A DNA stretch of 64,000 bases from an uncultured Alphaproteobacteria bacterium (lineage in GTDB: Bacteria; Pseudomonadota; Alphaproteobacteria; Rhizobiales; Beijerinckiaceae), in NCBI GenBank assembly GCA_963715715.1, contig OY970269.1, positions 1,688,797 through 1,752,796 of the forward strand. The letters run 5' to 3'. Of this stretch, positions 1-64,000 are shown in pieces; positions within the stretch are counted from its first letter, which is position 1, and each line of letters starts with the position of its first letter. Under the pieces are notes generated by a model, which searched no databases, was not told the origin of the DNA, and was given only the letters and a program-made list of their open reading frames with translations. The translations under genes were made by a program, and so were the position numbers.

Positions 1-18
1 CGCCCTGCCGGATCAGAT

Positions 19-1449
19 GTGATGGCGAAAGCGCGCCTGTCTTTCGCCTGCCAGAACTGCGGCGCGCTGACCCAGCGCTGGCAGGGCCGCTGCGAGGCCT
101 GCGGCGAATGGAACACCATCGTCGAGGAGAGCGCCGCCGCCGGCATCGGCGCGCAGGCGGCCGTCGGGGCGCGCAAGGGCCGCGTATTCCATCTTTCGAA
201 GCTGATCGAGCCGGAAAGCCCCGCGCCCCCGCGCATCAAGGCCGGCATCGGCGAACTCGACCGCGTCAGCGGCGGCGGCTTCGTCTCGGGCTCGGTGCTT
301 CTGCTCGGCGGCGAGCCCGGCATCGGCAAATCGACCCTGCTCATTCAGGGCTGCGCCGCGCTCGCCGCGTCCGGCCGGCGCGTCGTCTATATCTCGGGCG
401 AGGAGGCGGTCGATCAGCTGCGGCTCAGGGCGCAGCGGCTCGGCCTTGGCGACAGCCCCGTCGAACTCGCCGCCGAGACCAGCGTCGAGGACATCGTCGC
501 GACGCTCTCGGCCGGCCCGCGCCCGGCCCTCGTCGTGATCGATTCCATCCAGACGATGTGGACGAGCCTCATCGAATCGGCGCCTGGAACGGTGAGCCAG
601 GTGCGCGGCGCGGCGCAGGCGCTGATCCGTTTCGCGAAGACCAGCGGCGCGGCGGTGATCCTCGTCGGCCATGTGACGAAAGACGGTCAGATCGCAGGTC
701 CCCGCGTGGTCGAGCATATGGTCGACGCCGTGCTCTCCTTCGAGGGCGAAGGCGGCCGCGATCTCCGCCTGCTGCGCGCCGTCAAGAACCGCTTTGGCGC
801 GACCGACGAAATTGGCGTCTTCGAAATGACCGGGCGCGGCCTCGCCGAGGTCGAGAATCCGTCCGCGCTGTTCCTCTCCGCGCGCGATCTGGCAGCGCCC
901 GGCGCGGCCGTATTCGCCGGCATGGAGGGCTCGCGCCCGCTCCTCGTCGAGTTTCAGGCCCTTGTCGCGCCAAGCTCGCTCGGCACGCCGCGCCGCGCCG
1001 TCGTCGGCTGGGACGCCGCGCGCCTTTCCATGATCGTCGCCGTGCTCGAGACCCATGCCGGCCTCAAGCTTGGCCAGCACGACATTTATCTCACGGTCGC
1101 CGGCGGCCTCCGGGTCGGCGAGCCCGCCGCCGATCTCGCCGCCGCCGCGGCGCTCATTTCATCGCTGAGCAACATCGCGCTTGGCGCGGACTGCGTGTTC
1201 TTCGGCGAGATCGGCCTCTCCGGCGCGATCCGGCCGGTCTCGCATGGCCTCGCGCGATTGAAGGAGGCGGCGAAGCTCGGCTTTCGCCGGGCGATCATCC
1301 CGCGAGGACCTTCCGAGCGGGGCGCCGCAAAGGAGATCGCCGCGCCGAAAGATCTCGTCCTGCGCCATTGCGGGCACATTTCCGATCTGGTCGCGGAAAT
1401 CGGCGCCGGGCGCAAGCCGCGCGGCGCGGACGCGCGTGCGGATGACTGA
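19..1449 (+). CDS. radA: DNA repair protein RadA/Sms
   Basis: N-terminal C4 zinc finger (CQNCG...WQGRCEACGEWN), Walker A GEPGIGKST, KNRFG motif, Lon-like C-terminal domain. Confidence 0.97.
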   Translation: MMAKARLSFACQNCGALTQRWQGRCEACGEWNTIVEESAAAGIGAQAAVGARKGRVFHLSKLIEPESPAPPRIKAGIGELDRVSGGGFVSGSVLLLGGEPGIGKSTLLIQGCAALAASGRRVVYISGEEAVDQLRLRAQRLGLGDSPVELAAETSVEDIVATLSAGPRPALVVIDSIQTMWTSLIESAPGTVSQVRGAAQALIRFAKTSGAAVILVGHVTKDGQIAGPRVVEHMVDAVLSFEGEGGRDLRLLRAVKNRFGATDEIGVFEMTGRGLAEVENPSALFLSARDLAAPGAAVFAGMEGSRPLLVEFQALVAPSSLGTPRRAVVGWDAARLSMIVAVLETHAGLKLGQHDIYLTVAGGLRVGEPAADLAAAAALISSLSNIALGADCVFFGEIGLSGAIRPVSHGLARLKEAAKLGFRRAIIPRGPSERGAAKEIAAPKDLVLRHCGHISDLVAEIGAGRKPRGADARADD

Positions 1450-1611
1450 ATCCTGCCGCGCCGCTATAAGAAAGCGCGCCACGGCCGCCGCGATCATCGG
1501 GAATCGCCTGTTTCGCCTCTGGATTTCGCGGCCGGTTTAGGCGATAGCTGCGGCGCTTTCCGGGGGCGGCGAACATCGGAGCGCGGGATTCGGCGCGAAA
1601 GGCCAGACATA

Positions 1612-2229
1612 ATGCCATCCTATCTTGATCTCGGCTTGATCCTCGTGATGCTGATTTCCGCCTTTCTCGCCATGCTGCGGGGCTTTACCCGCGAAGTGCT
1701 CGCCATAGCATCATGGGGCGGCGCCGCAGTCGCCGCGATCTACCTCTACCCTCTCGTGCTGCCCTATGTGAAAGAATACCTGCACATCGAAAAGGATGTC
1801 GTCGCGCTCGCGATCTCCGCCGCCGCCGTCTTCTTCGCGACCCTGCTCGTCGTTTCGCTGATCACGATCAAACTCTCCGACGCCATTCTCAATTCCAAGG
1901 TGGGCGCGCTTGACCGCTCGCTCGGCTTCGTCTTTGGCGCGGCGCGCGGACTGTTCCTCTGCGTCATCGCCTTTATCTTTTTCAACTGGCTGGTGCCGGA
2001 GAAGACGCAGCCGCAGTGGGTCAAGGCGGCCCGCATGCGGCCCCTTTTGCAGGCGACCGGCGATCAGCTCATGGCGATGCTGCCGAACGATCCCGAAGGA
2101 ATTCTCGCCAAGCTGAAACAGCCCAAAGCCGCGGCCCCCAGCGAGGAGGCCGCGCCCGACAGCGACGTCGAGCCGAAAACGGCGCCGCTCGCGCCCGCCG
2201 ATAAGCCCGCCGACGGCAAGAAGACCTGA
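1612..2229 (+). CDS. cvpA: CvpA (colicin V production) family membrane protein
   Basis: RGFTRE and LDRSLGFVFGAARG motifs, four hydrophobic segments, canonical radA-cvpA-purF synteny. Confidence 0.9.
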   Translation: MPSYLDLGLILVMLISAFLAMLRGFTREVLAIASWGGAAVAAIYLYPLVLPYVKEYLHIEKDVVALAISAAAVFFATLLVVSLITIKLSDAILNSKVGALDRSLGFVFGAARGLFLCVIAFIFFNWLVPEKTQPQWVKAARMRPLLQATGDQLMAMLPNDPEGILAKLKQPKAAAPSEEAAPDSDVEPKTAPLAPADKPADGKKT

Positions 2230-2456
2230 AAGTCGCCCGGCGCCGGAAACCGCGCGTTCAGCTAGAAACAAAAGTAATGCTGTGGGTGCGACAATAGATT
2301 GTCGCGCGCGGGGTCGACAAATCGCGCAAGTTGCACTATGTAGAATTTATGTCGCCGGCGCCGCTTTTTCATCAGAGGCGCCGCTGACGTAAGGTTCCGC
2401 TCCGGAACGCTTTGAGACGCAGCGCGGCCGGACCGGGACAATCGCAGGAGACGGTT

Positions 2457-3939
2457 ATGGATGCCGCGGGCCAATCCGATCCGGACCAATCGGAAGTTTG
2501 GACGGATCTCGACCTGGACGCCGATCGCCTGCGCGAAGAATGCGGCGTGTTCGGCATTTTCGGCCATCCCGACGCCGCCGCTATCACCGCGCTCGGGCTT
2601 CACGCCCTCCAGCATCGCGGCCAGGAAGCCGCCGGCATCGTCTCCTTCGACGGGCGGCGCTTCAATTCAGAGCGCCGCCTCGGCCTCGTCGGCGATCATT
2701 TCTCCAAAGCCTCGACGATCGAGCGACTGCCGGGCGAGTCCGCGATCGGCCATGTCCGCTATTCGACCACCGGCGAGACCATTCTGCGCAATGTCCAGCC
2801 ACTCTTCGCCGAACTGAATTCCGGCGGCTTCGCCGTCGCCCACAACGGCAATCTCACAAACGGCCTGACCCTGCGCCGCGATCTCGTCCACGAGCGGCGC
2901 GATCTATCAGTCGACCTCCGATACCGAAGTCATCCTGCATCTGTGGCGCGCAGCCGCCGCCCGCGCATCGTCGAGCGCTTCATCGAGGCCCTGCGCGCAG
3001 ATCGAAGGCGCCTACGCTCTCGTCGCCCTCTCCAACAACAAGCTGATCGGCGCCCGCGATCCGCTCGGCATCCGCCCGCTGGTGATCGGCGAACTCGACG
3101 GCCATTATATCCTCGCCTCGGAGACCTGCGCGCTCGACATCATCGGCGCGCGCTTCGTCCGCGACGTCGAAAACGGCGAAATCGTCGTCATTTCGAAAGA
3201 GGGCGTCGAGAGCCTGCGGCCCTTCCCGCCGCGCCCGATGCGGCCCTGCATCTTCGAATATATCTATTTCGCGCGGCCCGACTCCATCGTGCACGGCCGC
3301 CCCGTCTATGATGTGCGCAAGGCCATGGGCGCCGAGCTCGCGCGGGAAGCCGGCGTCGAAGCCGACGTCGTCGTGCCGGTCCCCGATTCCGGCGTGCCCG
3401 CCGCGATCGGCTATGCGCAGGCTTCGGGCATTCCGTTCGAACTCGGCATCATCCGCAACCATTACGTCGGGCGCACCTTCATCCAGCCGACCCAGTCCGT
3501 GCGCGAATTGGGCGTGCGACTGAAGCACAGCGCCAACCGCGCCGTCGTCGCGGGCAAGCGCATCATCCTCATCGACGATTCCATCGTGCGCGGCACGACC
3601 TCCGTCAAGATCGTGCAGATGATGCGCGAGGCCGGCGCGCGCGAAGTGCATTTCCGCATTTCCTCGCCGCCGATCACCCATCCCGATTATTACGGCATCG
3701 ACACGCCGGAGCGCGAAAAGCTGCTCGCCGCGACCCATACGCTCGACGAGATGCGCGACTATATCGGCTGCGATTCGCTGGCCTTCCTCTCGGTCGACGG
3801 CATTTATCGCGCCATGGGCGAAAACGGGCGCGACCCGGTGCGGCCGCAATTCACCGACCATTGCTTCACCGGCGACTATCCGACCCACCTCACCGATCTC
3901 ACCGGCGAAACCAAAAGCGCAGCTCTCGCTGCTCGCTGA
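2457..3939 (+). CDS. purF: Amidophosphoribosyltransferase (three apparent single-base indels at about 2895-3000)
   Basis: Propeptide then CGVFG, QHRGQE, GHVRYST, HNGNLTN; C-terminal PRT motif LIDDSIVRGTT and DHCFTGDYP; split across reading frames. Confidence 0.93.
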
Positions 3940-4214
3940 AGCCAGTTAGATCCCTTTGCTGTAATCCCGGCGCTGCGTCGCATCCCGCAATTCGGCGGCG
4001 AAGTCGAGCGCCGCCTTACACAGTGAACATCGACCGGGTCGCGGGAATAGCCGACACCGCGCCATGGGGATCGACGATTTCCATGAGCGGCTGCTTGCGA
4101 CGGCGTCAGACGATCCTCGCTTGATCCGCGGACAAGATTGATCACTGCGATTTCCGATTTCGCCGAACCGCTTTAACTTCGCAGCCTTCTCGCGCACCGG
4201 GCACAAGACCCATC

Positions 4215-4967
4215 ATGCCAGCTACCCTTCACGGCCGCGTCGCTCTCGTCACGGGCGCCTCGCGCGGCATCGGCCGCGCCGTGGCTCTCGAACTTGCGCG
4301 GGCAGGCGCGCACATCATCGCCCTCGCCCGCACGCAGGGCGCCCTTGAGGATCTCGATGACGCGATCCGCGCGGAAGGCGGCGAGGCGGCGACCGTCACG
4401 CCTTGCGACGTCAAGGATTTCGACGCGCTCGACCGGCTCGGCGCGGCGATCTTCGCGCGCTGGGGCAAGCTCGACATTCTGGTCGGCAACGCTGGCGCGC
4501 TGGGGCCTGTCACGCCGCTTGGCCATGTCGAGCCGCGCCAATGGGACGACACATTCGCGGTCAACGTAACCGCCAACTGGCGGCTCATCCGTTCGCTCGA
4601 TCCGCTGCTGCGCGCTTCCGACGCGGGCCGCGCTGTGTTCCTCACGGCGGGCGTCGCCCACGCTGCTATCATCCCGCCATATTGGGGACCCTACGCCGCT
4701 TCGAAAGCCGCGCTCGAAGCGCTGGTGCGCACCTATGCGGCGGAGACGCGAAACATCACCCCGGTCCGGGTGATGGCCGTCAATCCGGGGCAGATCCGCA
4801 CAAAGATGCGGGCGCAGGCCATGCCAGGCGAAAATCCTATGATTTTGAGAACGCCAGAAGAGCTCGCGCCCAAAATCGCCGCCATCTGCTCGCCCGAATG
4901 GACCGAGACCGGCAAGCTTTATGACTTTCCACAAGACCGCGTGTTACGATTTTCTGAGCCAAACTGA
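4215..4967 (+). CDS. SDR family oxidoreductase (YciK-like)
   Basis: TGASRGIG Rossmann motif, YAASK catalytic motif; usual neighbour of purF in this group. Confidence 0.88.
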   Translation: MPATLHGRVALVTGASRGIGRAVALELARAGAHIIALARTQGALEDLDDAIRAEGGEAATVTPCDVKDFDALDRLGAAIFARWGKLDILVGNAGALGPVTPLGHVEPRQWDDTFAVNVTANWRLIRSLDPLLRASDAGRAVFLTAGVAHAAIIPPYWGPYAASKAALEALVRTYAAETRNITPVRVMAVNPGQIRTKMRAQAMPGENPMILRTPEELAPKIAAICSPEWTETGKLYDFPQDRVLRFSEPN

Positions 4968-5048
4968 GACGGATCGCGCGGGATCGCCAGCGAGCCCGAC
5001 GTCCGTGAATCCGCGGCGCGTTGCCGCGCAATTGCAAAGGCGCCCCAA

Positions 5049-5729
5049 ATGGAATTTCGCTCGATCCTCGGCGCTTGCTTCGCCTTTTCCATTCTGGCTG
5101 GGGCAACCGCCGCCGAAGACCATGCGCCGACATGGACCGCGAGTTTCACGACGCGCGTCGAAGCTCTCGCCTTGCTCCAGACCCTCAGCGCCGAGCTGGC
5201 CGTCAATGACAGCGCGACCCTGACGCTCGATCATTGGTGCGAAGAGCACCGGCTCGCCTCGCCGGCGAAGATCGTCGCCGAAAAGGTCGCGGGAGCGGAC
5301 CAGCCGCCGACGCCGGAGACGCGCAAGCTGCTCAACATCGACGAAGCCGAACCGGTCCGCTATCGCAGGGTGCGGCTTGCCTGCGGCCAACATATTCTGT
5401 CGGAAGCGGACAATTGGTACGTGCCCGCCCGCCTGACGCCAGAGATAAATGGCGCGCTGGAGACCACAAACGTCGCCTTTGGGCGGGCCGTGCAGCCGCT
5501 GCATTTCCAGCGTCACACGCTGGAGGCGACGCTGATATGGTCGCCGCTTCCGGCAGGCTGGGAAATGGGCGCGGCGGCGCCACAAGCGGACAGCAAACCT
5601 CTCGAGATTCCACACATCGTGCTCGAGCATCGCGCCGTCCTTACCCTGCCCGACGGCACGCCATTCAGCGAAGTGGTCGAGCGCTACACGAGTGAAGTAC
5701 TCGCCTTCCCGCCGCCGACCGAACCGTGA
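5049..5729 (+). CDS. Conserved hypothetical protein with signal peptide, possibly chorismate-lyase (UbiC/UTRA)-like fold
   Basis: Hydrophobic N-terminus ending AxA; VRYRRVRLACG..LSEADNWYVP and FGRAV segments recall UbiC-like motifs. Confidence 0.55.
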   Translation: MEFRSILGACFAFSILAGATAAEDHAPTWTASFTTRVEALALLQTLSAELAVNDSATLTLDHWCEEHRLASPAKIVAEKVAGADQPPTPETRKLLNIDEAEPVRYRRVRLACGQHILSEADNWYVPARLTPEINGALETTNVAFGRAVQPLHFQRHTLEATLIWSPLPAGWEMGAAAPQADSKPLEIPHIVLEHRAVLTLPDGTPFSEVVERYTSEVLAFPPPTEP

Positions 5730-5767
5730 CGCGAGCCGGGGAAAGTTTTCAACCCGAACTCCAAGCC

Positions 5768-7888
5768 TCAGAGATCTATCGCGACCACGGTCGTCATCAA
5801 CCTTCTCGGCTCGGCGCTGAAGCCGACCGAAAACTGAAATTCGCCGGGCTCGAAACAGGGTTTCAGATCGGCGCCCGGAAAGCCCAACTCGGCGCCGGGA
5901 AGCGCGAAATCGACGACGTCCGTCTCGCCAGGCCGCAGCGCGATCTTCTTAAATCGCTTCAGTTCAAGCACCGGCCGCGCGATCGACGCGACGAGATCGC
6001 GCGCAAACAGAAAGACGGTCGCCTCGCCGTCCATCGGTCCTTCATTGGCGACGTCGACGCTGAACCGGATCATATCGGCGAAACTGAAATCCCGCTGCAG
6101 GGCGCGAAAATTCGACAGCGCGAAGCGGCTATAGGACAGACCATGTCCGAACCAGAACTGCGGCTCGACCGAAATATCGAGATATTTGCTGGTGTAGGGG
6201 TCGGCGGGGTCGAACGGCCGCCCCGTCGGCCGAACGGCATAAAAGATCGGAATCTGGCCGACCGCGCGCGGCCAGGTGACCGGCAGCCGTCCGATCGGAT
6301 TGAAGCGGCCGGTCAGAACATCGGCGATGGCGCTCCCCGCCTCGGCGCCGAGGAACCATGTCGCGACCACCGCCGCGGCGCCTTCGAAGAGCCAGGGCAG
6401 CGTGAGCGGACGTCCACTGGACAGAACCGCGACGACGGGCTTGCCAAGGCCGAGCGCGGCCATTGCGAGGGCCTTCTGGCGGCCGGGCAGCCCAAGATCG
6501 GCGCGCGAGGCCGCCTCCCCGCTCATCGCGGCGGCTTCGCCGAGGCAAAGCAGGATGAGATCGACGCCGCAGGCGATTGCGAGCGCGGCCGGAATTTCTG
6601 AGTCGTCCTCGCCGTCGATGCCGACGCCCTCGGCGAAAAGGATTTCCGCCTGCGGCAACGCGCGCTGCAAACCGTCGAGGATGGAGACGCTATCCTCGCG
6701 GTCGGCCCCCATCGCCCATGGCCCCTGCATCTCACGTTTGGCGGCGGCGAGGGGACCGATGACGGCAATCTTGCGCAAATTCGCCGACAACGGCAGCGCG
6801 CCGTCGTTTGTGAGCACCACAATGGAGCGTCGCGCCGCGACGCGGGCGAGTTCGCGGGCCGCTGTGGCGGATTCGCCGCCGCCCATGCGGCGAAAGGCGT
6901 CGTCGAAGAGGCCGAGCCGCTGCTTCAGCGTCAGCACGCGGCGAACGCTGGCGTTGACGTCGGCGATTGATACGCGCCCCTCGGCGAGCGCCTGCGGCAG
7001 CCCCTGGCGAAAGGCGCCGCCCATCATGTCGATATCGACGCCGGCTTTCAGCGCCAGCGCGGCGGCTTCGCAAAGATCGGCGGCGACGCCATGGCGCAGC
7101 AGTTCGACGATCGAATTGTAATCGCTGACGACAACGCCGTCGAAGTCCTGTTCGCCGCGCAGCCAGCCGCAAAGTAGCGCCCGGTGCGCGGTCATGGGCA
7201 CGCCGGCGAGGTCCATGAAGGCCGGCATAATCGCGGCGCAGCCGGCTTTGAGCGCCGCCTCGAAGGGCGGCAGATAGACCTCGCGCAGCGTTCGCTCGGA
7301 AACGTCGGCGGAGGCGTAGTCGCGCCCGGCCAGAGCCGCGCCATAGGCGCAAAGATGCTTGGCCGTGGCGGCGACGGCGTCGCCAAGTGTGAGATCGTCG
7401 CCCTGGAAGCCCTGCACCTTGGCCCGCGCGAATTCGGCCGTGACATAAGGGTCCTCGCCCGCGCCCTCGGCGATGCGGCCCCAGCGCGGATCGCGCGCGA
7501 CGTCGAGCATCGGCGCGAAAACCATCGAAACTCCGTCGTGCGCGGCTTCCGCGGCCGCCGCCCGGGCCGTCGCCGCCCAAAGCTGCGGATCGAAGGCGGA
7601 GGCTTCGCCAAGCGGAATTGGAAATATGGTCCTGTGCCCATGCAGCACATCGAGGCCGATCAACAGAGGAATGCCAAGGCAACTCTCCGCGGCCGTCCTC
7701 TGGATCGCGCGCACCGCCTCAGCGCCCCAAAGGTTCAAAAGCGAGCCGACGCGCCCAGCGCGGACGTCGGCGCTGACGTCAGCGCAAACGGACGGCCCAG
7801 TCACCGCATAGCCGCCGGAGGCCATGGTGAGCTGGCCGATCTTCTCCTCCAGCGTCATGGCTGCGATGAGCCCGGCGATCCTATCCAT
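5768..7888 (-). CDS. bglX: GH3 beta-glucosidase (BglX-like)
   Basis: MTLEEKIGQL, DVLHG, RDPRWGR, KH, VVSDY nucleophile motif, GEAAAMSGEA, C-terminal fibronectin-III segment; RBS AGGGAG before ATG at 7888. Confidence 0.9.
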   Translation of the reverse strand: MDRIAGLIAAMTLEEKIGQLTMASGGYAVTGPSVCADVSADVRAGRVGSLLNLWGAEAVRAIQRTAAESCLGIPLLIGLDVLHGHRTIFPIPLGEASAFDPQLWAATARAAAAEAAHDGVSMVFAPMLDVARDPRWGRIAEGAGEDPYVTAEFARAKVQGFQGDDLTLGDAVAATAKHLCAYGAALAGRDYASADVSERTLREVYLPPFEAALKAGCAAIMPAFMDLAGVPMTAHRALLCGWLRGEQDFDGVVVSDYNSIVELLRHGVAADLCEAAALALKAGVDIDMMGGAFRQGLPQALAEGRVSIADVNASVRRVLTLKQRLGLFDDAFRRMGGGESATAARELARVAARRSIVVLTNDGALPLSANLRKIAVIGPLAAAKREMQGPWAMGADREDSVSILDGLQRALPQAEILFAEGVGIDGEDDSEIPAALAIACGVDLILLCLGEAAAMSGEAASRADLGLPGRQKALAMAALGLGKPVVAVLSSGRPLTLPWLFEGAAAVVATWFLGAEAGSAIADVLTGRFNPIGRLPVTWPRAVGQIPIFYAVRPTGRPFDPADPYTSKYLDISVEPQFWFGHGLSYSRFALSNFRALQRDFSFADMIRFSVDVANEGPMDGEATVFLFARDLVASIARPVLELKRFKKIALRPGETDVVDFALPGAELGFPGADLKPCFEPGEFQFSVGFSAEPRRLMTTVVAIDL

Positions 7889-8238
7889 CGGCCGCTCCCT
7901 TGCGCGCGATATGTTGACCGGCCCCGGACGCGCCGGGGCTGGCGCAAATGGAAGCCCTGACCATGTTAGGCGTTCAAATGTCCGCCGACAAATCGGCGCC
8001 GTGCTTGAGCTTCGCCCGCGCCGCAACGGCGGACACCCGCGGAGAGTTTCGCCCGAATCAAGATGATCGAGATCGACCCCGCCCGCGCCGCGTTTCCCGC
8101 ATCACAATGTTTTCCGCGGATAATTCGCCAAAGCCATGCCTGCTTTTACGATTGGATCATGCGTTAAGTGGCGAAATGGAGCGTGATTGAGATTAAAAGG
8201 GGAACTTCCGCGCCGCTTGCGAGCGAAGCTTTGGGCCG

Positions 8239-10053
8239 ATGATGGACCAGGACAATAAACAGGCCGCAACCGACCCACGTCAGGACGGCTTTGCGGCTCA
8301 ACTCGTGATGATGATCCGCGCCCTCATCGCCTCGCCGGAGCGCCACCAGTTCTTTTTGCTCGCCTTCGCCATATGCACCGTGGTCGCGGCGACCGCCTTC
8401 GGCCAGATTCGGCTCAACGCGTGGAACCAGCCGTTTTACAACTCGCTTGCGCATAAGGATCGCGCCGAATTCCTGCACCAGCTCTGGGTCTTCACCCTGA
8501 TCGCCAGCGGCCTCCTCATTTTGAACGTCGCACAGACCTGGCTCAACCAAATGACCCGGGTCAAGCTGCGCGGGCGGTTGACGGGCGATCTGATTGATCT
8601 CTGGCTCGGGCCGACGCGCGCGTTCCGCCTCGCCAACGCAGGCGAGATCGGGGTAAATCCCGACCAGCGCATTCACGAGGATGTGCGCCACCTTGTCGAT
8701 CTGACGACCGATCTCGGCATCGGCCTTTTGCAGGCGACGCTTCTACTCGCCTGTTTCATCGGCGTTCTCTGGATGCTGTCCCAGGGCATGACGTTCTCGC
8801 TCTTTGGCCGGCGCTTCTCGGCGCCAGGCTATATGGTCTGGACCGCGCTGGTCTACGCCGGCGGCGCGTCCTGGATGAGCTGGCGCGTCGGCCACCCGCT
8901 GATCGGCCTCAACGCCGAACGCTACGCGCGCGAAGCTGACCTGCGTTCGGCTCTCGTGCGCGCCAACAACGGCACCGACGCCATCGCCTTCTACGGCGGC
9001 GAGGCGGACGAAAGGCAGCGTCTGCGCCAGGAGCTCGAGCCGGTGCTCGCCGTCATGCGTCGCCTCGTCACCGGCCTTACGCGGCTGACCTGGGTCACGG
9101 CCGGCTATGGCTGGTTCGCGATCGTCGCGCCGATCGTCGTCGCCGCGCCCGGATTTTTCAGCGGCGATTTGTCGTTCGGCGAATTGATGATGGTGGTCGG
9201 CGCCTTCAATCAGGTGCAGCAGGCGCTGCGCTGGTTCGTCGACAATTTCAGCACCATCGCCGACTGGCGCGCGACGCTGCTGCGGGTTGCGACCTTCCGC
9301 CGCGCGCTGCTCGACATCGACAATCTCGGCGACGGCGCGCGCCGCATCGAACTCATCGCCGCGCCGGACGAGCGACTGGAGTTCGACGATCTCGCCGTCG
9401 CGTCGCCCGCCGCCTGCACGAGGCTCAGCGAGCGCCATGTGACGATCCTGCCAGGCGAGCGCGTTTTGATCATCGCCCGTCGCGGAGCGGGGAGGACCAA
9501 TTTCTTCAGCGCTGTCGCCGGGCTCTGGCCCTGGGGGTCGGGCCGCATCGCGCGGCCGGCGGGCCAAACCATGATGTTCATGTCGCAGAGTCCCTATCTG
9601 CCGGCGGGAAGCCTGCGCGCGGCGCTCGCCTATCCCTCGGCCGTCGCGGCCTTCCCGGACGAAGCCTTCGCCAGGTCGCTGGAGCGCATGGGATTGTCCC
9701 ATCTCGAGCCGGAGCTTGACCGCGGCCCGCGCTGGGGCCGCGAACTCAGCGGTGATGAGCTGCAGAAGCTCGCCTTCGCGCGGCTGCTGCTGCACAGGCC
9801 GCGCTGGGTCCTGATCAATGGACCCCTCGACTCGCTCGACGAGGAAAACCGTGCGCTCGCGCTCGACATTTTCTCCCTGGAGCTGGCCGATGCGGCCATC
9901 CTCAATCTCGGCCGGACGGATGTGCAGAGGGGATTCTTCACGCGCGTCCTGCACCTCATCGATGACCCCACCGGGGAACGGCTCGCCGTCCTCCCGAGTC
10001 CGCTGGAGGAGCCGCCCGTCAAAGCGGCGTCGGACGCAGATTTGTTCAGCTAG
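8239..10053 (+). CDS. YddA/ABCD (SbmA/BacA-related) ABC transporter permease-NBD fusion with degenerate ATPase motifs
   Basis: LNAWNQPFYN, NPDQRIHED, EADLRSALVR membrane-domain motifs; Walker A reads ARRGAGRT, Walker B WVLING, H-loop LGR. Confidence 0.82.
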   Translation: MMDQDNKQAATDPRQDGFAAQLVMMIRALIASPERHQFFLLAFAICTVVAATAFGQIRLNAWNQPFYNSLAHKDRAEFLHQLWVFTLIASGLLILNVAQTWLNQMTRVKLRGRLTGDLIDLWLGPTRAFRLANAGEIGVNPDQRIHEDVRHLVDLTTDLGIGLLQATLLLACFIGVLWMLSQGMTFSLFGRRFSAPGYMVWTALVYAGGASWMSWRVGHPLIGLNAERYAREADLRSALVRANNGTDAIAFYGGEADERQRLRQELEPVLAVMRRLVTGLTRLTWVTAGYGWFAIVAPIVVAAPGFFSGDLSFGELMMVVGAFNQVQQALRWFVDNFSTIADWRATLLRVATFRRALLDIDNLGDGARRIELIAAPDERLEFDDLAVASPAACTRLSERHVTILPGERVLIIARRGAGRTNFFSAVAGLWPWGSGRIARPAGQTMMFMSQSPYLPAGSLRAALAYPSAVAAFPDEAFARSLERMGLSHLEPELDRGPRWGRELSGDELQKLAFARLLLHRPRWVLINGPLDSLDEENRALALDIFSLELADAAILNLGRTDVQRGFFTRVLHLIDDPTGERLAVLPSPLEEPPVKAASDADLFS

Positions 10054-10059
10054 GGCGCG

Positions 10060-10326
10060 TCAATAGTAGTGGCGATGATAATAGTGATGGTGGTGGTGAT
10101 GATAATAAGGCCTGCCGACTACGCCTCTCACGCCACCGACGACGCCGCCAGTGACGCCGCCGACCACGCCGCCAACCGCGGCGCCGACCGGACCGGCGAC
10201 ATGCCCGCCCTCGGCCGCGCCATGCTGGGCGCCGCCGACGACGCCCTGCGCCTGCACTGTGCAAGGCATTGAAAGAAGGGCGAGAACGCCAGCGAGGCCG
10301 AGGCCTCTTGTTAATCGGATGATCAT
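10060..10326 (-). CDS. Small secreted Gly/Val-rich protein with His/Tyr-rich C-terminus
   Basis: RBS GGAGG before ATG at 10326; signal peptide; GVVGG repeats; tail RPYYHHHHHHYYHRHYY. Confidence 0.7.
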   Translation of the reverse strand: MIIRLTRGLGLAGVLALLSMPCTVQAQGVVGGAQHGAAEGGHVAGPVGAAVGGVVGGVTGGVVGGVRGVVGRPYYHHHHHHYYHRHYY

Positions 10327-10763
10327 TGGCAACCTCCATGAGACGAACGAATTGAAGCCCGCAGGAACGCGATAGAACCACTCTCGGGCGTCGACCAACT
10401 CGGGGAGGCGATCAAAGGTTGCTATTTTAACCGACCTGTTTTGGCGATCTTTGTGATTCACGCGACAAACGCCAAAAACCTCAAGCTACGCCGTCAGCAT
10501 GCTCCCTCATAGCGCGCGCCGCGCGCCAGCGCTTGGCCACTTTTTCTTGGAGCCGGCGCGGCGAACCTCGCACACTTGAGCACCCCGCCTGTCATCAATT
10601 AGTAATATTCCCCAAAGCGTAAGCTAGTCACCCCTAGGTTACCCGCTTGTGTGCGGCCAATTCGTTATCCGTAGGCAAATGTTCGACGACGACGCGTCCC
10701 GAAGCATATGATATTCGCTCAGGTCAAGGCGAGGGGAGAGCTTTTATCTTAAAGCGTCAATGC

Positions 10764-10777
10764 TTGACCCTGATCAA
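10764..10777. promoter_or_regulatory. Candidate FixK/Fnr box
   Basis: TTGAC-CCTG-ATCAA versus consensus TTGAT-N4-ATCAA, about 90 nt upstream of hsp20. Confidence 0.55.
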
Positions 10778-10866
10778 AACCGAGGGCAAATTCGAAGACT
10801 AGTCTTGCGCGCGGCGGCGCGCCTTGACCTCCCGCGCAAGGCGACAGCCTGAAATGGAGCCAAGCC

Positions 10867-11373
10867 ATGCCACTTTTGCCAAGCCTCAGGACCAGAAGCC
10901 AAAGCCTCGCCGATCCCTTCGCGGCGATCAGGCGCGATCTCGACTCGTTCTTCTCCGATTATGGTCGGGATTTCCCGGCGCTCGCCGAAGTCGGCGCGCG
11001 CATCCCCGCGCTGAACATCGCCGAGACGCCGGACGCGGTCGAGATCACCACCGAACTCCCGGGCGTCGATGAGAAAGACATCAACGTCAGCCTCGACGGC
11101 AACCGCCTCGTCATCTCCGGCGAGAAGAAGCTCGAGAGCGACCGCAACGACAAGGAATGGCGCGTCGTCGAGCGCAGCTACGGCGCGTTCCATCGCGCCA
11201 TCGCCCTGCCCTTCGAGCCGAAGGAAAGCGCGGTCGCGGCGCATTTCGATAAGGGCGTGCTGCACGTCAAGGTCAGCAAGCCGTCCGAATCCGCCAAAGA
11301 GAAAAAATCGATCGAGATCAAGGCCGGCCCGCCGGCGGCTTCTGCTCCCGGCGAGGCCTCAAAGGCGGCCTGA
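10867..11373 (+). CDS. Hsp20/alpha-crystallin small heat-shock protein
   Basis: ELPGVDEKDI, ERSYGAFHRAIALP, FDKGVL and IEI tail motifs. Confidence 0.93.
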   Translation: MPLLPSLRTRSQSLADPFAAIRRDLDSFFSDYGRDFPALAEVGARIPALNIAETPDAVEITTELPGVDEKDINVSLDGNRLVISGEKKLESDRNDKEWRVVERSYGAFHRAIALPFEPKESAVAAHFDKGVLHVKVSKPSESAKEKKSIEIKAGPPAASAPGEASKAA

Positions 11374-11454
11374 TTCTCTCTGCGCTCCCGCGGCGGAGGC
11401 GGTTTCGAGGATGCGAAATCCGCTCGACTCAGCCGGATTTCGCGAACGCACTAA

Positions 11455-11483
11455 AATGCTGCGCAACAATGCTGCGCAGCATT
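11455..11483. promoter_or_regulatory. Direct repeat plus perfect 16-bp palindrome, candidate operator (PhaR-like)
   Basis: AATGCTGCGCA at 11455 and 11468; AATGCTGCGCAGCATT (11468-11483) is self-complementary. Confidence 0.4.
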
Positions 11484-11671
11484 CCCGCGCAGCGATCCTG
11501 CGCGGGCGACGCAGACATCGAACCGCACGCAAACCCTCGAATAATACGTGGGTAAAGTCGCCGTCGCGCTTGCTCTGCCCGCGGCGCCGGCCTTTACTTC
11601 CGCCCAGCGGTTGTGGGGAAAGCGCCCGCCTCGCCGTCAGCGAACGGGCCGCGGCGAGGAGAAAATCTTCA

Positions 11672-12931
11672 TTGACGAGGCCCCAGCCTCAGCGCCTCTC
11701 GGATGATGCGCTGCTCGATCTCGTGCAGCGGCGGACCTTCGCCTTCTTCTGGGAAGGCGCCCACCCGGTCAGCTTTCTCGCTCGCGACCGCACCGGCCTT
11801 GACGCCGACCCGCAAGACGATCTCGTCTCCGTCGGCGGCTGCGGCTTCGGCGTCATGGCCATCATCGTCGCCGTCGCGCGCGGATGGATCGGACGCGCCG
11901 CGGCGGTCGAAAGGCTGACCGCCATGCTCGCTTTCCTCGAACGCACGCCCGCCTATCACGGCCTCTTTCCGCATTTCCTCGATGGGCGCACCGGCGCGAC
12001 CATTCCCTTCGGCCGCAAGGATGACGGCGGCGACATCGTCGAGACCGCCTTCCTGTTTCAGGGCCTGCTCTGCGCGCGCCAATTCTTCGATGCAGACGCC
12101 CCCGGCGAAAAGCGCCTGCGTGACCGCGTCACCTGGCTGTGGAGCGAAGTTGAATGGAGCTGGCACACGCAGGGCGGCCGCAAGGTCCTGACCTGGCACT
12201 GGAGCCCGAACAACGGCTTCGCCCTCGACCATGAGGTGCGCGGCTGGAACGAGTGCCTCATCGCCTATGTGCTGGCGGCCGCCGCGCCGCGCTATTGCAT
12301 CGACCCCGCCGCCTATCATGGCGGCTTCGCGCAGAGCCGCACTTTCATCAATCGCCGCAGCTTCTATGATCTCGAATTGCCGCTCGGACCCGATTTCGGC
12401 GGGCCGCTGTTCTTCGCGCATTATTCCTTCTGCGGCCTCGATCCGCGCGGCCTTGTCGACGACTACGCCGATTATTGGCGCCAGAACGTGCAGCACGTCT
12501 TGATCAACTATGAACATTGCGCGCGCAACCCGCATGGCCACAAGGGCTATGGCCCGTCCTGCTGGGGCCTCTCCGCGAGCGACGATCCCGCCGGCTACCG
12601 GACGCATGCGCCCGACCACGACAATGGCGTCATCTCGCCGACCGCCGCCCTGTCGAGTTTTCCTTACGCGCCGGAGCAGGCCATGCGCGCGCTGCGCCAT
12701 TTCCACGATGATCTCGGCGAGCGCATCTGGGGCCGCTTCGGCTTCGTCGACGCGTTCAGCGAAGGGCACGGCTGGCGCGCCGAGAGCTATCTCGCGATCG
12801 ACCAGGGACCGATCGTGGCGATGATCGAGAACCACCGCAGCGAACTGTTATGGAATCTCTTCATGGCCGATCCAGACGTGCGGCGGGGCCTCGCGCGGCT
12901 CGGCTTCAAATCGCCCCATCTGAGCGCCTGA
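11672..12931 (+). CDS. Glucoamylase-family (PF10091-type) protein, GH144 endo-beta-1,2-glucanase-like
   Basis: LTWHW, WNECLIAY, GGPLFFAHYSFCGLDP, WGLSASD, SPTAA, GFVDAF, AIDQGP motifs; TTG start after AGGAGA. Confidence 0.82.
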   Translation: MTRPQPQRLSDDALLDLVQRRTFAFFWEGAHPVSFLARDRTGLDADPQDDLVSVGGCGFGVMAIIVAVARGWIGRAAAVERLTAMLAFLERTPAYHGLFPHFLDGRTGATIPFGRKDDGGDIVETAFLFQGLLCARQFFDADAPGEKRLRDRVTWLWSEVEWSWHTQGGRKVLTWHWSPNNGFALDHEVRGWNECLIAYVLAAAAPRYCIDPAAYHGGFAQSRTFINRRSFYDLELPLGPDFGGPLFFAHYSFCGLDPRGLVDDYADYWRQNVQHVLINYEHCARNPHGHKGYGPSCWGLSASDDPAGYRTHAPDHDNGVISPTAALSSFPYAPEQAMRALRHFHDDLGERIWGRFGFVDAFSEGHGWRAESYLAIDQGPIVAMIENHRSELLWNLFMADPDVRRGLARLGFKSPHLSA

Positions 12932-12932
12932 C

Positions 12933-14312
12933 GTGGGGCCTTCCGGCGACGATCTCGGCCGCTGGATGGCGCGCCAATATGCGCTCTCCACCAAAGCCAT
13001 GCTCGGCGCAATTTCGCGGACCGATCTCGTCAAGACGCGCCACGGCTTCGGCCGCCTGGTGCGCCCGGCGAAAGGCTCAATTCTCGCGTCGCCGGTTATG
13101 GCGGCTTACGATCCCGATCCTGATTATTTCTTCCACTGGCTGCGCGATTCCGCGGTCGTCATCGACGCGCTGCGCTGTCTCGTCGACGACGGCGCCGTCG
13201 CCCGAGGGAAGGGTCTCGAAGTCTTCAGGGATTTTCTCGCCTTCAGCCTTGCTGTTTCATCGCTCGACGGCCGCGGCTTCCTCGCAAAAGCGGGCGATTT
13301 CCGGTCGAAGGTCGAGCCGGATTTTCTGCAGTTTCTGCGTCCAGACGACGAAATCCGCGCGCTCGCAGGCGATGATGTTCTCGGCGAGCCGCGATTTGAC
13401 CCGGACGGCTCGATCGATATTCTGAAATGGTCGCGGCCCCAGCATGACGGACCGGCGCTGCGCGTCCTTACTGTGCTCAAATTCCGTTCCATCGCGGCGG
13501 CCGATACGGAGGCGGCCGCGCTGGCGGACGAACTTTTGCGCCGCGATCTCGGCTTTACGCTGGCGCGTTGGCGAACGCCCTCCTTCGACATCTGGGAAGA
13601 AGAACTGGGCCGCCACTATTATACGCAGCTCGTGCAGTGCGAAGCTTTAGCGCAGGGCGCGCAATGGCTGGACAGGATCGGCGATCCCCGTAGGGCGGAG
13701 GACTGCCGCGAGGCGGCGCGGGAGATCGAGGCTGAGCTGCAGGACTATTGGAGCGAGGCGCGGGGCTTTACCCGCAGCCGGATCGGCGGCGACAGTGAAA
13801 AGGAACTCGACATCGCGACGCTGCTCGCCATGGTCCATGCCGGACGCGGCGCGGGGTCTCATAGCGTCAGCGATCCGAAGGCGCTCGCCACCGCGCGGCG
13901 GCTGGAGGATTTGTTCGCGAGCCTCTATAAGATCAACCGGCAGACGCCGACAGGCCGCGCGCCGGCGATGGGCCGCTATGCGAACGATCGCTATTATAGC
14001 GGCGGCGCCTATTATTTCTCGACGCTCGGCGCGGCGGAGTTTTACTACAAGGCGGCGGCGGCTTCGCGGACCTTTGCGGGTTTGCATGACGATAGTCATA
14101 TAAATTCGTTCGACGCATTTTTTCGACGCGGAGACATGTTCATGGCGACGGTTGCGGCATTTACGCCGGATAGCGGCGACCTTTCCGAGCAGTTCGACCA
14201 GACGAGCGGCGCCCAGAGTTCGGCGAAAAACCTCGCCTGGAGCCATGCGGCCTTGATCACCGCCTGTTCGAGCCGCGCCGCCGCGCTTCGACCCGGAGGC
14301 CCCGCGCCATGA
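12933..14312 (+). CDS. GH15 glucoamylase (glucan 1,4-alpha-glucosidase)
   Basis: YFFHWLRDSA, WSRPQHDGPALR, FDIWEE (acid), LSEQFD (base), LAWSHAA motifs. Confidence 0.85.
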   Translation: MGPSGDDLGRWMARQYALSTKAMLGAISRTDLVKTRHGFGRLVRPAKGSILASPVMAAYDPDPDYFFHWLRDSAVVIDALRCLVDDGAVARGKGLEVFRDFLAFSLAVSSLDGRGFLAKAGDFRSKVEPDFLQFLRPDDEIRALAGDDVLGEPRFDPDGSIDILKWSRPQHDGPALRVLTVLKFRSIAAADTEAAALADELLRRDLGFTLARWRTPSFDIWEEELGRHYYTQLVQCEALAQGAQWLDRIGDPRRAEDCREAAREIEAELQDYWSEARGFTRSRIGGDSEKELDIATLLAMVHAGRGAGSHSVSDPKALATARRLEDLFASLYKINRQTPTGRAPAMGRYANDRYYSGGAYYFSTLGAAEFYYKAAAASRTFAGLHDDSHINSFDAFFRRGDMFMATVAAFTPDSGDLSEQFDQTSGAQSSAKNLAWSHAALITACSSRAAALRPGGPAP

Positions 14313-15208
14313 TCGACAAGCTCGAATTCCTGCTGGCGCTGGCCCGCGAGCGCAATTTCAGCCGCGCCGCGGAAAGCTGCGGCGTCACCCAGCCAACGCT
14401 CTCGGCCGGCATCAAGCAGCTCGAGGACAGCCTCGGCGTTCTGCTCGTCAACCGCAGTTCCCGCTTTCACGGCCTCACCGCCGATGGCGAACGCGTGCTT
14501 GAATGGGCGAAGCGCATCGTCAGCGACACGCGCGCGATGCGCCAGGAAGTCCGCTCGCCCAAGGCCGCGCTCGTCGGCCATCTGAGCATCGCCGCCGTGC
14601 CGACAGCGGCCGCCATGGCGACGCAGCTGACGACGCCTTTCCGCGAGAAGCATCCCGAGGTGCGCTTCACCATCCTCTCGCAGACCTCGCGCGAAATCCT
14701 CGCCATGCTCGACGGCCTCCAGATCGATGCCGGCCTCACCTATCTCGACAATGAGCCGCTTGGGCAAATCCGCACGCTGCCGCTCTATTGGGAGCGCTAC
14801 CGGCTGCTCACTTCGGCGCATCTGCCGCTCGGCGACCGCGCCAGCGTAACCTGGAAGGAGGTGGCGCAAATCCCGCTCTGCCTGCTGACGCCTGACATGC
14901 AGAACCGCCGCATCATCGACCGCCTTCTCGGCGGCGGCGCGCCGCCGCATCCGCCGATGCTGGAATTGAATTCCATGGTGGTTCTCGCCGCCCACGTTCG
15001 CACCGGACTGTGGTCGAGCATCATCCCCGAGACCTTCGCCGAGGTGCTCGGCCTCAGCGAACCGCTGCGCTCCATACCGATCGTCGAACCGCAGGAGGTG
15101 CAAAGGATCGGCCTCGTGCTGCCGCGCCGCGAGCCGATGCCGCCGCTGACCCGCGCCCTTGTCGCCGAGGCGAACCGCCTCGCTTTGCCCGAGGAAGCCG
15201 ACGCGTGA
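14309..15208 (+). CDS. LysR family transcriptional regulator
   Basis: N-terminal HTH FSRAAESCGVTQPTLSAGIKQLE; ATGA overlap with the upstream stop. Confidence 0.92.
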   Translation: MIDKLEFLLALARERNFSRAAESCGVTQPTLSAGIKQLEDSLGVLLVNRSSRFHGLTADGERVLEWAKRIVSDTRAMRQEVRSPKAALVGHLSIAAVPTAAAMATQLTTPFREKHPEVRFTILSQTSREILAMLDGLQIDAGLTYLDNEPLGQIRTLPLYWERYRLLTSAHLPLGDRASVTWKEVAQIPLCLLTPDMQNRRIIDRLLGGGAPPHPPMLELNSMVVLAAHVRTGLWSSIIPETFAEVLGLSEPLRSIPIVEPQEVQRIGLVLPRREPMPPLTRALVAEANRLALPEEADA

Positions 15209-15272
15209 TTTTGCAAAACGCGCGTGTCATGCTTTAGACCAACGCCAAGCCAACGCATGCGGGGACGAGGGC

Positions 15273-16592
15273 GTGCTGGATCAAAACAACGCCGCAAATC
15301 CCGGCTTCGGGGAGCATCCCTTACGCGCCCGCGTGCTGGCCGAGGTGCACGCGCGGCCGTTCGAGCCGATGTCCGGCGCAATGCGCATCCTGCATTTCGC
15401 CTTCATCACCGATCACGAGGCGGCGGAGCGGGCGCAGGCGGCGTTGGCGCAGTTCTGCCTCGACCGCGCCGCGCCGCTGCCCGCGCCCGGCGCCAAGCAT
15501 CATCGCGTCGAACTCGCCCCGGCCGTGCTGCGCTTCGAGCGCCATGGCGAATTCGTCACCTACACCTGGGAGTTTCCGCAGGACATCGCCGCCGGCGCCT
15601 GCGAGGCCGAAAGGATCGCTTTTCGGCCCGAAGCCGGCGATCTCGCCCGCGTGATGCGCATGCTGCCGCAGCCGGGGCCGCTGCTCGTCGCGGTCGATCT
15701 CGACGTGTTGCCGGAGGCCAGCGTCGGCGACAGCTGGCGCCATTTGTTCGGCCCGAGCGAGCTCGCCGCCTCCGAAGTCGCGGACGGCGCAGCCATTGCC
15801 GCGACCGACTTTCACGCCGACGTCTTCGGCTTCGTGCGCATCCTCGTGCTCGACCGCAGCCTCAGCGCGATCGAGGCCGGCGCGCTGACGCAGCGGCTGC
15901 TGGAACTTGAAACCTATCGCACGCTGGCCCTTCTTGGCCTTCCCGTCGCGCAGGAGCTCAGCCCCGGCATCGCCCGCATCGAGGCCGAGCTTCCCTCTCT
16001 GCTCAGCCAGATGCGCGACAGCGAAGGCCTTGAGGCGAGCCGGCAATTGCTGCATCGCCTCAACGGGCTCGCCGCCGAACTCGAAACCGGCGCCGCGCGC
16101 AGCCTCTACCGCTTCGGCGCGACGCGGGCTTATGATGAGGTCATGCGCGGGCGGCTCGAAGCCATCGGCGAGCGCGCCCTGTCCGATGCGCCGACGCTCG
16201 CCGCCTTCCTCGCCCGCCGTCTCGCGCCAGCGATTAGAACCTGCGCCGCGGTCGAGGCGCGCCAGGACAATCTTTCGCAAAAACTCGTACGCGCCGCGCA
16301 ATTATTGCGCACGCGCGTCGAGGTCGAGCTTGAGAGCCAAAACCAGGACGTGCTGCGCTCGATGAACGAGCGCGTGCGCATGCAACTGCGCCTGCAACAG
16401 ACCGTCGAGGGCCTCTCCGTCGCCGCCATCACCTATTACATCGCCTCGATCGCGCATCTGATGCTCGAAGGCATCCACAAGCAGGCCGAATGGCTCGACC
16501 CGACGCTGGCGACGGCGCTCGCCGTGCCGTTCATTTTCGCTTTCGTCTGGTGGAACGTGAGGCGCCTGCGCAAACGCCATCACGTCGATTGA
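15273..16592 (+). CDS. DUF3422 family protein
   Basis: EVHARPF, ERHGEF, QRLLELETYR, RLQQTVEGLSVAAITYY motifs; C-terminal TM helices. Confidence 0.85.
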   Translation: MLDQNNAANPGFGEHPLRARVLAEVHARPFEPMSGAMRILHFAFITDHEAAERAQAALAQFCLDRAAPLPAPGAKHHRVELAPAVLRFERHGEFVTYTWEFPQDIAAGACEAERIAFRPEAGDLARVMRMLPQPGPLLVAVDLDVLPEASVGDSWRHLFGPSELAASEVADGAAIAATDFHADVFGFVRILVLDRSLSAIEAGALTQRLLELETYRTLALLGLPVAQELSPGIARIEAELPSLLSQMRDSEGLEASRQLLHRLNGLAAELETGAARSLYRFGATRAYDEVMRGRLEAIGERALSDAPTLAAFLARRLAPAIRTCAAVEARQDNLSQKLVRAAQLLRTRVEVELESQNQDVLRSMNERVRMQLRLQQTVEGLSVAAITYYIASIAHLMLEGIHKQAEWLDPTLATALAVPFIFAFVWWNVRRLRKRHHVD

Positions 16593-16707
16593 GGGCGCAT
16601 GGTCCCATCGTGCGGGCTTGACCCAGGCATTCAAACCGCGATCTGCTGCCACAGGGAATTTGCCTCAGGCGCACCGGGCGCGAAAAGCAGCAAGGAAAGC
16701 CGCAACA

Positions 16708-18420
16708 TTGCATCACGCAGTCCCGCTCATCACGACCATCGCCGCCGCCTTCGGATGCGCCCTCATCCTCGGCATGCTGGCCGCGCGCGCGAAACTGCCG
16801 GCGCTGGTCGGCTATCTCCTCGCCGGCATCATCATCGGTCCCTACTCGCCCGGCTTTACCGCCGATAGCGAGATCGCGCACCAGCTGGCCGAAATCGGCG
16901 TCATGCTACTGATGTTCGGCGTTGGCCTCCATTTCTCGCTCGAAGACCTCTGGGACGTGCGTCGCGTGGCGCTGCCCGGCGCGATTTTGCAGATCGCCGT
17001 CGCCACGCTGCTCGGCGCCGCCTTCGCACGGCTCTGGGGATGGAGCCTCGGCGGCGCGCTGGTCTTCGGCCTCGCCCTTTCCGTCGCCAGCACCGTCGTG
17101 ATGTTGAAGGCGATGGAGGCCAACGGCAGCCTGAAGACCGTCAGCGGCCGCATCGCCGTCGGCTGGCTCGTCGTCGAGGATCTAGCCATGGTGCTGGTTC
17201 TCGTGCTTTTGCCGCCGCTCTCGGGCGCGCTCGGCGGCGAGGGCGCGAAAATCTCCGCGCCTGACCTTTATTACACGCTCGAAATCACCCTCGCCAAGAT
17301 CGCCGCCTTCGTCGCGGTGATGCTGCTGGTCGGCAAGCGCGTCTTTCCCTGGCTGTTATGGCAGGTGACCCGGACCGGCTCGCGCGAACTCTTCACGCTC
17401 TGCGTCGTCGCCGCCGCCGTGAGCCTCGCCTATGGCGCAGCCGAATTATTCGGCGTCTCTTTCGCGCTTGGCGCATTCCTGGCTGGCATGGTGATTCGCG
17501 AATCCGAATTCAGCCACCGCGCGGCGGAAGAATTGCTGCCGCTGCGCGACGCCTTCGCGGTGCTGTTCTTCGTATCCGTCGGCATGCTTTTCGATCCTTC
17601 CGTGCTGGTGACGGAGCCCGGCCGTGTTCTCGTCGTCGTCGCCATCATCATCTTCGGCAAGTCGCTCGCCGCCGCCGCTCTCGTGCTGGTGTTTCGCTAT
17701 CCGCTCAACGCGGCCCTCACCGTCGCGGCGAGCCTCGCGCAGATCGGCGAATTCTCCTTCATTCTGGCCGGCCTTGGCATGAGCCTCGGCCTTCTGCCGC
17801 ATCAAGGCCAGAACCTGATCCTCGCCGGCGCGCTGATCTCGATCACGCTGAACTCGCTGCTGTTCCGCGCGATCGCGCCGATCGAGGCGTGGGTCCTGTC
17901 GAAGCCGCTGCTCGCGCGCTTCATCAAACACGCCGACGATCCGCTCGCCGAGCTGCCAATGGCGACGGATGATAAATATCTCGCCGGACAAGTGGTCCTC
18001 GTCGGCTACGGCCGCGTCGGACGCCGCATCGCCGCCGCCTTCGCGGAGGCCGCGATCCCTTTCGTCGTCGTCGACCAGAACCGCGAGCTTGTCGAGCGCT
18101 GCCGCGCGCATGACATTCCCGCCGTCTGCGGCAACGCCGCCGACATGGCGGTGCTGATCCAGGCGCATGTATCGAAAGCGAGCCTCCTCGTCATCGCGAC
18201 GCCCGATTCGCTCGACGACCGCAAGATCATTTCTGTCGCAAGGCAGATCAATCCGGCGATCGAGACGGTGGTGCGCACCCATAATGAAGAAGAGGCCGCC
18301 CTGTTGCGCCAGGAGCAAGCCGGCGTCGTGTTTCTGGGCGAGCAGGAGCTGGCGCGCAGCATGATCCGCCACGTGCTGGAGCGGTTCGGCCGCGACAAGG
18401 CGCAGGCGCGGGGCGCCTGA
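16708..18420 (+). CDS. ybaL: CPA2 cation:proton antiporter with TrkA-N domain (YbaL/RosB-like)
   Basis: LAEIGVMLLMFGVGLHFS, LPLRDAFAVLFFVSVG, GYGRVG NAD-binding domain; TTG start chosen by similarity to MHH.PLI starts. Confidence 0.85.
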   Translation: MHHAVPLITTIAAAFGCALILGMLAARAKLPALVGYLLAGIIIGPYSPGFTADSEIAHQLAEIGVMLLMFGVGLHFSLEDLWDVRRVALPGAILQIAVATLLGAAFARLWGWSLGGALVFGLALSVASTVVMLKAMEANGSLKTVSGRIAVGWLVVEDLAMVLVLVLLPPLSGALGGEGAKISAPDLYYTLEITLAKIAAFVAVMLLVGKRVFPWLLWQVTRTGSRELFTLCVVAAAVSLAYGAAELFGVSFALGAFLAGMVIRESEFSHRAAEELLPLRDAFAVLFFVSVGMLFDPSVLVTEPGRVLVVVAIIIFGKSLAAAALVLVFRYPLNAALTVAASLAQIGEFSFILAGLGMSLGLLPHQGQNLILAGALISITLNSLLFRAIAPIEAWVLSKPLLARFIKHADDPLAELPMATDDKYLAGQVVLVGYGRVGRRIAAAFAEAAIPFVVVDQNRELVERCRAHDIPAVCGNAADMAVLIQAHVSKASLLVIATPDSLDDRKIISVARQINPAIETVVRTHNEEEAALLRQEQAGVVFLGEQELARSMIRHVLERFGRDKAQARGA

Positions 18421-18517
18421 ACGGGCGAAATGCCGGCCTCAGGCTGGCGCGCCGGGGGTTTTTTGCTAGAGTTCGCGCATCGCATGCCGCGGCGGCCATG
18501 CGCGGGAGAGAAACGCC

Positions 18518-19069
18518 TTGCGGAGCAGCGACGAGATCGCGGATTTGCTCGTCGCCGTCGCCGGCGGCGATCGCGAGGCATTTCGCGCGCTCTACGACGA
18601 GACTTCGCCGAAACTTTTCGGCGTCATCTTGCGTATCATCCGCAACAGATCTTCGGCGGAAGATATTTTACAGGATGTTTATCTCAAAATCTGGCGCAAT
18701 GCGGCAAGCTATTCGCGCGAGGCGGGTCCGGCGCTGGCCTGGCTGAATTCGATCGCCCGGAACCGCACGATCGATCGCTTGCGGCAGAAGAGCTTCGCGA
18801 CGCCGCCTGTCGCCGAGGATGGCGTCGATTGGTACGAGAAAATCGCCGCGCCGGGCGACCCCGAGGCCGATCTCGTCACTGTCGCCGCGCTGCGCCGCTG
18901 TCTCGGCGCCATCGAGGAGCCCAATCGAAGCTGCGTGCTGCTCGCCTATTACGAAGGCTACTCGCGCGATGAGCTCGCGGCCCGCTTCGGCAAACCGGTG
19001 AATACGATCAAGACGTGGCTGCATCGCAGCCTGCTCTCCCTGAAAGCGTGTCTGGAACAAAGGTCATGA
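18518..19069 (+). CDS. ECF sigma-70 factor (SigK-like)
   Basis: AEDILQDVYLKIW region 2, region 4 YYEGYS..ELA...GKPVNTIKTWLHR. Confidence 0.88.
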   Translation: MRSSDEIADLLVAVAGGDREAFRALYDETSPKLFGVILRIIRNRSSAEDILQDVYLKIWRNAASYSREAGPALAWLNSIARNRTIDRLRQKSFATPPVAEDGVDWYEKIAAPGDPEADLVTVAALRRCLGAIEEPNRSCVLLAYYEGYSRDELAARFGKPVNTIKTWLHRSLLSLKACLEQRS

Positions 19070-19776
19070 ACGAGGACCGCGAAATTCTGGCGGCGGAATA
19101 TGTGCTCGGCACGCTGCACGCTGACGAGCGCACGCTGTTCGTCAGCGTGCTCGCGCAGGACCCCGAGGCGCAGGCCGCGGTCGCGCGCTGGGAAGCCCGG
19201 TTCGCCGCGCTTAACGCCGCCGTCGCCGAGGTCCCGCCGCCGCCGGCGGTCTGGAGCCGCATCGAGCGCCAGCTGCCGCCGGCCGAACCGGCGCTGCGCC
19301 TCATCGAGGGCGGCGCGGGCTTATCGAACAGCGCCGTCTTGCGCCGCTCTCTGGCGCGTTGGAAGGCGGCGGCGGTCGCCGCGAGCCTGCTCGCCGCCGG
19401 GCTCGCGATCTTCGTCGTCGATCGCGAGCTGATCCGCCATCCGGGCGTGCAGCCCTCCTATGTCGCGGTGGTCAATCGCGGCGGCGATCAGCCGGCGCTG
19501 ATCATTCGCGTCGATCTCGCCGAGGGCGCCATCTATGTGCGCCCGCTCGCCGCCGAGGCGCCAAGTGGCAAGAGTCTGGAGCTGTGGTACATCGGCGCGG
19601 GCAAGCCGCCGAAATCGATGGGCGTCGTCGGCGACGCGGCGATCAGAATGCCGCTGCCGGCCGGCCTTTCGCCGGAGAAGGCGAGCTTCGCCGTGACGCT
19701 TGAGCCGCCGGGCGGCTCGCCGACGGGCGATCCGACCGGGCCCGTCGTCTATTCAGGCCAGCTCGTCCGGGAATGA
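19066..19776 (+). CDS. Anti-sigma factor, RskA-like
   Basis: LAAEYVLGTL N-terminus, single TM, LELWYI and FAVTLEPPGGSPTGDPTGPV C-terminus; ATGA overlap with the sigma gene. Confidence 0.87.
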   Translation: MNEDREILAAEYVLGTLHADERTLFVSVLAQDPEAQAAVARWEARFAALNAAVAEVPPPPAVWSRIERQLPPAEPALRLIEGGAGLSNSAVLRRSLARWKAAAVAASLLAAGLAIFVVDRELIRHPGVQPSYVAVVNRGGDQPALIIRVDLAEGAIYVRPLAAEAPSGKSLELWYIGAGKPPKSMGVVGDAAIRMPLPAGLSPEKASFAVTLEPPGGSPTGDPTGPVVYSGQLVRE

Positions 19777-19934
19777 AACGCGGGCAAGGAGCGCGGTAGA
19801 GGACCGGCTCTCCCCGCTCGCTTTCCTGTTCAGCGCTGGAGTTTCCGCAAACCCTGGCGGAAGGTCCCAGCCTGAAAATCGCGGTGGCGCGGATTCTCGG
19901 CGCCTCCACGTTTTCACCGCGTTCGTCGCGGCAT

Positions 19935-20469
19935 CTATTTAAGGCCGCCGAGGAAGTTATCGATTTCCTTCCTCGCCTGAACGTTATCGTAGCCATATAA
20001 CTCCCGCAGCTTGCCCTCGAGCATTTCGCGGTTGCCATTGATCTGGGCCAGATTGTCGCTCGTTAACTTGCCCCACTTCTCGGTGATCTTTCCGGCGAAC
20101 TGCGTCCAGTTACCCTGGATAGCGTCCCAGTTCGCGCCGCTTTGAGCCTTGGCGATCACGGCTTCGAGCGGCTGCAGAGCCTCTTTGGCGAGGTTGGAAT
20201 AGAGCTCGCTGATTTTCGTCACATACTCGACGAAGTGCGCATAGGCGGCCTTGGCATATTCCGATTGTAGCTGAATGGCTGAACTCGAGCGACTTGACGC
20301 CGAGCAGCCGCTCAAAAAAAGCAGTGCCTCCTTCCAGCGATTTTTTCGAGTATTCGGTCGTTTCGGCTGCGATCGTCTGCAGGCTCTTGGCGAAAGACTG
20401 AGACGTCACGGCCACCGACTCGAGTTGCGTCTTGCTAAATGTTTGAACCGCCTCCGAATTACCGGCCAT
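19935..20469 (-). CDS. Phasin (Phasin_2)-CsbD fusion protein (one apparent +1 indel near 20285)
   Basis: Phasin-like QTIAAETTEYSKKSLE...KSLESAIQLQSEYAK in frame with NWDAIQGNWTQFAGKITEKWGKLT (CsbD); RBS AGGAGG. Confidence 0.75.
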
Positions 20470-20524
20470 TTCGGCCTCCTCTTTTGGGGTTGAACCGAGC
20501 CAATGCTTGGCTATAATTAGATTG

Positions 20525-20586
20525 TGCAACGCAACAACTATCAGTCCTAAAAGTCATGGCTATGACAAGCTGTGTGTTGCATTGCG
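20525..20586. promoter_or_regulatory. Candidate PhaR operator sites upstream of the phasin gene
   Basis: TGCAACGCA (20525-20533) and TGCATTGCG (20578-20586) fit TGC-N3-GCA. Confidence 0.5.
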
Positions 20587-20693
20587 CCGCGGATTTCTGC
20601 GGCTGTCGTCGAACGACGTCGCCCGCGGCTATGACGCCCAAACAGCCAAAGCGGCTCCCCCTTTCGGGTCCGATGCTCTAAATTCCCTGCGCC

Positions 20694-22259
20694 ATGTCTG
20701 AGACCGCCACCAACGCGCCGGAACTCACCGTTTCGGAACTCTCGAACGCCCTGAAGCGCACCATCGAGGATCGTTTCGGCTTCGTGCGTCTGCGCGGCGA
20801 AATCTCCAACTACCGCGGTCCGCATTCCTCCGGCCACGCTTATTTCTGTCTGAAGGACGCCGGCGCGCGCATCGACGCCGTGATCTGGAAGAGCGCGCTG
20901 GCGCGCCTGCGGGTCAAGCCCGAGGAAGGCCTTGAGGTTATCGCCACCGGCAAGATCACGACCTATCCCGGCAAATCCACCTATCAGATCATCGTCGAAT
21001 CGATCGAGCCCGCCGGCGTCGGCGCCCTCATGGCGCTGTTCGAGGAGCGCCGCCGCCGCCTCGCCGCGGAGGGCCTCTTTGACGAGGCGCGCAAGCGCGC
21101 CATCCCCTTTTTGCCCGTGCGCATCGGCGTCATCACCTCGCCGACCGGCGCCGTCATCCGCGACATCCTGCATCGGCTCGCCGAACGCTTTCCGCGGCAT
21201 GTGCTGGTCTGGCCGGTGCGGGTTCAGGGCGAGACCTCGGCAGCCGAGCTCGCCGCCGCCATCACCGGCTTCAGCGCGCTGCCGCTAGAAGGTCCGCTGG
21301 CGAGGCCTGACGTGCTCATCGTCGCGCGCGGCGGCGGCTCGCTCGAAGACCTCTGGAGCTTCAACGAGGAGATTGTCGTCCGCGCGGCGGCGGCGAGCCT
21401 CATCCCGCTGATCTCGGCGGTCGGCCATGAAACCGACTGGACATTGATCGACCACGCCGCGGATCTCCGCGCGCCGACGCCGACCGGCGCCGCCGAAAAG
21501 GCAGTGCCGGTGCGGCTCGATCTCCTCGCCAGCCTCGCCGATCTCGGCCGCCGCCATGCCGGCGCCATGCTGCGCCTGATCGAGCGCCGCCGGTCTGACG
21601 CGCGCGCGCTGTTCCGCGCGCTGCCCGGCCCCGAAGACATCCTCGCCCTGCCCCGCCAGCGCATCGACGTCGCCGCCCGCCATCTGGGCAACGCCATTCA
21701 GCGCCGGCAGGACGGCAGCCGCATCGCTTTGGCGCGCGCAGCGCAGCGCCTCTCGCGGCAGTCTCCCCAGGCAAGGTTGGGCCGCGCATCGGAAAGGCTG
21801 CACGCCTGCGAAGCGCGCATGAAGCGCGCCCTCTTCACCGCCGCCGAACGGCGCGGCGAGAGGATCGCGGGCCTCGGCCGCCGCCTCGTCAATGCGCGGC
21901 TCGTCCACGTCCGCATGGAGCGCGAGCGCATCGCAACCTGCCGGCATCGCCTCGAAGTCCTCGACGCGCGCATGCGGCAGGCCGCGCGGGCGGAGATCGC
22001 ATCGCGCCGCGCGGGCCTGCGCGGTCTCGATCAGCTGCTCGCCAGCCTTGGCTACAAAAACGTGCTCGCGCGCGGCTTCGCCCTGGTGCGCGACGCCGAC
22101 GACAAGCCCATTCGGCGGGCAGCGGAAGTGATCGACGGCGAGCGTCTCGACATCGAATTCGCCGACGGCCGGAGGAGCGCGATCGCCGGCGCCGCCGAGA
22201 CGAAGAAGCCATCTCCCAAAAGGGCTCTGAAAAAGCGCGAACAGGGCTCGCTGTTTTAG
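20694..22259 (+). CDS. xseA: Exodeoxyribonuclease VII large subunit
   Basis: VRLRGEISN, SGHAYF, GVITSPTGAVIRD, RGGGSLEDLWSFNEE, GHETD, TPTGAAE. Confidence 0.96.
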   Translation: MSETATNAPELTVSELSNALKRTIEDRFGFVRLRGEISNYRGPHSSGHAYFCLKDAGARIDAVIWKSALARLRVKPEEGLEVIATGKITTYPGKSTYQIIVESIEPAGVGALMALFEERRRRLAAEGLFDEARKRAIPFLPVRIGVITSPTGAVIRDILHRLAERFPRHVLVWPVRVQGETSAAELAAAITGFSALPLEGPLARPDVLIVARGGGSLEDLWSFNEEIVVRAAAASLIPLISAVGHETDWTLIDHAADLRAPTPTGAAEKAVPVRLDLLASLADLGRRHAGAMLRLIERRRSDARALFRALPGPEDILALPRQRIDVAARHLGNAIQRRQDGSRIALARAAQRLSRQSPQARLGRASERLHACEARMKRALFTAAERRGERIAGLGRRLVNARLVHVRMERERIATCRHRLEVLDARMRQAARAEIASRRAGLRGLDQLLASLGYKNVLARGFALVRDADDKPIRRAAEVIDGERLDIEFADGRRSAIAGAAETKKPSPKRALKKREQGSLF

Positions 22260-22297
22260 GCTTCGATCAGAGAGCGCAGCGTCTCATGGAGGGTTTC

Positions 22298-22807
22298 ATG
22301 CCGGTCACCCAACCGCCCGATCCGTACCAAAACTTCAAGTTTCGCCTGAAGTGGGACGGTCGCTACGTCGCCGGCGTCTCGAAGGTTAGCGCGCTGAAGC
22401 GAACGACCGAGGTCGTGGAGCATCGCGAGGGTAGCGATCCGTCGACATCGCGCAAATCGCCCGGCCGTACGCAATACGAATCGATTACGCTGGAGCGCGG
22501 CGTCACCGAGGACGCCGCATTCGAGCAATGGGCGAACAAGGTGTGGACGCTCGGCGCGGCGCTCGGCTCCGAAGTGTCGCTCGCCGATTTTCGCAAGGAT
22601 ATATTTCTCGAACTCTACAATGACGCGGGGCAGCTCGTGCGCGCCTACAAGATTTACCAGTGCTGGCCGTCGGCGTTTCAGGCGCTGCCCGATCTCGACG
22701 CCGACGGCGGCGCCGTCGCCATAGAGGCGCTGGTGCTTGAGAATGAGGGCTGGGAGCGAGATGCTTCGGTCGTCCCGCCGCCGCCGCCCAGCTTCGACAC
22801 GCCTTAG
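22298..22807 (+). CDS. Phage-tail-like tube protein (T4 gp19 / Afp1-Pvc1 family of contractile injection systems)
   Basis: DPYQNFKFRL, KSPGRTQYESITLERGV, FRKDIFLELYN, CWPS, VAIEALVLENEG; RBS GGAGGG. Confidence 0.85.
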   Translation: MPVTQPPDPYQNFKFRLKWDGRYVAGVSKVSALKRTTEVVEHREGSDPSTSRKSPGRTQYESITLERGVTEDAAFEQWANKVWTLGAALGSEVSLADFRKDIFLELYNDAGQLVRAYKIYQCWPSAFQALPDLDADGGAVAIEALVLENEGWERDASVVPPPPPSFDTP

Positions 22808-22824
22808 GTCAGGGACTCGAAAAC

Positions 22825-23332
22825 ATGAGCGGCCAACATTACGGCAAATATCGCGGCACGGTGTTGAACAATGTCGATCCCATCGGCCGTGGCCGCATAC
22901 AGGCCGAAGTCGCCGACGTGGGCATGCTTCCAGGCGCATGGGCCGAGGCCTGCGCGCCGCTCGCCGGCGTGCAAAGCGGAGTTCTGGCTCGTGCCGCAGA
23001 TCGGCGCCGGCGTCTGGATAGAGTTCGAGCGCGGCGATCCCGATTATCCGATCTGGTCCGGCTGCCGCTGGGCCTCCGCGGCAGACGTTCCCACACTCGC
23101 GGCGGCCGGTTCGGCGCCAAGCGCGGCGATCGTGCTGCAGACGCCGGGCGGGGCGGCTTTGATGCTGTCCGACGCACCGGGCGCCACGGGCGGCATCCTG
23201 CTGCAAACCGCGGACGGCGCAATGATCTCGATCAGCGACGCCGGCATCTCGATCGCCAACGGCAAAGGCGCCGTCATCGCGCTGATTGGCCCGACGGTCG
23301 ACGTCAACAACGGCGCCTGGACGGTCGCCTGA
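22825..23332 (+). CDS. Baseplate assembly protein V / short gp5-VgrG-like spike (one apparent indel near 22985)
   Basis: YGKYRGTVLNNVDPIGRGRIQAEV, W(L)VPQIGAGVWIEFERGDPDYPIWSG OB-fold motifs, followed by beta-helix-like repeats ending VDVNNGA. Confidence 0.8.
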
Positions 23333-23383
23333 ACTTGAAATGACGGACGCCATATCAAATGATGGACGTCATAGGGCTGTCGT

Positions 23384-24223
23384 TCAGGCGAAGACGAGCG
23401 GCATCGGCTCAAGGCTCACCGCGTCGATACCAAACCGGCGCAGGGCCGCGCGCAGCTTTGCGCCCGGCATTTCCGAACCCGTGAAGACCGCCTGCGCCAA
23501 TCGTACCTGATCGCCTCCGCGACCGGTGGGAAAGCCAATCTGGTCGCTCAAAACCCGATCGGTCCGCCGCGCGATGGCCGGCGCGGGGTCGATCCATGCC
23601 ACCGGCCAGGGCGCGAGGCGCTTCAATTGGTCGATCAGCAATGGATAATGCGTGCAGGCGAGAACAATGCAGTCGGTCCGGCGGCCGTCCGATTCGACGA
23701 ACGCGGCGCCTGTTTCACGTGAAACACCCTCATCCGCCGGCGCCGCGCCCTGCATGAAATCCTCGGCGAGACTCGCCAGCCGGGTCGAGCCGACCAGCGT
23801 CACGCTGCAATCGGCGGCGTAGGCGCGCACGAGATCGCGGGTATAATCGCGTGCAACCGTTCCGGGCGTCGCCAGCACCGAGATCATCTTTGTGTGCGAT
23901 TGAATTGCGGCCGGTTTAATTGCGGGCACGGTGCCAACGAAGGGCAGCTTCGGAAACGCCGCGCGCAGATGCGGCAAAACCAGTGTCGAAGCCGTATTGC
24001 AGGCGATCACGGCGATGTCGGGCGCATGCTTCTCGATCAGCCGCTCGATGACCGATAGCACGCGCGGGGCGAGCGCGGTCTCCGGCAGGGCGCCATAGGG
24101 AAAGCCCGCCCCGTCGGCGGCGTAGACGAATTCCGCGTCCGGCCGCAGCCGCGCCACTTCGGCGAAGACGGTGAGCCCGCCAAGCCCCGAGTCGAACACG
24201 AGAATTTTCGGCGCACGCGACAT
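23384..24223 (-). CDS. murI: Glutamate racemase
   Basis: FDSGLGGLTV, FPYG, IACNTAS, LACTHYP. Confidence 0.96.
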   Translation of the reverse strand: MSRAPKILVFDSGLGGLTVFAEVARLRPDAEFVYAADGAGFPYGALPETALAPRVLSVIERLIEKHAPDIAVIACNTASTLVLPHLRAAFPKLPFVGTVPAIKPAAIQSHTKMISVLATPGTVARDYTRDLVRAYAADCSVTLVGSTRLASLAEDFMQGAAPADEGVSRETGAAFVESDGRRTDCIVLACTHYPLLIDQLKRLAPWPVAWIDPAPAIARRTDRVLSDQIGFPTGRGGDQVRLAQAVFTGSEMPGAKLRAALRRFGIDAVSLEPMPLVFA

Positions 24224-24325
24224 GGAGGGAACCGCAGCGAGGTCTTTGCACTTTCCTAACCGGTTTCGGCCGCGGGATCACCCGCAAATGAGCCGCGCCC
24301 GGACGAGGCAAGCGCGCGCGAATGC

Positions 24326-24340
24326 TTAACGAACCCTTGA
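24326..24340. promoter_or_regulatory. CtrA-like box upstream of murI
   Basis: TTAA-CGAACCC-TTGA, one mismatch from TTAA-N7-TTAA. Confidence 0.35.
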
Positions 24341-24411
24341 TCGGGGACAAACAAGACCCAAAGATGGCGGCGGCCTGGAGTCGCTTCGCCCTCCCCGCTT
24401 GGCGAGGTCCC

Positions 24412-25245
24412 TCAGCTCCTCTCGTCGTCGACCGATTGAGGCTCGGCTTCAGGCGCGGCCTTTTTGTCCCGCGGCCCCTCGACGAGGCGCACGAACATGC
24501 CGCGCAGCGTGCTGATGTCCTGTTCGCTCAGAGCTAGGCGGTGGAAGATATTGCGGAGGTTGCGCCGCATCATGGGGGCCTTGCCGATTGGGCGAAAAAA
24601 GCCCGTGCGCTCAAGCTCCCCCTCGAGATAATCGAAGAAAGACAGCACCATTTCGCGCGGCGCCGGCGGCGAGCCGGGATCCGCCGCGAAGGGCGCCTGC
24701 GCCGCCCCGCCGGCGCGAAAGAACTCGTAGCCGACCAGCAGCACGGCCTGCGCCAGATTGAGCGAGGCATAGGCCGGATTGACCGGAAAGGTCAGTATGA
24801 CGTCGGCGAGCGCGACTTCATCATTCGAAAGGCCTGTGCGCTCCGGACCGAACAGAACGCCGCGCTTCTGCCCCGCCGCGATGGCGCGCGCGGCTTCCGG
24901 CATGGCCTCGGCGGGCGTCACGATCGGCTTGAACTGGCCGCGCTCCCGCGCCGTCGTCGCGTAGACGAAATTTAAGTCCGCGACGGCCTCCGCCAGCGAA
25001 TCGTACAGCTTTGCGGCTTCAAGCAGGTGGACAGCGCCCGCCGCTGCGGCGTTGGCGCCCTTTTTCAGCGCCCCGGTGCGCGGCCAGCCCTCGCGCGGCG
25101 ACACGAGGCGCAAATCCGAGAGGCCGAAATTCGCCATCGCCCGCGCGCAACTGCCGATGTTCACGGCGAGCTGCGGGCGCACCAGAATGATCGCCGGTCC
25201 GCCGGTCAGGCTCGTTTTTGTATGGTCGGTTCCGGCGCCGGTCAT
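24412..25245 (-). CDS. trmJ: TrmJ/TrmH family SPOUT RNA methyltransferase
   Basis: PQLAVNIGSCARAMANFG, FGPERTGL, SLNLAQAV. Confidence 0.9.
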   Translation of the reverse strand: MTGAGTDHTKTSLTGGPAIILVRPQLAVNIGSCARAMANFGLSDLRLVSPREGWPRTGALKKGANAAAAGAVHLLEAAKLYDSLAEAVADLNFVYATTARERGQFKPIVTPAEAMPEAARAIAAGQKRGVLFGPERTGLSNDEVALADVILTFPVNPAYASLNLAQAVLLVGYEFFRAGGAAQAPFAADPGSPPAPREMVLSFFDYLEGELERTGFFRPIGKAPMMRRNLRNIFHRLALSEQDISTLRGMFVRLVEGPRDKKAAPEAEPQSVDDERS

Positions 25246-25444
25246 GGATTCGCTTGCGATTTGAGTGGGCGGTGGCGAGAGATAGCCGGCATGCCCGAAA
25301 TATCGCGCCCTCGCAACCGCGCGCCGGTTTCGGAGGCGTCGGCGCGACCCCAAAGGACGATCTACCCGTTGAGGCTTCAAAAGCCTATGATGCTTTTTGG
25401 CGGATCGGCCCGGTGGCCGCGACGCCCGATTCAATGAGGACGTC

Positions 25445-25735
25445 ATGTCGAACCAGAGTCTTGTCATCATTCTGCTGGTCGGCCTGATCGCCGGATGGCT
25501 GGCCGGCCAGATCATGCAGGGCGCGGGCCTCGGACTCGTCGGCGACCTCGTGGTCGGCATCCTCGGCGCCTTCATTGGCGACTGGCTGCTGCCGCGAATT
25601 GGCGTTCACCTCGGTACGGGTCCTCTCTCCGCAATCGTCAACGCCACCATCGGCGCGCTTGTGCTGCTGCTGGCGCTCAGGCTCATCCGCGGCGGAGGCG
25701 GCGGATGGAGGAGCCGTTGGGGCGGACGTTGGTAG
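25445..25735 (+). CDS. GlsB/YeaQ/YmgE (transglycosylase-associated) membrane protein
   Basis: GLIAGWLAGQIM..G.GLVGDLVVGILGAFIG pattern; RBS GAGGA. Confidence 0.88.
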   Translation: MSNQSLVIILLVGLIAGWLAGQIMQGAGLGLVGDLVVGILGAFIGDWLLPRIGVHLGTGPLSAIVNATIGALVLLLALRLIRGGGGGWRSRWGGRW

Positions 25736-25787
25736 TGATCAGCGTCGCGCGGAACGCCAGGGCCGTGACCATGATGAGGAGGCGAGC

Positions 25788-26438
25788 ATGACCTGCATCA
25801 AAGCGAAACGTTTTTGCGCGCTCGCGACGGGAGCCTTGGTCTTCGCCGCAGCGCCCGCGGCGGCCCAGACGCCTCGAGCCGCCGCCGCCACGGCTCAAGC
25901 CGCGCCTGCCCAAGCCGCCGTGGCCGCCATCGCCCCCGCCGGAGCCGCCCAGGCGCCTACTACCACAATGCTGGACGACCTTGAAAGCTCTGCGGACTTT
26001 GTGGGGGACGCCTTTCCCGACGTTCATTTTCTCAACCAGGCAAGCCGCATGGCGATCGCTCACGCGACGGACGAAAAAGTCCGCGATTTCGCGCTGAGGG
26101 TCGCGCGGGACGAGACGACCACCGGCCTTTCCCTGATGCAATGGGTCCATGCGCCCAGACATAGGGAAGCCGGCCAATCCGCCGACGCCGCCCTCGCCGC
26201 GCCGTTCGAGACGCCACGCATGCAGCCGTCACAGCTCAACATTCTGCAGCGCCTGTCCAGCCTGCAGGGCCGCGACTTCGACGTTTTCTATGTCTCGGCT
26301 GAAAAGGAGTGCCTGCAGCATCTTGAAGCCATCTATGAGGATTTTGTCCAGAACGGCGCCGACCCCGGCCTGCACGCGATGGCGGCGAAGGAGCTCTCCG
26401 AGGTGAAGCAACTGATCCTCGCGGCGGGCGGCCTATAG
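25788..26438 (+). CDS. DUF4142 domain protein with signal peptide and Ala-rich linker
   Basis: ASRMAI...KVRDFA, LSSLQGRDFD.FY, LHAMAAKEL ferritin-like DUF4142 pattern. Confidence 0.7.
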   Translation: MTCIKAKRFCALATGALVFAAAPAAAQTPRAAAATAQAAPAQAAVAAIAPAGAAQAPTTTMLDDLESSADFVGDAFPDVHFLNQASRMAIAHATDEKVRDFALRVARDETTTGLSLMQWVHAPRHREAGQSADAALAAPFETPRMQPSQLNILQRLSSLQGRDFDVFYVSAEKECLQHLEAIYEDFVQNGADPGLHAMAAKELSEVKQLILAAGGL

Positions 26439-26465
26439 ACGCTTCGCAAAGCGATCACGGCGCCT

Positions 26466-27344
26466 TCAGGGCGACGCGCCCGGCGGAAGAAAGTCAGCGA
26501 GCGCAACGCGCAGTTCGTAGGACTTTTCGGCGATCGTGCGTTCGAGAACCGCAACGACGCCAGCCGAGGCTCGTTCAGCGGCGGGGATAAGATCGCAGCC
26601 TGTGACGAGATAGGCGACGAGCAGCCCGGCGAAGAGATCGCCCGCGCCATAGGGCTTTATCGGCAGGCGCGCCGCCGCTATGCGGTGAAGGGCGCCCGCC
26701 TCGCAAACGATGGTTTCGATCGCGCCCTCGGGCGTATCGACGAGAACGCAACCGGTGACGACGAGGCGCCGCGGGCCATGCGCGCCAAGGCGCGCCACTG
26801 CGGCGCATAAGGCTTCGGCGCTACGCGCGGGAACGCCCGCGAGAAGCTCCAGCTCAAACAGGTTCGGCGTTGCGATCGAGGCTGCGGGGACCAGCCGGTC
26901 GCGGAAGCAGTCAACGACGCCCTCGGCGACGAAGACGCCCGGCTCCTCATCGCCGATGACGGGATCGCAGACGTAGAGCAGATCGGGATTTTGCGCTTTT
27001 GCGCGAGCTAGAAAGTCGGCGATGACGGCGCCGTTTTCGGCCGAGCCGAGATAGCCGGTGAGCACCGCGCCCGTCGCCTCGACAAGGCCGCGCTCTTCGA
27101 GTCCCTTCAAGAGATCCGCGACGAGGGCGGGCTCGAGCACGCGCCCGCGCAATGTCGGATAGATCGGATGATTCGACAGCAATGTCGTCGGCACGGCGGC
27201 GACCTCGACGCCCAGCGCCTGCATGGGAAAGAGGGCGGCGCTATTGCCGACATGGCCATGGACCACCTGGCTCTGGATCGCGATGACATGCGGCCCGCGC
27301 CCGATCGACCCTGGCGGCTCGGGCGTTGATTGAGGGCTCGCCAT
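26466..27344 (-). CDS. pdxY: Pyridoxal kinase
   Basis: IQSQVVHGHVGNSAA, LLSNH, TGYLGS, CDPVIGD, TPNLFELE, GAGDLF. Confidence 0.92.
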   Translation of the reverse strand: MASPQSTPEPPGSIGRGPHVIAIQSQVVHGHVGNSAALFPMQALGVEVAAVPTTLLSNHPIYPTLRGRVLEPALVADLLKGLEERGLVEATGAVLTGYLGSAENGAVIADFLARAKAQNPDLLYVCDPVIGDEEPGVFVAEGVVDCFRDRLVPAASIATPNLFELELLAGVPARSAEALCAAVARLGAHGPRRLVVTGCVLVDTPEGAIETIVCEAGALHRIAAARLPIKPYGAGDLFAGLLVAYLVTGCDLIPAAERASAGVVAVLERTIAEKSYELRVALADFLPPGASP

Positions 27345-27360
27345 TATGACCCGAGTAAAA

Positions 27361-27447
27361 TGGTGCGGGCGGTCGGAATCGAACCGACACTCTGTCGCCA
27401 GAACCGGATTTTGAGTCCGGCGCGTCTACCAGTTCCGCCACGCCCGC
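27361..27447 (-). tRNA. tRNA-Leu (anticodon CAA)
   Basis: GCGGGCGTGGCGGAACTGGTAGACGCG...CTCAAAA anticodon loop, long variable arm, GGTTCGATTCC T-arm, encoded CCA; 87 nt. Confidence 0.95.
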
Positions 27448-27538
27448 AAGACACGATCCCAGGAAGGCGAAGCCTTCCGGACCAGATCATGCCGCAACCA
27501 AAGAGGCTCGCCCCGCCGGGAAGGCCTGCCTCACTCCG

Positions 27539-28990
27539 TTAGCGGATTGCGCTTTTCCTCGCAACCTCGGGCGGACGCGCGGCCTCGCCCCATGCGCGGA
27601 TATCGACGAACCGGCCGGCGACGGCCGCCGCCGCCGCCATGGCCGGCGAGACGAGATGCGTGCGCCCGCGAAAACCCTGCCGGCCTTCGAAATTGCGGTT
27701 CGAGGTGGAGGCGCAGCGTTCGCCCGGCTCAAGCCGGTCGGGGTTCATGGCGAGGCACATCGAGCAGCCGGGCTCGCGCCACTCGAAGCCAGCCTCCTTG
27801 AAGATCGCGTCGAGACCCTCGGCCTCCGCCTGCTGTTTGACGAGGCCGGAGCCCGGCACGACCATGGCGGAAACCCGCGCGGCGACGCGGCGGCCCTCGA
27901 CCATCTTCGCGGCGGCGCGCAAATCCTCGATGCGGCCATTTGTGCAGGAGCCGATGAAGACGCGGTCGATTTCAATGTCGGTGATCTTCTCGCCGCCCTT
28001 CAGCCCCATATAGTCGAGCGCGCGCGCAATCGAGGCGCGCTTGGCTTCGCTGGCGCCGTCGGCGACGCGCGGGACCGTTCCGTTCACCAGCGCGACGTCC
28101 TCGGGGCTGGTGCCCCAGGTGACGATCGGCTCGATCTTGCCGGCGTCGAGCCGGATCTCCTTGTCGAAACGGGCGCCTTCGTCGGAATGGAGGCTCGCCC
28201 AATGCGCCATCGCCGCGTCCCACGCCGCGCCATTCGGCGCCATCGGGCGGCCCTTCAGATAGGCGAAAGTCTTCTCGTCGGGCGCGATCAGGCCCGCCCG
28301 CGCGCCGGCTTCGATCGTCATGTTGCAGACGGTCATGCGCCCCTCCATGGAGAGGGCGCGGATCGCCTCGCCGGCGTATTCGATGACATGGCCGGTGCCA
28401 CCGGCGGTGCCGATCTCGCCGATGATGGCGAGCACGATATCTTTCGCGCCAACCCCCTCCGGCAGCACGCCGTCGACGATGACGCGCATGTTCTTCGCCT
28501 TGGACTGGATCAGCGTCTGGGTGGCGAGCACGTGCTCCACTTCCGAGGTTCCGATGCCATGGGCGAGCGCGCCGAAGGCGCCATGCGTCGAGGTGTGGCT
28601 GTCGCCGCAGACGATCGTCGCGCCGGGCAGCGTGAAGCCCTGTTCGGGGCCGATGATGTGGACGATGCCCTGACGCAGGTCCCGCTCATGGAAATATTCG
28701 ATGCCGAACTCTTTCGCGTTGGTCGCCAACTGCTCGACCTGCACGCGGCTTTCAGGATCATGGATGCCCTGCGAACGATCGGTCGTCGGCACGTTGTGAT
28801 CGACGACGGCGAGGGTCTTGCCGGGCGCCCGGACCGGGCGCCCGCTCAGGCGCAGGCCTTCGAACGCCTGCGGGCTCGTCACCTCATGCACGAGGTGACG
28901 ATCGACATAAATGAGGCATGAACCATCTTCCGCCTGATGCACCAGATGGTCGTCCCAGATCTTGTCGTAAAGCGTACGCGGATGAGCCAT
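27539..28990 (-). CDS. leuC: 3-isopropylmalate dehydratase large subunit
   Basis: [50 protein letters not shown]. Confidence 0.97.
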
Positions 28991-29122
28991 TTCTGCCGGA
29001 CCTTGATCGCGCCCGATGCGCGTTTTCTGGAAAAAAAGGGCTGGAATCAGAGTTTCTTACTCGCAGAATCTGCTATGGGGAAGTACTTGTTCCCGATCCC
29101 TCATATAAGTGCGGAGCCGCCC

Positions 29123-29521
29123 ATGCGCCCGTCTGTTGCGCCCTATTTGACGGTTTCACCCGCGCTGGCGGCGATCGCCTATTACACGACCGTGTTCGGC
29201 GCGCAGCAAAAAACCATCGTGCCCGCCTTCGACGGCCTGCGCATCATGCATTGCGAGCTTTTGATCAACGGCGGCTCGGTGATGCTCGCCGATGCCTTTC
29301 CTGAGCTCGGCTATACGCGCATGTCGGTGCCAGGCGAACTCGTCACCACCTCCGTCAGCCTCGAATATCCGACCGCGCAGGAGGTCGACGATGTTTTCGC
29401 CAAGGCGACCGGCCTTGGCGGCAAGGCGGAGACCAGTCCAACGAAATCCTTCTGGGGCACACGGTTCGCGACTTTTCGCGATCCGTTCGGCCATCGCTGG
29501 ATCCTGAACGGACCGCTCTAG
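29123..29521 (+). CDS. VOC/glyoxalase family protein (PhnB-like)
   Basis: VAPYLTV, AIAYYTTVFGA, IMHCEL.ING, FWG.R....RDPFGHRW. Confidence 0.85.
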   Translation: MRPSVAPYLTVSPALAAIAYYTTVFGAQQKTIVPAFDGLRIMHCELLINGGSVMLADAFPELGYTRMSVPGELVTTSVSLEYPTAQEVDDVFAKATGLGGKAETSPTKSFWGTRFATFRDPFGHRWILNGPL

Positions 29522-29634
29522 ATCACCACGATTTTGTATCGAATCGATCCAAAATCATGAACGTGATCGATTCCAATAGTTTAGAGCGGGATGCGGGCGG
29601 AAAAGTGCTTACGCTTTTCCTCATCCCGCTCTAG
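29518..29634. repeat. CTAG-bounded palindromic intergenic repeat (RIME/MITE-like), copy 1
   Basis: CTAG at both ends; module A hairpin GATTTTG.ATCGA/TCGAT.CAAAATC; module B hairpin TAGAGCGGGATG...CATCCCGCTCTA. Confidence 0.75.
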
Positions 29635-29649
29635 GGAACGCGCGAAATC

Positions 29650-30093
29650 CTATTCGGCGGCGGGCGGAGCGGCTTTCTTGGCCTTGCCGGCGGCCTTGGT
29701 TTCCTTCTTCTCCGCCTCGCGCGCCGCCTTGGCGGCCGGCGATTCCATCTTTTCGGCGATGCGGGCCGATTTGCCGCGGCGATCGCGCAGATAATAGAGC
29801 TTGGCGCGGCGCACCTTGCCGCGCCGGATCACCTTGATGGAATCGATGTTCGGCGAATAGATCGGGAAGACGCGCTCGACGCCTTCGCCATAGGAAATCT
29901 TGCGGACGGTGAAGCTTTCGTTGAGGCCGCCGCCGGTGCGGGCGATGCAGACGCCTTCATAAGCCTGCACGCGGGTGCGCTCGCCTTCCTTCACCTTGAC
30001 GTTGACGACGACGGTGTCGCCCGGCTGGAATTCCGGGATCGTCTTGCCGAGTTTGGCGATCTGCTCGGCCTCGAGTTCCGCGATGATGTTCAT
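29650..30093 (-). CDS. rplS: 50S ribosomal protein L19
   Basis: [48 protein letters not shown]. Confidence 0.97.
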
Positions 30094-30167
30094 GGGATTA
30101 AAACCTTGCCGTTCCGCCGGATTGGTCCGGCGAGCGTTTCGACACGCTGTTTTCAGTTGAGGGGTGG

Positions 30168-30196
30168 CCCTTACACGAGACCGGCGGATTTGTCGA
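30168..30196 (-). promoter_or_regulatory. Candidate sigma-70 promoter for rplS
   Basis: TCGACA-N17-TAAGGG on the minus strand about 75 nt upstream of the rplS start. Confidence 0.35.
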
Positions 30197-31019
30197 GACG
30201 ATGATCGCCCAGCCCCTCCACGGCCGCCCATATCCGCGCCAGATCCTGCGGCCGCGACAGCCTGTGATCGCCGTCCTTGATCAGCGTCAGGGTGACGGGA
30301 TCGCCGTGCATATGCTCGACCAGCGCGAGGGCGCAGCGCCAGGGGACGGTCTCGTCGCGCATGCCCTGCAGGATATGGACCGGGCAATGGCTGCGGATGG
30401 TCCCGCCGAACAAAAGGTGGCTGCGCCCTTCCTCGATGAATTCGCGGCTGATTGGATGCGGCTCCGTCTCATAAGGCGACGCGCGCATAAAGACGCCTTT
30501 GCGCGCAAGCTGCGTCCGCGCGGCGCGGCTCATCTTTTCGAAAATCAACTTTTCGGTCATATCGGCGGCCGGCGCGATCAGCAACAGTCCGGCGAGCCGG
30601 CCGCTCTCTCCGCTTTCAGCGAGGGCGCGCGCGGCGAGCAGCGCGAGCCAGCCGCCCATCGACGAGCCGACCAGAATCTGCGGCCCCTCGGTCAGCGCGC
30701 GGAAGGCGGCGAGGCTCTCCTCCAACCACATGCCAATCGTCGCGCGCGCAAAGAGCCCGCCGGATTCGCCATGTCCCGAATAGTCGAAGCGCAAACAGGC
30801 GCGGCCAGCCGCCGCCGCGGCGCGATCGAGAAAGGACGCCTTCTCGCCGCGCATGTTCGAGCGGAAGCCGCCGAGCCAAACAAGGCCGGCGCGATCGCAG
30901 GCCGCGCTGGCCGCGCGCCGCAAAAAGGCGATGCGCCGCGCGGCTGAGCCGACGCCGATGTCGAGAAAACCGGCCGCCGACGCGGCCGGAGGCTCGAATT
31001 GCAAGGCCTGCTCTTCCAC
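30171..31019 (-). CDS. Alpha/beta hydrolase
   Basis: [23 protein letters not shown] nucleophile elbow, GDHRLS. Confidence 0.88.
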
Positions 31020-31096
31020 CCCTTGACGCGCCCGTCTATGCTTGATTGCTGAAATCATTTCTCGAATTGGTCGAGTTCGCTTTGCAGCCGCCGTTC

Positions 31097-31164
31097 CCAG
31101 ATCCCGGTGATTTCGGATTGATTCAGTCCGAAATCATGAACGCGCGCGATTTCGGAAGGCTAGA
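31097..31164. repeat. Palindromic intergenic repeat, module A only (copy 2)
   Basis: 68-nt colinear match to 29518-29585, sharing AAATCATGAACG; hairpin GATTTCGGA.TGA/TCA.TCCGAAATC. Confidence 0.65.
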
Positions 31165-31230
31165 CTGCGATGCCGGCGGAAAAAAGGGCTCCGCGTTTCC
31201 GCCTCCCGCTCTCGAACGCAGCCGCGCCTG

Positions 31231-32458
31231 ATGCCGCCGGGCCCGGGCTCACCCTTCCGCGACAGGGCCGCGCATCCCCTCGCCGGCGTGACCGTGCTGC
31301 AGATCGTTCCCGACCTTGAGCCGGGCGGCGTCGCGCTCGCCGCGATCGGCACAGCCGCCGCCTTGAGCCGCGCCGGCGCCATCGCGCTGATCGCCAGCCG
31401 CGGCGGCCCGCTGGTCAGCGAACTGCAGGCGCGCGGCGGCCTTTTCACGCCCTTCCCGGCGCATGCGCGAAATCCGGTCAGCATGGCGATGAACATTCGC
31501 CGTCTCGCCCAGCTCATCAAAGCCGAGCGCGTCGACATCGTCCACGCCCGATCGCGCGCCCCGGCCTGGGTCGCCTTCGGCGCGACCCGCCTCACGAAAA
31601 CGCCGTTCGTCACCAGTTTCCGCGGCAGCTACGCACAGGGGGGGCCTCTGGCCCTTCGCTATAACTCGATCATGGCGCGCGGCGACGTCATCATCGCCGA
31701 TTTCGGCCTTTACCGCCGGCGAGATCGCGCGGCTCTTTCCGGCCGCGCGGGAAAAGATTCATATCGTGGTCGGCGGCGTCGATTGCCGTCTCTTCGCCCC
31801 GAAAGCCGTGGGGCCGGCCCGCGTTCAGGCCATCCGACGCCTTTGGGGCGCGGCGCAGGACGAGCGCGTCGTCTATTTCGTGCCGGCGGGTCGCGCCGCC
31901 CGCGCCAGCGCCATTCTGATCGAGGCCGTACAGCGCCTGGCCGAACAGCCCGACTCGGGCTCCGCCCTCGACGGAACGAAATTCGTCATCGCTTGCGAGG
32001 AAGCTGGCGGCGCAGGCGCGCGGGAAATTGAAGCCGCGATCACAAAAGCCGGCCTGCAACAACTCATGCGAACGTCCGCGACAAGTCCTGACCGACCGGC
32101 CGCGCTGCTCGCCGCCGCCGTCGTGGTCGCATTGCCGGCGGAGCCGCGGTCGCTCGCGGGACTCGCGCTTGAGGCCCAGGCGATGGGCGCGCCGGTGATC
32201 GTCGCCGAGGCTGGCGCCGCCTCCGAAACGGTGCTCGCGCCGCCCGACGTCGACGATTCCGCGCGTACGGGGTGGCGGACGGCGCCGGGCGCCGGGCCAT
32301 TCGCAGAGGCGCTGCGCGCGGCCCTGAGCCTTGGCGCGACTGCGCGCGACCGGCTTTCGCTTCGCGCGCGCGCGCATGTCGAGGCGGCCTTCTCGATCGA
32401 GCAGACGTGGACGCAGACTCTCGCTGCCTATACGGCGGCGCGCGCCGCTGCGCGTTAA
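31231..32458 (+). CDS. Glycosyltransferase family 4 (one apparent +1 indel near 31700)
   Basis: LQIVPDL..GGV, DIVHARSRAPAW, YNSIMARGD, LEAQAMGAPVIV; split across two frames. Confidence 0.82.
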
Positions 32459-32656
32459 TCGCCGATTTTACCAGTTTTGCAGAATATTTGGGCGCACGCA
32501 CCGATATCGGTTGCACTTGCAATACTTCAGGGCGACGCGCATTGACTTCGGCCGGCAATCAACCGATGTTTTAGCTGGGTCCGTGCCGGCGCGACCGTAT
32601 TTCGACGCGTTCGCGCAACGCCGGATCAGATCAATCACCATGAAGGAGATGAAGCC

Positions 32657-33198
32657 ATTCGCCGTCCAATGAAAGCCCCACCGGTCCCGCAGAAGGACGG
32701 GCCACGCATCAACCGCGATATCCGCGCCCGTGAAGTTCAGTTGATCGACGCAGAAGGCCAAAATCGAGGAGTCGTCGACGCGCTGGAAGCCCAGCAAATA
32801 GCCGATGACGCAGGCCTCGACCTCGTCGAGATCGTTCCCACCGCCAATCCGCCGGTTTGCAAAATCCTCGACTACGGGAAGTTCCGCTTCCTGGAGCAGA
32901 AGAAAGCCGCCGAGGCTCGCAAGAAGCAGAAGATCGTCGAGATCAAGGAGATCAAGCTTCGCCCCGGCATCGACGATCATGACTACGACACCAAAATGAA
33001 GGCCGTGCGCCGCTTTTTCGAGGAAGGCGACAAGGTCAAGGTGACGCTTGCGCTTCCGCGGCCGCGAAATGGCCCATCAGGATCTTGGCTTCCGGCTGCT
33101 CGAACGGGTCAAGATCGAGACGCGGCACGGTCGCCAAGGTCGAAGCCGAGCCCTCGATGGAGGGCCGCCAGATGGTGATGGTGCTCGCGCCCAAATAG
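32657..33198 (+). CDS. infC: Translation initiation factor IF-3 (probable AUU start; two apparent +1 indels)
   Basis: [53 protein letters not shown]; AAGGAGA lies 7 nt before ATT at 32657. Confidence 0.93.
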
Positions 33199-33380
33199 GC
33201 GCGACGGCCGTTGCGCCGGCGGTCCGGCGCGCGCGGAAGCTCGCGCCGCAAAACTTGAAAGCACAATGTTATTGGTAGCTTTCGGCGCTGCTTTCGTTCA
33301 GCGCGCGAACCTGAGCGTCCGTGGCCCGCGAAAACTCCGCGTGGACGCGGGTGGAATGCAGCCGCCGCTTTCCTCGTCAG

Positions 33381-33914
33381 CTAGCCGCCGTGATCGGCTG
33401 CGGAAGCCGGCGCCGGCGCAGCGAGATGGGCGAAGGTATTGACCACCTTTTCGTAGACTGGCCGCTTGAACGGAATGATCAGCTCCACAAGGTGGTCGAT
33501 CGGCGCCCAGCGCCAGGCGTCGAACTCCGGCTTCTGGCCGCCAGCCGGCGTATCGATGTTGATTTCATCGTCATCGCCGTCGAAACGGAGGGCGAACCAT
33601 TTCTGCCGCTGGCCGAGAAACCGGCCTTTCCAGGATTTCCGCGAGAACTCCTCCGGCAAATCATAACTGTGCCACTCCGGCGCCTCGGCCAGCAGGGAGA
33701 CCGAAAAGACGTTGGTCTCCTCGCGCAGCTCGCGAAGCGCGGCCCGGAACGGATCTTCGCCGGGATCGATGCCGCCCTGCGGCATCTGCCATTCATGGGC
33801 GAGGCGGGTCTGGTCGGCGGATTTCTTGCCGCGCCGGCGTCCGACGAAAACGAGGCCGTCGCGATTGATCAGCATGATGCCGACGCAGGGGCGGTAATTG
33901 CCGAATTGCGTCAC
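33381..33914 (-). CDS. rppH: RNA pyrophosphohydrolase (Nudix)
   Basis: [28 protein letters not shown] Nudix box, GQRQKWF, PFKRPVY. Confidence 0.93.
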
Positions 33915-34114
33915 GTGAAACCCTCCCCGCTCCTGAAGACCGAGGTGGCGTCAAGCTTGTCCCGCTTGCACTGCCGCCGGAACCTTCGCCAACGCAAAGC
34001 CCGCATCGATAATCAGACTGTCCCAAGCGTTTCCGTGACGGAATGGAGCGCGGCTTTCTCTTGCCGGAAAGCGGCGTCGCTCCATTCCTTATTCGATGTT
34101 TTGGCCGTCCGGCC

Positions 34115-35511
34115 TCAGTTCGGAACCTTCGCGGGCTGGTCGGGGTGATCCGCGGGGTGATCGGTCTGGGTCTGGTCGGCCTTGTCGGGCGTCGGCGCCG
34201 CGTCGGGCGCCTTCTGCGACGTCCGCGTCACGCCGCGCAGAATATCCTCGGCGGCCGCCAGCTGCTTGTCATCCTTTTCGTTGGGCGGCACATAGGCCTG
34301 CGACCCGCCTTTTTCGTCATCGCCGTTCTTCAGATGACCCTTCAGCGAGGCCTCGCCCTTGGTGTCGTCCTTGCCCTTCAGATCGTCGGGAACGTCCTGT
34401 AGCACGACGACGTCTGGTTCGATGCCCTTGGCCTGGATCGAGCGCCCCGACGGCGTGTAATAGCGCGCCGTGGTGAGGCGCACGCGCGCCATTGTTCTGG
34501 CCGAGCGGGATGATGGTCTGCACCGATCCCTTGCCGAAAGAGCGGGTGCCCAGGATCGTCGCGCGCTTGTGGTCCTGCAGCGCGCCGGCGACGATCTCGG
34601 AGGCCGACGCCGAGCCGCCGTTGATGAGGACGACGAGCGGCTTGCCTTTCGAGATGTCGCCGGGATGCGCGTTGTAGCGCATCGATTTCATCGGCGTTGC
34701 GCCCACGCGTCGAAACGATCTCGCCACGGTCGATGAAGGCGTTGGACACGGCGATCGATTGGTCGAGAAGCCCACCCGGATTATTGCGCAGATCAAGGAT
34801 ATAGCCCTTGAACTTGTCGCCCGCGATATCGGTCTGGAACTTCTTGATCGCGTCGACGACGCCATCGCCGGTCTGTTCATTGAACTGGGTGATGCGGATA
34901 TAGCCGATGTCGTCGCCTTCCTGATGGGCGCGCACCGACTTGATCTGGATCACGGCGCGGGTCAGCTTGATGTCCTGCCCGTCCTTGTTGGCGCCGCGCA
35001 TAATTTTCAGCGTCACTGTCGTGTTCGGCGCGCCGCGCATCTTGTCGACGGCCTGGTTCAGCGTCAGGCCCTGCACGCTCTCGCCATCGATCGCCGAGAT
35101 GATGTCGCCTGACAGAATCCCGCCGCGCGAAGCCGGCGTATCGTCGATCGGGGTCACCACCTTGATCAGCCCGTCTTCCTGCGTCACCTCGATGCCGAGG
35201 CCGCCGAACTCGCCGCGCGTCTGCACCTGCATGTCCTGGAAGCTCTTGGCGTCCATATAGCTCGAATGCGGGTCGAGCGAGGTCAGCATGCCGTTGATCG
35301 CCGCCTCGACCAGCTTCTGCTCATCGGGCTTTTCGACATAATCGGAGCGAATTTTTTCGAAGACGTCGCCGAACAGATTGAGGTCGCGATAGGTATCGGA
35401 CGCGGCGGCGCGCGCCATGCCGTCGGACAGCAGCCGCGTCTGCGTGCCGACCGTAACAATCGAGGCGCCGAGAACGGCGCCAAGCAGGACCAGAGAAACC
35501 TTCCGCATCAT
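34115..35511 (-). CDS. ctpA: S41 carboxyl-terminal processing protease (two apparent +1 indels)
   Basis: [18 protein letters not shown] motif, [42 protein letters not shown]. Confidence 0.9.
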
Positions 35512-36884
35512 CCGCGAACCTTTTGCAATTCCGGTTTCGCCCACCATGGGCCCGGATCAATCGCCGCCCCGTCTTTTCGAAATTCGATGTAAAGAATGGG
35601 CTGCGCCGCCCCGATGGCGATGGCGGCAGCCGTCTTCGCAGACCTTTCGCCCATTACGGCGACCGGCTCCCCAGCCAGAATGAATTGACCTACGTTTACG
35701 TTGATCCGATCCATTCCCGCAAGGACAATATAATAGCCCTGTCCCGCGTTGATGATCAAGAGTTGTCCATAGCTGCGATAAGGGCCGGCGAAGGCGGCCC
35801 AGCCGTCGCAGGGCGAGACGACGAGCGCGTCCGGCCGGGTCGCGACCAGCATGCCTTTCTCGGTTCCGCCGAACCCGTCGGGCGCGCCAAAGCCGCGCTG
35901 AAGCTCGCCCGCGGCCGGCATCGGCAGCAGGCCCCTTGTATCGGCGAAAGCGCTCGCCGGCGCGAGGCGGGCCGGATCCTTGAACGGCGCCATGGCGATC
36001 TTGCGCTGCGCTTCGGGTGCCGCCGCCGCGGCCGCCTTTTGCGCCTCGTCGGCCTTGCGCGCCGCCTCCGCCGCGCGCGCCGCGGCGGCCAACTCGGTCT
36101 CCATCCGGGCGATGAGGTCCTTAAGACTCGCCGCCTGGCGGGCGAGTTCGGCGCCGCGGTCGCGCTCGGCGCTTAGCGCCTGTTCCGCCGCGCTGAGCGC
36201 CGACTGGCGGGCGTCGATCAGCGCCGCGAGCCGCTGCCGGTCGAGACCGAGCCGCGCGACGTCGCCCGCGAGCGAATCGCGCTCGGCCGCGATCGAGCGG
36301 CGCAACGCCAGAAGGTCGGAAAGGTCAGAGGCGAGCGCCTCGGTGTCCGCGCGCATCTCCGGCAGCACCGCGCCAAGCATCATCGAGGTGCGGATGGCGG
36401 CCAGCATATCCTCCGGCGCGACGAGCAGGGCCGGCGGCGGCTTGCGGCCCATTCGCTGCAGCGCGGCGAGGATCTCGGCGATCGCCGCGCGGCGGCCGTC
36501 GAGCGAATGCCGGATCGCCTCCTCGCTTCCCGTCAGCTCGTCGAGCCGGGCCTCGGCCTCGGCGATCTTTTGCTGGCGTCCATCGATCGTTTTGGCGAGA
36601 TCGACCAAAGCCGCTTCGAGCTTCGCCCGGTCGGCGCTGATGGCGGCGACCTCGGCCTCCATCTTGGCGCGCTGCTCCTGCGAGGCCTGCAGCGTATTCT
36701 CCATGCCGCGCAGTTCGAGCCGGCGTCCGCTGAGCGCGTCGCCGGCGTCCACGGGCTTTGGCGCCGGCGGTTGCGCCGGAGATCCTTGCGGGGACGCCTG
36801 CGGCGAGCCTTGCGCGACGTCTTGGGCCGGACACGACAATGCCAAGGAGAATGCGAAGGCGAGCGTAAGCGGGACGACTTTCAT
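35508..36884 (-). CDS. envC: Murein hydrolase activator EnvC (coiled coil plus degenerate M23 domain)
   Basis: Long coiled coil, YGQLLIINAG, LYIEFRKDG.AIDP; canonical position upstream of ctpA. Confidence 0.85.
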   Translation of the reverse strand: MKVVPLTLAFAFSLALSCPAQDVAQGSPQASPQGSPAQPPAPKPVDAGDALSGRRLELRGMENTLQASQEQRAKMEAEVAAISADRAKLEAALVDLAKTIDGRQQKIAEAEARLDELTGSEEAIRHSLDGRRAAIAEILAALQRMGRKPPPALLVAPEDMLAAIRTSMMLGAVLPEMRADTEALASDLSDLLALRRSIAAERDSLAGDVARLGLDRQRLAALIDARQSALSAAEQALSAERDRGAELARQAASLKDLIARMETELAAAARAAEAARKADEAQKAAAAAAPEAQRKIAMAPFKDPARLAPASAFADTRGLLPMPAAGELQRGFGAPDGFGGTEKGMLVATRPDALVVSPCDGWAAFAGPYRSYGQLLIINAGQGYYIVLAGMDRINVNVGQFILAGEPVAVMGERSAKTAAAIAIGAAQPILYIEFRKDGAAIDPGPWWAKPELQKVRG

Positions 36885-37214
36885 TGCGTCCTTCCTTCGC
36901 CGCGCAGGCCGCATGTCGAGTCGCATTCGCATCCGGGCGCCACAATTGTCGCCGAACATGGCCGGAGCGCGGCGAAACGATCGACTCATCCAGGGCACCA
37001 TCGCGCTTGCGCAAAGCGCGGCCAAGATAGAAACGAGCTAAATGCTGTCTCTCGATCCGCGCATCACCGCCCTCGTATTGATCGATCTGCGGCTACGGCG
37101 GCGCGGCGTATCGGCGGACCTGCACGCCATGGCGATCCAATATATCCTCCTACGCATCGCGCGGGTGGTTCAAAGCGCACACCTCATCCTCGAAGCAAAG
37201 GGTCGAGGCGCGCG

Positions 37215-38315
37215 ATGAGCGACTCCCCGGCCAAGCCCTTGCCGTCGTTGCAAGGCGCGCGAACCAGCGTCCGGTGGGCCGTCCTCATCATTCTTTCGGC
37301 GCCCTTTATCATTGCGCTGGAGATGCTTCGGCTGCCGGCTGCCCTTTTGCTCGGACCGATGGCGGCGGCGATCCTCGTCGCCCTGGCCGACGGATCGGTC
37401 AGCGTGCCGAGACCCTTGTTCATTTTCGCCCAGGCGCTCGTCGGCTGCATGATCGCGCGCAGCCTGACGCCCTCGATGTTCAGCGAGATGGCCAAGGATT
37501 GGCCGCTTTTCGCCGCCGGCGTCTTTTCCGTTGTCGCAGCGAGCAGCGGGCTTGGCTGGCTGCTCGCGCGCTTCGAGGCGCTTCCCGGAACCGCGGCGAT
37601 ATGGGGCTCCGCGCCGGGCGGCGCCACGGCAATGGCGCTGGTCGCCGAGGCCCATGGCGCCGATATCCGGCTCGTCGCCTTCATGCAATATTTGCGCGTC
37701 GTGCTCGTCGCCATCATCGCCTCCGTCATCGCGCGGAACTGGACCAGCAGCGCGCATGCGACCCCCGGCATTACATAGCTGCCGCCGGTCCATTGGCTTC
37801 CATTCGCCGAATCTGTGGGTCTCGCGACGCTCGGCGCCCTCGCCGCGCAATTCGTCAGAATTCCAGGCGGCGCCCTCTCGATTCCGCTCGCCGTCGCGGC
37901 GCTTCTGCAGGGCTTCGCCGTCATCAAAATCGAACTGCCGCCCGTGCTGCTTGCGGTCACCTACGCTGTCATCGGCTGGAGCATCGGCCTTCGCTTTACG
38001 CGCAATGCCCCCATCTACGCCGCGCGGGCGCTGCCATGGGTCGTCGGCTCGATTTTACTGCTGATCGCGATCTGCGGCCTGTTCGCCGCGCTTTTGACCT
38101 ACGCCGCCAGGGTCGATCCGCTCACCGCCTATCTGGCGACGAGCCCCGGCGGCGCCGATTCGGTCGCGATCATCGCGGCATCGGGCAATGTCGACGTCGG
38201 CTTCGTCATGGCGATGCAAATTTCGCGCGCCTTGTTCGTTATATTCGCCGGCCCAAGCATCGCGCGCTTCGTGGCCGCACGGAGCAAGCCGCGCCAGATG
38301 GATCGACTGCCCTAA
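37215..38315 (+). pseudogene. abrB: AbrB (YbgN-like) duplicated membrane protein interrupted by in-frame TAG at 37776-37778
   Basis: LLGPM, SAPGGATAM, VAFMQYLRV, ATSPGGAD motifs; both halves in the same frame. Confidence 0.7.
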
Positions 38316-38348
38316 GCGTCTGGCGCCCGGCGGCTCGCTGGCGCGCCG

Positions 38349-39701
38349 TCAGGCCGCCCGCGCGAAACTGGCGACGGCGTCGCAGACTTCATCGACGATG
38401 CGCTCGACGAGGTCGAGATTGTCGCCCTCGCCCATCACGCGGATCACAGGCTCGGTGCCGGACGCCCGAATGACGAGCCGCCCCGCATTGCCGAGCCTTT
38501 TCCGTCCGGCTTCGATCGCATGGACCACGGCGGCGTCCTCCAGCGGCTTGCCGCCAGCGCCGATCTTGACGCTTTTCAGAACCTGCGGCGAGGGTTCGAA
38601 GCGATGGCAGACCTGGCTCACCGGCTTGCCCTGACGCCTGACCACAGCCAGCAACTGCAGCGCCGCGACAAGGCCGTCGCCGGTCGTGCAATAATCCGAC
38701 AAAATGACATGGCCGGACTGCTCGCCGCCGAGATTATAGCCGTGCTGGCGCATATGTTCGAGCACGTAGCGGTCGCCGACCGCCGTCCGCGCCAGATGCA
38801 GGCCGATCCCCTCGAGATAGCGTTCAAGGCCGAGATTCGACATGACGGTGGCGACGACGCCCGGCTGCGACAGGCGGCCGTCCTCCTTCCAGCTCTGCGC
38901 GATCACCGCCATCAGCTGGTCGCCGTCGACTGGCTTGCCCATTTCGTCGATGATCAGCACGCGGTCGGCGTCGCCGTCGAGTGCGATGCCGACGTCGGCG
39001 CGCACTTCGCGCACCTTGCGGATCAGCGCTTGCGGCGCGGTCGAGCCGACGCCGCGATTAATATTGAAGCCATCGGGCTCAACGCCGATCGAGAAAACCT
39101 CGGCGCCAAGCTCCCACAGCGCTTCGGGGGCGACCCTGTAGGCCGCGCCATTGGCGCAATCGACGACGATGCGCAATCCCTCCAGCGAGAGATGGCGCGC
39201 GAGGGTGCGTTTGGCGAATTCGATATAGCGGGCGCGATCGCCCTCGACGCGCATGGCGCGGCCAAGGTCGGCGGGCTTCGACAGTTTCAGCGCGAAATCG
39301 CGGTCGAGCATCGCCTCGATATTGGCTTCGGCCTCGTCCGACAGCTTGAAGCCGTCGGGGCCGAACAGTTTTATTCCATTGTCCTCGAATGAATTGTGCG
39401 AGGCCGAAATCATCACGCCGACGTCGGCCCGCATCGAAGGCGTGAGCATGGCGACGGCCGGCGTCGGCATCGGTCCAAGCAGCAGCGTGTCCATGCCGAC
39501 CGAAGCGAAGCCGGCGACCATGGCGTATTCGATCATATAGCTCGAAAGCCGCGTATCCTTGCCAATCACCGCGCGATGGCGATGGTCGCCGCGCTGAAAC
39601 AGGACGCCTGTCGCCTGCGCGACCTTCATCGCCAGCTCTGGCGTGATGACCGAATTGGCCTCGCCTCTGATCCCGTCCGTGCCGAAATGCTTTCGCGCCA
39701 T
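38349..39701 (-). CDS. glmM: Phosphoglucosamine mutase
   Basis: [41 protein letters not shown]. Confidence 0.97.
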
Positions 39702-40003
39702 TTGCACCTGTCCCCGCGCCGGTCGGCGGCGGCCGCCGCCAGCATTGCTCAAAGCCCCGCGTCGCCGTCCTTCGCAAGGCCGGGTCGCGATCGTCAGATT
39801 TTCGCTCGCGGCCTCTATCTAACTTGTAATTTGCCGCCGGTTTGCTTTTACACGAAAATGTCTTGATTAAAGATAACAAAAGCATGCTTGCGCGAGGCGC
39901 CCGGACGGGGCGCCGATCTCGATAGCGCCTTCGAGAGATCATCGGATTACATTCGAGAATATTCGATTACCCCGGACCGCGCCAATTTTACAGGGACTGC
40001 TCA

Positions 40004-41214
40004 ATGAGGTTTTTTGCGAGATTTCGCCGCGCCTGCGCCGTCGCCGCCATCGGCGCCACTTTCGGCGCTTCTCTTGGCGGCGTCGGTTTTGCCGCCCTCC
40101 GCCCCGGCGCGGCGCCGGCGCGCGCCGAGGCCGCGACGGCCGACGGGCGCTTCACTTTGGCGCAAAATTACGGCGCGCCTCCGGCCGACGTCGGTCCGCC
40201 AGGCGATGAAGGTTACGGCCAGGCGGCGCCCGATTCCTCGTCGCTGCTGGTGCGGATCGACCGGCTCGAGGCGCAAATGCGCCAGCTGAACGGCGAGATC
40301 GAGCAGTTGCAGTTCGAAAACCACAAACTCGAGGATCAGCTAAAAAAATTCCAGGACGATGTCGATTTTCGCTTCCAGGATAGCGGCCGCGGCGGCGCGC
40401 CGGCGCGCGCCCCTCGACCGCCAAGCCGCAAAAGCGCGGCGATGCGATCGACAGCCTCGCCGCTCCCGACGATCAGGCCGCCGCGGCGGCGCCTGACAAT
40501 GCGGTCGACAGCGCGGCGCCGGCGGCCTTGGCCCCAGCGCGTCCGGGCAGGCGCGCCGACGCCTTCGATCCGGCCAGCGATCCAAATGCCCCCGGTGCGC
40601 CGCGTCCGCTTGGCAGCCCCGATTCGGCGGCCCCTCCGCCGGTGAAAAATCGCGCCGACGCCAGCGGTCCCGACGCCCCGCTCGATCTCGCCGGCTCGAA
40701 ATGGCGCGCCGCGCAGGACGGCGACGCGAGCCCACAGGGCGGCGCCGCCACGGCGCCGGCGACGCCGGGCAATTCCACCATCGCCGCGCTGACCACGCCG
40801 AACGCAGCCGCCGCCGGCGGCGCGCCGGTCAATCCGGTCAAGGAGGAATTCGACGTCGCCTACGGCTATTATCGGCAAAAGGAGTATGAAACCGCCGAAA
40901 AGAGCTTTGCGGCCTTCATCCAGGAGAACCCGAAAAGCAAGCTGGCGGCGGACGCGACCTTTTACCTCGGCGAGAGCTTTTACCAGCGCAACCGGCCGCG
41001 CGAAGCCGCCGAGCAATATCTGAAAATTTCAACGCAATATGCGACCTCGCCGCGCGCGCCGGACGCCATGCTGCGGCTCGGCCAGTCGCTCAACGCGCTC
41101 GGCGCCAAGGAGCAGTCCTGCGCCACCTTCGCCGAAATCTCGCGCAAATATCCGAACGCGGCGGCCGGCGTAAAAGCGGAAGCGGACAGGGAGGCGAAAC
41201 GCGCGCAATGCTGA
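40004..41214 (+). CDS. cpoB: Tol-Pal system protein CpoB/YbgF (one apparent indel near 40420)
   Basis: Signal peptide, coiled coil RIDRLEAQMRQLNGEIE, C-terminal TPRs (FYLGES, APDAMLRLG, SCATF). Confidence 0.87.
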
Positions 41215-42380
41215 GCGCAGCGGAGGCGATGCTGAGCGGAGCGGAGGAAGGACCGGTCCGGGCCAAGCGCGGGCCGCGCGTTCAAAGCCCCCCCGAGCCG
41301 CCGCGGCGCGAGGAGGCTGCGTCAGCGATCGCGAGCGCTTTTCCGCCCGCCCGGATCGCGCAGCTGTTCGAGCCCTTCGCAGGCGCACAAAAAATCCTGC
41401 TCGCCGTCTCGGGCGGCCCCGACTTCGTCGCCCTGATGCTGCTCGCTTCAGACTGGGCGCAAATGGGTGCCCGCGCGCCGGCTCTCCACGTCGCGACCGT
41501 CGATCATGGCCTTCGTCCTGAAGCGCGCGCCGAGGCCAACGAGGTCGCCGAATGGGCGCGAAACCTCGGGCTTTCGCACGATGTGCTGGTCTGGACCGGC
41601 GAAAAGCCGAAAACGCGAATTCAGGAGGTTGCGCGGCAAGCGCGCTATGACCTCCTCTTCGCGCACGCCGCCCGCATCGGCGCGGATGTCGTCGCGACCG
41701 CCCATCACGCAGACGATCAGGCCGAAACGATCCTGTTCCGTCTTCTGCGCGGCAGCGGCCCCGGCGGCCTCGCCGGCATGGCGGCGTCGCGCCAGCGCCA
41801 GGGCCTCACCCATGCGCGCCCTTTGCTGCAATGCAGCAAAGCCGAGCTGGTCGCTTTCTGCGAGGCGAGAGGCCATGGCTTTTTCGATGATCCCTCCAAT
41901 CGCGATCCGGCCTATGCCCGCACCACAATGCGGGCGCTCGGCGCTCTGCTTGCGAAGGAGGGGCTGGACCGCGCCGCGCTGGTCCGGCTTGGGCGGCGCG
42001 CCGCGCGCGCGGAATTGGCGCTGGCGGCCCGCGCGGCGGCCGTCGCCGAAGCTCTCGCGCCCGAGCGCGAGCCGGGCCTTTACCGCGCCGATTTTTCCGC
42101 CCTTTCCGGGGAGCCGGACGAAATCTTTCTGCGCGTACTCGCCGGCGCCATCATCCCGCTGGTCGATCCCTCTCCCGATCCAGTGCGGCCGCTGCGGCTC
42201 GAGCGGCTCGAGGCGCTCGCGCTCGCGATGCAGGGAGCGCTGCGTGCGGGCGCGCCCTATAGCGGCACGCTCGGCGGCGCCGCGCTCAAGCTCGGCCGCG
42301 ATCATGTGTTGACCATTCGAGCCGAAAAGCCACGCCGCCGCGGCGCCGCGGCGCGGTCGGAAAAGCGCCGCGACAGCTAG
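41208..42380 (+). CDS. tilS: tRNA(Ile)-lysidine synthetase
   Basis: LAVSGGPD, TVDHGLR, ARQARY, TAHHADDQAET, RPLL, DPSN. Confidence 0.93.
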   Translation: MLSAAEAMLSGAEEGPVRAKRGPRVQSPPEPPRREEAASAIASAFPPARIAQLFEPFAGAQKILLAVSGGPDFVALMLLASDWAQMGARAPALHVATVDHGLRPEARAEANEVAEWARNLGLSHDVLVWTGEKPKTRIQEVARQARYDLLFAHAARIGADVVATAHHADDQAETILFRLLRGSGPGGLAGMAASRQRQGLTHARPLLQCSKAELVAFCEARGHGFFDDPSNRDPAYARTTMRALGALLAKEGLDRAALVRLGRRAARAELALAARAAAVAEALAPEREPGLYRADFSALSGEPDEIFLRVLAGAIIPLVDPSPDPVRPLRLERLEALALAMQGALRAGAPYSGTLGGAALKLGRDHVLTIRAEKPRRRGAAARSEKRRDS

Positions 42381-42508
42381 AGCAGCGATGATCTAAATCG
42401 GCGCTCCATTTTTCCGTCCACAACTGCTCTAAACTGCTGGAATCGAATACGTTCCCGATTTTGGACCGATTCAATCCAAGATCATCGCCGAAATCATCGC
42501 GATCCGAG
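42377..42508. repeat. CTAG-bounded palindromic intergenic repeat, copy 3 (inverted relative to copy 1)
   Basis: Starts at the tilS stop CTAG; TAGAGCAG...CTGCTCTA hairpin, then about 46/56 identity (manual alignment) to the reverse complement of copy 1 module A. Confidence 0.75.
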
Positions 42509-42667
42509 CCGTCGCTTCTTTGCCGGTTCCACGGCGCGCTCTTGCGGCTCCCCTTGGCAACGCTGCGGGCGACGCCTACATTGACAATGCGACGGCAGGA
42601 CTCACAGTGCGTTTCATCGACAGGCGATCAGCCTCCTGGCTTGCTTCGCCTGCATCAGGACCTGGAA

Positions 42668-44602
<1,935 letters not shown>

Positions 44603-44630
44603 TTGTCTCGCACGTCGCTGTAACGAATTG

Positions 44631-44662
44631 AGGCCGCCTCGCGCAAGCAAGGCGGCCTTTTT
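44631..44662 (+). terminator. Intrinsic terminator after ftsH
   Basis: AGGCCGCCT/AGGCGGCCT stem followed by a T run. Confidence 0.75.
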
Positions 44663-44873
44663 ATTCAATGGCCCCCCGAAGGCCGATCAGCCCGTGACGG
44701 CAGGCCGATCGGACAATTGACCCCGCCACATGATCGGCTAATCTCGGCATGCTGACGATCGCGACTAACTCAATCCCAACGCGAATTGCCTCAGCGCCCG
44801 CCTCCGCCGTCATCAGTTCACGATCCGCGTCCAAAGCTCGCCGGAGAGTTTCTCATTGCGCCGGGAAGCGCCG

Positions 44874-45710
44874 ATGTTGAACGGGGTCATGCTGCTTTGG
44901 TTTCTGCTGACGGCGACGTCTGTCGCATTTGTCGCGATCGACATAAGGTCCACGCCCGCATCGGCAGTTTTGAAATGGGGCTTCGTGCTCCTCACCGCCT
45001 ACACCGGACCTATCGGCGCTTTCCTTTACGTCCTTGGATGCCGGGAGCCGCTGCCGGGGCTGCATGAGCGCTATGTCGCCGTACGCTGGCGTCAGGCGCT
45101 CGGATCGACGATGCACTGCGTCGCGGGCGATGGCGTCGGCATCCTCGCGGGAGCCGTGATCGCCAGCGCCCTTGGGCTGCACGGGGCCGTCGAAGCGGCG
45201 CTCGAATATATCCTCGGTTTCGCCTTCGGCTGGACGATCTTCCAGGCGCTGTTCATGCGCGACATGGCGGGCGGCTCCTATGCGCGCTCGCTCTCGATGA
45301 CCTTCATCCCCGAATTGCTCTCGATGAATTTGCTGATGGCCGGCATGCTGCCGACGATGATGATCCTGCGATCGGCGCTGGCGCCCGCGGCCGGCCCCGA
45401 CGCGCCGGCCTTCTGGTTCGTGATGTCCATGGCGCTGCTCGCCGGCTTCATCGTCGCCTATCCGATGAACTGGTGGCTCGTCGCCAATAAACTCAAGCAT
45501 GGAATGATGACGGTGCGGCCGGCCGGCGCGAAGCCGCCTGCGGACGCGGCCATGGACGCTCACCTTGGCCCGGGCATGGCGGCGGCGATGGCGGACCACG
45601 GGAGCGCCGCGACTGTCCCGCCTGCCCCGCCCGTGCCGGTTATGGCCCTTCTTTCCTTCCTCGCCCTCGCCGTTGGCGCCGCGGTCGCGTGGTTCGCGGC
45701 GCGGATGTAG
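44874..45710 (+). CDS. DUF4396 domain membrane protein
   Basis: STMHCVAGDGVG, GWTIFQ, AGFIVAYPMNWWLV...LKHGM motifs; Met/His-rich. Confidence 0.8.
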   Translation: MLNGVMLLWFLLTATSVAFVAIDIRSTPASAVLKWGFVLLTAYTGPIGAFLYVLGCREPLPGLHERYVAVRWRQALGSTMHCVAGDGVGILAGAVIASALGLHGAVEAALEYILGFAFGWTIFQALFMRDMAGGSYARSLSMTFIPELLSMNLLMAGMLPTMMILRSALAPAAGPDAPAFWFVMSMALLAGFIVAYPMNWWLVANKLKHGMMTVRPAGAKPPADAAMDAHLGPGMAAAMADHGSAATVPPAPPVPVMALLSFLALAVGAAVAWFAARM

Positions 45711-45755
45711 CCCGCCCCGCGACGACGTCCGCGAACGGCGCCGCGCGGCCCCGGC

Positions 45756-46247
45756 TCAGGACTGCGTGCCGGCGAGCACGGTGACGGCGCGGCGGTTCTG
45801 CGACCAGCAGGAAATGTCGTTGCAGACGGCGACGGGCCGCTCCTTGCCATAGCTGATCGTATGAATGCGGGCGGCCGGGATGCCGCGCGCGACCAGATAG
45901 GCCTTGGCGGCTTCCGCGCGGCGCGCGCCGAGCGCGAAATTATATTCACGCGTGCCGCGCTCGTCGGCATGGCCCTCGACGGTGAAATTATAGCGCGCGT
46001 ATTGCAGCAGCCAGGTCGACTGCTTGTCGAGCGTCGCCTGCGCGGTCGGGCTCAGTTCGCTGGAATCGCTATCGAAGAAAACCCGATCGCCGACATTCAC
46101 CGCAAAATCCTGCGGGCTGCCCGGCGTCGCCGCGCCGGCGTTCGCCAGCGCATTCGGATCCGGGCTCTTGGCGCAGGCCGCGATCGCGAGGGCGGCGCCC
46201 AACACGGCGGCGATTTTCCAACCGCCCCTCCGTTCGAGAAAGCTCAT
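45756..46247 (-). CDS. pal: Peptidoglycan-associated lipoprotein Pal
   Basis: Lipobox IAAC, DRVFFD, EGHADERGTREYN.ALG.RRA, SYGKERP, SQNRR. Confidence 0.96.
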   Translation of the reverse strand: MSFLERRGGWKIAAVLGAALAIAACAKSPDPNALANAGAATPGSPQDFAVNVGDRVFFDSDSSELSPTAQATLDKQSTWLLQYARYNFTVEGHADERGTREYNFALGARRAEAAKAYLVARGIPAARIHTISYGKERPVAVCNDISCWSQNRRAVTVLAGTQS

Positions 46248-46372
46248 CCCAATACTCCTTGGTTGATCGCAGGACAGGATGATTTCTAAGGCTTCGACTG
46301 TTAAGAGAAGGTTCCGTCAACCTTGATTGAAGCTTGTGAGGCGCCGTGGCATTTGAGTAATCGGCCCAATGG

Positions 46373-46387
46373 TTAACAAAAGGTTAA
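46373..46387. promoter_or_regulatory. CtrA box
   Basis: Perfect TTAA-CAAAAGG-TTAA. Confidence 0.65.
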
Positions 46388-46478
46388 TGGCCTTAGTTGG
46401 GCCTTCCGTCCGAATCGCCTGCTCAGTCAAAGCTCGACGCCCGGCGGTTAGAGCGTCTTTGGCGAGCAGAATCAAGCC

Positions 46479-46493
46479 TTAAGAAATAGTTAA
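46479..46493. promoter_or_regulatory. CtrA box
   Basis: Perfect TTAA-GAAATAG-TTAA. Confidence 0.65.
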
Positions 46494-46715
46494 CAAAAGC
46501 TTGAACGGGGCCGCTTTTTCTCAAACCTGCGCCTGCCATGGGAGGCATAAAACTTGTGCAAAGCCTGCGCGGCCCGCGCGCGGGGAAGGGTCGGCGTCAG
46601 GAAAATCATCTGCGCCCCGAGGCGACCGAATCGCTCGAGCCGGCCGGCAAAGTCGCAGGCTCCGTCGACGAGATCATTGAGCTGAAACAAATGGCCCTAA
46701 AGGCAAAGCTTCCGC

Positions 46716-49560
46716 TCAGTGCGCGAGGCGCTCCAGCAGGTCGCGCACATGCACCTGATCGGCCTTGTAATTGCCGGTCAGCGTGTACATCACGAGATTG
46801 ACGCCGCCGCGCAGGGCGAGTTCGTGCTGGCGTCCCCCGCCGGGCGTCAGCGCATAGAGGCTTTCGCCATCGGCATCGCTCGCCCAGCCGGCGGCGAGAT
46901 CGTTCGAGGTGATGATGACCGGCGAGACGCCATCGCCCGAACGCGCCGGACGCGCCCCGCCGTCGGCAGGCGCCGGCGGCAGCGCCTCGATCCAGGTCGT
47001 TCCGCTGGCGTAACGGCCGACGAAGCCGTCGAGCAGATAGAAGGTCTTGGTGACGACATGGTCGGCCGGCACTGGTGCCAGCTCCGGTACGTCGACGCCG
47101 GCGAGCAATTGGCGCAGCCAGCGCGCCTCGGGCGTCGGCGGTCCGTCGGCACTCGCGGTCAAGGCGTCGCGCGTGTCGAAAACGATGGTTCCGCCAAGCT
47201 TCATGAAGGCGCTGATTTTGGCGACCGCCTCCTGCGACGGCTGCGGGCGGTCGGCGACGATCGGCCAATAGAGCAGCGGATAAAAGCTCAATTCGTCGCG
47301 CGCGGGATCGACGCCGATCGGCTCGCCGGGGGTCAGCGAGGTGCGCCGCGCCAGCACGCGCGACAGGCTGATGAGGCCCTGCCGCGTCGCTTCATCCACC
47401 TTGGGATCGCCGCTGACGACATAGGCGAGCCGCGTCGACAGCGCCGAATTGAGGTCGCGCGGCGCAATCGCGATGGCTTCGCCGCCCGCCGCCGGTTCGG
47501 CCAGCGCACGCGACGGCGCGCCGATGAAGCCGCCGGCGCCGACCAGAGCCGCGAGGACGAGGCCAGCGACGGCTCGCCGCGCCGGACGCAGCGGTCCGGC
47601 AAGCCAAAGCGAAGCCAACGCGTCGAGGCAGAAGAGCAGGAAGGCGAGTGCGATCAGATATGGCTTCAGATCGACGGGCTCCGCCCCGCGCAAGGGATGC
47701 GGTAAGAGGCCGAGCCTTGCGAAATCGAGCGCCTCGACCTTATCGCCCGGTTGCAGCGCGTTAACGGCGACAAAGGCGTCCGGCGGGCCGTAAATTCCCG
47801 GCGGATGCTCGGCGTCCGCCGCCCCGTCGAAGCCGACGGCGATGGGCTTGGCGCTCGCCGGCGGCGCGCCGAGAACGCCGAAGCCGTCGAGGGTTTTGGT
47901 CGGCGCGACCGTCTTGGCCTGGTCCGCGCCACGCGCCGCCGCGTTCTTCTGCGCATCCGCGGCCCCCGCGCCCTGCGCCGCATCAGGCGCGGCCGGCGTC
48001 TGACCGGCGAGATCGACGATCTTGCGCAGCATATCGACGAAGAGGCCCGAAATCGGCAGATTGGACCAGGTGGTGTCAGCCGTGACGTGGAACAGAATGG
48101 TCATGCCCTTGCCGAGGCGCATGGCCGTCACCAGCGGCGTGCCGTCCGAGAGCTGCGCCAGCGTTTTGTCGGCAAGGCCAGGGTCGGGCTCGGCCAGCAC
48201 CTGACGCGAAACGGTGACTTCGGCGGGCGGCTTGAGGCCGAAGAAGGGGCTCGCGCGCTCGAAGGGCGCCAGCGTCTTCGGCGTATCCCACGACATCGAG
48301 CCGCCAAGCACGCGCCCGCCGCGGCGCAGCCGCACCGGCACGAGGTCGTCCGAGGCGCTGGCGAGCCGCGTGCCGGCGAAGCGCAACAGGATGCCGCCAT
48401 CCTCGACGAAGCGCCGCAGTTCGTCATGCTCGGGACCCGTGACAGCGCCGACGTCGGCCAGGATCATGATGGCGACATGGTCGCCCAGCAGCTCATGAAT
48501 GGGATCGATCGTTCCAGGCCGCGCCTCGCGCACGTCGGCATAGGGCGCGAGCGCCTTTTTCAGATAGTAATTCGGCGCCAGCAGCGGCTGCGACACGTCG
48601 GCCGCCTCGCCGCTGACAAGGCCGATGCTGCGCCGGCGCCAGCGCGCGTCGAGCAGCGAAACCGCCCCCGCCGAATGCTCGTTGACGATCTCAAGGCGCA
48701 TGATCTCGTTGCGCAACTCGACCGGCAAATCGAATTTCACCTTGGTCTCGGTCTTGCCGGAAAAATCGAAGGGCGCCGAGCCGATGGCGAGGCCCTTCAT
48801 GTCGAGCGCGCGCACTTCGCCCTGCTCAGGCCCGCCGACCGAGGCGCGAAGCACGCGCGCTTCGAGCCCGGCGGCGAGGTTCTGCGGTCCGGCCAGCGCC
48901 CGCGCCGGCTCGCCGCCGCCGACGACATCGAGGTTGACGCCAAGGGCCGCCAGGCCGCGCGCGAAATCCTCGGCGTGGCCGGCCTCGACGCCGTCGGCGA
49001 TCCAGACGATCGAGGCGTGGGGATTCGCCGCGACGAAGCGCGAGATCGCGCCCAGCGCCGGCCGGCGATCGGGATTATAGGCGACGGGATTGATCGCGCG
49101 CAGGCGGTCGAGCGCCTTCGCGGCGCTGGTCGGGGCGACCTCGCGCGCGCCGTCCGAGGCGGCGATGACGGCGATCGGGCGCGCGCGGCCCCCCGCCGCC
49201 TCGATGCGCTGCGCCGCCGCCTCGACGCGGCGCGCAAAGCTCGGCGCCGCCGGCCAGCCATCGTCAAGCACGATCAGCAGCGGCCCCGAGCCGGCGGCGG
49301 GCGCGACCGGATTGAGCACCGGTCCCGCCATCGCCAGAATGATGCAGGCGGCGATGGCGAGGCGCAGGATCAGCAGCCAGAGCGGCGTGCGCCGCGGAGT
49401 TCTGGCTGACCGGAATGAGATCGAGGAACAGCCGCAGCGGCGGAAACGGCACCTGGCGCGGCCGTGGCGGCGTCACGCGCAGGAGATAATAGAGCAGCGG
49501 CAGGCCGACCAGGGCGGCGAGGGCGAGCGGCGCGGTGAAGGCGAGCGGGATGCCGAACAT
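46716..49560 (-). CDS. BatA-type double-TM N-terminus / DUF4159 membrane protein (one apparent indel near 49400)
   Basis: LLRVTPPRPRQVPFPPL, LIVLDDGW, C-terminal FYPLLYWP, GGTIVFDTRD, GVNLVMYTLTGNYKADQVH. Confidence 0.85.
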
Positions 49561-50501
49561 CAGATTGCAAGGCCCGCTGCGGCGTTGGGGGAATTGGCCT
49601 CAAGCTGCATGCGCAGCGCCAGCAAAGCCTCGGAAGCCGGCCGATCGGTCCGGTGCAGCATCAAGGTCCAGCCGCGCGCCCGCGCCGCCGCCCGGATGCG
49701 GTCGCGATGCGTCTCAAGCCTTCGCATGTAATCGGCGCGGAAAGCCTCGGCCTCGCCGACGCGCAGGCGCGCCGGCGAATCGACGTCGATGAACTCCACA
49801 TGGCCGGCGAAGGGAAACGTCTCCTCGACCGGATCGGCGATCATGATGAGATGGCCGCGCGCGCCGCGCTGGCTGATCGAATTGATCATCGTGGCGATGT
49901 CGGCGGGCTCGCTCAGAAGATCGCCGATGAGGACCGCCTGCGCGTTGCGCGGCAGGCTGTCGAGGGGCGCGAGCTCGGCCGGCTCATAGCCTTGCCCGCG
50001 CTCTTCGGCGAGCAGCACTTCGCCGAACCGCTCGACGATGTTGCGCGCGGCGAGCGGCCTTGTGAGGCCAAGGAGACCTACGCGTTCGCCGCCGCGGATC
50101 AGGAGATCAGCCGCGGCGAGGCCGAGCACAAGCGCGCGGTCGATCTTCGGCTGCAGCGCCAGCTTCGAGGAAAAATGCATCGAGGCGGAGCGGTCGATCC
50201 ACAGCATGACCGTATGCGCCGCCTCCCACTCGCGCTCCCGCACGTAGAGCCGCTCGTCGCGCGCCGATCTGCGCCAGTCGATCCGGCTGGTCGATTCGCC
50301 GGCGACGAAGGGGCGGAACTGCCAGAAGGTCTCGCCGAGCCCGGCGCGGCGGCGGCCATGCACGCCATGCAGCACGCTGGCCGCGACTTCCCGCGCGGCG
50401 ACGATGAGGCTCGGAAAGCGCCGCGCCAGCGAGAGCGCCTGATCCTGCCTCTGCCCGTTGAGGCGGCTCTCCGTGCGATCGAGAAGCGCGACCTCCGACA
50501 T
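49560..50501 (-). CDS. DUF58 domain protein
   Basis: GVHGRRRAGLGETFWQFR, IDWRRSAR, YVREREWEAA, WIDRSASM. Confidence 0.9.
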   Translation of the reverse strand: MSEVALLDRTESRLNGQRQDQALSLARRFPSLIVAAREVAASVLHGVHGRRRAGLGETFWQFRPFVAGESTSRIDWRRSARDERLYVREREWEAAHTVMLWIDRSASMHFSSKLALQPKIDRALVLGLAAADLLIRGGERVGLLGLTRPLAARNIVERFGEVLLAEERGQGYEPAELAPLDSLPRNAQAVLIGDLLSEPADIATMINSISQRGARGHLIMIADPVEETFPFAGHVEFIDVDSPARLRVGEAEAFRADYMRRLETHRDRIRAAARARGWTLMLHRTDRPASEALLALRMQLEANSPNAAAGLAI

Positions 50502-50503
50502 GG

Positions 50504-51502
<999 letters not shown>

Positions 51503-51701
51503 ATGATCCCTTTTAACTCTTCGCGAGCCGGCGCGGACACAGTATTTTCGCTCGTTCTAGTGTCAACGACCCCGGCCGATAGTCAACTCGGCCGTCTTTC
51601 AAGAAAATGGTCTTTGCACATCGCCTCGACTGGCGCCTGTCACAATCATTGTGATTGGCTCTTTTTGATGGCTCCATTCGATAGCTGGGCGCGGGACGAC
51701 G

Positions 51702-52301
51702 ATGGCTGAGGAATTCCCCGATAAAAGCGAGAGTAACGAGGCGCTCGCGCGTTTCGCGGCTCTGGCAGCTTCGCCGGCGCCGGTCGAACAATGGAATCCG
51801 CCATTTTGCGGCGATATCGACATGCGCATCGCCCGCGACGGCGCGTGGTTCTATCAGGGAACACTGATTCGGCGCCCGGCGCTGGTCAGGCTGTTCTCGA
51901 CCATCCTGCGCAAGGACCCCGAGCGCTACGTTCTTGTGACGCCGGTCGAGCGCGTTGGCATCCTCGTCGAGGATGCGCCTTTCGTCGCCGTCGAAATGGA
52001 GGTCGCGGGATCGGGACCCGCGCAAACCTTAAAATTTCGCACCAATGTCGACGATTGGGTCGGCGCCGGCGCGGCGCATCCGCTGCGATTCGAGCGGGAG
52101 GCTGGCGGCGGCGTCAAACCCTATGTCCATGTGCGCGGCGACCTTTGGGCGCTGGCGACGCGGGCGGTGGCGATCGACCTCATTGCGCTTTGCCAATTGC
52201 GAGCGCATGAGGGCGGGGAAAGCTTTGGCGTCGCTTCGGCCGGCGCGTTTTTTCCGCTGGCCGACGCGCAGGAACTCGCCGCGATAGAGGCAGGCCTTTG
52301 A
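51702..52301 (+). CDS. DUF1285 domain protein
   Basis: PVEQWNPPFCGDIDMRI, LVTPVE, VEDAPF, FRTNVDD, KPYVHVR. Confidence 0.87.
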   Translation: MAEEFPDKSESNEALARFAALAASPAPVEQWNPPFCGDIDMRIARDGAWFYQGTLIRRPALVRLFSTILRKDPERYVLVTPVERVGILVEDAPFVAVEMEVAGSGPAQTLKFRTNVDDWVGAGAAHPLRFEREAGGGVKPYVHVRGDLWALATRAVAIDLIALCQLRAHEGGESFGVASAGAFFPLADAQELAAIEAGL

Positions 52302-52978
52302 CCGCATCCGGGAACCCGCGCCACGAAGAGCGTCAGGACGAGCGTTTCGCCCCCGCGCAGGTCTTCGCCCATATCAGCGGGCGGCTCAGCTTCGCGCCAG
52401 ATCCCGGCGGCGATGAACTTCCCCTCAGCGATCCCGTCATCGACGACGAATTCCCGCGCGCCGACGCATTCCCGGCGACGACGGGAACCCGCGCCGCCGC
52501 CGTGCTCGTCGGGCTCATCGCCCATCCGCGCGGGGTCAGCGTTCTTTTGACCGAGCGCGCAGCCTCATTGAGGGTTCACGCCGGTCAGATCGCTTTTCCC
52601 GGCGGCAAGATCGAGCCCGACGACAAAACGCCCGCCGCCGCCGCTCTGCGCGAAGCCGAGGAGGAGATCGGCCTTGCGCCCCGCCTCGTGCATCCGCTCG
52701 GCTATCTTTCCCCTTATATCACCGGCACCGGCTTTCGCGTCGTCCCCGTCGTCGCGCGCATTGAGCCCGGCTTTTCGCTGCGCCTCAATGCGGGCGAAGT
52801 CGCCGACGCCTTCGAGGCGCCGTTCGCCTTCCTCATGGACGCGGCCAACCACACGCTCGACTCGCGCGCCTTCGGCGGACGGCTGCGGCGGTTCTATGCG
52901 ATGCCCTATGGCGATCGCTATATCTGGGGCGCCACCGCCGGCATTCTGCGCAAGCTTTACGAAAGGCTCTATGGCTGA
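52298..52978 (+). CDS. CoA pyrophosphatase (NudL-like Nudix)
   Basis: AAVLV, LLTERA..L..HAGQIAFPGG, ALREAEEEIG, IWGATAG. Confidence 0.9.
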   Translation: MTASGNPRHEERQDERFAPAQVFAHISGRLSFAPDPGGDELPLSDPVIDDEFPRADAFPATTGTRAAAVLVGLIAHPRGVSVLLTERAASLRVHAGQIAFPGGKIEPDDKTPAAAALREAEEEIGLAPRLVHPLGYLSPYITGTGFRVVPVVARIEPGFSLRLNAGEVADAFEAPFAFLMDAANHTLDSRAFGGRLRRFYAMPYGDRYIWGATAGILRKLYERLYG

Positions 52979-53238
52979 TGTGGCGCGCGATTCTCGAGCC
53001 CACGCTTCTCTTCGGTTCGCCTTTCGCGGCCTATGCGGCCTATCTCGCGCTGCGCCAAAAATATCCCTTCGAGGTCGAACACTGGAGCCGCAGCGCGGTC
53101 TCGACGCTGGTTCTCGCCGGCCTCGCCATCGCCGTCGCCGGCGTTTTCGTCTTCGGCATCTTCGCGCCGCGCAATCAGGGCGCCTATGTCCCCGCGCATG
53201 TGGAGAACGGCCAGATCGTGCCCGGTCGCATCCAGTGA
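52978..53238 (+). CDS. Small membrane protein (DUF6111-like)
   Basis: Two hydrophobic segments, C-terminal YVPAH.ENG.IVPGRI; typical position between nudL and cca. Confidence 0.7.
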   Translation: MWRAILEPTLLFGSPFAAYAAYLALRQKYPFEVEHWSRSAVSTLVLAGLAIAVAGVFVFGIFAPRNQGAYVPAHVENGQIVPGRIQ

Positions 53239-54480
53239 GCGCGGCGCAGGTCCAAAAGGGCGCGCTGGCGCGCCTGCTCGACAACGCCGCGCTGACGCGC
53301 GTCTTCGCCGCGCTCGACCAGGACGGCGACGAGACCCGCATCGTCGGCGGCGCCGTGCGCGACGCGCTCACCGGACGCGCCGCCAGGGAGATCGACCTCG
53401 CGACCACTGCGACGCCAGAACTGGTGCTGGCGCGAGCGGAGAGCGAAGGCATCCGCGCGATCCCGACCGGCCTCGCGCATGGCACGGTGACGCTCGTCGC
53501 CGATGGCGAAACCTTCGAAGTCACGAGTCTGCGCGAAGACGTCGATACCGACGGACGCCATGCGCAGGTGCGCTTCGGCCGCGATTTTGAGACCGACGCG
53601 CAGCGCCGGGATTTCACCATCAACGCCCTGTCCGTCGACAAGGACGGGCGCATTTTCGATTATGTCGGCGGCCTCGACGACATTAAAGCCGGGCGGGTGC
53701 GCTTCATCGGCGAGCCGCGCGCGGCGCATCCGCGAGGATTATCTGCGCATCCTGCGCTTCTTCCGCTTTTCGGCCGAGTACGCCGAAGGCCCGCTCGACG
53801 CCGAAGGGCTGCTCGCCGCCATGCGCGAACGCGGGGGACTCGCACGGCTCTCGCGCGAGCGCGTGCGGGCGGAGCTTTTGAAGCTCCTCGCGGCGCGGCG
53901 CGCGGCGGAGGCGGCGCAGGCGATGACCGACGCTGGCCTCATCGGCCTCCTGCTCGCCTCGGCACCTAATCCGGCGCGCTTGCGCGCGCTCGCGAACATC
54001 GCCGACGACGGCGCGCGTGATCCGCTGCTGCGCCTCGCCGCGCTCTGCCTCGATGTGCCGGAGGACGCCGAGCGCCTCGGAGACGTTCTTCGCCTTTCCA
54101 ACAGCGAGCGTCAGCGTCTCGCGCGCGCCGGCGCCGCGCTCTTGAAACTGCATGGCGCGCAAAGCCCGCCGCCGACGGAGGCGCTGCGCGTCCTGCTCTT
54201 CGTCCATGGCCGCGAGGCCGCGCTGGATGCGCTGCTGCTCGCCGCCGCGCGGGCGCCTGATCCCGCGCAATGGTTGCAGGCGCTCGCCTTCTTGCGCGGC
54301 GAACCGGAGCCGCGGCTGCCCTTTTCGGGCGATGATCTGATCGCGCGCGGGGTTCCGGCCGGGCGCGCCATCGGCGCCGCCCTTGAGGCCCTGAAACGGC
54401 GCTGGATCGGCGCCGGCTTTCCCGATGACCCGGGCCAACTGGCGCTGATGCTCGACGAAGTTGCGTCCGGCGCCGATTGA
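53235..54480 (+). CDS. cca: CCA tRNA nucleotidyltransferase (one apparent indel near 53720)
   Basis: VGGAVRD, IDLAT, HGTVT, EVTSLR, DAQRRDFTINAL, EDYLRILRFFRF. Confidence 0.92.
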
Positions 54481-54629
54481 ACGCGCGAGAAGTCCTGCGT
54501 TAACCGCTTCGGCGATGATTTACGCGGGGGCCGCGTAATCGCTTCAATAAATTCAGTAAAAACGAACGCGAGGTGTTAGCAGGCCGTTCGGCGCGCTATG
54601 ATGCCGCGCGATCCTTCAGGAGCTGCGCC

Positions 54630-54893
54630 GTGAGCGCAAGGGAGAACAAGCCATCGGACGTCGCGCAGCGGCTAGCGCGGCGCGCCCGCGCCCAGGCCGA
54701 TGACGCGCCCGGGCGCAAGGATTCCTGGCGGCGCGAGACGTTTACGCTGCCGCGCGCGGAAGCCCGCGACAAGGCGCGCGAATGGTTCACGCGCTTCCCC
54801 AAGGCCGCCTATATGACCGAGATCGAATCCTGGCGCGAGCTTGCCGACGATCGCATCGAATTCACCATGCGCCGCCTGCCCAGCGCCGATTGA
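54630..54893 (+). CDS. Small conserved hypothetical protein
   Basis: GTG after CAGGAG; RETF.LPR.EAR.KAREWF.RFPKAAYMTE..SW...DDRIEFTMRRLPSAD looks like a conserved Rhizobiales small protein. Confidence 0.7.
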   Translation: MSARENKPSDVAQRLARRARAQADDAPGRKDSWRRETFTLPRAEARDKAREWFTRFPKAAYMTEIESWRELADDRIEFTMRRLPSAD

Positions 54894-55018
54894 GAACGCG
54901 CTTTGAAGTCCAAATCCGGCGCCGGTTTGGAACGTTATCGCCGACCATGAGTTTTTACCTTAAGCCCGGCGGGCTCATAATCGATTCGTCGAGGCTGGTC
55001 ATGGCAAAGGAGTTTTCG

Positions 55019-55285
55019 ATGAAAAACAGTACTCTTCTGGTATCGGCGGCGGCGCTCGGCGGCGCCTTCCTGTTCGGCGGCGCGGCGCTCGCCCAGCAAG
55101 CGACGACAACCCCGGTGGCTATAGTCCAAACGCCAATCGATGCCCTCGGCGCCGGCCTCACAGCGATCGTCTCCATCCCTGTCGAAATCGTATCGGTTCC
55201 GTTCAACGCTATTACCGCGCCGGCCCCGGCGGCCGCGCCCGCGCCCGTCGTCACCGGCCGCAGCGTCGCCGTGAACAAATACTGA
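55019..55285 (+). CDS. Small secreted hypothetical protein
   Basis: RBS AAGGAG; signal peptide MKNSTLLVSAAALGGAFLFGGAALA; hydrophobic core and Pro/Ala tail. Confidence 0.65.
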   Translation: MKNSTLLVSAAALGGAFLFGGAALAQQATTTPVAIVQTPIDALGAGLTAIVSIPVEIVSVPFNAITAPAPAAAPAPVVTGRSVAVNKY

Positions 55286-55397
55286 GGGCGACCCTGGTCG
55301 GTCGCCGGAGCTGAACCGCCCGAACCGCTCAGGTATCGGTTCTCGAAATAAACAGGGCCGCTCCGCCAAAACGGCCCTTCGATTCCCTCTGCGCCGG

Positions 55398-56153
55398 TCA
55401 GGCAAGGTGCTGCCCGGCGTCGACGGTGATCAACTGACCGGTGACGCTGCGCGCGCCGGCGAGATAAAGCACCGCGTCGGCGATGTCGTCGGCCTCGACC
55501 GCGCGCCGCAGCGGCAGGGCCTGAACCTCGCGGGCAAAACCCGCCTCGCCCTCGCTGGCGTTGGGAAACACGGGACCCGGGCCCACCGCATTGACGCGGA
55601 CGCCCCGCGGCGCAAACGCCTGCGCCATGGTCTGCGTCGCCATCCACAGCGCCGCCTTGCTCAGCGTATAGGAAAAGAATTTCGGCGTCGGGCGCAACAC
55701 GCGCTGGTCGATGATATTGACGATCGAAGCTCCCGCCGGCGCCTGACGGGCGAAGTCGCGCGCAAGCAGCGCGGGCGCGCGCAAATTCACCGCGAAATGC
55801 CGGTCGAAACCCTCGGCGGAAAAACCCAGCGCCAAATCCTCCTCAAACAGCGCCGCGTTATTGACGAGCAGCGTCAGCGGCCCGATCAGCGCGGCGGCTT
55901 TGGCGATCAGCGCGCCGGCCGCCGCCGCGTCGGCGAGATCGAGGCTCACGGCCGCCGCCCTGCCGCCGCCGGCCTCGATCCGCGCGGCGGCGCGCGCGCC
56001 CTCCTCTTTCGAGCCCGGGCCGCAGTGCAGCGCCACGGCGTAGCCGGCGCCGGCGAGCCGCTCGACGATGCGAAGGCCAATGCGCCGCGCGCCGCCGGTG
56101 ACGAGCGCCGCGGGCGCAACCGGGCCGGTCAACGGATCGATCATGCGTCGCAA
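55398..56153 (-). CDS. SDR oxidoreductase (pteridine reductase/FolM-like)
   Basis: TGGARRIG, LVNNA, NIIDQR, YTLSK, RVNAVGPG. Confidence 0.87.
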   Translation of the reverse strand: MRRMIDPLTGPVAPAALVTGGARRIGLRIVERLAGAGYAVALHCGPGSKEEGARAAARIEAGGGRAAAVSLDLADAAAAGALIAKAAALIGPLTLLVNNAALFEEDLALGFSAEGFDRHFAVNLRAPALLARDFARQAPAGASIVNIIDQRVLRPTPKFFSYTLSKAALWMATQTMAQAFAPRGVRVNAVGPGPVFPNASEGEAGFAREVQALPLRRAVEADDIADAVLYLAGARSVTGQLITVDAGQHLA

Positions 56154-56267
56154 ACGCTTCGTAATGGCGGCTGCATAAGCTTCTCTTTACGCCGGGCGGA
56201 CATGCCGCCATCAAGGCGAAGGCGCCGGCGAAATTGGGCTGGCCGACTTCCGGGTTCGTTCGAGGAT

Positions 56268-56486
56268 ATGCCGATGCGCGTCGTCAGTCGCCGCCGATCG
56301 CTAACAAAGGCGATAACTTATCGTGTCGTCATCATGACTCTCGATTTCATAACGATTTACATCTTCACCGGCGCGGTGCATGTCGCAGTCGGATTTATGA
56401 TCGTCAGCAACGTTTACACGTCGATCGCTTACGTTTTTCATGAAAGGATCTGGGCGAAAATCCAGTGGGGCGTCGACGAAAAGTGA
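56268..56486 (+). CDS. DUF2061 family small membrane protein
   Basis: RSLTKAITYR, HERIWAKIQWG motifs; RBS GAGGA. Confidence 0.75.
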   Translation: MPMRVVSRRRSLTKAITYRVVIMTLDFITIYIFTGAVHVAVGFMIVSNVYTSIAYVFHERIWAKIQWGVDEK

Positions 56487-56623
56487 CGCATTGGCGACCC
56501 GCCCCACGCGCCGCCCGCGAATCTGTTGCGTTTCGATCCGAGACGGCCCGCATCGGCGCGCATCTGGGGAAGCTTCAACTTTTCAGCCAGGCGCATTCGG
56601 CTTTCCAGTTTCGTCAGGGCAGC

Positions 56624-56652
56624 CTTGACAGTTGTCGGAGGGCCGCCTATCT
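56624..56652 (+). promoter_or_regulatory. Sigma-32 (RpoH)-type promoter of groESL
   Basis: CTTG-N18-CCTATCT, matching alphaproteobacterial CTTG-N17/18-CYTATNT. Confidence 0.6.
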
Positions 56653-56663
56653 ACGGGGCGCTC

Positions 56664-56690
56664 TTGGCACTCACCCGGTGAGAGTGCTAA
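56664..56690. promoter_or_regulatory. CIRCE element (HrcA operator)
   Basis: TTGGCACTC-N9-GAGTGCTAA versus consensus TTAGCACTC-N9-GAGTGCTAA, upstream of groES. Confidence 0.9.
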
Positions 56691-56789
56691 CAGGGCGCCG
56701 TTTCAAACCTGCCGCCGTTTTAAGAGGCGTCCGCGCGCGGAACAAGCGCCAAAAAGAGCGCCTCTTGCGGCCCCAAGAAGGATTAAGAC

Positions 56790-57077
56790 ATGAGCTTTCG
56801 TCCTTTGCACGACCGCGTCGTGGTCAAGCGTCTCGAGGGTGAGGAAAAGACCAAGGGTGGGATCATCATCCCCGACACCGCCAAGGAGAAGCCGCAGGAA
56901 GGCGAAATCGTCGCCGTCGGCCCCGGCGGTCGCGACGACAGCGGCAAGCTGACGCCGCTCGACGTCAAGACCGGCGACAAGATTCTGTTCGGCAAATGGT
57001 CCGGCACAGAGGTCAAGATCGACGGGCAGGACCTGTTGATCATGAAGGAAAGCGACATCCTCGGCATCGTCGCCTGA
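56790..57077 (+). CDS. groES: Co-chaperonin GroES
   Basis: [38 protein letters not shown]. Confidence 0.98.
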
Positions 57078-57094
57078 CCGCCTCGCCAGAATAA

Positions 57095-58765
<1,671 letters not shown>

Positions 58766-58803
58766 TCGAAATCCTCCCGATCCCTTCCCCAATCCAAACA
58801 ACG

Positions 58804-58832
58804 AAAACCCCGGAGCGATCCGGGGTTTTTTT
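58804..58832 (+). terminator. Intrinsic terminator after groEL
   Basis: AAAACCCCGGA-GCGA-TCCGGGGTTTT stem-loop followed by a T run. Confidence 0.88.
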
Positions 58833-58960
58833 CGTCGCGGGCGCAGCCGCTTGCCCGCGACGGCGCATTATCGCTGTTATTGGCGCGCCCCCGCTTTCCA
58901 AGCGATCAGGATATGCTCTAAGCTCTGTCCGCAAGATTACGGGAGCGGGGGAAAACAGAG

Positions 58961-59317
58961 GTGCGACAGGCGTCGGAGCCGCAACCGGATGCGGCCATTA
59001 TCCGGAGGACGGCGACGCGGGCGGCGCTGCTCGATGCGGTCTACGCCTCGTGCCCGGAGCTTTCGCGGGCGCAGGCGCGCGACATCTTCGAGATGGCGCT
59101 GGAGGAGATCGCCGAAACGCTGGTGCGCGGCGAATGCGTCAAGCTGCGCTCTTTCGGCCTCTTCACGGTGCGCGCCAAACGCGAGCGCGTCGGCCGCAAT
59201 CCGCGCACCGGCGTCGAGGCGCCGATCAAGTCGCGCCGCGTGCTGACCTTCAAGCCCTCGCCGGTGCTGTCGGCCTGCGTCAACGGCCTCGCTGCGGACG
59301 AGAAATCCGCCGACTGA
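58961..59317 (+). CDS. IHF-alpha-like / HU family DNA-binding protein (divergent)
   Basis: VKLRSFGLF, RVGRNPRTG...I..RRVLTFKPS. Confidence 0.82.
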   Translation: MRQASEPQPDAAIIRRTATRAALLDAVYASCPELSRAQARDIFEMALEEIAETLVRGECVKLRSFGLFTVRAKRERVGRNPRTGVEAPIKSRRVLTFKPSPVLSACVNGLAADEKSAD

Positions 59318-59675
59318 AGCGGAGCCGCGCGACTTGCGGCGCCCGCACGCCCCGCATAAAAGGCTCGAATGGCGTTTGCGCCCCGGGGCGCTACAGGTTT
59401 CGGCTTGCGCCCGCAATGGCTCTTCCAAAACCATTACAGACTTTTAAGGTGAGGTCGCGCGCCGAAACCTGTAGCGCTCGGGAGCCAGCCGCGGCGTCGA
59501 TCGCGCCGGATCGGCGGCGGGCGCTCATTCTGGCGTTGATCTTCGCGTCAATCCCGGGGCGAGGCCGCGGCGAAGCGGACGCTTCGTCGACCCGACGCCG
59601 GACAGAATTGCGCATCTTCAACCCGGAGCCGCCGCGACGCCGTCGCGCCGCGGAGCCGCAAAGACAAGGCAAGCC

Positions 59676-61787
59676 ATGCATGTTCTCGCCGCCGTCGTCG
59701 CCATCTTCTCCGTCGCCACCGCGGTCATCGGCGCGACGCATGAAGACGGGATCATCCTGCTCCTCGCCGCGACCGGCCTGCTGTGCGCCTACACCACCTA
59801 TCAAACGCCGAAAATCTCCAGCTTCCTGCGCATCTTCGCGGCGATCTTCGCGATTGAGACGGTCCTCTTCGGCGTCGTCTTCCTGATTGCGCAGGTCGGC
59901 CTTTGGCCCGCCTCGCTGCAGGATTACGCGCTGCCCGAAAGCCTGCCGCTGACCGTCGCGATCTTCGCCATTCTCGTCTATGCGATCTCCTTCGTCCCCG
60001 TCGTGCGGCAGATGACGCGCATCGGCGACCGCTATTTCGACTTCGCGGGACCGACCACGGCGCGCATCAAGCCCTTGCCGTCCTTCAGCATCGACGAGCG
60101 CGTGCTCGCGATCGCGATGGTCGTCTTCCTCGTCGTCGTCAATCAGGCGCAGGTCGGCATGCAGCTTCGGCTGTCCTTCTTCTCGCGCGACTGGTTCAAC
60201 GCGATCCAGAACAAGGATCAGGCGACATTTTGGTCGCAATTGTTCGCTGTCTTCATCCCATGGGCGTTCATCTATATCTGCTCGGCGATTCTCGAATTCA
60301 TCATCGCCTCGACCCTGATCATCCGCTGGCGGCGCTGGCTGACCGAGGACTACGTCGGCCGCTGGCTCGATCGCCACACGCACTACCGGATGTCGCTCGG
60401 CGGCGGCGCCGACAACCCCGACCAGCGCATCTCCGAGGACGTCAACCGCTTCATCAACGGCGGCGAAACCGGCGGCTACGGCATTTACTCTTTTTCGATC
60501 CTGCTCATCTCGACGTTGAGTTCGCTGGTGTCGTTCTCAATTCTGCTGTGGGTGCTCTCGGCCAATTTCACCCTGCCCTATACGACGATCGCCTTCCCCG
60601 GCTTCCTGTTCTGGGTCGCGCTGATCTACGCCGGCGTCGGCACCTGGGTCACCCATCTCATCGGCGGTTCGCTGGTTCAGCTCTCCTTCACGCGGCAGCG
60701 CTATGAGGCCGACTTCCGTTTCTCGCTGGCGCGCTTACGCGAATACGCCGAGCAGGTCGCGCTGCTGAAGGGCGAGAATTCGGAAAAACATTCGCTGCGC
60801 GAGCGCTTCGCCGCCATCATCGGAAATTATTTCCAGATCGTCGCCGTGCGCAAAAACCTGATCGGCTTCACCTCCTTCTACGGACAGCTGAGCCCGATCA
60901 TTCCCTATATCGTCGCGGCGCCGTTTTACTTCGCCGGCAAGATCACCCTCGGCGTGATGACGCAGACCGCGCGCGCCTTCGGCAGCGTCAACGAAGCGCT
61001 GACCTTCTTCGTCAATTATTACGTCTCGCTCGCCGATTTCAAAGCCGTGCTCGATCGCCTCACCTCCTTCGATTCCTCGATCGAGGCGGCGCAGAAGCCC
61101 GCCGAAGCCGCGGCGTCCGCCGCCGCGGCGGACGCCGGCGCGCACGAGCATATCGGCCTCGAAACCGTGACGGTGCGCCTGCCCGACGGGCGCGTCATCC
61201 TCAAGGATGCGACGCTGCGCCTCGCCGCGCGGGAATCGACGCTGGTCAGCGGCCCCTCCGGCTCCGGCAAATCGACCCTGCTTCGCACCATCTCCGGCAT
61301 CTGGCCGTTCGGCGACGGCGCCGTCGCCAAGCCCGCCGACGCGAGCGTGATGCTGCTGCCGCAAAAGCCTTATATTCCGATCGGCGCTCTCATCGCCGCC
61401 GTCACCTATCCGGCCCCGCCCGAGACCTATGGCGAAGACGCCGTGCGCGCCGCCCTTCGCTCTGCGAACCTGCCCGACCTCGTCGACCAGCTGCATGTCG
61501 AGGACAATTGGGGACAGCGCCTTTCGGGCGGCGAAACGCAGCGCCTCGCCATCGCCCGCGCATTGCTGGCGAAGCCCGACTGGCTGTTTCTCGACGAGGC
61601 GACGACGGCGCTCGACGAAGCCATGGAGGCGAAAATCTACGGCGTTCTGTTCACCGAACTGCACGGGACGACGATCGTCTCGATCGGCCATCGCTCGAGC
61701 CTGCTCGATATCCACCAGCGTCACATCGAGCTGCAGCCGGACGGCGCCGGCGGTTCGAAAATCTCAGAGAAGACGGTCGTCGCTTGA
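59676..61787 (+). CDS. YddA/ABCD family ABC transporter permease-ATPase with extended membrane N-terminus
   Basis: DNPDQRISED, EADFRFSLAR, GPSGSGKST, LSGGETQR, LFLDEAT, SIGHR all intact. Confidence 0.88.
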   Translation: MHVLAAVVAIFSVATAVIGATHEDGIILLLAATGLLCAYTTYQTPKISSFLRIFAAIFAIETVLFGVVFLIAQVGLWPASLQDYALPESLPLTVAIFAILVYAISFVPVVRQMTRIGDRYFDFAGPTTARIKPLPSFSIDERVLAIAMVVFLVVVNQAQVGMQLRLSFFSRDWFNAIQNKDQATFWSQLFAVFIPWAFIYICSAILEFIIASTLIIRWRRWLTEDYVGRWLDRHTHYRMSLGGGADNPDQRISEDVNRFINGGETGGYGIYSFSILLISTLSSLVSFSILLWVLSANFTLPYTTIAFPGFLFWVALIYAGVGTWVTHLIGGSLVQLSFTRQRYEADFRFSLARLREYAEQVALLKGENSEKHSLRERFAAIIGNYFQIVAVRKNLIGFTSFYGQLSPIIPYIVAAPFYFAGKITLGVMTQTARAFGSVNEALTFFVNYYVSLADFKAVLDRLTSFDSSIEAAQKPAEAAASAAAADAGAHEHIGLETVTVRLPDGRVILKDATLRLAARESTLVSGPSGSGKSTLLRTISGIWPFGDGAVAKPADASVMLLPQKPYIPIGALIAAVTYPAPPETYGEDAVRAALRSANLPDLVDQLHVEDNWGQRLSGGETQRLAIARALLAKPDWLFLDEATTALDEAMEAKIYGVLFTELHGTTIVSIGHRSSLLDIHQRHIELQPDGAGGSKISEKTVVA

Positions 61788-61846
61788 ACGGGCCGGACGG
61801 CGGACGGCGTGCGGCGACGGTCGGAACACCGACGCAGCCGGCCGGC

Positions 61847-62515
61847 ATGGCGCTCGGCCCATCGCTGCTCGATTTTCTCGCAAGCGAAGAGGGAAGCGAG
61901 CTTCGCGCGCGCTTTTCGGAACGGACGCTCGGCAAGGGCGCGCTGTTTCGCAACGAGGAGGGGCGCGACCGCGTGCTTGTCGTCCGCTCGGGCCGGGTGC
62001 GGGTCTATCTTTCAACGCCGGAGCGCGAACTCAGCCTGTCCTATCTCGGCCCGGACGATATTTTCAGCACCCATACGCGGGCGCATCTCGCCGCGGTCGA
62101 GCCGACGGCGCTGCTGCTCGCCGACCGTTCGGCGCTTGAGCGCGACCTCGGCCGCTACCCGGCGCTGCGCGCCGCCATTATCCGCGTGCTCGCCCGCATG
62201 CTGGCCCAGACGATGACGGTGATCGAGGACCTCGCCTTCCACGACGTGCGCGGCCGCATCGCGCGCTATCTGCTGCGCTACGCCGGCCGCAACGGCGCTC
62301 CGATCCAGGCGGGCGGGCTCATTCGCGTCGATCTCAATATGGAGGAGATCGCCGCCCTTCTCGGCGCGACGCGGCAGACGGCGTCGACGGAATTCAACGC
62401 GTTGATCCGCGCCGGCGTCATCGAGCGGCGCGACCGCGGACGCTTCGCCCTGCTCGATCCGAAGCGCCTTCAGGCGATCGCCGGCATCGAAAATGATCAG
62501 CTGTCGGCTGGCTGA
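61847..62515 (+). CDS. cooA: CO-sensing heme transcription factor CooA (Crp/Fnr family)
   Basis: 222 aa; IFSTHT (His76 at the heme-ligand position), IEDLAFHDVRGRIA C-helix, EEIAALLGATRQTAST HTH, each matching CooA. Confidence 0.8.
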   Translation: MALGPSLLDFLASEEGSELRARFSERTLGKGALFRNEEGRDRVLVVRSGRVRVYLSTPERELSLSYLGPDDIFSTHTRAHLAAVEPTALLLADRSALERDLGRYPALRAAIIRVLARMLAQTMTVIEDLAFHDVRGRIARYLLRYAGRNGAPIQAGGLIRVDLNMEEIAALLGATRQTASTEFNALIRAGVIERRDRGRFALLDPKRLQAIAGIENDQLSAG

Positions 62516-62517
62516 CA
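62502..62517. promoter_or_regulatory. CooA binding box upstream of cowN
   Basis: TGTCG-GCTGGC-TGACA = TGTC(A/G)-N6-(C/T)GACA; centred about 30 nt upstream of TAAACC (62539-62544). Confidence 0.75.
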
Positions 62518-62568
62518 GACGCGCCGCGCGGCCCCGCCTAAACCCATGGCGACCACCCGGAGGGCGCG

Positions 62569-62841
62569 ATGGGCAAATTCGACCGCTATGTGAGTTTCAA
62601 GAACGCTGACTGGCAAGGCGGATCGGATCGCGTCATGGCCGGACTGAAAGCCCATATCGAGGCCGGCGACAGCGCATTCTGGCCCTATTTCCAGCGCCAG
62701 AGGGAGCTCGCCCACGCGCGCGGGCTCGATGATTTGCGCGTCCTGCACAATTTCCTGCCAACGCTGCGCGAGCTGCTTGAAGAGCTCGGCGACGCGGCGA
62801 CCCTCGCCCTTCTCGAAGATCTCGAAGAGACGTGTATGTGA
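62569..62841 (+). CDS. cowN: N2-fixation sustaining protein CowN (CO protection of nitrogenase)
   Basis: 90 aa; DRYVSF, FW.YF and C-terminal [10 protein letters not shown]; RBS GGAGGG; directly downstream of cooA. Confidence 0.8.
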
Positions 62842-62926
62842 GCCCGTGCGGGCATAGACGGCGATGCGCTTTATCGTCCCCTCATCCTCGTGCGCGAGGA
62901 TGCGGCGGCGCAACGCGAAATCGCGT

Positions 62927-63715
62927 TCACAACGCCTTCGCGCCAGCCTCCTCCAGGATCGCCGATAGCGCCCCCGGACCCACCTTCACCGTGCCCGCGA
63001 AGGGATGGTCGATGGCGACGATGACGAGCAGGCCTGAGAAAATCATGGCGCAGAGCGCGCCAGCCATCACCATTTGCGCGCGAATATTTTGCGTGCCAAA
63101 AAAGAAGGTGAAGGCGACGGTGAGGGCGGCGCCGCCAAACAGCACGCACCAAATGACGCCGGGAACGATGCCGGACGCCAGCACGAGCCTGCCGCGGCGC
63201 GCCTGCGTCACCTGGTCGAGCTGGTAGAGAACCTCTGTCAACAGCGCCGCGCCGCGCGCGTCGGAAGGCCTGTAGGTCAACACTGCGTCATAGACGCCAT
63301 CGAGGGCGCGGGTCACGGCGAGGCTGGCCCGACCGCGCTCCATTGCCGGCCACTCCTCATTGATCGCAGCGTTGAGGTAGGAGGTCATCGCCGTGCTAAG
63401 CGCCGCGCCCGGCTCGCCTCCGATCCCTTCGGCGAGCCGATAGATCGTCGCGGCCGCGCCCGCCTCCTGCGCGACGCTCTTGTCGGCGTCGTTGAATTTC
63501 TCCCAGACGACGATCACGGCGAAAGCGAGCAGCACCGCGTAGAGAACGCCGACCGTCGCAAATTTGAAGCCGGCGACCTCATTGTTGGTCTTCAGCCTGT
63601 CAAGCGCCACGAACCGGCGCACGAGAACCGGTCCGCTCATCGCGACCAGCACAGGCAAAACGACAAGAAGGAGGGCGGACAGCCACAGCGGCCGAGTGGT
63701 CAGGAAAAAGATCAT
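62927..63715 (-). CDS. DUF4239 / bestrophin-like membrane protein
   Basis: NNEVAGFKFATVGVLYAVLLAF.VI.VWE, IVAIDHPFAG.VKV motifs. Confidence 0.78.
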   Translation of the reverse strand: MIFFLTTRPLWLSALLLVVLPVLVAMSGPVLVRRFVALDRLKTNNEVAGFKFATVGVLYAVLLAFAVIVVWEKFNDADKSVAQEAGAAATIYRLAEGIGGEPGAALSTAMTSYLNAAINEEWPAMERGRASLAVTRALDGVYDAVLTYRPSDARGAALLTEVLYQLDQVTQARRGRLVLASGIVPGVIWCVLFGGAALTVAFTFFFGTQNIRAQMVMAGALCAMIFSGLLVIVAIDHPFAGTVKVGPGALSAILEEAGAKAL

Positions 63716-63762
63716 GTTGGCTAAGCTCTCCCCACGCGAGCCCCCCTGTTTTGAAATCCGCG

Positions 63763-63866
63763 CTGAAGCATTTCCCATCGAATCGGAAAACAGCTTCCAT
63801 TTTATTTTTTATCGCATTTTCTTCATGCGAACCGGCGAGGCGTCCGCTTCGCCCGAAATTCTCTAG
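63763..63866. repeat. TAGAG-type palindromic intergenic repeat, related variant (copy 4)
   Basis: On the minus strand starts at a CTAG stop: CTAGAGAATTTCGGGCGAAG...CCGGTTCGCATGAAGAAAATGCG, then an imperfect AGC.TTTTCC hairpin. Confidence 0.55.
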
Positions 63867-64000
63867 TCGTTCTTGCCCCAGGCGAGCCTGATCGTGAATT
63901 CGGGCGAGGCTTCGGCGCCGACGACCCAGAGGTCGCATTCCTGGCTCAGCGTCGCGCCAAACTCGATCTCGATTTTGTCCGGCCGTTTCGGCAGGGCGTC
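63863..64000 (-). CDS. 3' end of a Trypco1-like (CU044_2847 family) protein, truncated by the window edge
   Basis: ...LPKRPDKIEIEFGATLSQECDLWVVGAEASPEFTIRLAWGKND* resembles the P..VEVEFG..L...........F.V.L.W pattern. Confidence 0.6.
   Translation of the reverse strand, partial: DALPKRPDKIEIEFGATLSQECDLWVVGAEASPEFTIRLAWGKND

Follow-up and report, generated by a model that had tools for sequence, protein, structure and literature searches.

A half-ABC transporter with a conserved, catalytically degenerate nucleotide-binding domain beside beta-1,2-glucan hydrolase genes in Alphaproteobacteria

Within the window, as the 64,000-nucleotide stretch of DNA analysed here is termed, one gene encodes a type IV (YddA/BclA/Rv1819c-like) half-ABC transporter whose nucleotide-binding domain (NBD) is folded, under purifying selection and degenerate in its catalytic motifs. 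The degenerate state is conserved in a large clade of homologues, the protein being maintained by selection in many soil bacteria, and at most of the clade loci examined the gene is accompanied by genes for beta-1,2-glucan hydrolases. The reading preferred here, to which we give about an even chance of being correct, is that the protein forms a homodimer in the inner membrane and imports beta-1,2-glucans with no need of ATP hydrolysis.

An intact half-transporter with degenerate catalytic motifs

The transporter protein scored 130.1 bits against PF06472 (cut-off 24.4) and its membrane domain scored 76 bits against the SbmA/BacA-type profile PF05992. The top PDB sequence match was Rv1819c (6tqe, E 1.3e-61), with an alignment extending through residue 562, and 6tqe_A was also the top Foldseek match (TM 0.75). 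The AF2 model had a pLDDT of 82.4 overall and of ~85-94 across the NBD, and D142, Q143 and R144 of the NPDQR loop motif in the membrane domain, together with D148, were invariant. The first-pass annotation had described the reading frame and membrane domain as intact, as is borne out here. The NBD, in contrast, was barely at the cut-off of 25 for PF00005 (ABC_tran), with 25.3 bits as against 62.8 bits for the canonical paralogue (Table 1). Some source annotations name such proteins BacA-type vitamin B12/bleomycin/antimicrobial peptide ATP-binding/permease; BacA-type ATP-binding/permease names carried by apparently ATPase-dead proteins constitute an annotation problem.

Table 1. Features of the transporter locus and of the paralogue, in window coordinates.
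Feature	Position	Strand	Basis
GH3 beta-glucosidase, divergent; likely start MDRIAGL; without signal peptide; conserved cluster	5768..7888	-	Pfam, PDB, synteny
604-aa half-ABC transporter gene (ABC_membrane_2/SbmA_BacA membrane domain and degenerate NBD)	8239..10053	+	Intact ORF, Pfam
Membrane domain, residues ~18-366: short N-terminal helix, then six long helices; NPDQRIHED intracellular-loop motif	8290..9336	+	PF06472 130 bits, AF2
NBD fold, residues ~371-580, folded, catalytically degenerate	9349..9978	+	AF2, PF00005
Walker A, ARRGAGRT (Gly1>Ala, Lys>Arg)	9475..9498	+	Pairwise and multiple alignment
Q-loop glutamine Q450, retained	9586..9588	+	Alignments
Signature LSGDE, degenerate (second Gly>Asp)	9745..9759	+	Pairwise and multiple alignment
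Walker B, WVLING, degenerate (Asp>Asn, catalytic Glu>Gly)	9805..9822	+	Pairwise and multiple alignment
D-loop SLD, retained	9832..9840	+	Multiple alignment
H-loop position, LGR (His>Arg)	9907..9915	+	Multiple alignment
GH144-type endo-beta-1,2-glucanase homologue (Pfam Glycoamylase); start codon uncertain; without signal peptide	11630..12931	+	PF10091 251 bits
GH15 glucoamylase-like hydrolase, last enzyme of the cluster	12933..14312	+	Pfam, synteny
LysR-type regulator, overlapping the GH15 stop codon	14309..15208	+	Sequence
Canonical paralogue, 703 aa; only other PF06472 gene in the genome and only conceivable same-family partner	59676..61787	+	Pfam, BLASTP

BLASTP and multiple alignment placed the motifs of the window protein opposite GPSGSGKST, LSGGE, LFLDEA and SIGHR of the paralogue, and neither a canonical Walker A (GxxGxGK[ST]) or Walker B (hhhhDE), nor an LSGGQ-type signature, nor the H-loop His was present in the window protein. 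The altered Walker A and Walker B of the first-pass annotation thus lie exactly where it had placed them, its altered signature and H-loop are confirmed as well, and the paralogue, which keeps every motif, is sound as the internal control proposed there. The wording of the first-pass annotation that all catalytic motifs are altered was, however, too broad: it stands for these four motifs, whereas the Q-loop glutamine and the D-loop are kept. The ATPase site is probably systematically dead, and the window NBD probably cannot hydrolyse ATP.

Conservation and selection across the degenerate clade

The K>R, D>N, G>D and H>R replacements were common to the closest orthologues, from independent assemblies and at 66-84% identity, and the Walker A Arg was present in 17/17 of the nearest orthologues, encoded by AGG, CGG or CGT. 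Because independent assemblies share the replacements with different Arg codons, the changes are not the product of chance or read error, in agreement with the earlier statement that several coordinated substitutions were unlikely to be read errors. Canonical motifs in the orthologues had been named as the sign of recent decay or error; instead the closest orthologues share the degenerate motifs, and these are conserved under purifying selection, with dN/dS in close pairs (Nei-Gojobori) of 0.08-0.19 for the NBD versus 0.05-0.16 for the membrane domain. Two segments were near-invariant, GLWPWGxGRI after Walker A and PYxPxGxLR after the Q-loop. A read error or pseudogene was thus ruled out by the orthologues, the codon usage and dN/dS.

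A recently inactivated relic heading for loss, or an assembly error, is likewise largely refuted and highly improbable. It would fit the terminal branch of the window gene, which is longer than those of its sisters (~2x faster in dN), the Walker B Glu>Gly change, seen in the window but in none of its 17 nearest relatives, and the insertion of two unrelated genes between the transporter and the GH144 gene. However, the 604-codon frame is intact, dN/dS between the window gene and four close relatives was 0.12-0.19 in both domains, and the degenerate state extends across a large clade, almost all of whose sampled copies retain intact frames. In the window, Glu>Gly/Ala>Pro takes at least three base substitutions and involves no frameshift. 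Since the fast terminal branch and Glu>Gly are found there alone, some extra relaxation in the window's own genome is possible.

In a tree of 205 rows built from the membrane domain only, the window gene fell inside a 101-row clade (support 94) nested in a clade of support 100. None of the 101 members had five or more of the six canonical catalytic residues, whereas the outer lineages were canonical and relatives at 47-50% identity had fully canonical, YddA-like NBDs. Parsimony over the whole 205-row tree gave 15 state changes for the Walker A Lys, 17 for the Walker B Asp, 22 for the Walker B Glu and 14 for the H-loop, and, judged from the sequences, there were numerous independent losses of catalytic residues inside the clade. 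The ratio of NBD to membrane-domain identity in the clade was ~0.70-0.77 at membrane-domain identities of 40-80% and 0.87-0.93 in closer pairs, as compared with ~1.0 in canonical relatives, a pattern of relaxed, though not lost, constraint on the NBD. The membrane domain is the better conserved half, also at the residues that correspond to SbmA gate and ladder positions. Within it, D117, H151, R331 and R354 are found specifically in the degenerate clade, H151 adjoining E147; the significance of these charged residues is suggestive only. When NBD-less derivatives were sought in the clade, the short or odd representatives had either chimeric ends or tails rich in Arg, Ala and Pro, such as frameshifted calls typically show. 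Homologues at ~52% identity are carried on Ensifer and Sinorhizobium megaplasmids, and the Ensifer adhaerens pA copy, the one whose motifs were read, is degenerate.

The NBD could be envisaged as still binding, and perhaps slowly hydrolysing, ATP or another phosphate ligand through its Arg-rich loop, so that the protein would be a primary or ATP-gated transporter. The replacement residues are themselves conserved, the Walker A Lys being Arg in each of the 17 nearest orthologues and the H-loop Arg being found across much of the clade, and the window protein keeps its Q-loop and D-loop. Most of the 101 rows of the clade carry Asp or Glu at the signature position (second Gly), and many members retain GxxGxGK[ST], with the Walker A Lys, together with the Walker B Asp. 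Those members may have retained ATP binding, and because of them the description "ATP-independent" is perhaps untrue for the whole clade. The window protein, however, lacks all of the following at once: Lys and the first Gly of Walker A, the Mg-binding Asp and catalytic Glu of Walker B, His of the H-loop and Gly of the signature. Its PF00005 score barely reaches threshold. Moreover, an E>G change in Walker B alone inactivates the homologue Rv1819c, as in its E576G mutant (PMC12713380), and the window protein has the same E>G naturally, plus four further hits. An ATP-using NBD in the window protein is thus very unlikely.

The question of a partner and the relation to SbmA/BacA

The first-pass annotation had also offered the protein as the inactive half of a heterodimer, in which the canonical paralogue would supply ATP hydrolysis as in TM287/288 or TmrAB. 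The paralogue is the sole other PF06472 gene in the genome, orthologues of both genes co-occurred in 8/8 Beijerinckiaceae-type genomes examined, and degenerate sites in known ABC exporters are always paired with one active site, taking a structural role in the heterodimers (PMC7756269). The kinds of substitution seen in the window protein, which remove the catalytic Glu, the His of the H-loop and the Gly of the signature, are also those of TM287/288, TmrAB, MsRv1273c/72c, CFTR and MRP1. In contrast to the window chain, however, on which all of these motifs are degenerate, systems of the TM287/288 type retain one consensus site that drives the cycle, and the asymmetry of known heterodimers is complementary. 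With Walker A, Walker B, signature and H-loop degenerate on the same chain, both composite sites of a heterodimer would be impaired. The paralogue is only 29% identical (BLASTP, E 5e-76), is encoded 50 kb away and has a ~140-aa N-terminal extension, and no second ABC gene that could encode an adjacent partner half-transporter was found in the cluster. Among 24 genomes, three (Consotaella salsifontis, Rhodobium orientis and a Rhodobium MAG) have a single PF06472 gene, that of the degenerate clade, and in the tandem pairs of the L014 lineage both copies are degenerate. A heterodimer with the paralogue is thus disfavoured and considered unlikely. Since its single chain is degenerate in Walker A, Walker B, signature and H-loop, a homodimer of the window protein would have no active site.

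Among known systems, Rv1819c, the Mycobacterium tuberculosis 'BacA' (PDB 6TQE/6TQF), is the nearest match by sequence and structure, with the same one-chain layout of membrane domain plus NBD and 27% identity to the window protein. Its fold is of the exporter type, and it imports large hydrophilic compounds. Rv1819c, however, has canonical motifs and requires ATP hydrolysis. BclA of Bradyrhizobium and YddA of E. coli belong to the same family and have the same domain order as the window protein, but their motifs are canonical, and glucan hydrolases are not reported next to either; transport by BclA depends on its ATPase (PMC12003926). E. coli yddA adjoins a TonB-dependent receptor gene, which is consistent with import.

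The origin of the proton-driven SbmA/BacA transporters from YddA-like ABC transporters is a question posed in 2026 (PMC13316013), and the window protein had been suggested as a possible intermediate. SbmA/BacA (the SLiPT family) and the window protein share their membrane-domain ancestry, and both are presumed free of ATP hydrolysis. SbmA has no NBD and no coupling helices; a TM0 domain is added, and its glutamate ladder of six residues is complete (PMC13316013). The window protein, in contrast, still has its NBD, which is folded, and the NPDQR loop, falls in a different clade and shows no additional N-terminal TM0 helices in its AF2 model, in which one short N-terminal helix precedes six core helices. 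Alignment of E. coli SbmA and YddA was used to place the ladder positions (E193, E203, E269, E276, E287 and E378 of E. coli SbmA) in the window protein. Only three of the six are acidic there: E147, E232 and D342 align to E193, E276 and E378, whereas T157, N225 and N243 replace E203, E269 and E287, at which E. coli YddA has L, N and N. Because these last three positions are not acidic, nothing positively indicates a proton relay like that of SbmA, and an SbmA-like ladder was rejected, only the incomplete, YddA-like set being present. The gene nests among YddA-like transporters with canonical relatives at 47-50% identity; thus the suggestion of an intermediate, in the genealogical sense, did not hold, and its loss of ATP hydrolysis is more aptly viewed as independent and parallel.

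The glucan hydrolase cluster and the proposed transport

The GH144 protein of the window matched the Chitinophaga endo-beta-1,2-glucanase 5gzh at 2.5e-142, and the GH3 protein matched PDB 5xxl at 3.6e-163 and Lin1840 at 7e-139, a strong homology from which specificity is not readable. A GH144 gene was found in the flank of 47/61 clade loci, usually with GH3 and GH15, and directly downstream of the transporter in 40 of the 61, whereas in the window the two inserted genes separate them. None of 12 canonical loci had GH144 near the transporter. Phylogenetically, the association of degeneracy with GH144 synteny amounts in essence to a single event and not to repeated independent ones. This linkage, which the first-pass annotation had missed, makes beta-1,2-glucans the candidate substrate. 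A canonical sister locus carries opgG, an opgH-like GT2, GH3 and GH15, related loci adjoin osmoregulation genes (opgGH and an MscS-type channel), and the window's genome has three opgG/D loci. A GH94-type match was marginal (24.3 bits in a 1081-aa frame), the opgG/D genes being present instead.

No N-terminal hydrophobic segment was found in the 35 GH3, 49 GH144 and 25 GH15 cluster genes checked, and the three enzymes of the cluster thus appear, from their sequences, to be cytoplasmic. No other transporter was found in the conserved cluster. With hydrolases that appear cytoplasmic and no other transporter in the conserved cluster, an importer would be needed. This bears on a further reading, namely a non-transporting membrane sensor or regulator, a pseudo-transporter from which the hydrolase cluster or the LysR protein would receive signals of glucan or osmotic status. 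ABC proteins with non-transport roles are known, SUR and CFTR among them; here catalysis is apparently gone with the fold conserved, a LysR gene whose putative product may regulate the cluster follows it, and the related loci lie beside opgGH and the MscS-type channel. A sensor is, however, quite unlikely, given the apparently cytoplasmic location of the three adjacent hydrolases and a membrane domain that is the more conserved half, down to the SbmA gate- and ladder-equivalent residues.

The beta-1,2-glucan transporters already known are the type I ABC importers Lin1841-1843 and Chy400_4166 and the exporter Cgt/NdvA. They follow the same cluster logic, with a transporter beside GH144/GH3-type enzymes, some of them cytosolic (PMC13731917). 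In contrast to these binding-protein-dependent type I importers, and to Cgt as an ATP-driven exporter, the window transporter is YddA-type and probably ATPase-dead. Degenerate NBDs were not found mentioned in the YddA/BclA/BacA literature searched, and the beta-1,2-glucan literature searched yielded no YddA-type or ATPase-dead transporter tied to these glucans.

In the glucan importer proposed here, for which gene context points to the substrate, the direction and the energy source, the material taken up from the periplasm would be osmoregulated periplasmic glucans, cyclic glucans or fragments, which would be passed to the three cytoplasmic hydrolases encoded alongside (GH144, GH3 and GH15-like). 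The folded NBD would be docked to the membrane domain without hydrolysing ATP, serving as a fossil in the role of a structural cytoplasmic gate or a dimerisation module of the presumed homodimer. As such an NBD would be unable to hydrolyse ATP, alternating access would be driven by a gradient, by protons or by both: a downhill substrate gradient could be sustained by cytoplasmic hydrolysis, protons could act via the acidic residues shared with YddA and SbmA (E147, E232 and D342), and the two drives might operate together.

More tentatively, it is possible that the whole alphaproteobacterial type IV clade has switched from ATP-driven transport to beta-1,2-glucan import independent of ATP hydrolysis, facilitative or proton-coupled, with the dead NBD kept by selection as a gate. 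The clade offers a graded natural series, from canonical through signature- and H-loop-only changes to fully dead, and a concrete candidate for the uptake of beta-1,2-glucans or OPGs into the cytoplasm, the transporters for which are termed poorly characterised (PMC13731917). A homodimeric half-transporter without an active site, kept by selection across many genera, would show the exporter fold running without ATP hydrolysis with its NBD still attached. If this proves true, the clade would be a living, independent replay of the transition from ABC to secondary transporter proposed for SbmA, and would supply the inner-membrane importer of beta-1,2-glucans hitherto missing from Proteobacteria.

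Catalytic motifs of the transporter and its closest relatives

The transporter is encoded by an uninterrupted frame of 604 aa, for which Pfam returned ABC_membrane_2 (130 bits), an overlapping SbmA_BacA match (76 bits) and an ABC_tran match that lay only at threshold (25.3 bits, cut-off 25), against 62.8 bits in the paralogue. The two proteins align at 29% identity (E 5e-76) and are the only family members encoded in this genome, a single 3.69-Mb contig. Motifs were placed by pairwise alignment with the paralogue and in a 121-sequence alignment. Walker A reads ARRGAGRT in the transporter and GPSGSGKST in the paralogue, the signature LSGDE and LSGGE, Walker B LING and LDEA, and the H-loop LGR and IGH, so that the paralogue is canonical at each of these positions and holds as the internal control proposed in the first-pass annotation. 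The annotation had further described all catalytic motifs as altered; the strings lie exactly where it placed them, but 'all' is a slight overstatement because the protein still has its Q-loop Gln (Q450) and an SLD D-loop. An AlphaFold2 model (68-sequence alignment) had a mean pLDDT of 82.4, about 85-94 across the nucleotide-binding domain (NBD), and the top PDB matches by sequence and fold were the full-length importer Rv1819c and ABCD transporters.

A search of 5.8 billion proteins yielded thousands of relatives. All of the 17 nearest, which come from independent assemblies of Methylocella-like Beijerinckiaceae and are 64-84% identical to the transporter across the aligned region, share the degenerate pattern: the first Walker A glycine is Ala, the Walker A lysine Arg, the second signature glycine Asp and the H-loop position Arg in every one, and the Walker B aspartate is Asn, Gln or, in one, Asp. 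The Arg codons vary by genome (AGG, CGG or CGT), and the Glu to Gly and Ala to Pro changes private to the window (GAG GCT to GGA CCC) comprise several substitutions without any shift of the reading frame. By the Nei-Gojobori method, pairs of close relatives (dS 0.25-0.77) gave a dN/dS of 0.08-0.19 for the NBD and 0.05-0.16 for the membrane domain; dS was moderately high for more distant pairs. On the window's own branch dN is about twice that of its sisters, yet far from neutral. The degenerate motifs, already judged unlikely to be read errors and here found conserved under purifying selection, are thus neither error nor decay. In one metagenome-assembled orthologue (L075, 73% identity) the frame is broken at around residue 400, which makes it either a true pseudogene or the product of an indel error in long reads; identity is lower for the GH144 and GH15 genes beside it.

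Positions and strands of the genes and loci discussed
Feature	Positions	Strand
GH3 beta-glucosidase, divergent	5768-7888	-
Transporter	8239-10053	+
Small secreted Gly/His-rich protein, lineage-specific insert	10060-10461	-
Hsp20, lineage-specific insert	10867-11373	+
Pfam 'Glycoamylase' protein	about 11630-12931	+
GH15 protein	12933-14312	+
LysR regulator	14309-15208	+
Paralogue	59676-61787	+
Split opgG/opgD-type gene, same genome	G000:C1:1439339-1440785	
L014, tandem transporter copies	3901-5898 and 5971-7824	
L075, interrupted orthologue	6001-7801	
L077, Microvirga locus	2327-9672	
L080, Pseudolabrys locus	4398-13746	

History of the degenerate domain

Trees (FastTree, 342 columns) were built from 79 genomic loci and representatives of 50%-identity clusters from 1.84 billion proteins, using the membrane domain only, which leaves the NBD states independent of the tree. 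The 101 sampled sequences of the transporter's clade (support 94, nested in a clade with support 100) include none that keeps at least five of the six catalytic residues. The outer lineages, at 47-50% identity and including Microvirga, Pseudolabrys and Tistlia, are fully canonical (GESGAGKST, LSLGQQQR, FMDEATSALDEE, SIGHRP). In clade members that branch early the losses are confined to three sites: the catalytic Glu is Asp, and the signature glycine and the H-loop His are gone. Walker A Lys and Walker B Asp disappeared later, in independent events, from lineages that include Kaistia, Roseiarcus, Consotaella and the subclade of the window's transporter. Parsimony over the whole 205-row tree counted 15 changes at Walker A Lys, 17 at Walker B Asp, 22 at the catalytic Glu and 14 at the H-loop. 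Degeneracy is a property of the clade and not of one gene.

Constraint on the NBD is relaxed and still present. The ratio of NBD identity to membrane-domain identity is about 1.0 among canonical relatives, whose two domains are equally conserved, and about 0.70-0.77 among degenerate-clade members that share 40-80% identity in the membrane domain. The NPDQR loop motif of the membrane domain is invariant, and segments after Walker A (GLWPWGxGRI) and after the Q-loop (PYxPxGxLR), together with the helix after the signature, are nearly so, a pattern which may mean that the NBD has kept both its core and its contact surface with the membrane domain.

The possibility that the transporter is the non-catalytic half of a heterodimer with the paralogue is weakened, though it keeps a small probability in this genome, by three observations: the degenerate motifs all lie on one chain, in three genomes the degenerate-clade gene is the family's sole representative, and both copies of a tandem pair in the L014 lineage are degenerate. 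This pair (also in genomes G022 and G024) sits within a GH3/GH144/GH15 cluster, and its upstream copy has diverged further than its partner (TGADCDKN, LPVKE, LFED). The paralogue itself carries an N-terminal extension of ~140 residues, with several hydrophobic helices before the ABC_membrane_2 domain, that is reminiscent of the additional TM0 helices in SbmA; its counterparts are conserved open frames of 708-742 aa in related genomes.

The glucan-enzyme neighbourhood

The 'Glycoamylase' protein matches a Chitinophaga endo-beta-1,2-glucanase (GH144, 5gzh) at 2.5e-142 and also the GH144 enzyme BDI_3064, and the GH3 protein matches 5xxl and Listeria Lin1840, which we take to be beta-glucosidases active on sophoro-oligosaccharides. 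Of 61 degenerate-clade loci, 47 have a GH144 gene in the flank, and in 40 this gene follows the transporter directly, on the same strand; none of 12 canonical loci has one. The association between degeneracy and GH144 amounts in essence to a single evolutionary event. GH144 at the degenerate loci is often joined by GH3 and GH15, and RefSeq annotation gives the same gene order on a Methylocystis plasmid. A hydrophobicity heuristic for signal peptides, applied to full upstream open frames, found no N-terminal hydrophobic segment above frame background in 35 GH3, 49 GH144 and 25 GH15 genes; the highest score, 1.93, fell within the frame of an adjacent gene, and two secreted controls scored 1.86 and 2.26. 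This indicates that the enzymes are probably cytoplasmic, in which case an importer would be needed. At L080, a sister locus with a canonical NBD, the flanks are GH15, opgG (MdoG), an opgH-like GT2 and GH3; on this gene content, the lineage's tie to periplasmic glucan metabolism seems to be older than the loss of ATPase.

Three opgG/D loci are present in the window's genome, in which no clear cyclic-glucan synthase turned up. One of the opgG/opgD-type genes is broken, possibly by a frameshift, into two adjoining frames that cover profile positions 1-213 and 212-478. The small gene and the Hsp20 gene form an insertion between the transporter and GH144. The small protein carries a clear signal peptide (MIIRLTRGLGLAGVLALLSMPCTVQAQG); its body is rich in glycine and valine, and its C-terminal tail reads HHHHHHYYHRHYY. 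No related locus has a counterpart of its gene. The LysR-family gene overlaps the GH15 stop codon and may control the cluster; DUF3422 and a KefB-like K+/H+ antiporter follow it. At L077 a canonical Microvirga relative has a gene for an MscS/MscK-type mechanosensitive channel on one side and one for a second ABC exporter, of MsbA/NdvA-like type, on the other; these neighbours hint at osmoregulation, and glucan hydrolases are absent. Megaplasmids of Sinorhizobium and Ensifer often carry homologues at ~52% identity, and most of their PLSDB records have no annotated gene under the match. The homologue on Ensifer adhaerens pA has a degenerate NBD (GAPEVEKA, LSEAE, H to R) and no GH144, GH3 or GH15 neighbours within 6 kb.

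A possible mechanism and the place among known transporters

A single E to G Walker B mutation inactivates Rv1819c (PMC12713380) and BclA requires its ATPase (PMC12003926), and by analogy ATP hydrolysis by the transporter is very unlikely. From the observed dead motifs, selection, fold and synteny we infer a substrate, direction, oligomeric state and energy source, in a model to which we give an even chance: a homodimer in the inner membrane would import beta-1,2-glucan material in a cycle without ATP hydrolysis, driven by an inward gradient that cytoplasmic hydrolysis would steepen, by proton coupling, or by both, and the dead NBD would be retained as a structural gate. Proton coupling finds no positive support among the SbmA ladder positions (defined in PMC13316013), three of six being acidic, the same three as in YddA.

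Beta-1,2-glucan importers on record are all of the type I binding-protein kind, the one exporter is Cgt, and uptake systems are termed poorly characterised (PMC13731917). Reviews of degenerate sites cover only transporters that retain one active site (PMC7756269), and we found no mention of the clade, its degeneracy or its glucan linkage in the YddA/BclA/BacA or beta-1,2-glucan literature. By membrane domain and NBD fold the transporter belongs to the YddA/BclA/Rv1819c family, but it lacks that family's catalytic motifs. SbmA is proposed to descend from a YddA-like ancestor whose NBD was first separated and later lost (PMC13316013). The earlier suggestion of an SbmA/BacA-like intermediate was not borne out in the genealogical sense, and the protein departs from the defining features of SbmA/BacA in that an NBD is present, the ladder is incomplete and TM0 is missing. 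Instead, the degenerate clade appears to be a lineage separate from SbmA, in which hydrolysis was given up and the domain kept.

Follow-up and report, generated by a model that had tools for sequence, protein, structure and literature searches.

What can two structural parts of a contractile injection system (CIS) be doing in a chromosome where, together, they are unable to form the known machine and yet are under purifying selection, in genomes without the other parts? The question is raised by a locus at positions 22298 to 23332 of the window, by which we mean the whole 64,000-nucleotide stretch of alphaproteobacterial DNA that was analyzed. A first-pass annotation had placed a gp19-type tube gene and a short gp5/VgrG-type OB-fold spike gene between the housekeeping genes xseA and murI, and Pfam searches bear out both the coordinates and the gene calls. 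The features of the locus are as follows.

20694..22259, plus strand: xseA (exonuclease VII large subunit), the upstream flank (PF02601, E = 6e-100; PF13742)
22288..22293, plus strand: Shine-Dalgarno-like GGAGGG, 4 nt 5' of the tube ATG, read off the sequence
22298..22807, plus strand: gp19/Afp1-type inner tube gene, on the xseA side of the pair; intact, 169 amino acids plus stop
22825..22981, plus strand: spike gene, 5' segment in frame 1, N-terminal half of the OB fold (PF04717, profile positions 1 to 46, E = 7.8e-5)
22982..22983, plus strand: extra T that shifts the spike frame (TT here versus a single T in six of six orthologues)
22985..23332, plus strand: spike gene, 3' segment in frame 2 including the stop, C-terminal half of the OB fold (PF04717, profile positions 43 to 75, E = 1.2e-7)
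23384..24223, minus strand: murI (glutamate racemase), the convergent downstream flank (PF01177, E = 2.2e-18)

The tube and spike genes

The tube ORF is matched by PF06841 (Phage_T4_gp19) over profile positions 2 to 134 of 134 (E = 4.1e-42; 143.6 bits, with a cutoff of 28.2), and a tube HMM built from the lineage of complete loci described below recovers it from the six-frame ORFs of the genome with an E value of 5.6e-86. Its relatives in the PDB are the tubes of AlgoCIS (7adz; E = 1.2e-16) and Anabaena (All3324, 7b5h; 6.6e-16), together with Pvc1 (6j0b; 6.6e-5) and Afp1 (6rao; 8.5e-5). As the first-pass annotation had stated, the ORF is intact and its codon use is host-like, with a GC3 of 0.79 compared with 0.76 to 0.87 in the neighboring genes. 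The corresponding values for the spike gene are 0.73 to 0.87.

The spike gene starts at 22825, 17 bases 3' of the tube stop, and encodes a gpV/gp5-type OB-fold protein of about 169 amino acids (PF04717, Phage_base_V) that is split over two frames here and whole in its orthologues. The lineage HMM for the spike matches the six-frame ORFs of the genome with an E value of 1.5e-45, and the 5' segment is 68 to 75% identical to the orthologues. The C-terminal segment is rich in Gly, Ala, and Ile, and none of the domain searches gave a match to it; from its likeness to gp5 and gpV, we presume that it may be beta-helix-like. Each gene had been credited with a ribosome-binding site of its own, which holds well for the tube (GGAGGG) but less well for the spike, where the motif, AGGGA, is weak in the window and strong in relatives. 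A promoter scan of the sequence preceding the pair returned a single sigma-70-like match on this strand, located ahead of xseA at 20490-20517, and no promoter belonging to the tube-spike pair itself. An antisense ORF of 365 amino acids (22256-23353) was also considered as a gene and rejected, as the Pfam matches, the GC3 pattern, and the low dN/dS values all favor the plus strand.

History of the xseA/murI junction

The pair is not strain specific, being found at murI in at least seven assemblies (the window, G001, G030, the L030 metagenome-assembled genome [MAG], L149, L150, and L151). In most of these, xseA adjoins the pair as well, so that the arrangement xseA-tube-spike-murI is largely conserved; the upstream context is altered in L149. 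The L149, L150, and L151 contigs carry a 171-amino-acid tube, a 169-amino-acid spike, and murI in succession, with xseA upstream in two of the three. The tube and spike genes are adjacent in every orthologue, L149 included. What lies between the spike and murI varies, with a DUF2867 gene in G030 and a 114-amino-acid ORF in L151. None of the variable small neighbors in the orthologous loci has a toxin or CIS domain; apart from the one DUF2867 protein, they have no Pfam match.

By xseA similarity, the nearest relatives of the window genome are G001 and G030, whose XseA orthologues are 80 to 82% identical to that of the window at the amino acid level. In more distant members of the genus (G063, G006, G026, and G013), xseA and murI are directly convergent and lie 17 to 30 bp apart. 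A gene for Hsp20 (G018 and G002), thioredoxin (G008), or a glyoxalase-like protein (G064) occupies the gap in the next-closest species, and no tube or spike relics turned up when the xseA-murI interval was searched in sister species. These arrangements indicate that the ancestral junction was empty. Since the junction is empty in the distant members and holds other cargo in the sister species, it is a cargo hotspot, which the tube-spike pair occupies in the one clade to which the seven assemblies belong.

The frameshift in the spike gene

In a three-species DNA alignment, the window reads GGAGTTCTGG at 22982/22983 where its relatives read GGAG-TCTAT, and the additional T is absent from all six of the orthologous DNAs aligned. 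The G001 orthologue is a single 169-amino-acid ORF with a full PF04717 match (E = 1.3e-19), and the DNA alignment likewise gives one open frame. A spike of 169 amino acids is intact in four independent assemblies (G001, L149, L150, and L151) and also in P0001 to P0006, and tube and spike are both intact in G001, L149, and L151. The protein database contains six 169-amino-acid spike orthologues at 79 to 83% identity, along with further ones at 68 to 69%. The spike gene of G030 has two other single-base insertions; both are missing from L151, which is nearly identical to G030 and comes from a different data set. The independent assemblies thus show the intact frame to be ancestral. Programmed frameshifting of the spike was ruled out, because the orthologues translate in one frame.

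Both broken assemblies show frameshifts beyond this locus. In the roughly 30 kb of the window alignable to both relatives, there are 24 private indels, counted as DNA-level calls backed by both relatives and of a length not divisible by three. (A frameshift scan on stop-to-stop ORFs is confounded by conserved off-frame ORFs in this high-GC DNA, and so a GC3 filter was applied, followed by the DNA-level calls.) The affected sites include two in infC (33050 and 33122), three in one gene (2891, 2943, and 2999), one at 31702, and two in another gene (34485 and 34688). Several housekeeping genes are frameshifted in the G030 assembly as well.

Deletion of the extra T from the spike gene yields GAGTC, which is a GANTC site, and GANTC is the CcrM methylation motif of Alphaproteobacteria. 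In at least four cases (22982, 31702, 34688, and, on the minus strand, 20285), a T has been inserted within a would-be GANTC. Wholesale miscalling of this motif was ruled out, as the density of GANTC is just 20 to 25% or so below that of the relatives, which means that a fraction of the sites is affected. A genome completeness of 91%, although the contig is closed, fits the picture of an error-rich assembly. The spike frameshift in the window is thus most likely an assembly error and not biology, and, since the assemblies are error rich, the frameshift alone cannot be read as a sign of decay. There is a practical warning in this: what looks like a pseudogene here is most likely a long-read basecalling artifact at a methylation motif. 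If the extra T were real, the spike of this strain would be dead.

The lineage from which the pair derives

The orphan tube is 70 to 77% identical to the tubes of complete CIS loci from Acidobacteriota, Chloroflexota, Actinomycetota, Pseudomonadota, and other phyla, in agreement with the eCIS-family origin proposed in the first-pass annotation. The orphan spike is 52 to 67% identical to the spikes of such loci, and both are of a short format of about 170 amino acids. The window pair and the complete loci share the same Pfam families as well as this format; because the short spike is usual in the lineage, the format of the window spike is not a truncation. Members of the lineage include Ktedonobacter racemifer, Bradyrhizobium spp., Pseudomonas fluorescens PS833, Rhodanobacter, Streptomyces triculaminicus, and a species of the same genus as the window genome (G026), which has a complete locus.

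Complete loci comprise at least 17 genes. The order sheath, tube, T4_baseplate/DUF6760, Pvc16_N, WHD, AAA, and eCIS_core is found in 71 of the 76 loci with enough flanking sequence, and the short spike is encoded 7.7 to 10 kb further downstream. In two fully annotated loci, the order continues with the eCIS_core (DUF4157) protein, CIS_tube, a small protein, a hub candidate of 373 to 379 amino acids, a spike of 171 amino acids, a PAAR-like protein, gp25, and J-like wedge proteins. The presumed hub has no Pfam match, and the CIS_tube gene is of the initiator type by Pfam; both lie between tube and spike. The tube is therefore gene 2 and the spike gene 12 of such a locus, with about 9.8 kb and nine genes between them, whereas the window contains genes 2 and 12 only, 17 bp apart.

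Taken together, these similarities indicate that the pair derives from a widespread CIS lineage. This lineage is probably the CIS clade of Streptomyces davawensis (Nagakubo 2024, PMC11126660), an assignment based on architecture and taxon spread rather than on sequence comparison. The solved needles of AlgoCIS (7adz), the Anabaena tCIS (7b5h), PVC (6j0b), and Afp (6rao) are more distant. The tube aligns to their Alg1, All3324, Pvc1, and Afp1 proteins, respectively, at identities far below those seen within the source lineage.

Selection on the pair and changed tube residues

Pairwise NG86 estimates of dN/dS between the window and G001 or G030 (dS of 0.4 to 1.0) are 0.08 to 0.14 for the tube and 0.15 to 0.40 for the two segments of the spike, compared with 0.22 to 0.24 for xseA, 0.12 to 0.30 for murI, and 0.16 to 0.18 for pdxK. 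Among the assemblies in which the genes are intact (dS of 0.2 to 0.7), the ranges are 0.06 to 0.12 for the tube, 0.16 to 0.32 for the spike, and 0.12 to 0.21 for murI. Both genes are under purifying selection and evolve as functional coding sequences. The canonical tubes of complete loci have dN/dS values of 0.016 to 0.145, so constraint on the orphan tube is perhaps about twofold looser than is typical of tubes in complete machines.

In a tree of 89 tubes, the backbone of which is unresolved in a manner that bears on whether the orphan tubes share one origin, the window clade has 100% support and a stem of 0.29, versus 0.02 to 0.11 for most inner branches. At 114 columns that are each at least 90% conserved in 77 canonical tubes, members of the window clade deviate 11 to 16 times and the window tube itself 16 times; the canonical tubes have a median of 1 deviation and a maximum of 12. 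The changes in the window clade include E126, K146, and E160, each of which is 100% conserved in the canonical tubes. A burst of change at invariant sites followed by purifying selection is consistent with the loss of partner contacts and the retention of the fold and of some function. The looser dN/dS and the lost invariant residues could alternatively reflect slow relaxation toward loss.

One alternative is that the pair is a nonfunctional relic, what is left of a decayed CIS island on its way to being lost, with real frameshifts in the window and in G030. The single frameshift in the window spike, the two in the G030 spike, the long stem branch, and the lost residues can all be read in this way, and degraded CIS loci do occur in the genus, e.g., in G011 and G034, where the sheath or the tube is fragmented. 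However, dN/dS values of 0.06 to 0.14 for the tube and 0.16 to 0.32 for the spike are far below 1 and as low as those of murI and xseA over dS distances of 0.4 to 1.0. Furthermore, the intact copies in independent assemblies (both genes in three of them and the spike in L150), the near-identical L151 without the G030 insertions, and the frameshifted housekeeping genes in both broken assemblies give the indels the signature of assembly error. We consider a relic unlikely, and the earlier suggestion of a decaying remnant is contradicted.

No other machine part in the genome

The genome consists of a single contig of 3,687,845 bp, over the whole of which there is one gp19 match, and a Base_V match at this locus only. 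Nowhere on the contig is there a match to Phage_sheath_1 (PF04984) at an E value of ≤0.1, a match to GPW_gp25 (PF04965), or a T6SS sheath of the VipB/TssC type. The Pfam sheath scan is insensitive, having missed fragmented sheaths in G011 and G034 that tblastn caught, and for this reason tblastn and lineage-specific HMMs were added. Searched against the genome with tblastn, 14 sheaths gave nothing, and every ORF of 14 complete loci recovered the pair and, apart from it, generic AAA proteins only.

The lineage HMMs, built from up to 90 homologues and run against all six-frame ORFs of the genome, covered the sheath, tube, T4_baseplate/DUF6760, Pvc16 cap, WHD-AAA, CIS_tube, a 120-amino-acid protein, the 379-amino-acid hub, spike, PAAR-like, gp25, and J-like proteins. 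No match was obtained in the whole genome at an E value of ≤10 for the sheath, T4_baseplate/DUF6760, Pvc16 cap, CIS_tube, hub, PAAR-like, or gp25 models, and those for the J-like protein and two small unnamed ORFs gave chance-level matches only (E = 0.05 to 0.4). An Afp15-type AAA ATPase was not found in the genome; the AAA proteins encoded elsewhere in it are generic, and the match at 2746633-2748399 (E = 2.1e-17) covers the AAA domain alone. The lack of sheath, wedge, PAAR, cap, and CIS-type AAA+ ATPase genes that the first-pass annotation had noted for the window thus extends to the whole 3.69-Mb contig, and the genome-wide search for eCIS and T6SS sheath and baseplate genes that it had called for found none. 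No other CIS parts were found in the sister genomes G001 and G030. The pair is a genuine orphan of eCIS origin.

The closest phenomenon described is the orphan hcp-vgrG island of T6SS. Such islands are common, small, and horizontally mobile, usually include effector genes, and are thought to serve a full T6SS that is resident elsewhere in the genome (PMC13098142). Like the window pair, the hcp-vgrG(-PAAR) islands have a tube gene and a spike gene away from the main apparatus. They differ in that their proteins belong to the Hcp and VgrG families, effector-immunity genes are usual, and a T6SS is resident, whereas the window pair has PF06841 and PF04717 only, xseA and murI as neighbors, and no complete system in the genome. 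The window case is thus of the eCIS type and lacks a parent machine. A survey of eCIS loci (Geller 2021, PMC8213781) required at least 10 core genes in one operon, a criterion that filters out isolated eCIS parts by design and that a locus of two genes falls below. Neither that survey nor a review of eCIS (PMC10598620) mentions orphan or partial eCIS loci, and in our literature searches, we came across no account of eCIS tube or spike genes conserved as orphans.

The comparison with T6SS islands leads to a second alternative, in which the pair is a satellite or spare-parts cassette whose tube and spike serve, in trans, a complete CIS encoded elsewhere, for example on an unassembled plasmid or other replicon. 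Purifying selection would suit a working part. As the genome may be a metagenome-derived chromosome and plasmids are often lost in MAG binning, a plasmid-borne CIS could have been missed. In addition, a sheath gene stands by itself elsewhere on the chromosome in the sister MAG G065. However, that sheath has no other CIS part within 40 kb. The syntenic site in the window genome has no sheath and carries a carboxylesterase-like gene instead. Against this alternative, too, are the empty searches of the 3.69-Mb contig (sheath, cap, initiator, hub, PAAR, gp25, J-like, and TssC) and of G001 and G030, as well as the absence of effector or immunity genes beside the pair. Complete loci of the lineage already have a tube and a spike of their own, and the orphan tube is without residues that are invariant in working machines. 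The cassette idea, which had been among the initial proposals, therefore goes unsupported in all three genomes, although an unbinned plasmid could still supply the missing system, and we regard it as quite unlikely.

Could the two proteins form a needle by themselves?

A third alternative is a minimal noncontractile needle, in which tube and spike would need neither sheath nor baseplate to coassemble into a capped tube or filament. That the two genes have remained neighbors throughout the orthologous loci, including L149 with its altered upstream context, would be expected of such a particle, and independent orphan modules in Acidobacteriaceae also retain inner-needle parts alone (tube and CIS_tube). 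What is known of assembled needles argues in the other direction. In AlgoCIS, the tube is joined to the spike via the Alg5 and Alg7 initiators, with a gp27-like domain in Alg8 bridging the mismatch between three-fold and six-fold symmetry, and particles no longer assemble when the small plug Alg6 is lost (PMC8894135). The spike proteins of the solved needles include the gp27-like adaptor, and their tubes are attached through initiators, both of which are missing from the window genome. The window spike consists of the OB part only; within the 589-amino-acid Anabaena protein All3320, residues 385 to 462 alone align with it. No hub, initiator, or tape-measure-like gene is present in the genome, and in complete loci, nine genes separate the tube from the short spike, with no contact between the two.

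The spike of phage P2 provides a parallel in format. Like the window spike, P2 gpV is a short OB-fold protein of the Phage_base_V type that is encoded apart from the hub protein. It acts on the gpD hub within a full baseplate, whereas the window genome has neither hub nor baseplate. Overall, a self-sufficient needle is structurally unlikely, and we assign it a low probability. As for an assembly chimera or contamination that has put the pair in a foreign chromosomal place, the assembly is error rich, but this possibility is negligible and is refuted by shared synteny, with the same junctions recurring in six other independent assemblies and with codon use that is host-like.

A proposed role outside injection

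We somewhat favor the interpretation that the pair is a domesticated, sheath-independent fragment of a CIS, consisting of tube and spike, with a cellular role other than injection. Under this model, the pair would have been gained once, before a small clade within this alphaproteobacterial genus diversified, by insertion at the convergent xseA/murI junction, where sister species hold other small cargo genes. Of the source CIS, just two genes would remain, one for the inner tube and one for the short gpV/gp5-like spike. Both have since been inherited vertically, and purifying selection has maintained them in genomes devoid of sheath, baseplate, cap, hub, initiator, and ATPase; because these components are missing, the pair cannot inject anything.

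The tube would have kept its fold and probably forms Hcp-like hexameric rings or short stacks, and its loss of residues invariant in complete machines is consistent with lost partner contacts. The spike is probably still an OB-fold trimer. Each of the two proteins may have a job in the cell that does not depend on a sheath. Transcripts would probably start at a weak local promoter or extend into the pair from xseA, and each gene would be translated from its own ribosome-binding site. If the pair does have a cellular function, the phage-tail tube fold, already in use in phage tails, T6SS, and eCIS, would have been exapted once more. With just two small genes, and with cultured relatives that probably exist in the genus, such a case would also be tractable.

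Orphan CIS parts in other genomes

Isolated parts of this kind are not confined to the window clade. Within the genus, 5 of the 12 species that have a tube are without any sheath, namely, the window genome (G000), G001, G030, G004, and G031. G004, which is a closed genome, and G031 have in common a lone intact tube at a locus other than xseA/murI. A Pseudolabrys MAG also has a lone tube. In three Acidobacteriaceae MAGs, the tube is followed by a CIS_tube-type gene (E values of 1e-64 to 1e-67 with the lineage HMM), and these two genes are nonadjacent in complete loci.

These occurrences raise the possibility, which we put forward tentatively and hold with less than even confidence, that inner-needle parts have been domesticated repeatedly as stand-alone, sheathless modules with roles unrelated to injection. 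If so, such modules, each maintained by selection, would exist in several versions (a single tube, a tube with a spike, as in the window, and a tube with a tube initiator) and might act as ring-shaped scaffolds, chaperones, or stress-related cargo. Since the window tube is still 70 to 77% identical to working tubes, the pair would have left a complete machine only a short time before, and so recent a departure would make it a convenient entry point to the role of these proteins. At the level of single residues, N138 is altered in all four of the orphan tube lineages found, and K146 is altered in two of the four.

Cargo genes at the xseA/murI junction

In this genus, the junction at which xseA and murI converge is a hotspot of small cargo; its occupants are the tube-spike pair or genes for Hsp20, thioredoxin, a glyoxalase-like protein, or DUF2867. 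In other species of the genus, the junction is empty and spans 17 to 30 bp. The junction was located as follows:

window 22260-23383, junction with the tube-spike pair
L119, L120, L126, and L144, junction in genomes G018, G008, G002, and G064
L019 8610-9188, junction at a further locus

Between the stop codons of the spike gene and murI lies an imperfect inverted repeat (ATGACGGACGCCAT...ATGGACGTCAT; 23340-23372), which may be a bidirectional terminator; it is absent from the output of a simple terminator scan. A 365-amino-acid (aa) antisense ORF (22256-23353, minus strand) covers the entire pair. It was rejected as a gene and is regarded as a high-GC artefact because the plus strand carries all of the homology as well as the GC3 pattern and selection signal.

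Single-base indels and split reading frames

Private single-base indels, predominantly insertions, are numerous in the assembly and break conserved genes, infC among them. Examples include the following:

window 2891, 2943, 2999, 20285, 22982, 31702, 33050, 33122, 34485, and 34688, private indels

Several of the insertions place a T inside GANTC, the CcrM motif, a pattern suggestive of basecalling errors in long reads at methylated positions. Before any gene of this genome is called a pseudogene, the reads should be compared.

The sister metagenome-assembled genome (MAG), G065, carries the tube-spike pair and, at a separate chromosomal locus, a lone contractile injection system (CIS) sheath gene:

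G065:C5:16019-17598 (L146), lone CIS sheath gene

No further CIS genes were found within 40 kb of this sheath, whose coding sequence is split over two frames; this may be an assembly error. At the syntenic position in the window's genome (2540429-2543292) lies a carboxylesterase-like ORF of 607 aa. CIS loci in two members of the genus, G011 (L021) and G034 (L027), also have a sheath or tube spread over several frames and represent either degrading loci or further assembly errors.

Orphan tubes at other loci

Orphan tube genes were also found at the following loci:

L023 9819-10334 (G004) and L024 9738-10304 (G031), lone gp19 tube, same genus
L034 9968-10483, lone tube, Pseudolabrys MAG
L031 10001-11078, L032 10001-11451, and L090 10001-11134, tube with a CIS_tube-type (initiator-like) gene, Acidobacteriaceae MAGs

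The G004/G031 locus is unrelated to the window's pair, and both spike and sheath are missing genome-wide. The tube is intact at this locus, and in G004, a closed genome, it is 171 aa long. The stem branch leading to these tubes is very long (0.58), and they are altered at 19 to 28 conserved columns. The Pseudolabrys tube, 77% identical to that of the window, is the sole gp19 of its MAG, in which no sheath was found; its neighbours are an ORF of 397 aa on one side and, on the other, a His-rich ORF of 166 aa without a Pfam match.

The three Acidobacteriaceae MAGs share a tube plus CIS_tube-type pair flanked by housekeeping genes. Like the window's tube and spike, these two genes are not adjacent in complete CIS loci. 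All three genomes encode additional gp19 copies elsewhere.

Follow-up and report, generated by a model that had tools for sequence, protein, structure and literature searches.

The locus described here raises the question of whether a gene for a Crp/Fnr family regulator and the small open reading frame that follows it form a self-contained CO-sensing cassette for the protection of nitrogenase, as a preliminary description had proposed. The window, that is, the whole stretch of DNA that was analysed (64 kb), corresponds to C1:1688797-1752796 of a single-contig genome of 3.69 Mb with 64% GC. The analysis points to a CO-response module of two genes, of a type already known, in a Methylocella-like nitrogen fixer, in which CooA, on sensing CO, switches on cowN, and CowN protects nitrogenase. 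We consider this reading very probable, and, as far as can be judged from sequence, the proposed combination of CooA, its box and cowN, set apart from nif and coo genes, fits everything that was tested.

The source organism belongs to the same genus as the genome G064, whose CooA is 94% identical to that of Methylocella silvestris BL2; on the GTDB delimitation the genus is therefore Methylocella, in agreement with the earlier guess of a soil or peat diazotroph. The genome contains two soluble di-iron monooxygenase clusters, and pmoA was not detected in it by a search that had no positive control.

Identity of the regulator and of the adjoining gene

The first gene of the pair, cooA (61847-62515, forward strand), encodes a CooA-type Crp/Fnr activator of 222 residues, presumed to be a heme-based CO sensor. 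The product matches Pfam HTH_Crp_2 and, weakly, cNMP_binding. NCBIfam has no CooA model, and the best matches of the protein in that collection all lie far under the cut-offs. Comparison with all PDB sequences gives CooA of R. rubrum (1FT9, E-value 1.4e-38) and of C. hydrogenoformans (2FMY, 2.5e-35) as the top matches, with the best non-CooA member of the Crp family at 1e-18. The protein is identified as a CooA by its Crp/Fnr fold, together with this greater closeness to CooA than to other Crp proteins.

The hallmarks originally read from the translation (FSTH, IEDL.FHD and RQT.ST) are borne out by alignment with 1FT9. FSTH falls on FCMH of R. rubrum, placing Ser74 at the position of Cys75 and His76 at that of His77; IEDLAFHD falls on IEDLMFHD, and RQTAST on RQTTST. 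Leu115 and Leu119 correspond to Leu116 and Leu120 of R. rubrum, and R176, Q177 and S180 of the F-helix are present. The histidine at the His77 position, the equivalents of Leu116 and Leu120, and the R, Q and S of the recognition helix are invariant in all 15 aligned members of the CooA clade. The two proteins are thus alike in regulator family, in the heme-ligand histidine and in the RQTxST recognition helix; they differ in that the Cys75/Pro2 ligand set of R. rubrum is absent here.

The serine in place of Cys75, also reported correctly in the preliminary description, is no peculiarity of this protein. The position is occupied by Ser or Thr in 15 of the 15 aligned clade members, so that a serine such as Ser74 in place of the Cys75 ferric-state ligand, the redox switch of R. 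rubrum CooA, is the norm for cowN-linked CooA. CooA of C. hydrogenoformans is not known to show a Cys75-type ligand switch, and Cys75 is not a family-wide requirement; its loss therefore does not exclude membership of the CooA family. The distal heme ligand, which CO displaces, is Pro2 in R. rubrum CooA and the N-terminal amine in C. hydrogenoformans CooA. The present protein begins MALGPS, with no Pro2 and a proline at position 5; the N-termini of the clade vary, a Pro-Ser pair at positions 3-6 being common. The N-terminal amine of Ala2 could act as the distal ligand here. The equivalents of Trp110 and Gly117 are both alanine.

An alternative start codon for cooA, TTG at 61784, lies upstream, and automated gene calls use the upstream extension (243 residues). 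The ATG at 61847 is the likely start, since conservation with an 89%-identical relative (P0002) begins at MALGPS and the upstream extension differs in both length and sequence. Homologues of this CooA, at 40-89% identity, come almost entirely from diazotrophs, the named hosts being R. palustris, Methylocella, Beijerinckia, Methyloferula, Gluconacetobacter, Novosphingobium, Thalassospira, Azovibrio, Azotobacter and Pseudomonadaceae.

The gene preceding cooA (59676..61787, forward strand) encodes a fused ABC transporter with an SbmA/BacA-like membrane domain and an ATPase (Pfam ABC_membrane_2, SbmA_BacA and ABC_tran). Only 59 nt separate its end from cooA, and the two may therefore be co-transcribed. 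The transporter gene is the conserved 5' neighbour of cooA in the Methylocella lineage (M. silvestris BL2, L033, L034, G064 and G008, the last being a remnant site); it is context, with no functional part in the cooA-cowN module.

The second gene (62569-62841, forward strand) encodes a protein of 90 residues that had been taken for CowN, the N2-fixation-sustaining protein. Profile searches uphold this: the product scores 107.8 bits against the NCBIfam equivalog model NF033689 (cut-off 48) and 83.8 bits against Pfam PF20543 (cut-off 27), and is identified as CowN on these matches. CowN proteins are recognised by a fully conserved C-terminal Glu and by a Cys or Met as the last or last but one residue, and Glu87 is essential in CowN of G. 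diazotrophicus (PMC10765410). The C-terminus here is LEETCM, in which Glu86 corresponds to Glu87 of G. diazotrophicus and Cys89-Met90 are the last two residues; Glu86 and Cys89 are invariant in the CowN alignment. A Shine-Dalgarno sequence, GGAGGG (62559..62564, forward strand), can be read 4 nt before the ATG.

A predicted operator over the end of cooA

The predicted CooA operator, TGTCGGCTGGCTGACA (reverse complement TGTCA-N6-CGACA), occupies 62502-62517. It is a perfect box and, as had been noticed, lies over the end of cooA, with the stop codon TGA (62513-62515) forming part of the right half-site. The box is the sole match to TGTCR-N6-YGACA in the 64-kb window, where about 0.16 are expected, so that one arising by chance in the 100 nt ahead of cowN has odds of about 2.5e-4. 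Its centre, 62509.5, is 29.5 nt from TAAACC (62539-62544) within the -10-like element CTAAACC (62538..62544, forward strand) of a predicted CooA-dependent sigma-70 promoter of cowN; this is class-II geometry, as originally claimed. The operator centre is predicted to lie at about -41.5, with cowN transcription starting near 62551. In R. rubrum, CooA operators of the same TGTCA-N6-CGACA type stand at class-II-like positions, -43.5 and -38.5. The -10 element agrees with TATAAT at only three of six positions, and a generic E. coli-type scan found nothing at the cowN promoter region, which is expected of an activator-dependent promoter in an alphaproteobacterium of 64% GC.

Ten homologue loci were examined, and at eight of them cowN follows cooA in the same orientation: G064, BL2, Beijerinckia, R. 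palustris, Thalassospira, Azovibrio, together with two Methylocella relatives known from metagenomic or MAG sequence. The two genes are divergent in G. azotocaptans, in contrast to the tandem pair here, whose operator is set within the last part of cooA; no cowN is called at the Azotobacter locus. The eight tandem loci and the one in this window together gave a nine-locus promoter comparison across Beijerinckiaceae, R. palustris, Thalassospira and Azovibrio. The box, followed by GAC, is centred 59.5-68.5 nt before the cowN ATG in all nine (59.5 nt here). A CTAnAnn or TAnnnn element follows 21-22 nt past the box in eight of them, Thalassospira having only a poor version. The flanking GAC and the GC-NN-GC spacer of the box are conserved beyond the needs of a TGT-N10-ACA dyad, and the remaining bases between box and -10 element have diverged between loci.

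The cooA stop codon falls inside the box at six loci, namely those of this genome, L033, G064, BL2, Beijerinckia indica and R. palustris BisB18. One Methylocella MAG has a cooA frame that reads on across the box and ends within the -10 element of cowN; in Thalassospira and Azovibrio the frame ends ahead of the box. The relative L033, whose CooA is 89% identical, has both genes, an identical box and the same -10 offset. The overlap of the operator with the 3' end of cooA is thus real and conserved across a Rhizobiales clade, and it falls in a C-terminal tail of CooA that is non-conserved in the clade alignment. The placement might be functional as well as compact, in that CooA with CO bound, seated at the end of its own coding sequence, could block or terminate cooA transcription, which would give negative autoregulation and would insulate cowN from read-through without CO; we regard this as unlikely.

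The closest described arrangement is that of M. silvestris BL2 (CP001280.1:877447-884121), in which the genes for the ABC transporter, CooA (66% identity), CowN (78%), Trypco1 and HisG are syntenic with those found here. Its box, TGTCAGCTAGCTGACA, likewise overlaps the cooA stop, and TAAAAC lies 22 nt past the box. The two differ in that the BL2 stop codon is a TAG in the box spacer, whereas here it is the TGA of the right half-site, and in that a bestrophin-like gene (62927-63778, reverse strand) is inserted here between cowN and Trypco1.

Perfect TGTCR-N6-YGACA sites number 16 in the whole genome, where base composition predicts about 10. Four of the 16 fall within the nif region and probably serve NifA (TGT-N10-ACA). 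The extended motif GTCR-N6-YGACRGAC occurs once in the 3.69-Mb genome, at cowN. A large CooA regulon was rejected on these grounds.

Nitrogenase, CO oxidation and the history of the pair

Absence of nitrogenase from the genome had been named as a finding that would refute the proposal. The genome does encode nitrogenase: nifH scores 456 bits (cut-off 394) at C1:1945328-1946149, and nifD followed by nifK-, nifE- and nifN-sized open reading frames adjoins it. In the assembly a single inserted T at the nifH 3' end fuses the nifH frame to nifD; if this T is real and not a sequencing error, nitrogenase could be impaired. The cassette had been placed outside any nif or coo cluster, and this is correct: nifH lies 193 kb away on its downstream side and coxL 1.34 Mb away on its upstream side.

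The accompanying statement that there is no CO dehydrogenase gene nearby holds locally only. No nif or CO-dehydrogenase gene is found in the region around cooA and cowN, and the Ni-CODH gene cooS was absent when the genome was searched. Reportedly, R. capsulatus is without the Ni-CODH coo operon, and its CooA serves nitrogenase protection only. The statement does not extend to the present genome as a whole, which carries a form-I aerobic coxMSL-DE cluster (coxL, 1525 bits; cut-off 991). A gene for an MHYT-LytTR regulator lies immediately upstream of this cluster. The cox region has no perfect CooA box; two sites with one mismatch, located within coxL and immediately before the regulator gene respectively, are at about chance level. 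Control of the aerobic cox genes by CooA was rejected for these reasons. With no CooA box at cox, which has a separate MHYT-LytTR regulator, CooA has no evident target besides cowN, and the organism appears to have two separate CO circuits.

The description of the cassette as portable also holds in part. Across families the pair stands in unrelated contexts, never adjoining nif or coo genes at the loci compared, which fits a self-contained module. Within the Methylocella lineage, by contrast, it occupies one fixed site, in the order HU-like gene, ABC transporter (SbmA/BacA-like), cooA, cowN, a variable slot, Trypco1 and hisG. G008 has lost cooA together with the 5' half of cowN by deletion, which leaves the last ~39 codons of cowN directly after the ABC transporter gene. 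The genus was sampled in 41 genomes, 17 of them nifH-positive; cowN is intact in two of the 17 (this genome and G064), and one more, G008, holds the deletion remnant. The shared synteny, the remnant and the patchy retention together indicate that the pair is ancestral at this site and has been repeatedly lost. A recent horizontal gain in this genome was rejected, because the synteny is the same in BL2, G064, L033, L034 and G008, with the G008 remnant at the same site. As 15 of the 17 nifH-positive genomes are without an intact cowN, the pair is dispensable for diazotrophy as such.

Among 400 genomes sampled from the class, CowN was found in only four others. At none of these four alphaproteobacterial loci (L017-L020) does a cooA lie within 1.5 kb. 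A CooA search of the genome contigs returned a single Crp match, at 29% identity, which was rejected as spurious.

A proposed mechanism, its alternatives and its meaning

A cooA-cowN module for CO protection is of a kind already described and is not new. CowN of G. diazotrophicus has been shown biochemically to sustain the turnover of Mo-nitrogenase under CO (PMC8047169), and CO- and CooA-dependent expression of cowN is attributed there to Kerby & Roberts 2011 and Hoffmann et al. 2014. The precedent originally invoked, activation of cowN by CooA on CO in R. capsulatus, agrees with what that paper cites from Hoffmann et al. 2014. The algH-cooA-cowN locus of G. diazotrophicus has a CooA UAS, tGTCg-N6-tGACa, 60 bp upstream of cowN (PMC8047169). 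It resembles the present locus in pairing CooA with CowN, in the distance of this element (59.5 nt to the box centre here) and in the overlap of the operator with the NifA pattern TGT-N10-ACA; unlike it, the present locus has no algH. In Rubrivivax, cooA adjoins cowN even in strains without coo genes (PMC4257681). R. gelatinosus and R. benzoatilyticus are thus similar to the present genome in this adjacency, found also without anaerobic coo genes, and in the presence of aerobic cox genes, although they are Betaproteobacteria. The wiring is reversed in R. rubrum, where CooA drives the CO-oxidising cooFSCTJ and cooMKLXUH genes and RcoM, next to cowN, controls the latter (PMC4257681).

By analogy with these homologues, the regulator would bind heme and depend on CO. 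CooA would be a dimer of the Crp family with its heme presumably ligated by His76. It would probably be produced constitutively in small amounts, perhaps from transcripts that run on from the ABC transporter gene ahead of it. Upon binding of CO to the ferrous heme, CooA would bind the dyad TGTCGGCTGGCTGACA across the last codons and stop of cooA. From this class-II position, about 41.5 nt upstream of the predicted start, it would recruit sigma-70 RNA polymerase to the weak -10 element CTAAACC, and cowN would be transcribed. CowN would then bind the MoFe protein of the Mo-nitrogenase encoded 193 kb away, allowing N2 reduction to continue under CO.

The same dyad could be read chiefly as a NifA UAS, with cowN driven by NifA and sigma-54 according to nitrogen status and CooA a co-activator at most. 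Since TGTCGGCTGGCTGACA also matches TGT-N10-ACA, NifA could take part at cowN. The four nif-region copies of the perfect motif point the same way, as does the account in PMC8047169, which reports that NifA co-regulates cowN in R. capsulatus and proposes the same for G. diazotrophicus. However, no sigma-54 element (GG-N10-GC, -24/-12) was seen by eye upstream of cowN, including the interval between box and cowN, or upstream of cooA, in this genome, G064 or R. palustris BisB18. In this the locus appears to differ from that of R. capsulatus, whose cowN, on the same published account, is also NifA-dependent; control of cowN by CooA alone is predicted here because no such element was seen. Moreover, a box centre 59.5 nt from the ATG is too close, NifA sites typically lying ~100 nt or more away; the conserved element past the box is of the sigma-70 -10 type and stands at class-II distance, and the conservation of the GAC and of the spacer exceeds what the NifA pattern requires. 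A predominantly NifA-driven cowN is, on this evidence, distinctly unlikely.

It is very improbable that the regulator, though of the CooA clade, senses a signal such as NO, O2 or redox state, which would then induce cowN. The case for this lies in the altered residues described above (Ser for Cys75, Ala for the Trp110 and Gly117 equivalents, no Pro2) and in the literature examined, in which no spectroscopically characterised member of the aerobic-diazotroph subclade was found. The invariance of the heme-ligand histidine and of the C-helix leucine pair argues against it. So does the identity of the regulated gene, since the sole known role of CowN is CO protection (PMC8047169), and so does the R. 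capsulatus homologue, which according to the same paper's citation of Hoffmann et al. 2014 activates cowN on CO. That the cassette is a decaying, non-functional relic has next to no likelihood. Such decay has occurred in the sister species G008, and most genomes of the genus are without the pair; in this genome, however, both reading frames are intact, all key residues are present and the box is perfect, and the 89%-identical relative L033 retains both genes, the box and the -10 offset. CO-dependent activation of cowN by CooA is the reading that we retain.

What is mildly new in this locus is the conserved position of the operator within the end of cooA, the constant distance from box to -10 element over the nine loci, and the patchy occurrence of cowN among nif-positive Methylocella. 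Its value lies in annotation, where a 'Crp/Fnr family regulator' and a small open reading frame become a CO-sensing nitrogenase-protection pair, with little significance beyond this. The architecture of box, 21-22 nt and CTAnAnn is usable for recognising CooA-dependent cowN promoters in other genomes. The retention of cowN in so few of the nifH-positive genomes of the genus, with one remnant, suggests that protection of nitrogenase against CO is an accessory, habitat-dependent trait, which may be of interest to ecologists of peat and soil diazotrophs and of facultative methanotrophs.

Variants of the cooA-cowN cassette among relatives

The arrangement in which the regulator gene runs into its own operator is found in its extreme form in L034, a locus of a Methylocella sp. 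MAG (JBGAHM010000015.1), where the cooA frame traverses the whole CooA box and ends at a TAA stop codon inside CTAAAG, the -10-like element in the cowN promoter (L034:3657-3696). In the sister species G008, a deletion remnant of the cassette is located at L009:1498-1752 (G008:C1, about 3776898-3777014, minus strand). The cowN gene is reduced to its last ~39 codons (…LHNFRPTLRGILEDLRDDATLKLLEELEETCM), which lie directly 3' of the ABC transporter orthologue. The cassette's cooA has been lost, although nifH is still present in G008.

The space separating cowN from the Trypco1/hisG genes is a slot of variable content. In the window it holds a gene for a bestrophin-like (PF14023) membrane protein (62927-63778, minus strand), while L033, a Methylocella-lineage locus, has a redoxin gene there and L034 a YscW/META gene. 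In M. silvestris BL2 the slot contains no gene, and G008 lacks the slot.

Among the 400 genomes of the class, the only other cowN matches are at four loci, L017-L020 (genomes G112, G367, G454 and G250). Neither cooA nor a CooA box is found within 1.5 kb of cowN at any of the four, and their cowN genes are presumably controlled by a different regulator, for example RcoM.

The nif region

Four perfect TGTCR-N6-YGACA dyads cluster around the nif genes of the genome under study, G000, all of them within 20 kb (C1:1936798, 1947154, 1954817 and 1955971). The same four also match the NifA upstream activating sequence TGT-N10-ACA, demonstrating that the bare 10-base CooA consensus is unable to separate CooA sites from NifA sites.

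Outside the window, nifH and nifD appear as a single open frame of 816 aa (G000:C1:1943711-1946161, minus strand); in 16 other genomes of the genus, nifH has an open frame of 264-378 aa. Comparison with two same-genus genomes reveals one additional T in G000 (gagTtcg vs gaa-tcg), in a GAGTTCG stretch within C1:1945311-1945327, ~17 codons upstream of the usual nifH stop, so that the NifH tail is frameshifted and the frame continues into nifD. An indel error of long-read sequencing probably accounts for this T, as the completeness of G000 is only 91% despite its single contig.

Monooxygenases and aerobic CO dehydrogenase

G000 carries two alpha/beta pairs of soluble di-iron monooxygenases (PF02332; G000:C1:2500180-2502670 and 2824323-2827986), as is the case in Methylocella-type facultative methanotrophs. 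An in-frame TAG is present in one match and may represent another assembly error or a pseudogene. pmoA was not detected in G000 in a search run without a positive control.

The genome also carries a form-I aerobic CO dehydrogenase cluster comprising coxM, coxS, coxL, coxD and coxE (L028, G000:C1:400000-416000). Directly upstream of it is the gene for a 458-aa MHYT-LytTR regulator (L028 11551-12927, minus strand), and together they form a putative second, CooA-independent CO-responsive circuit in this organism.
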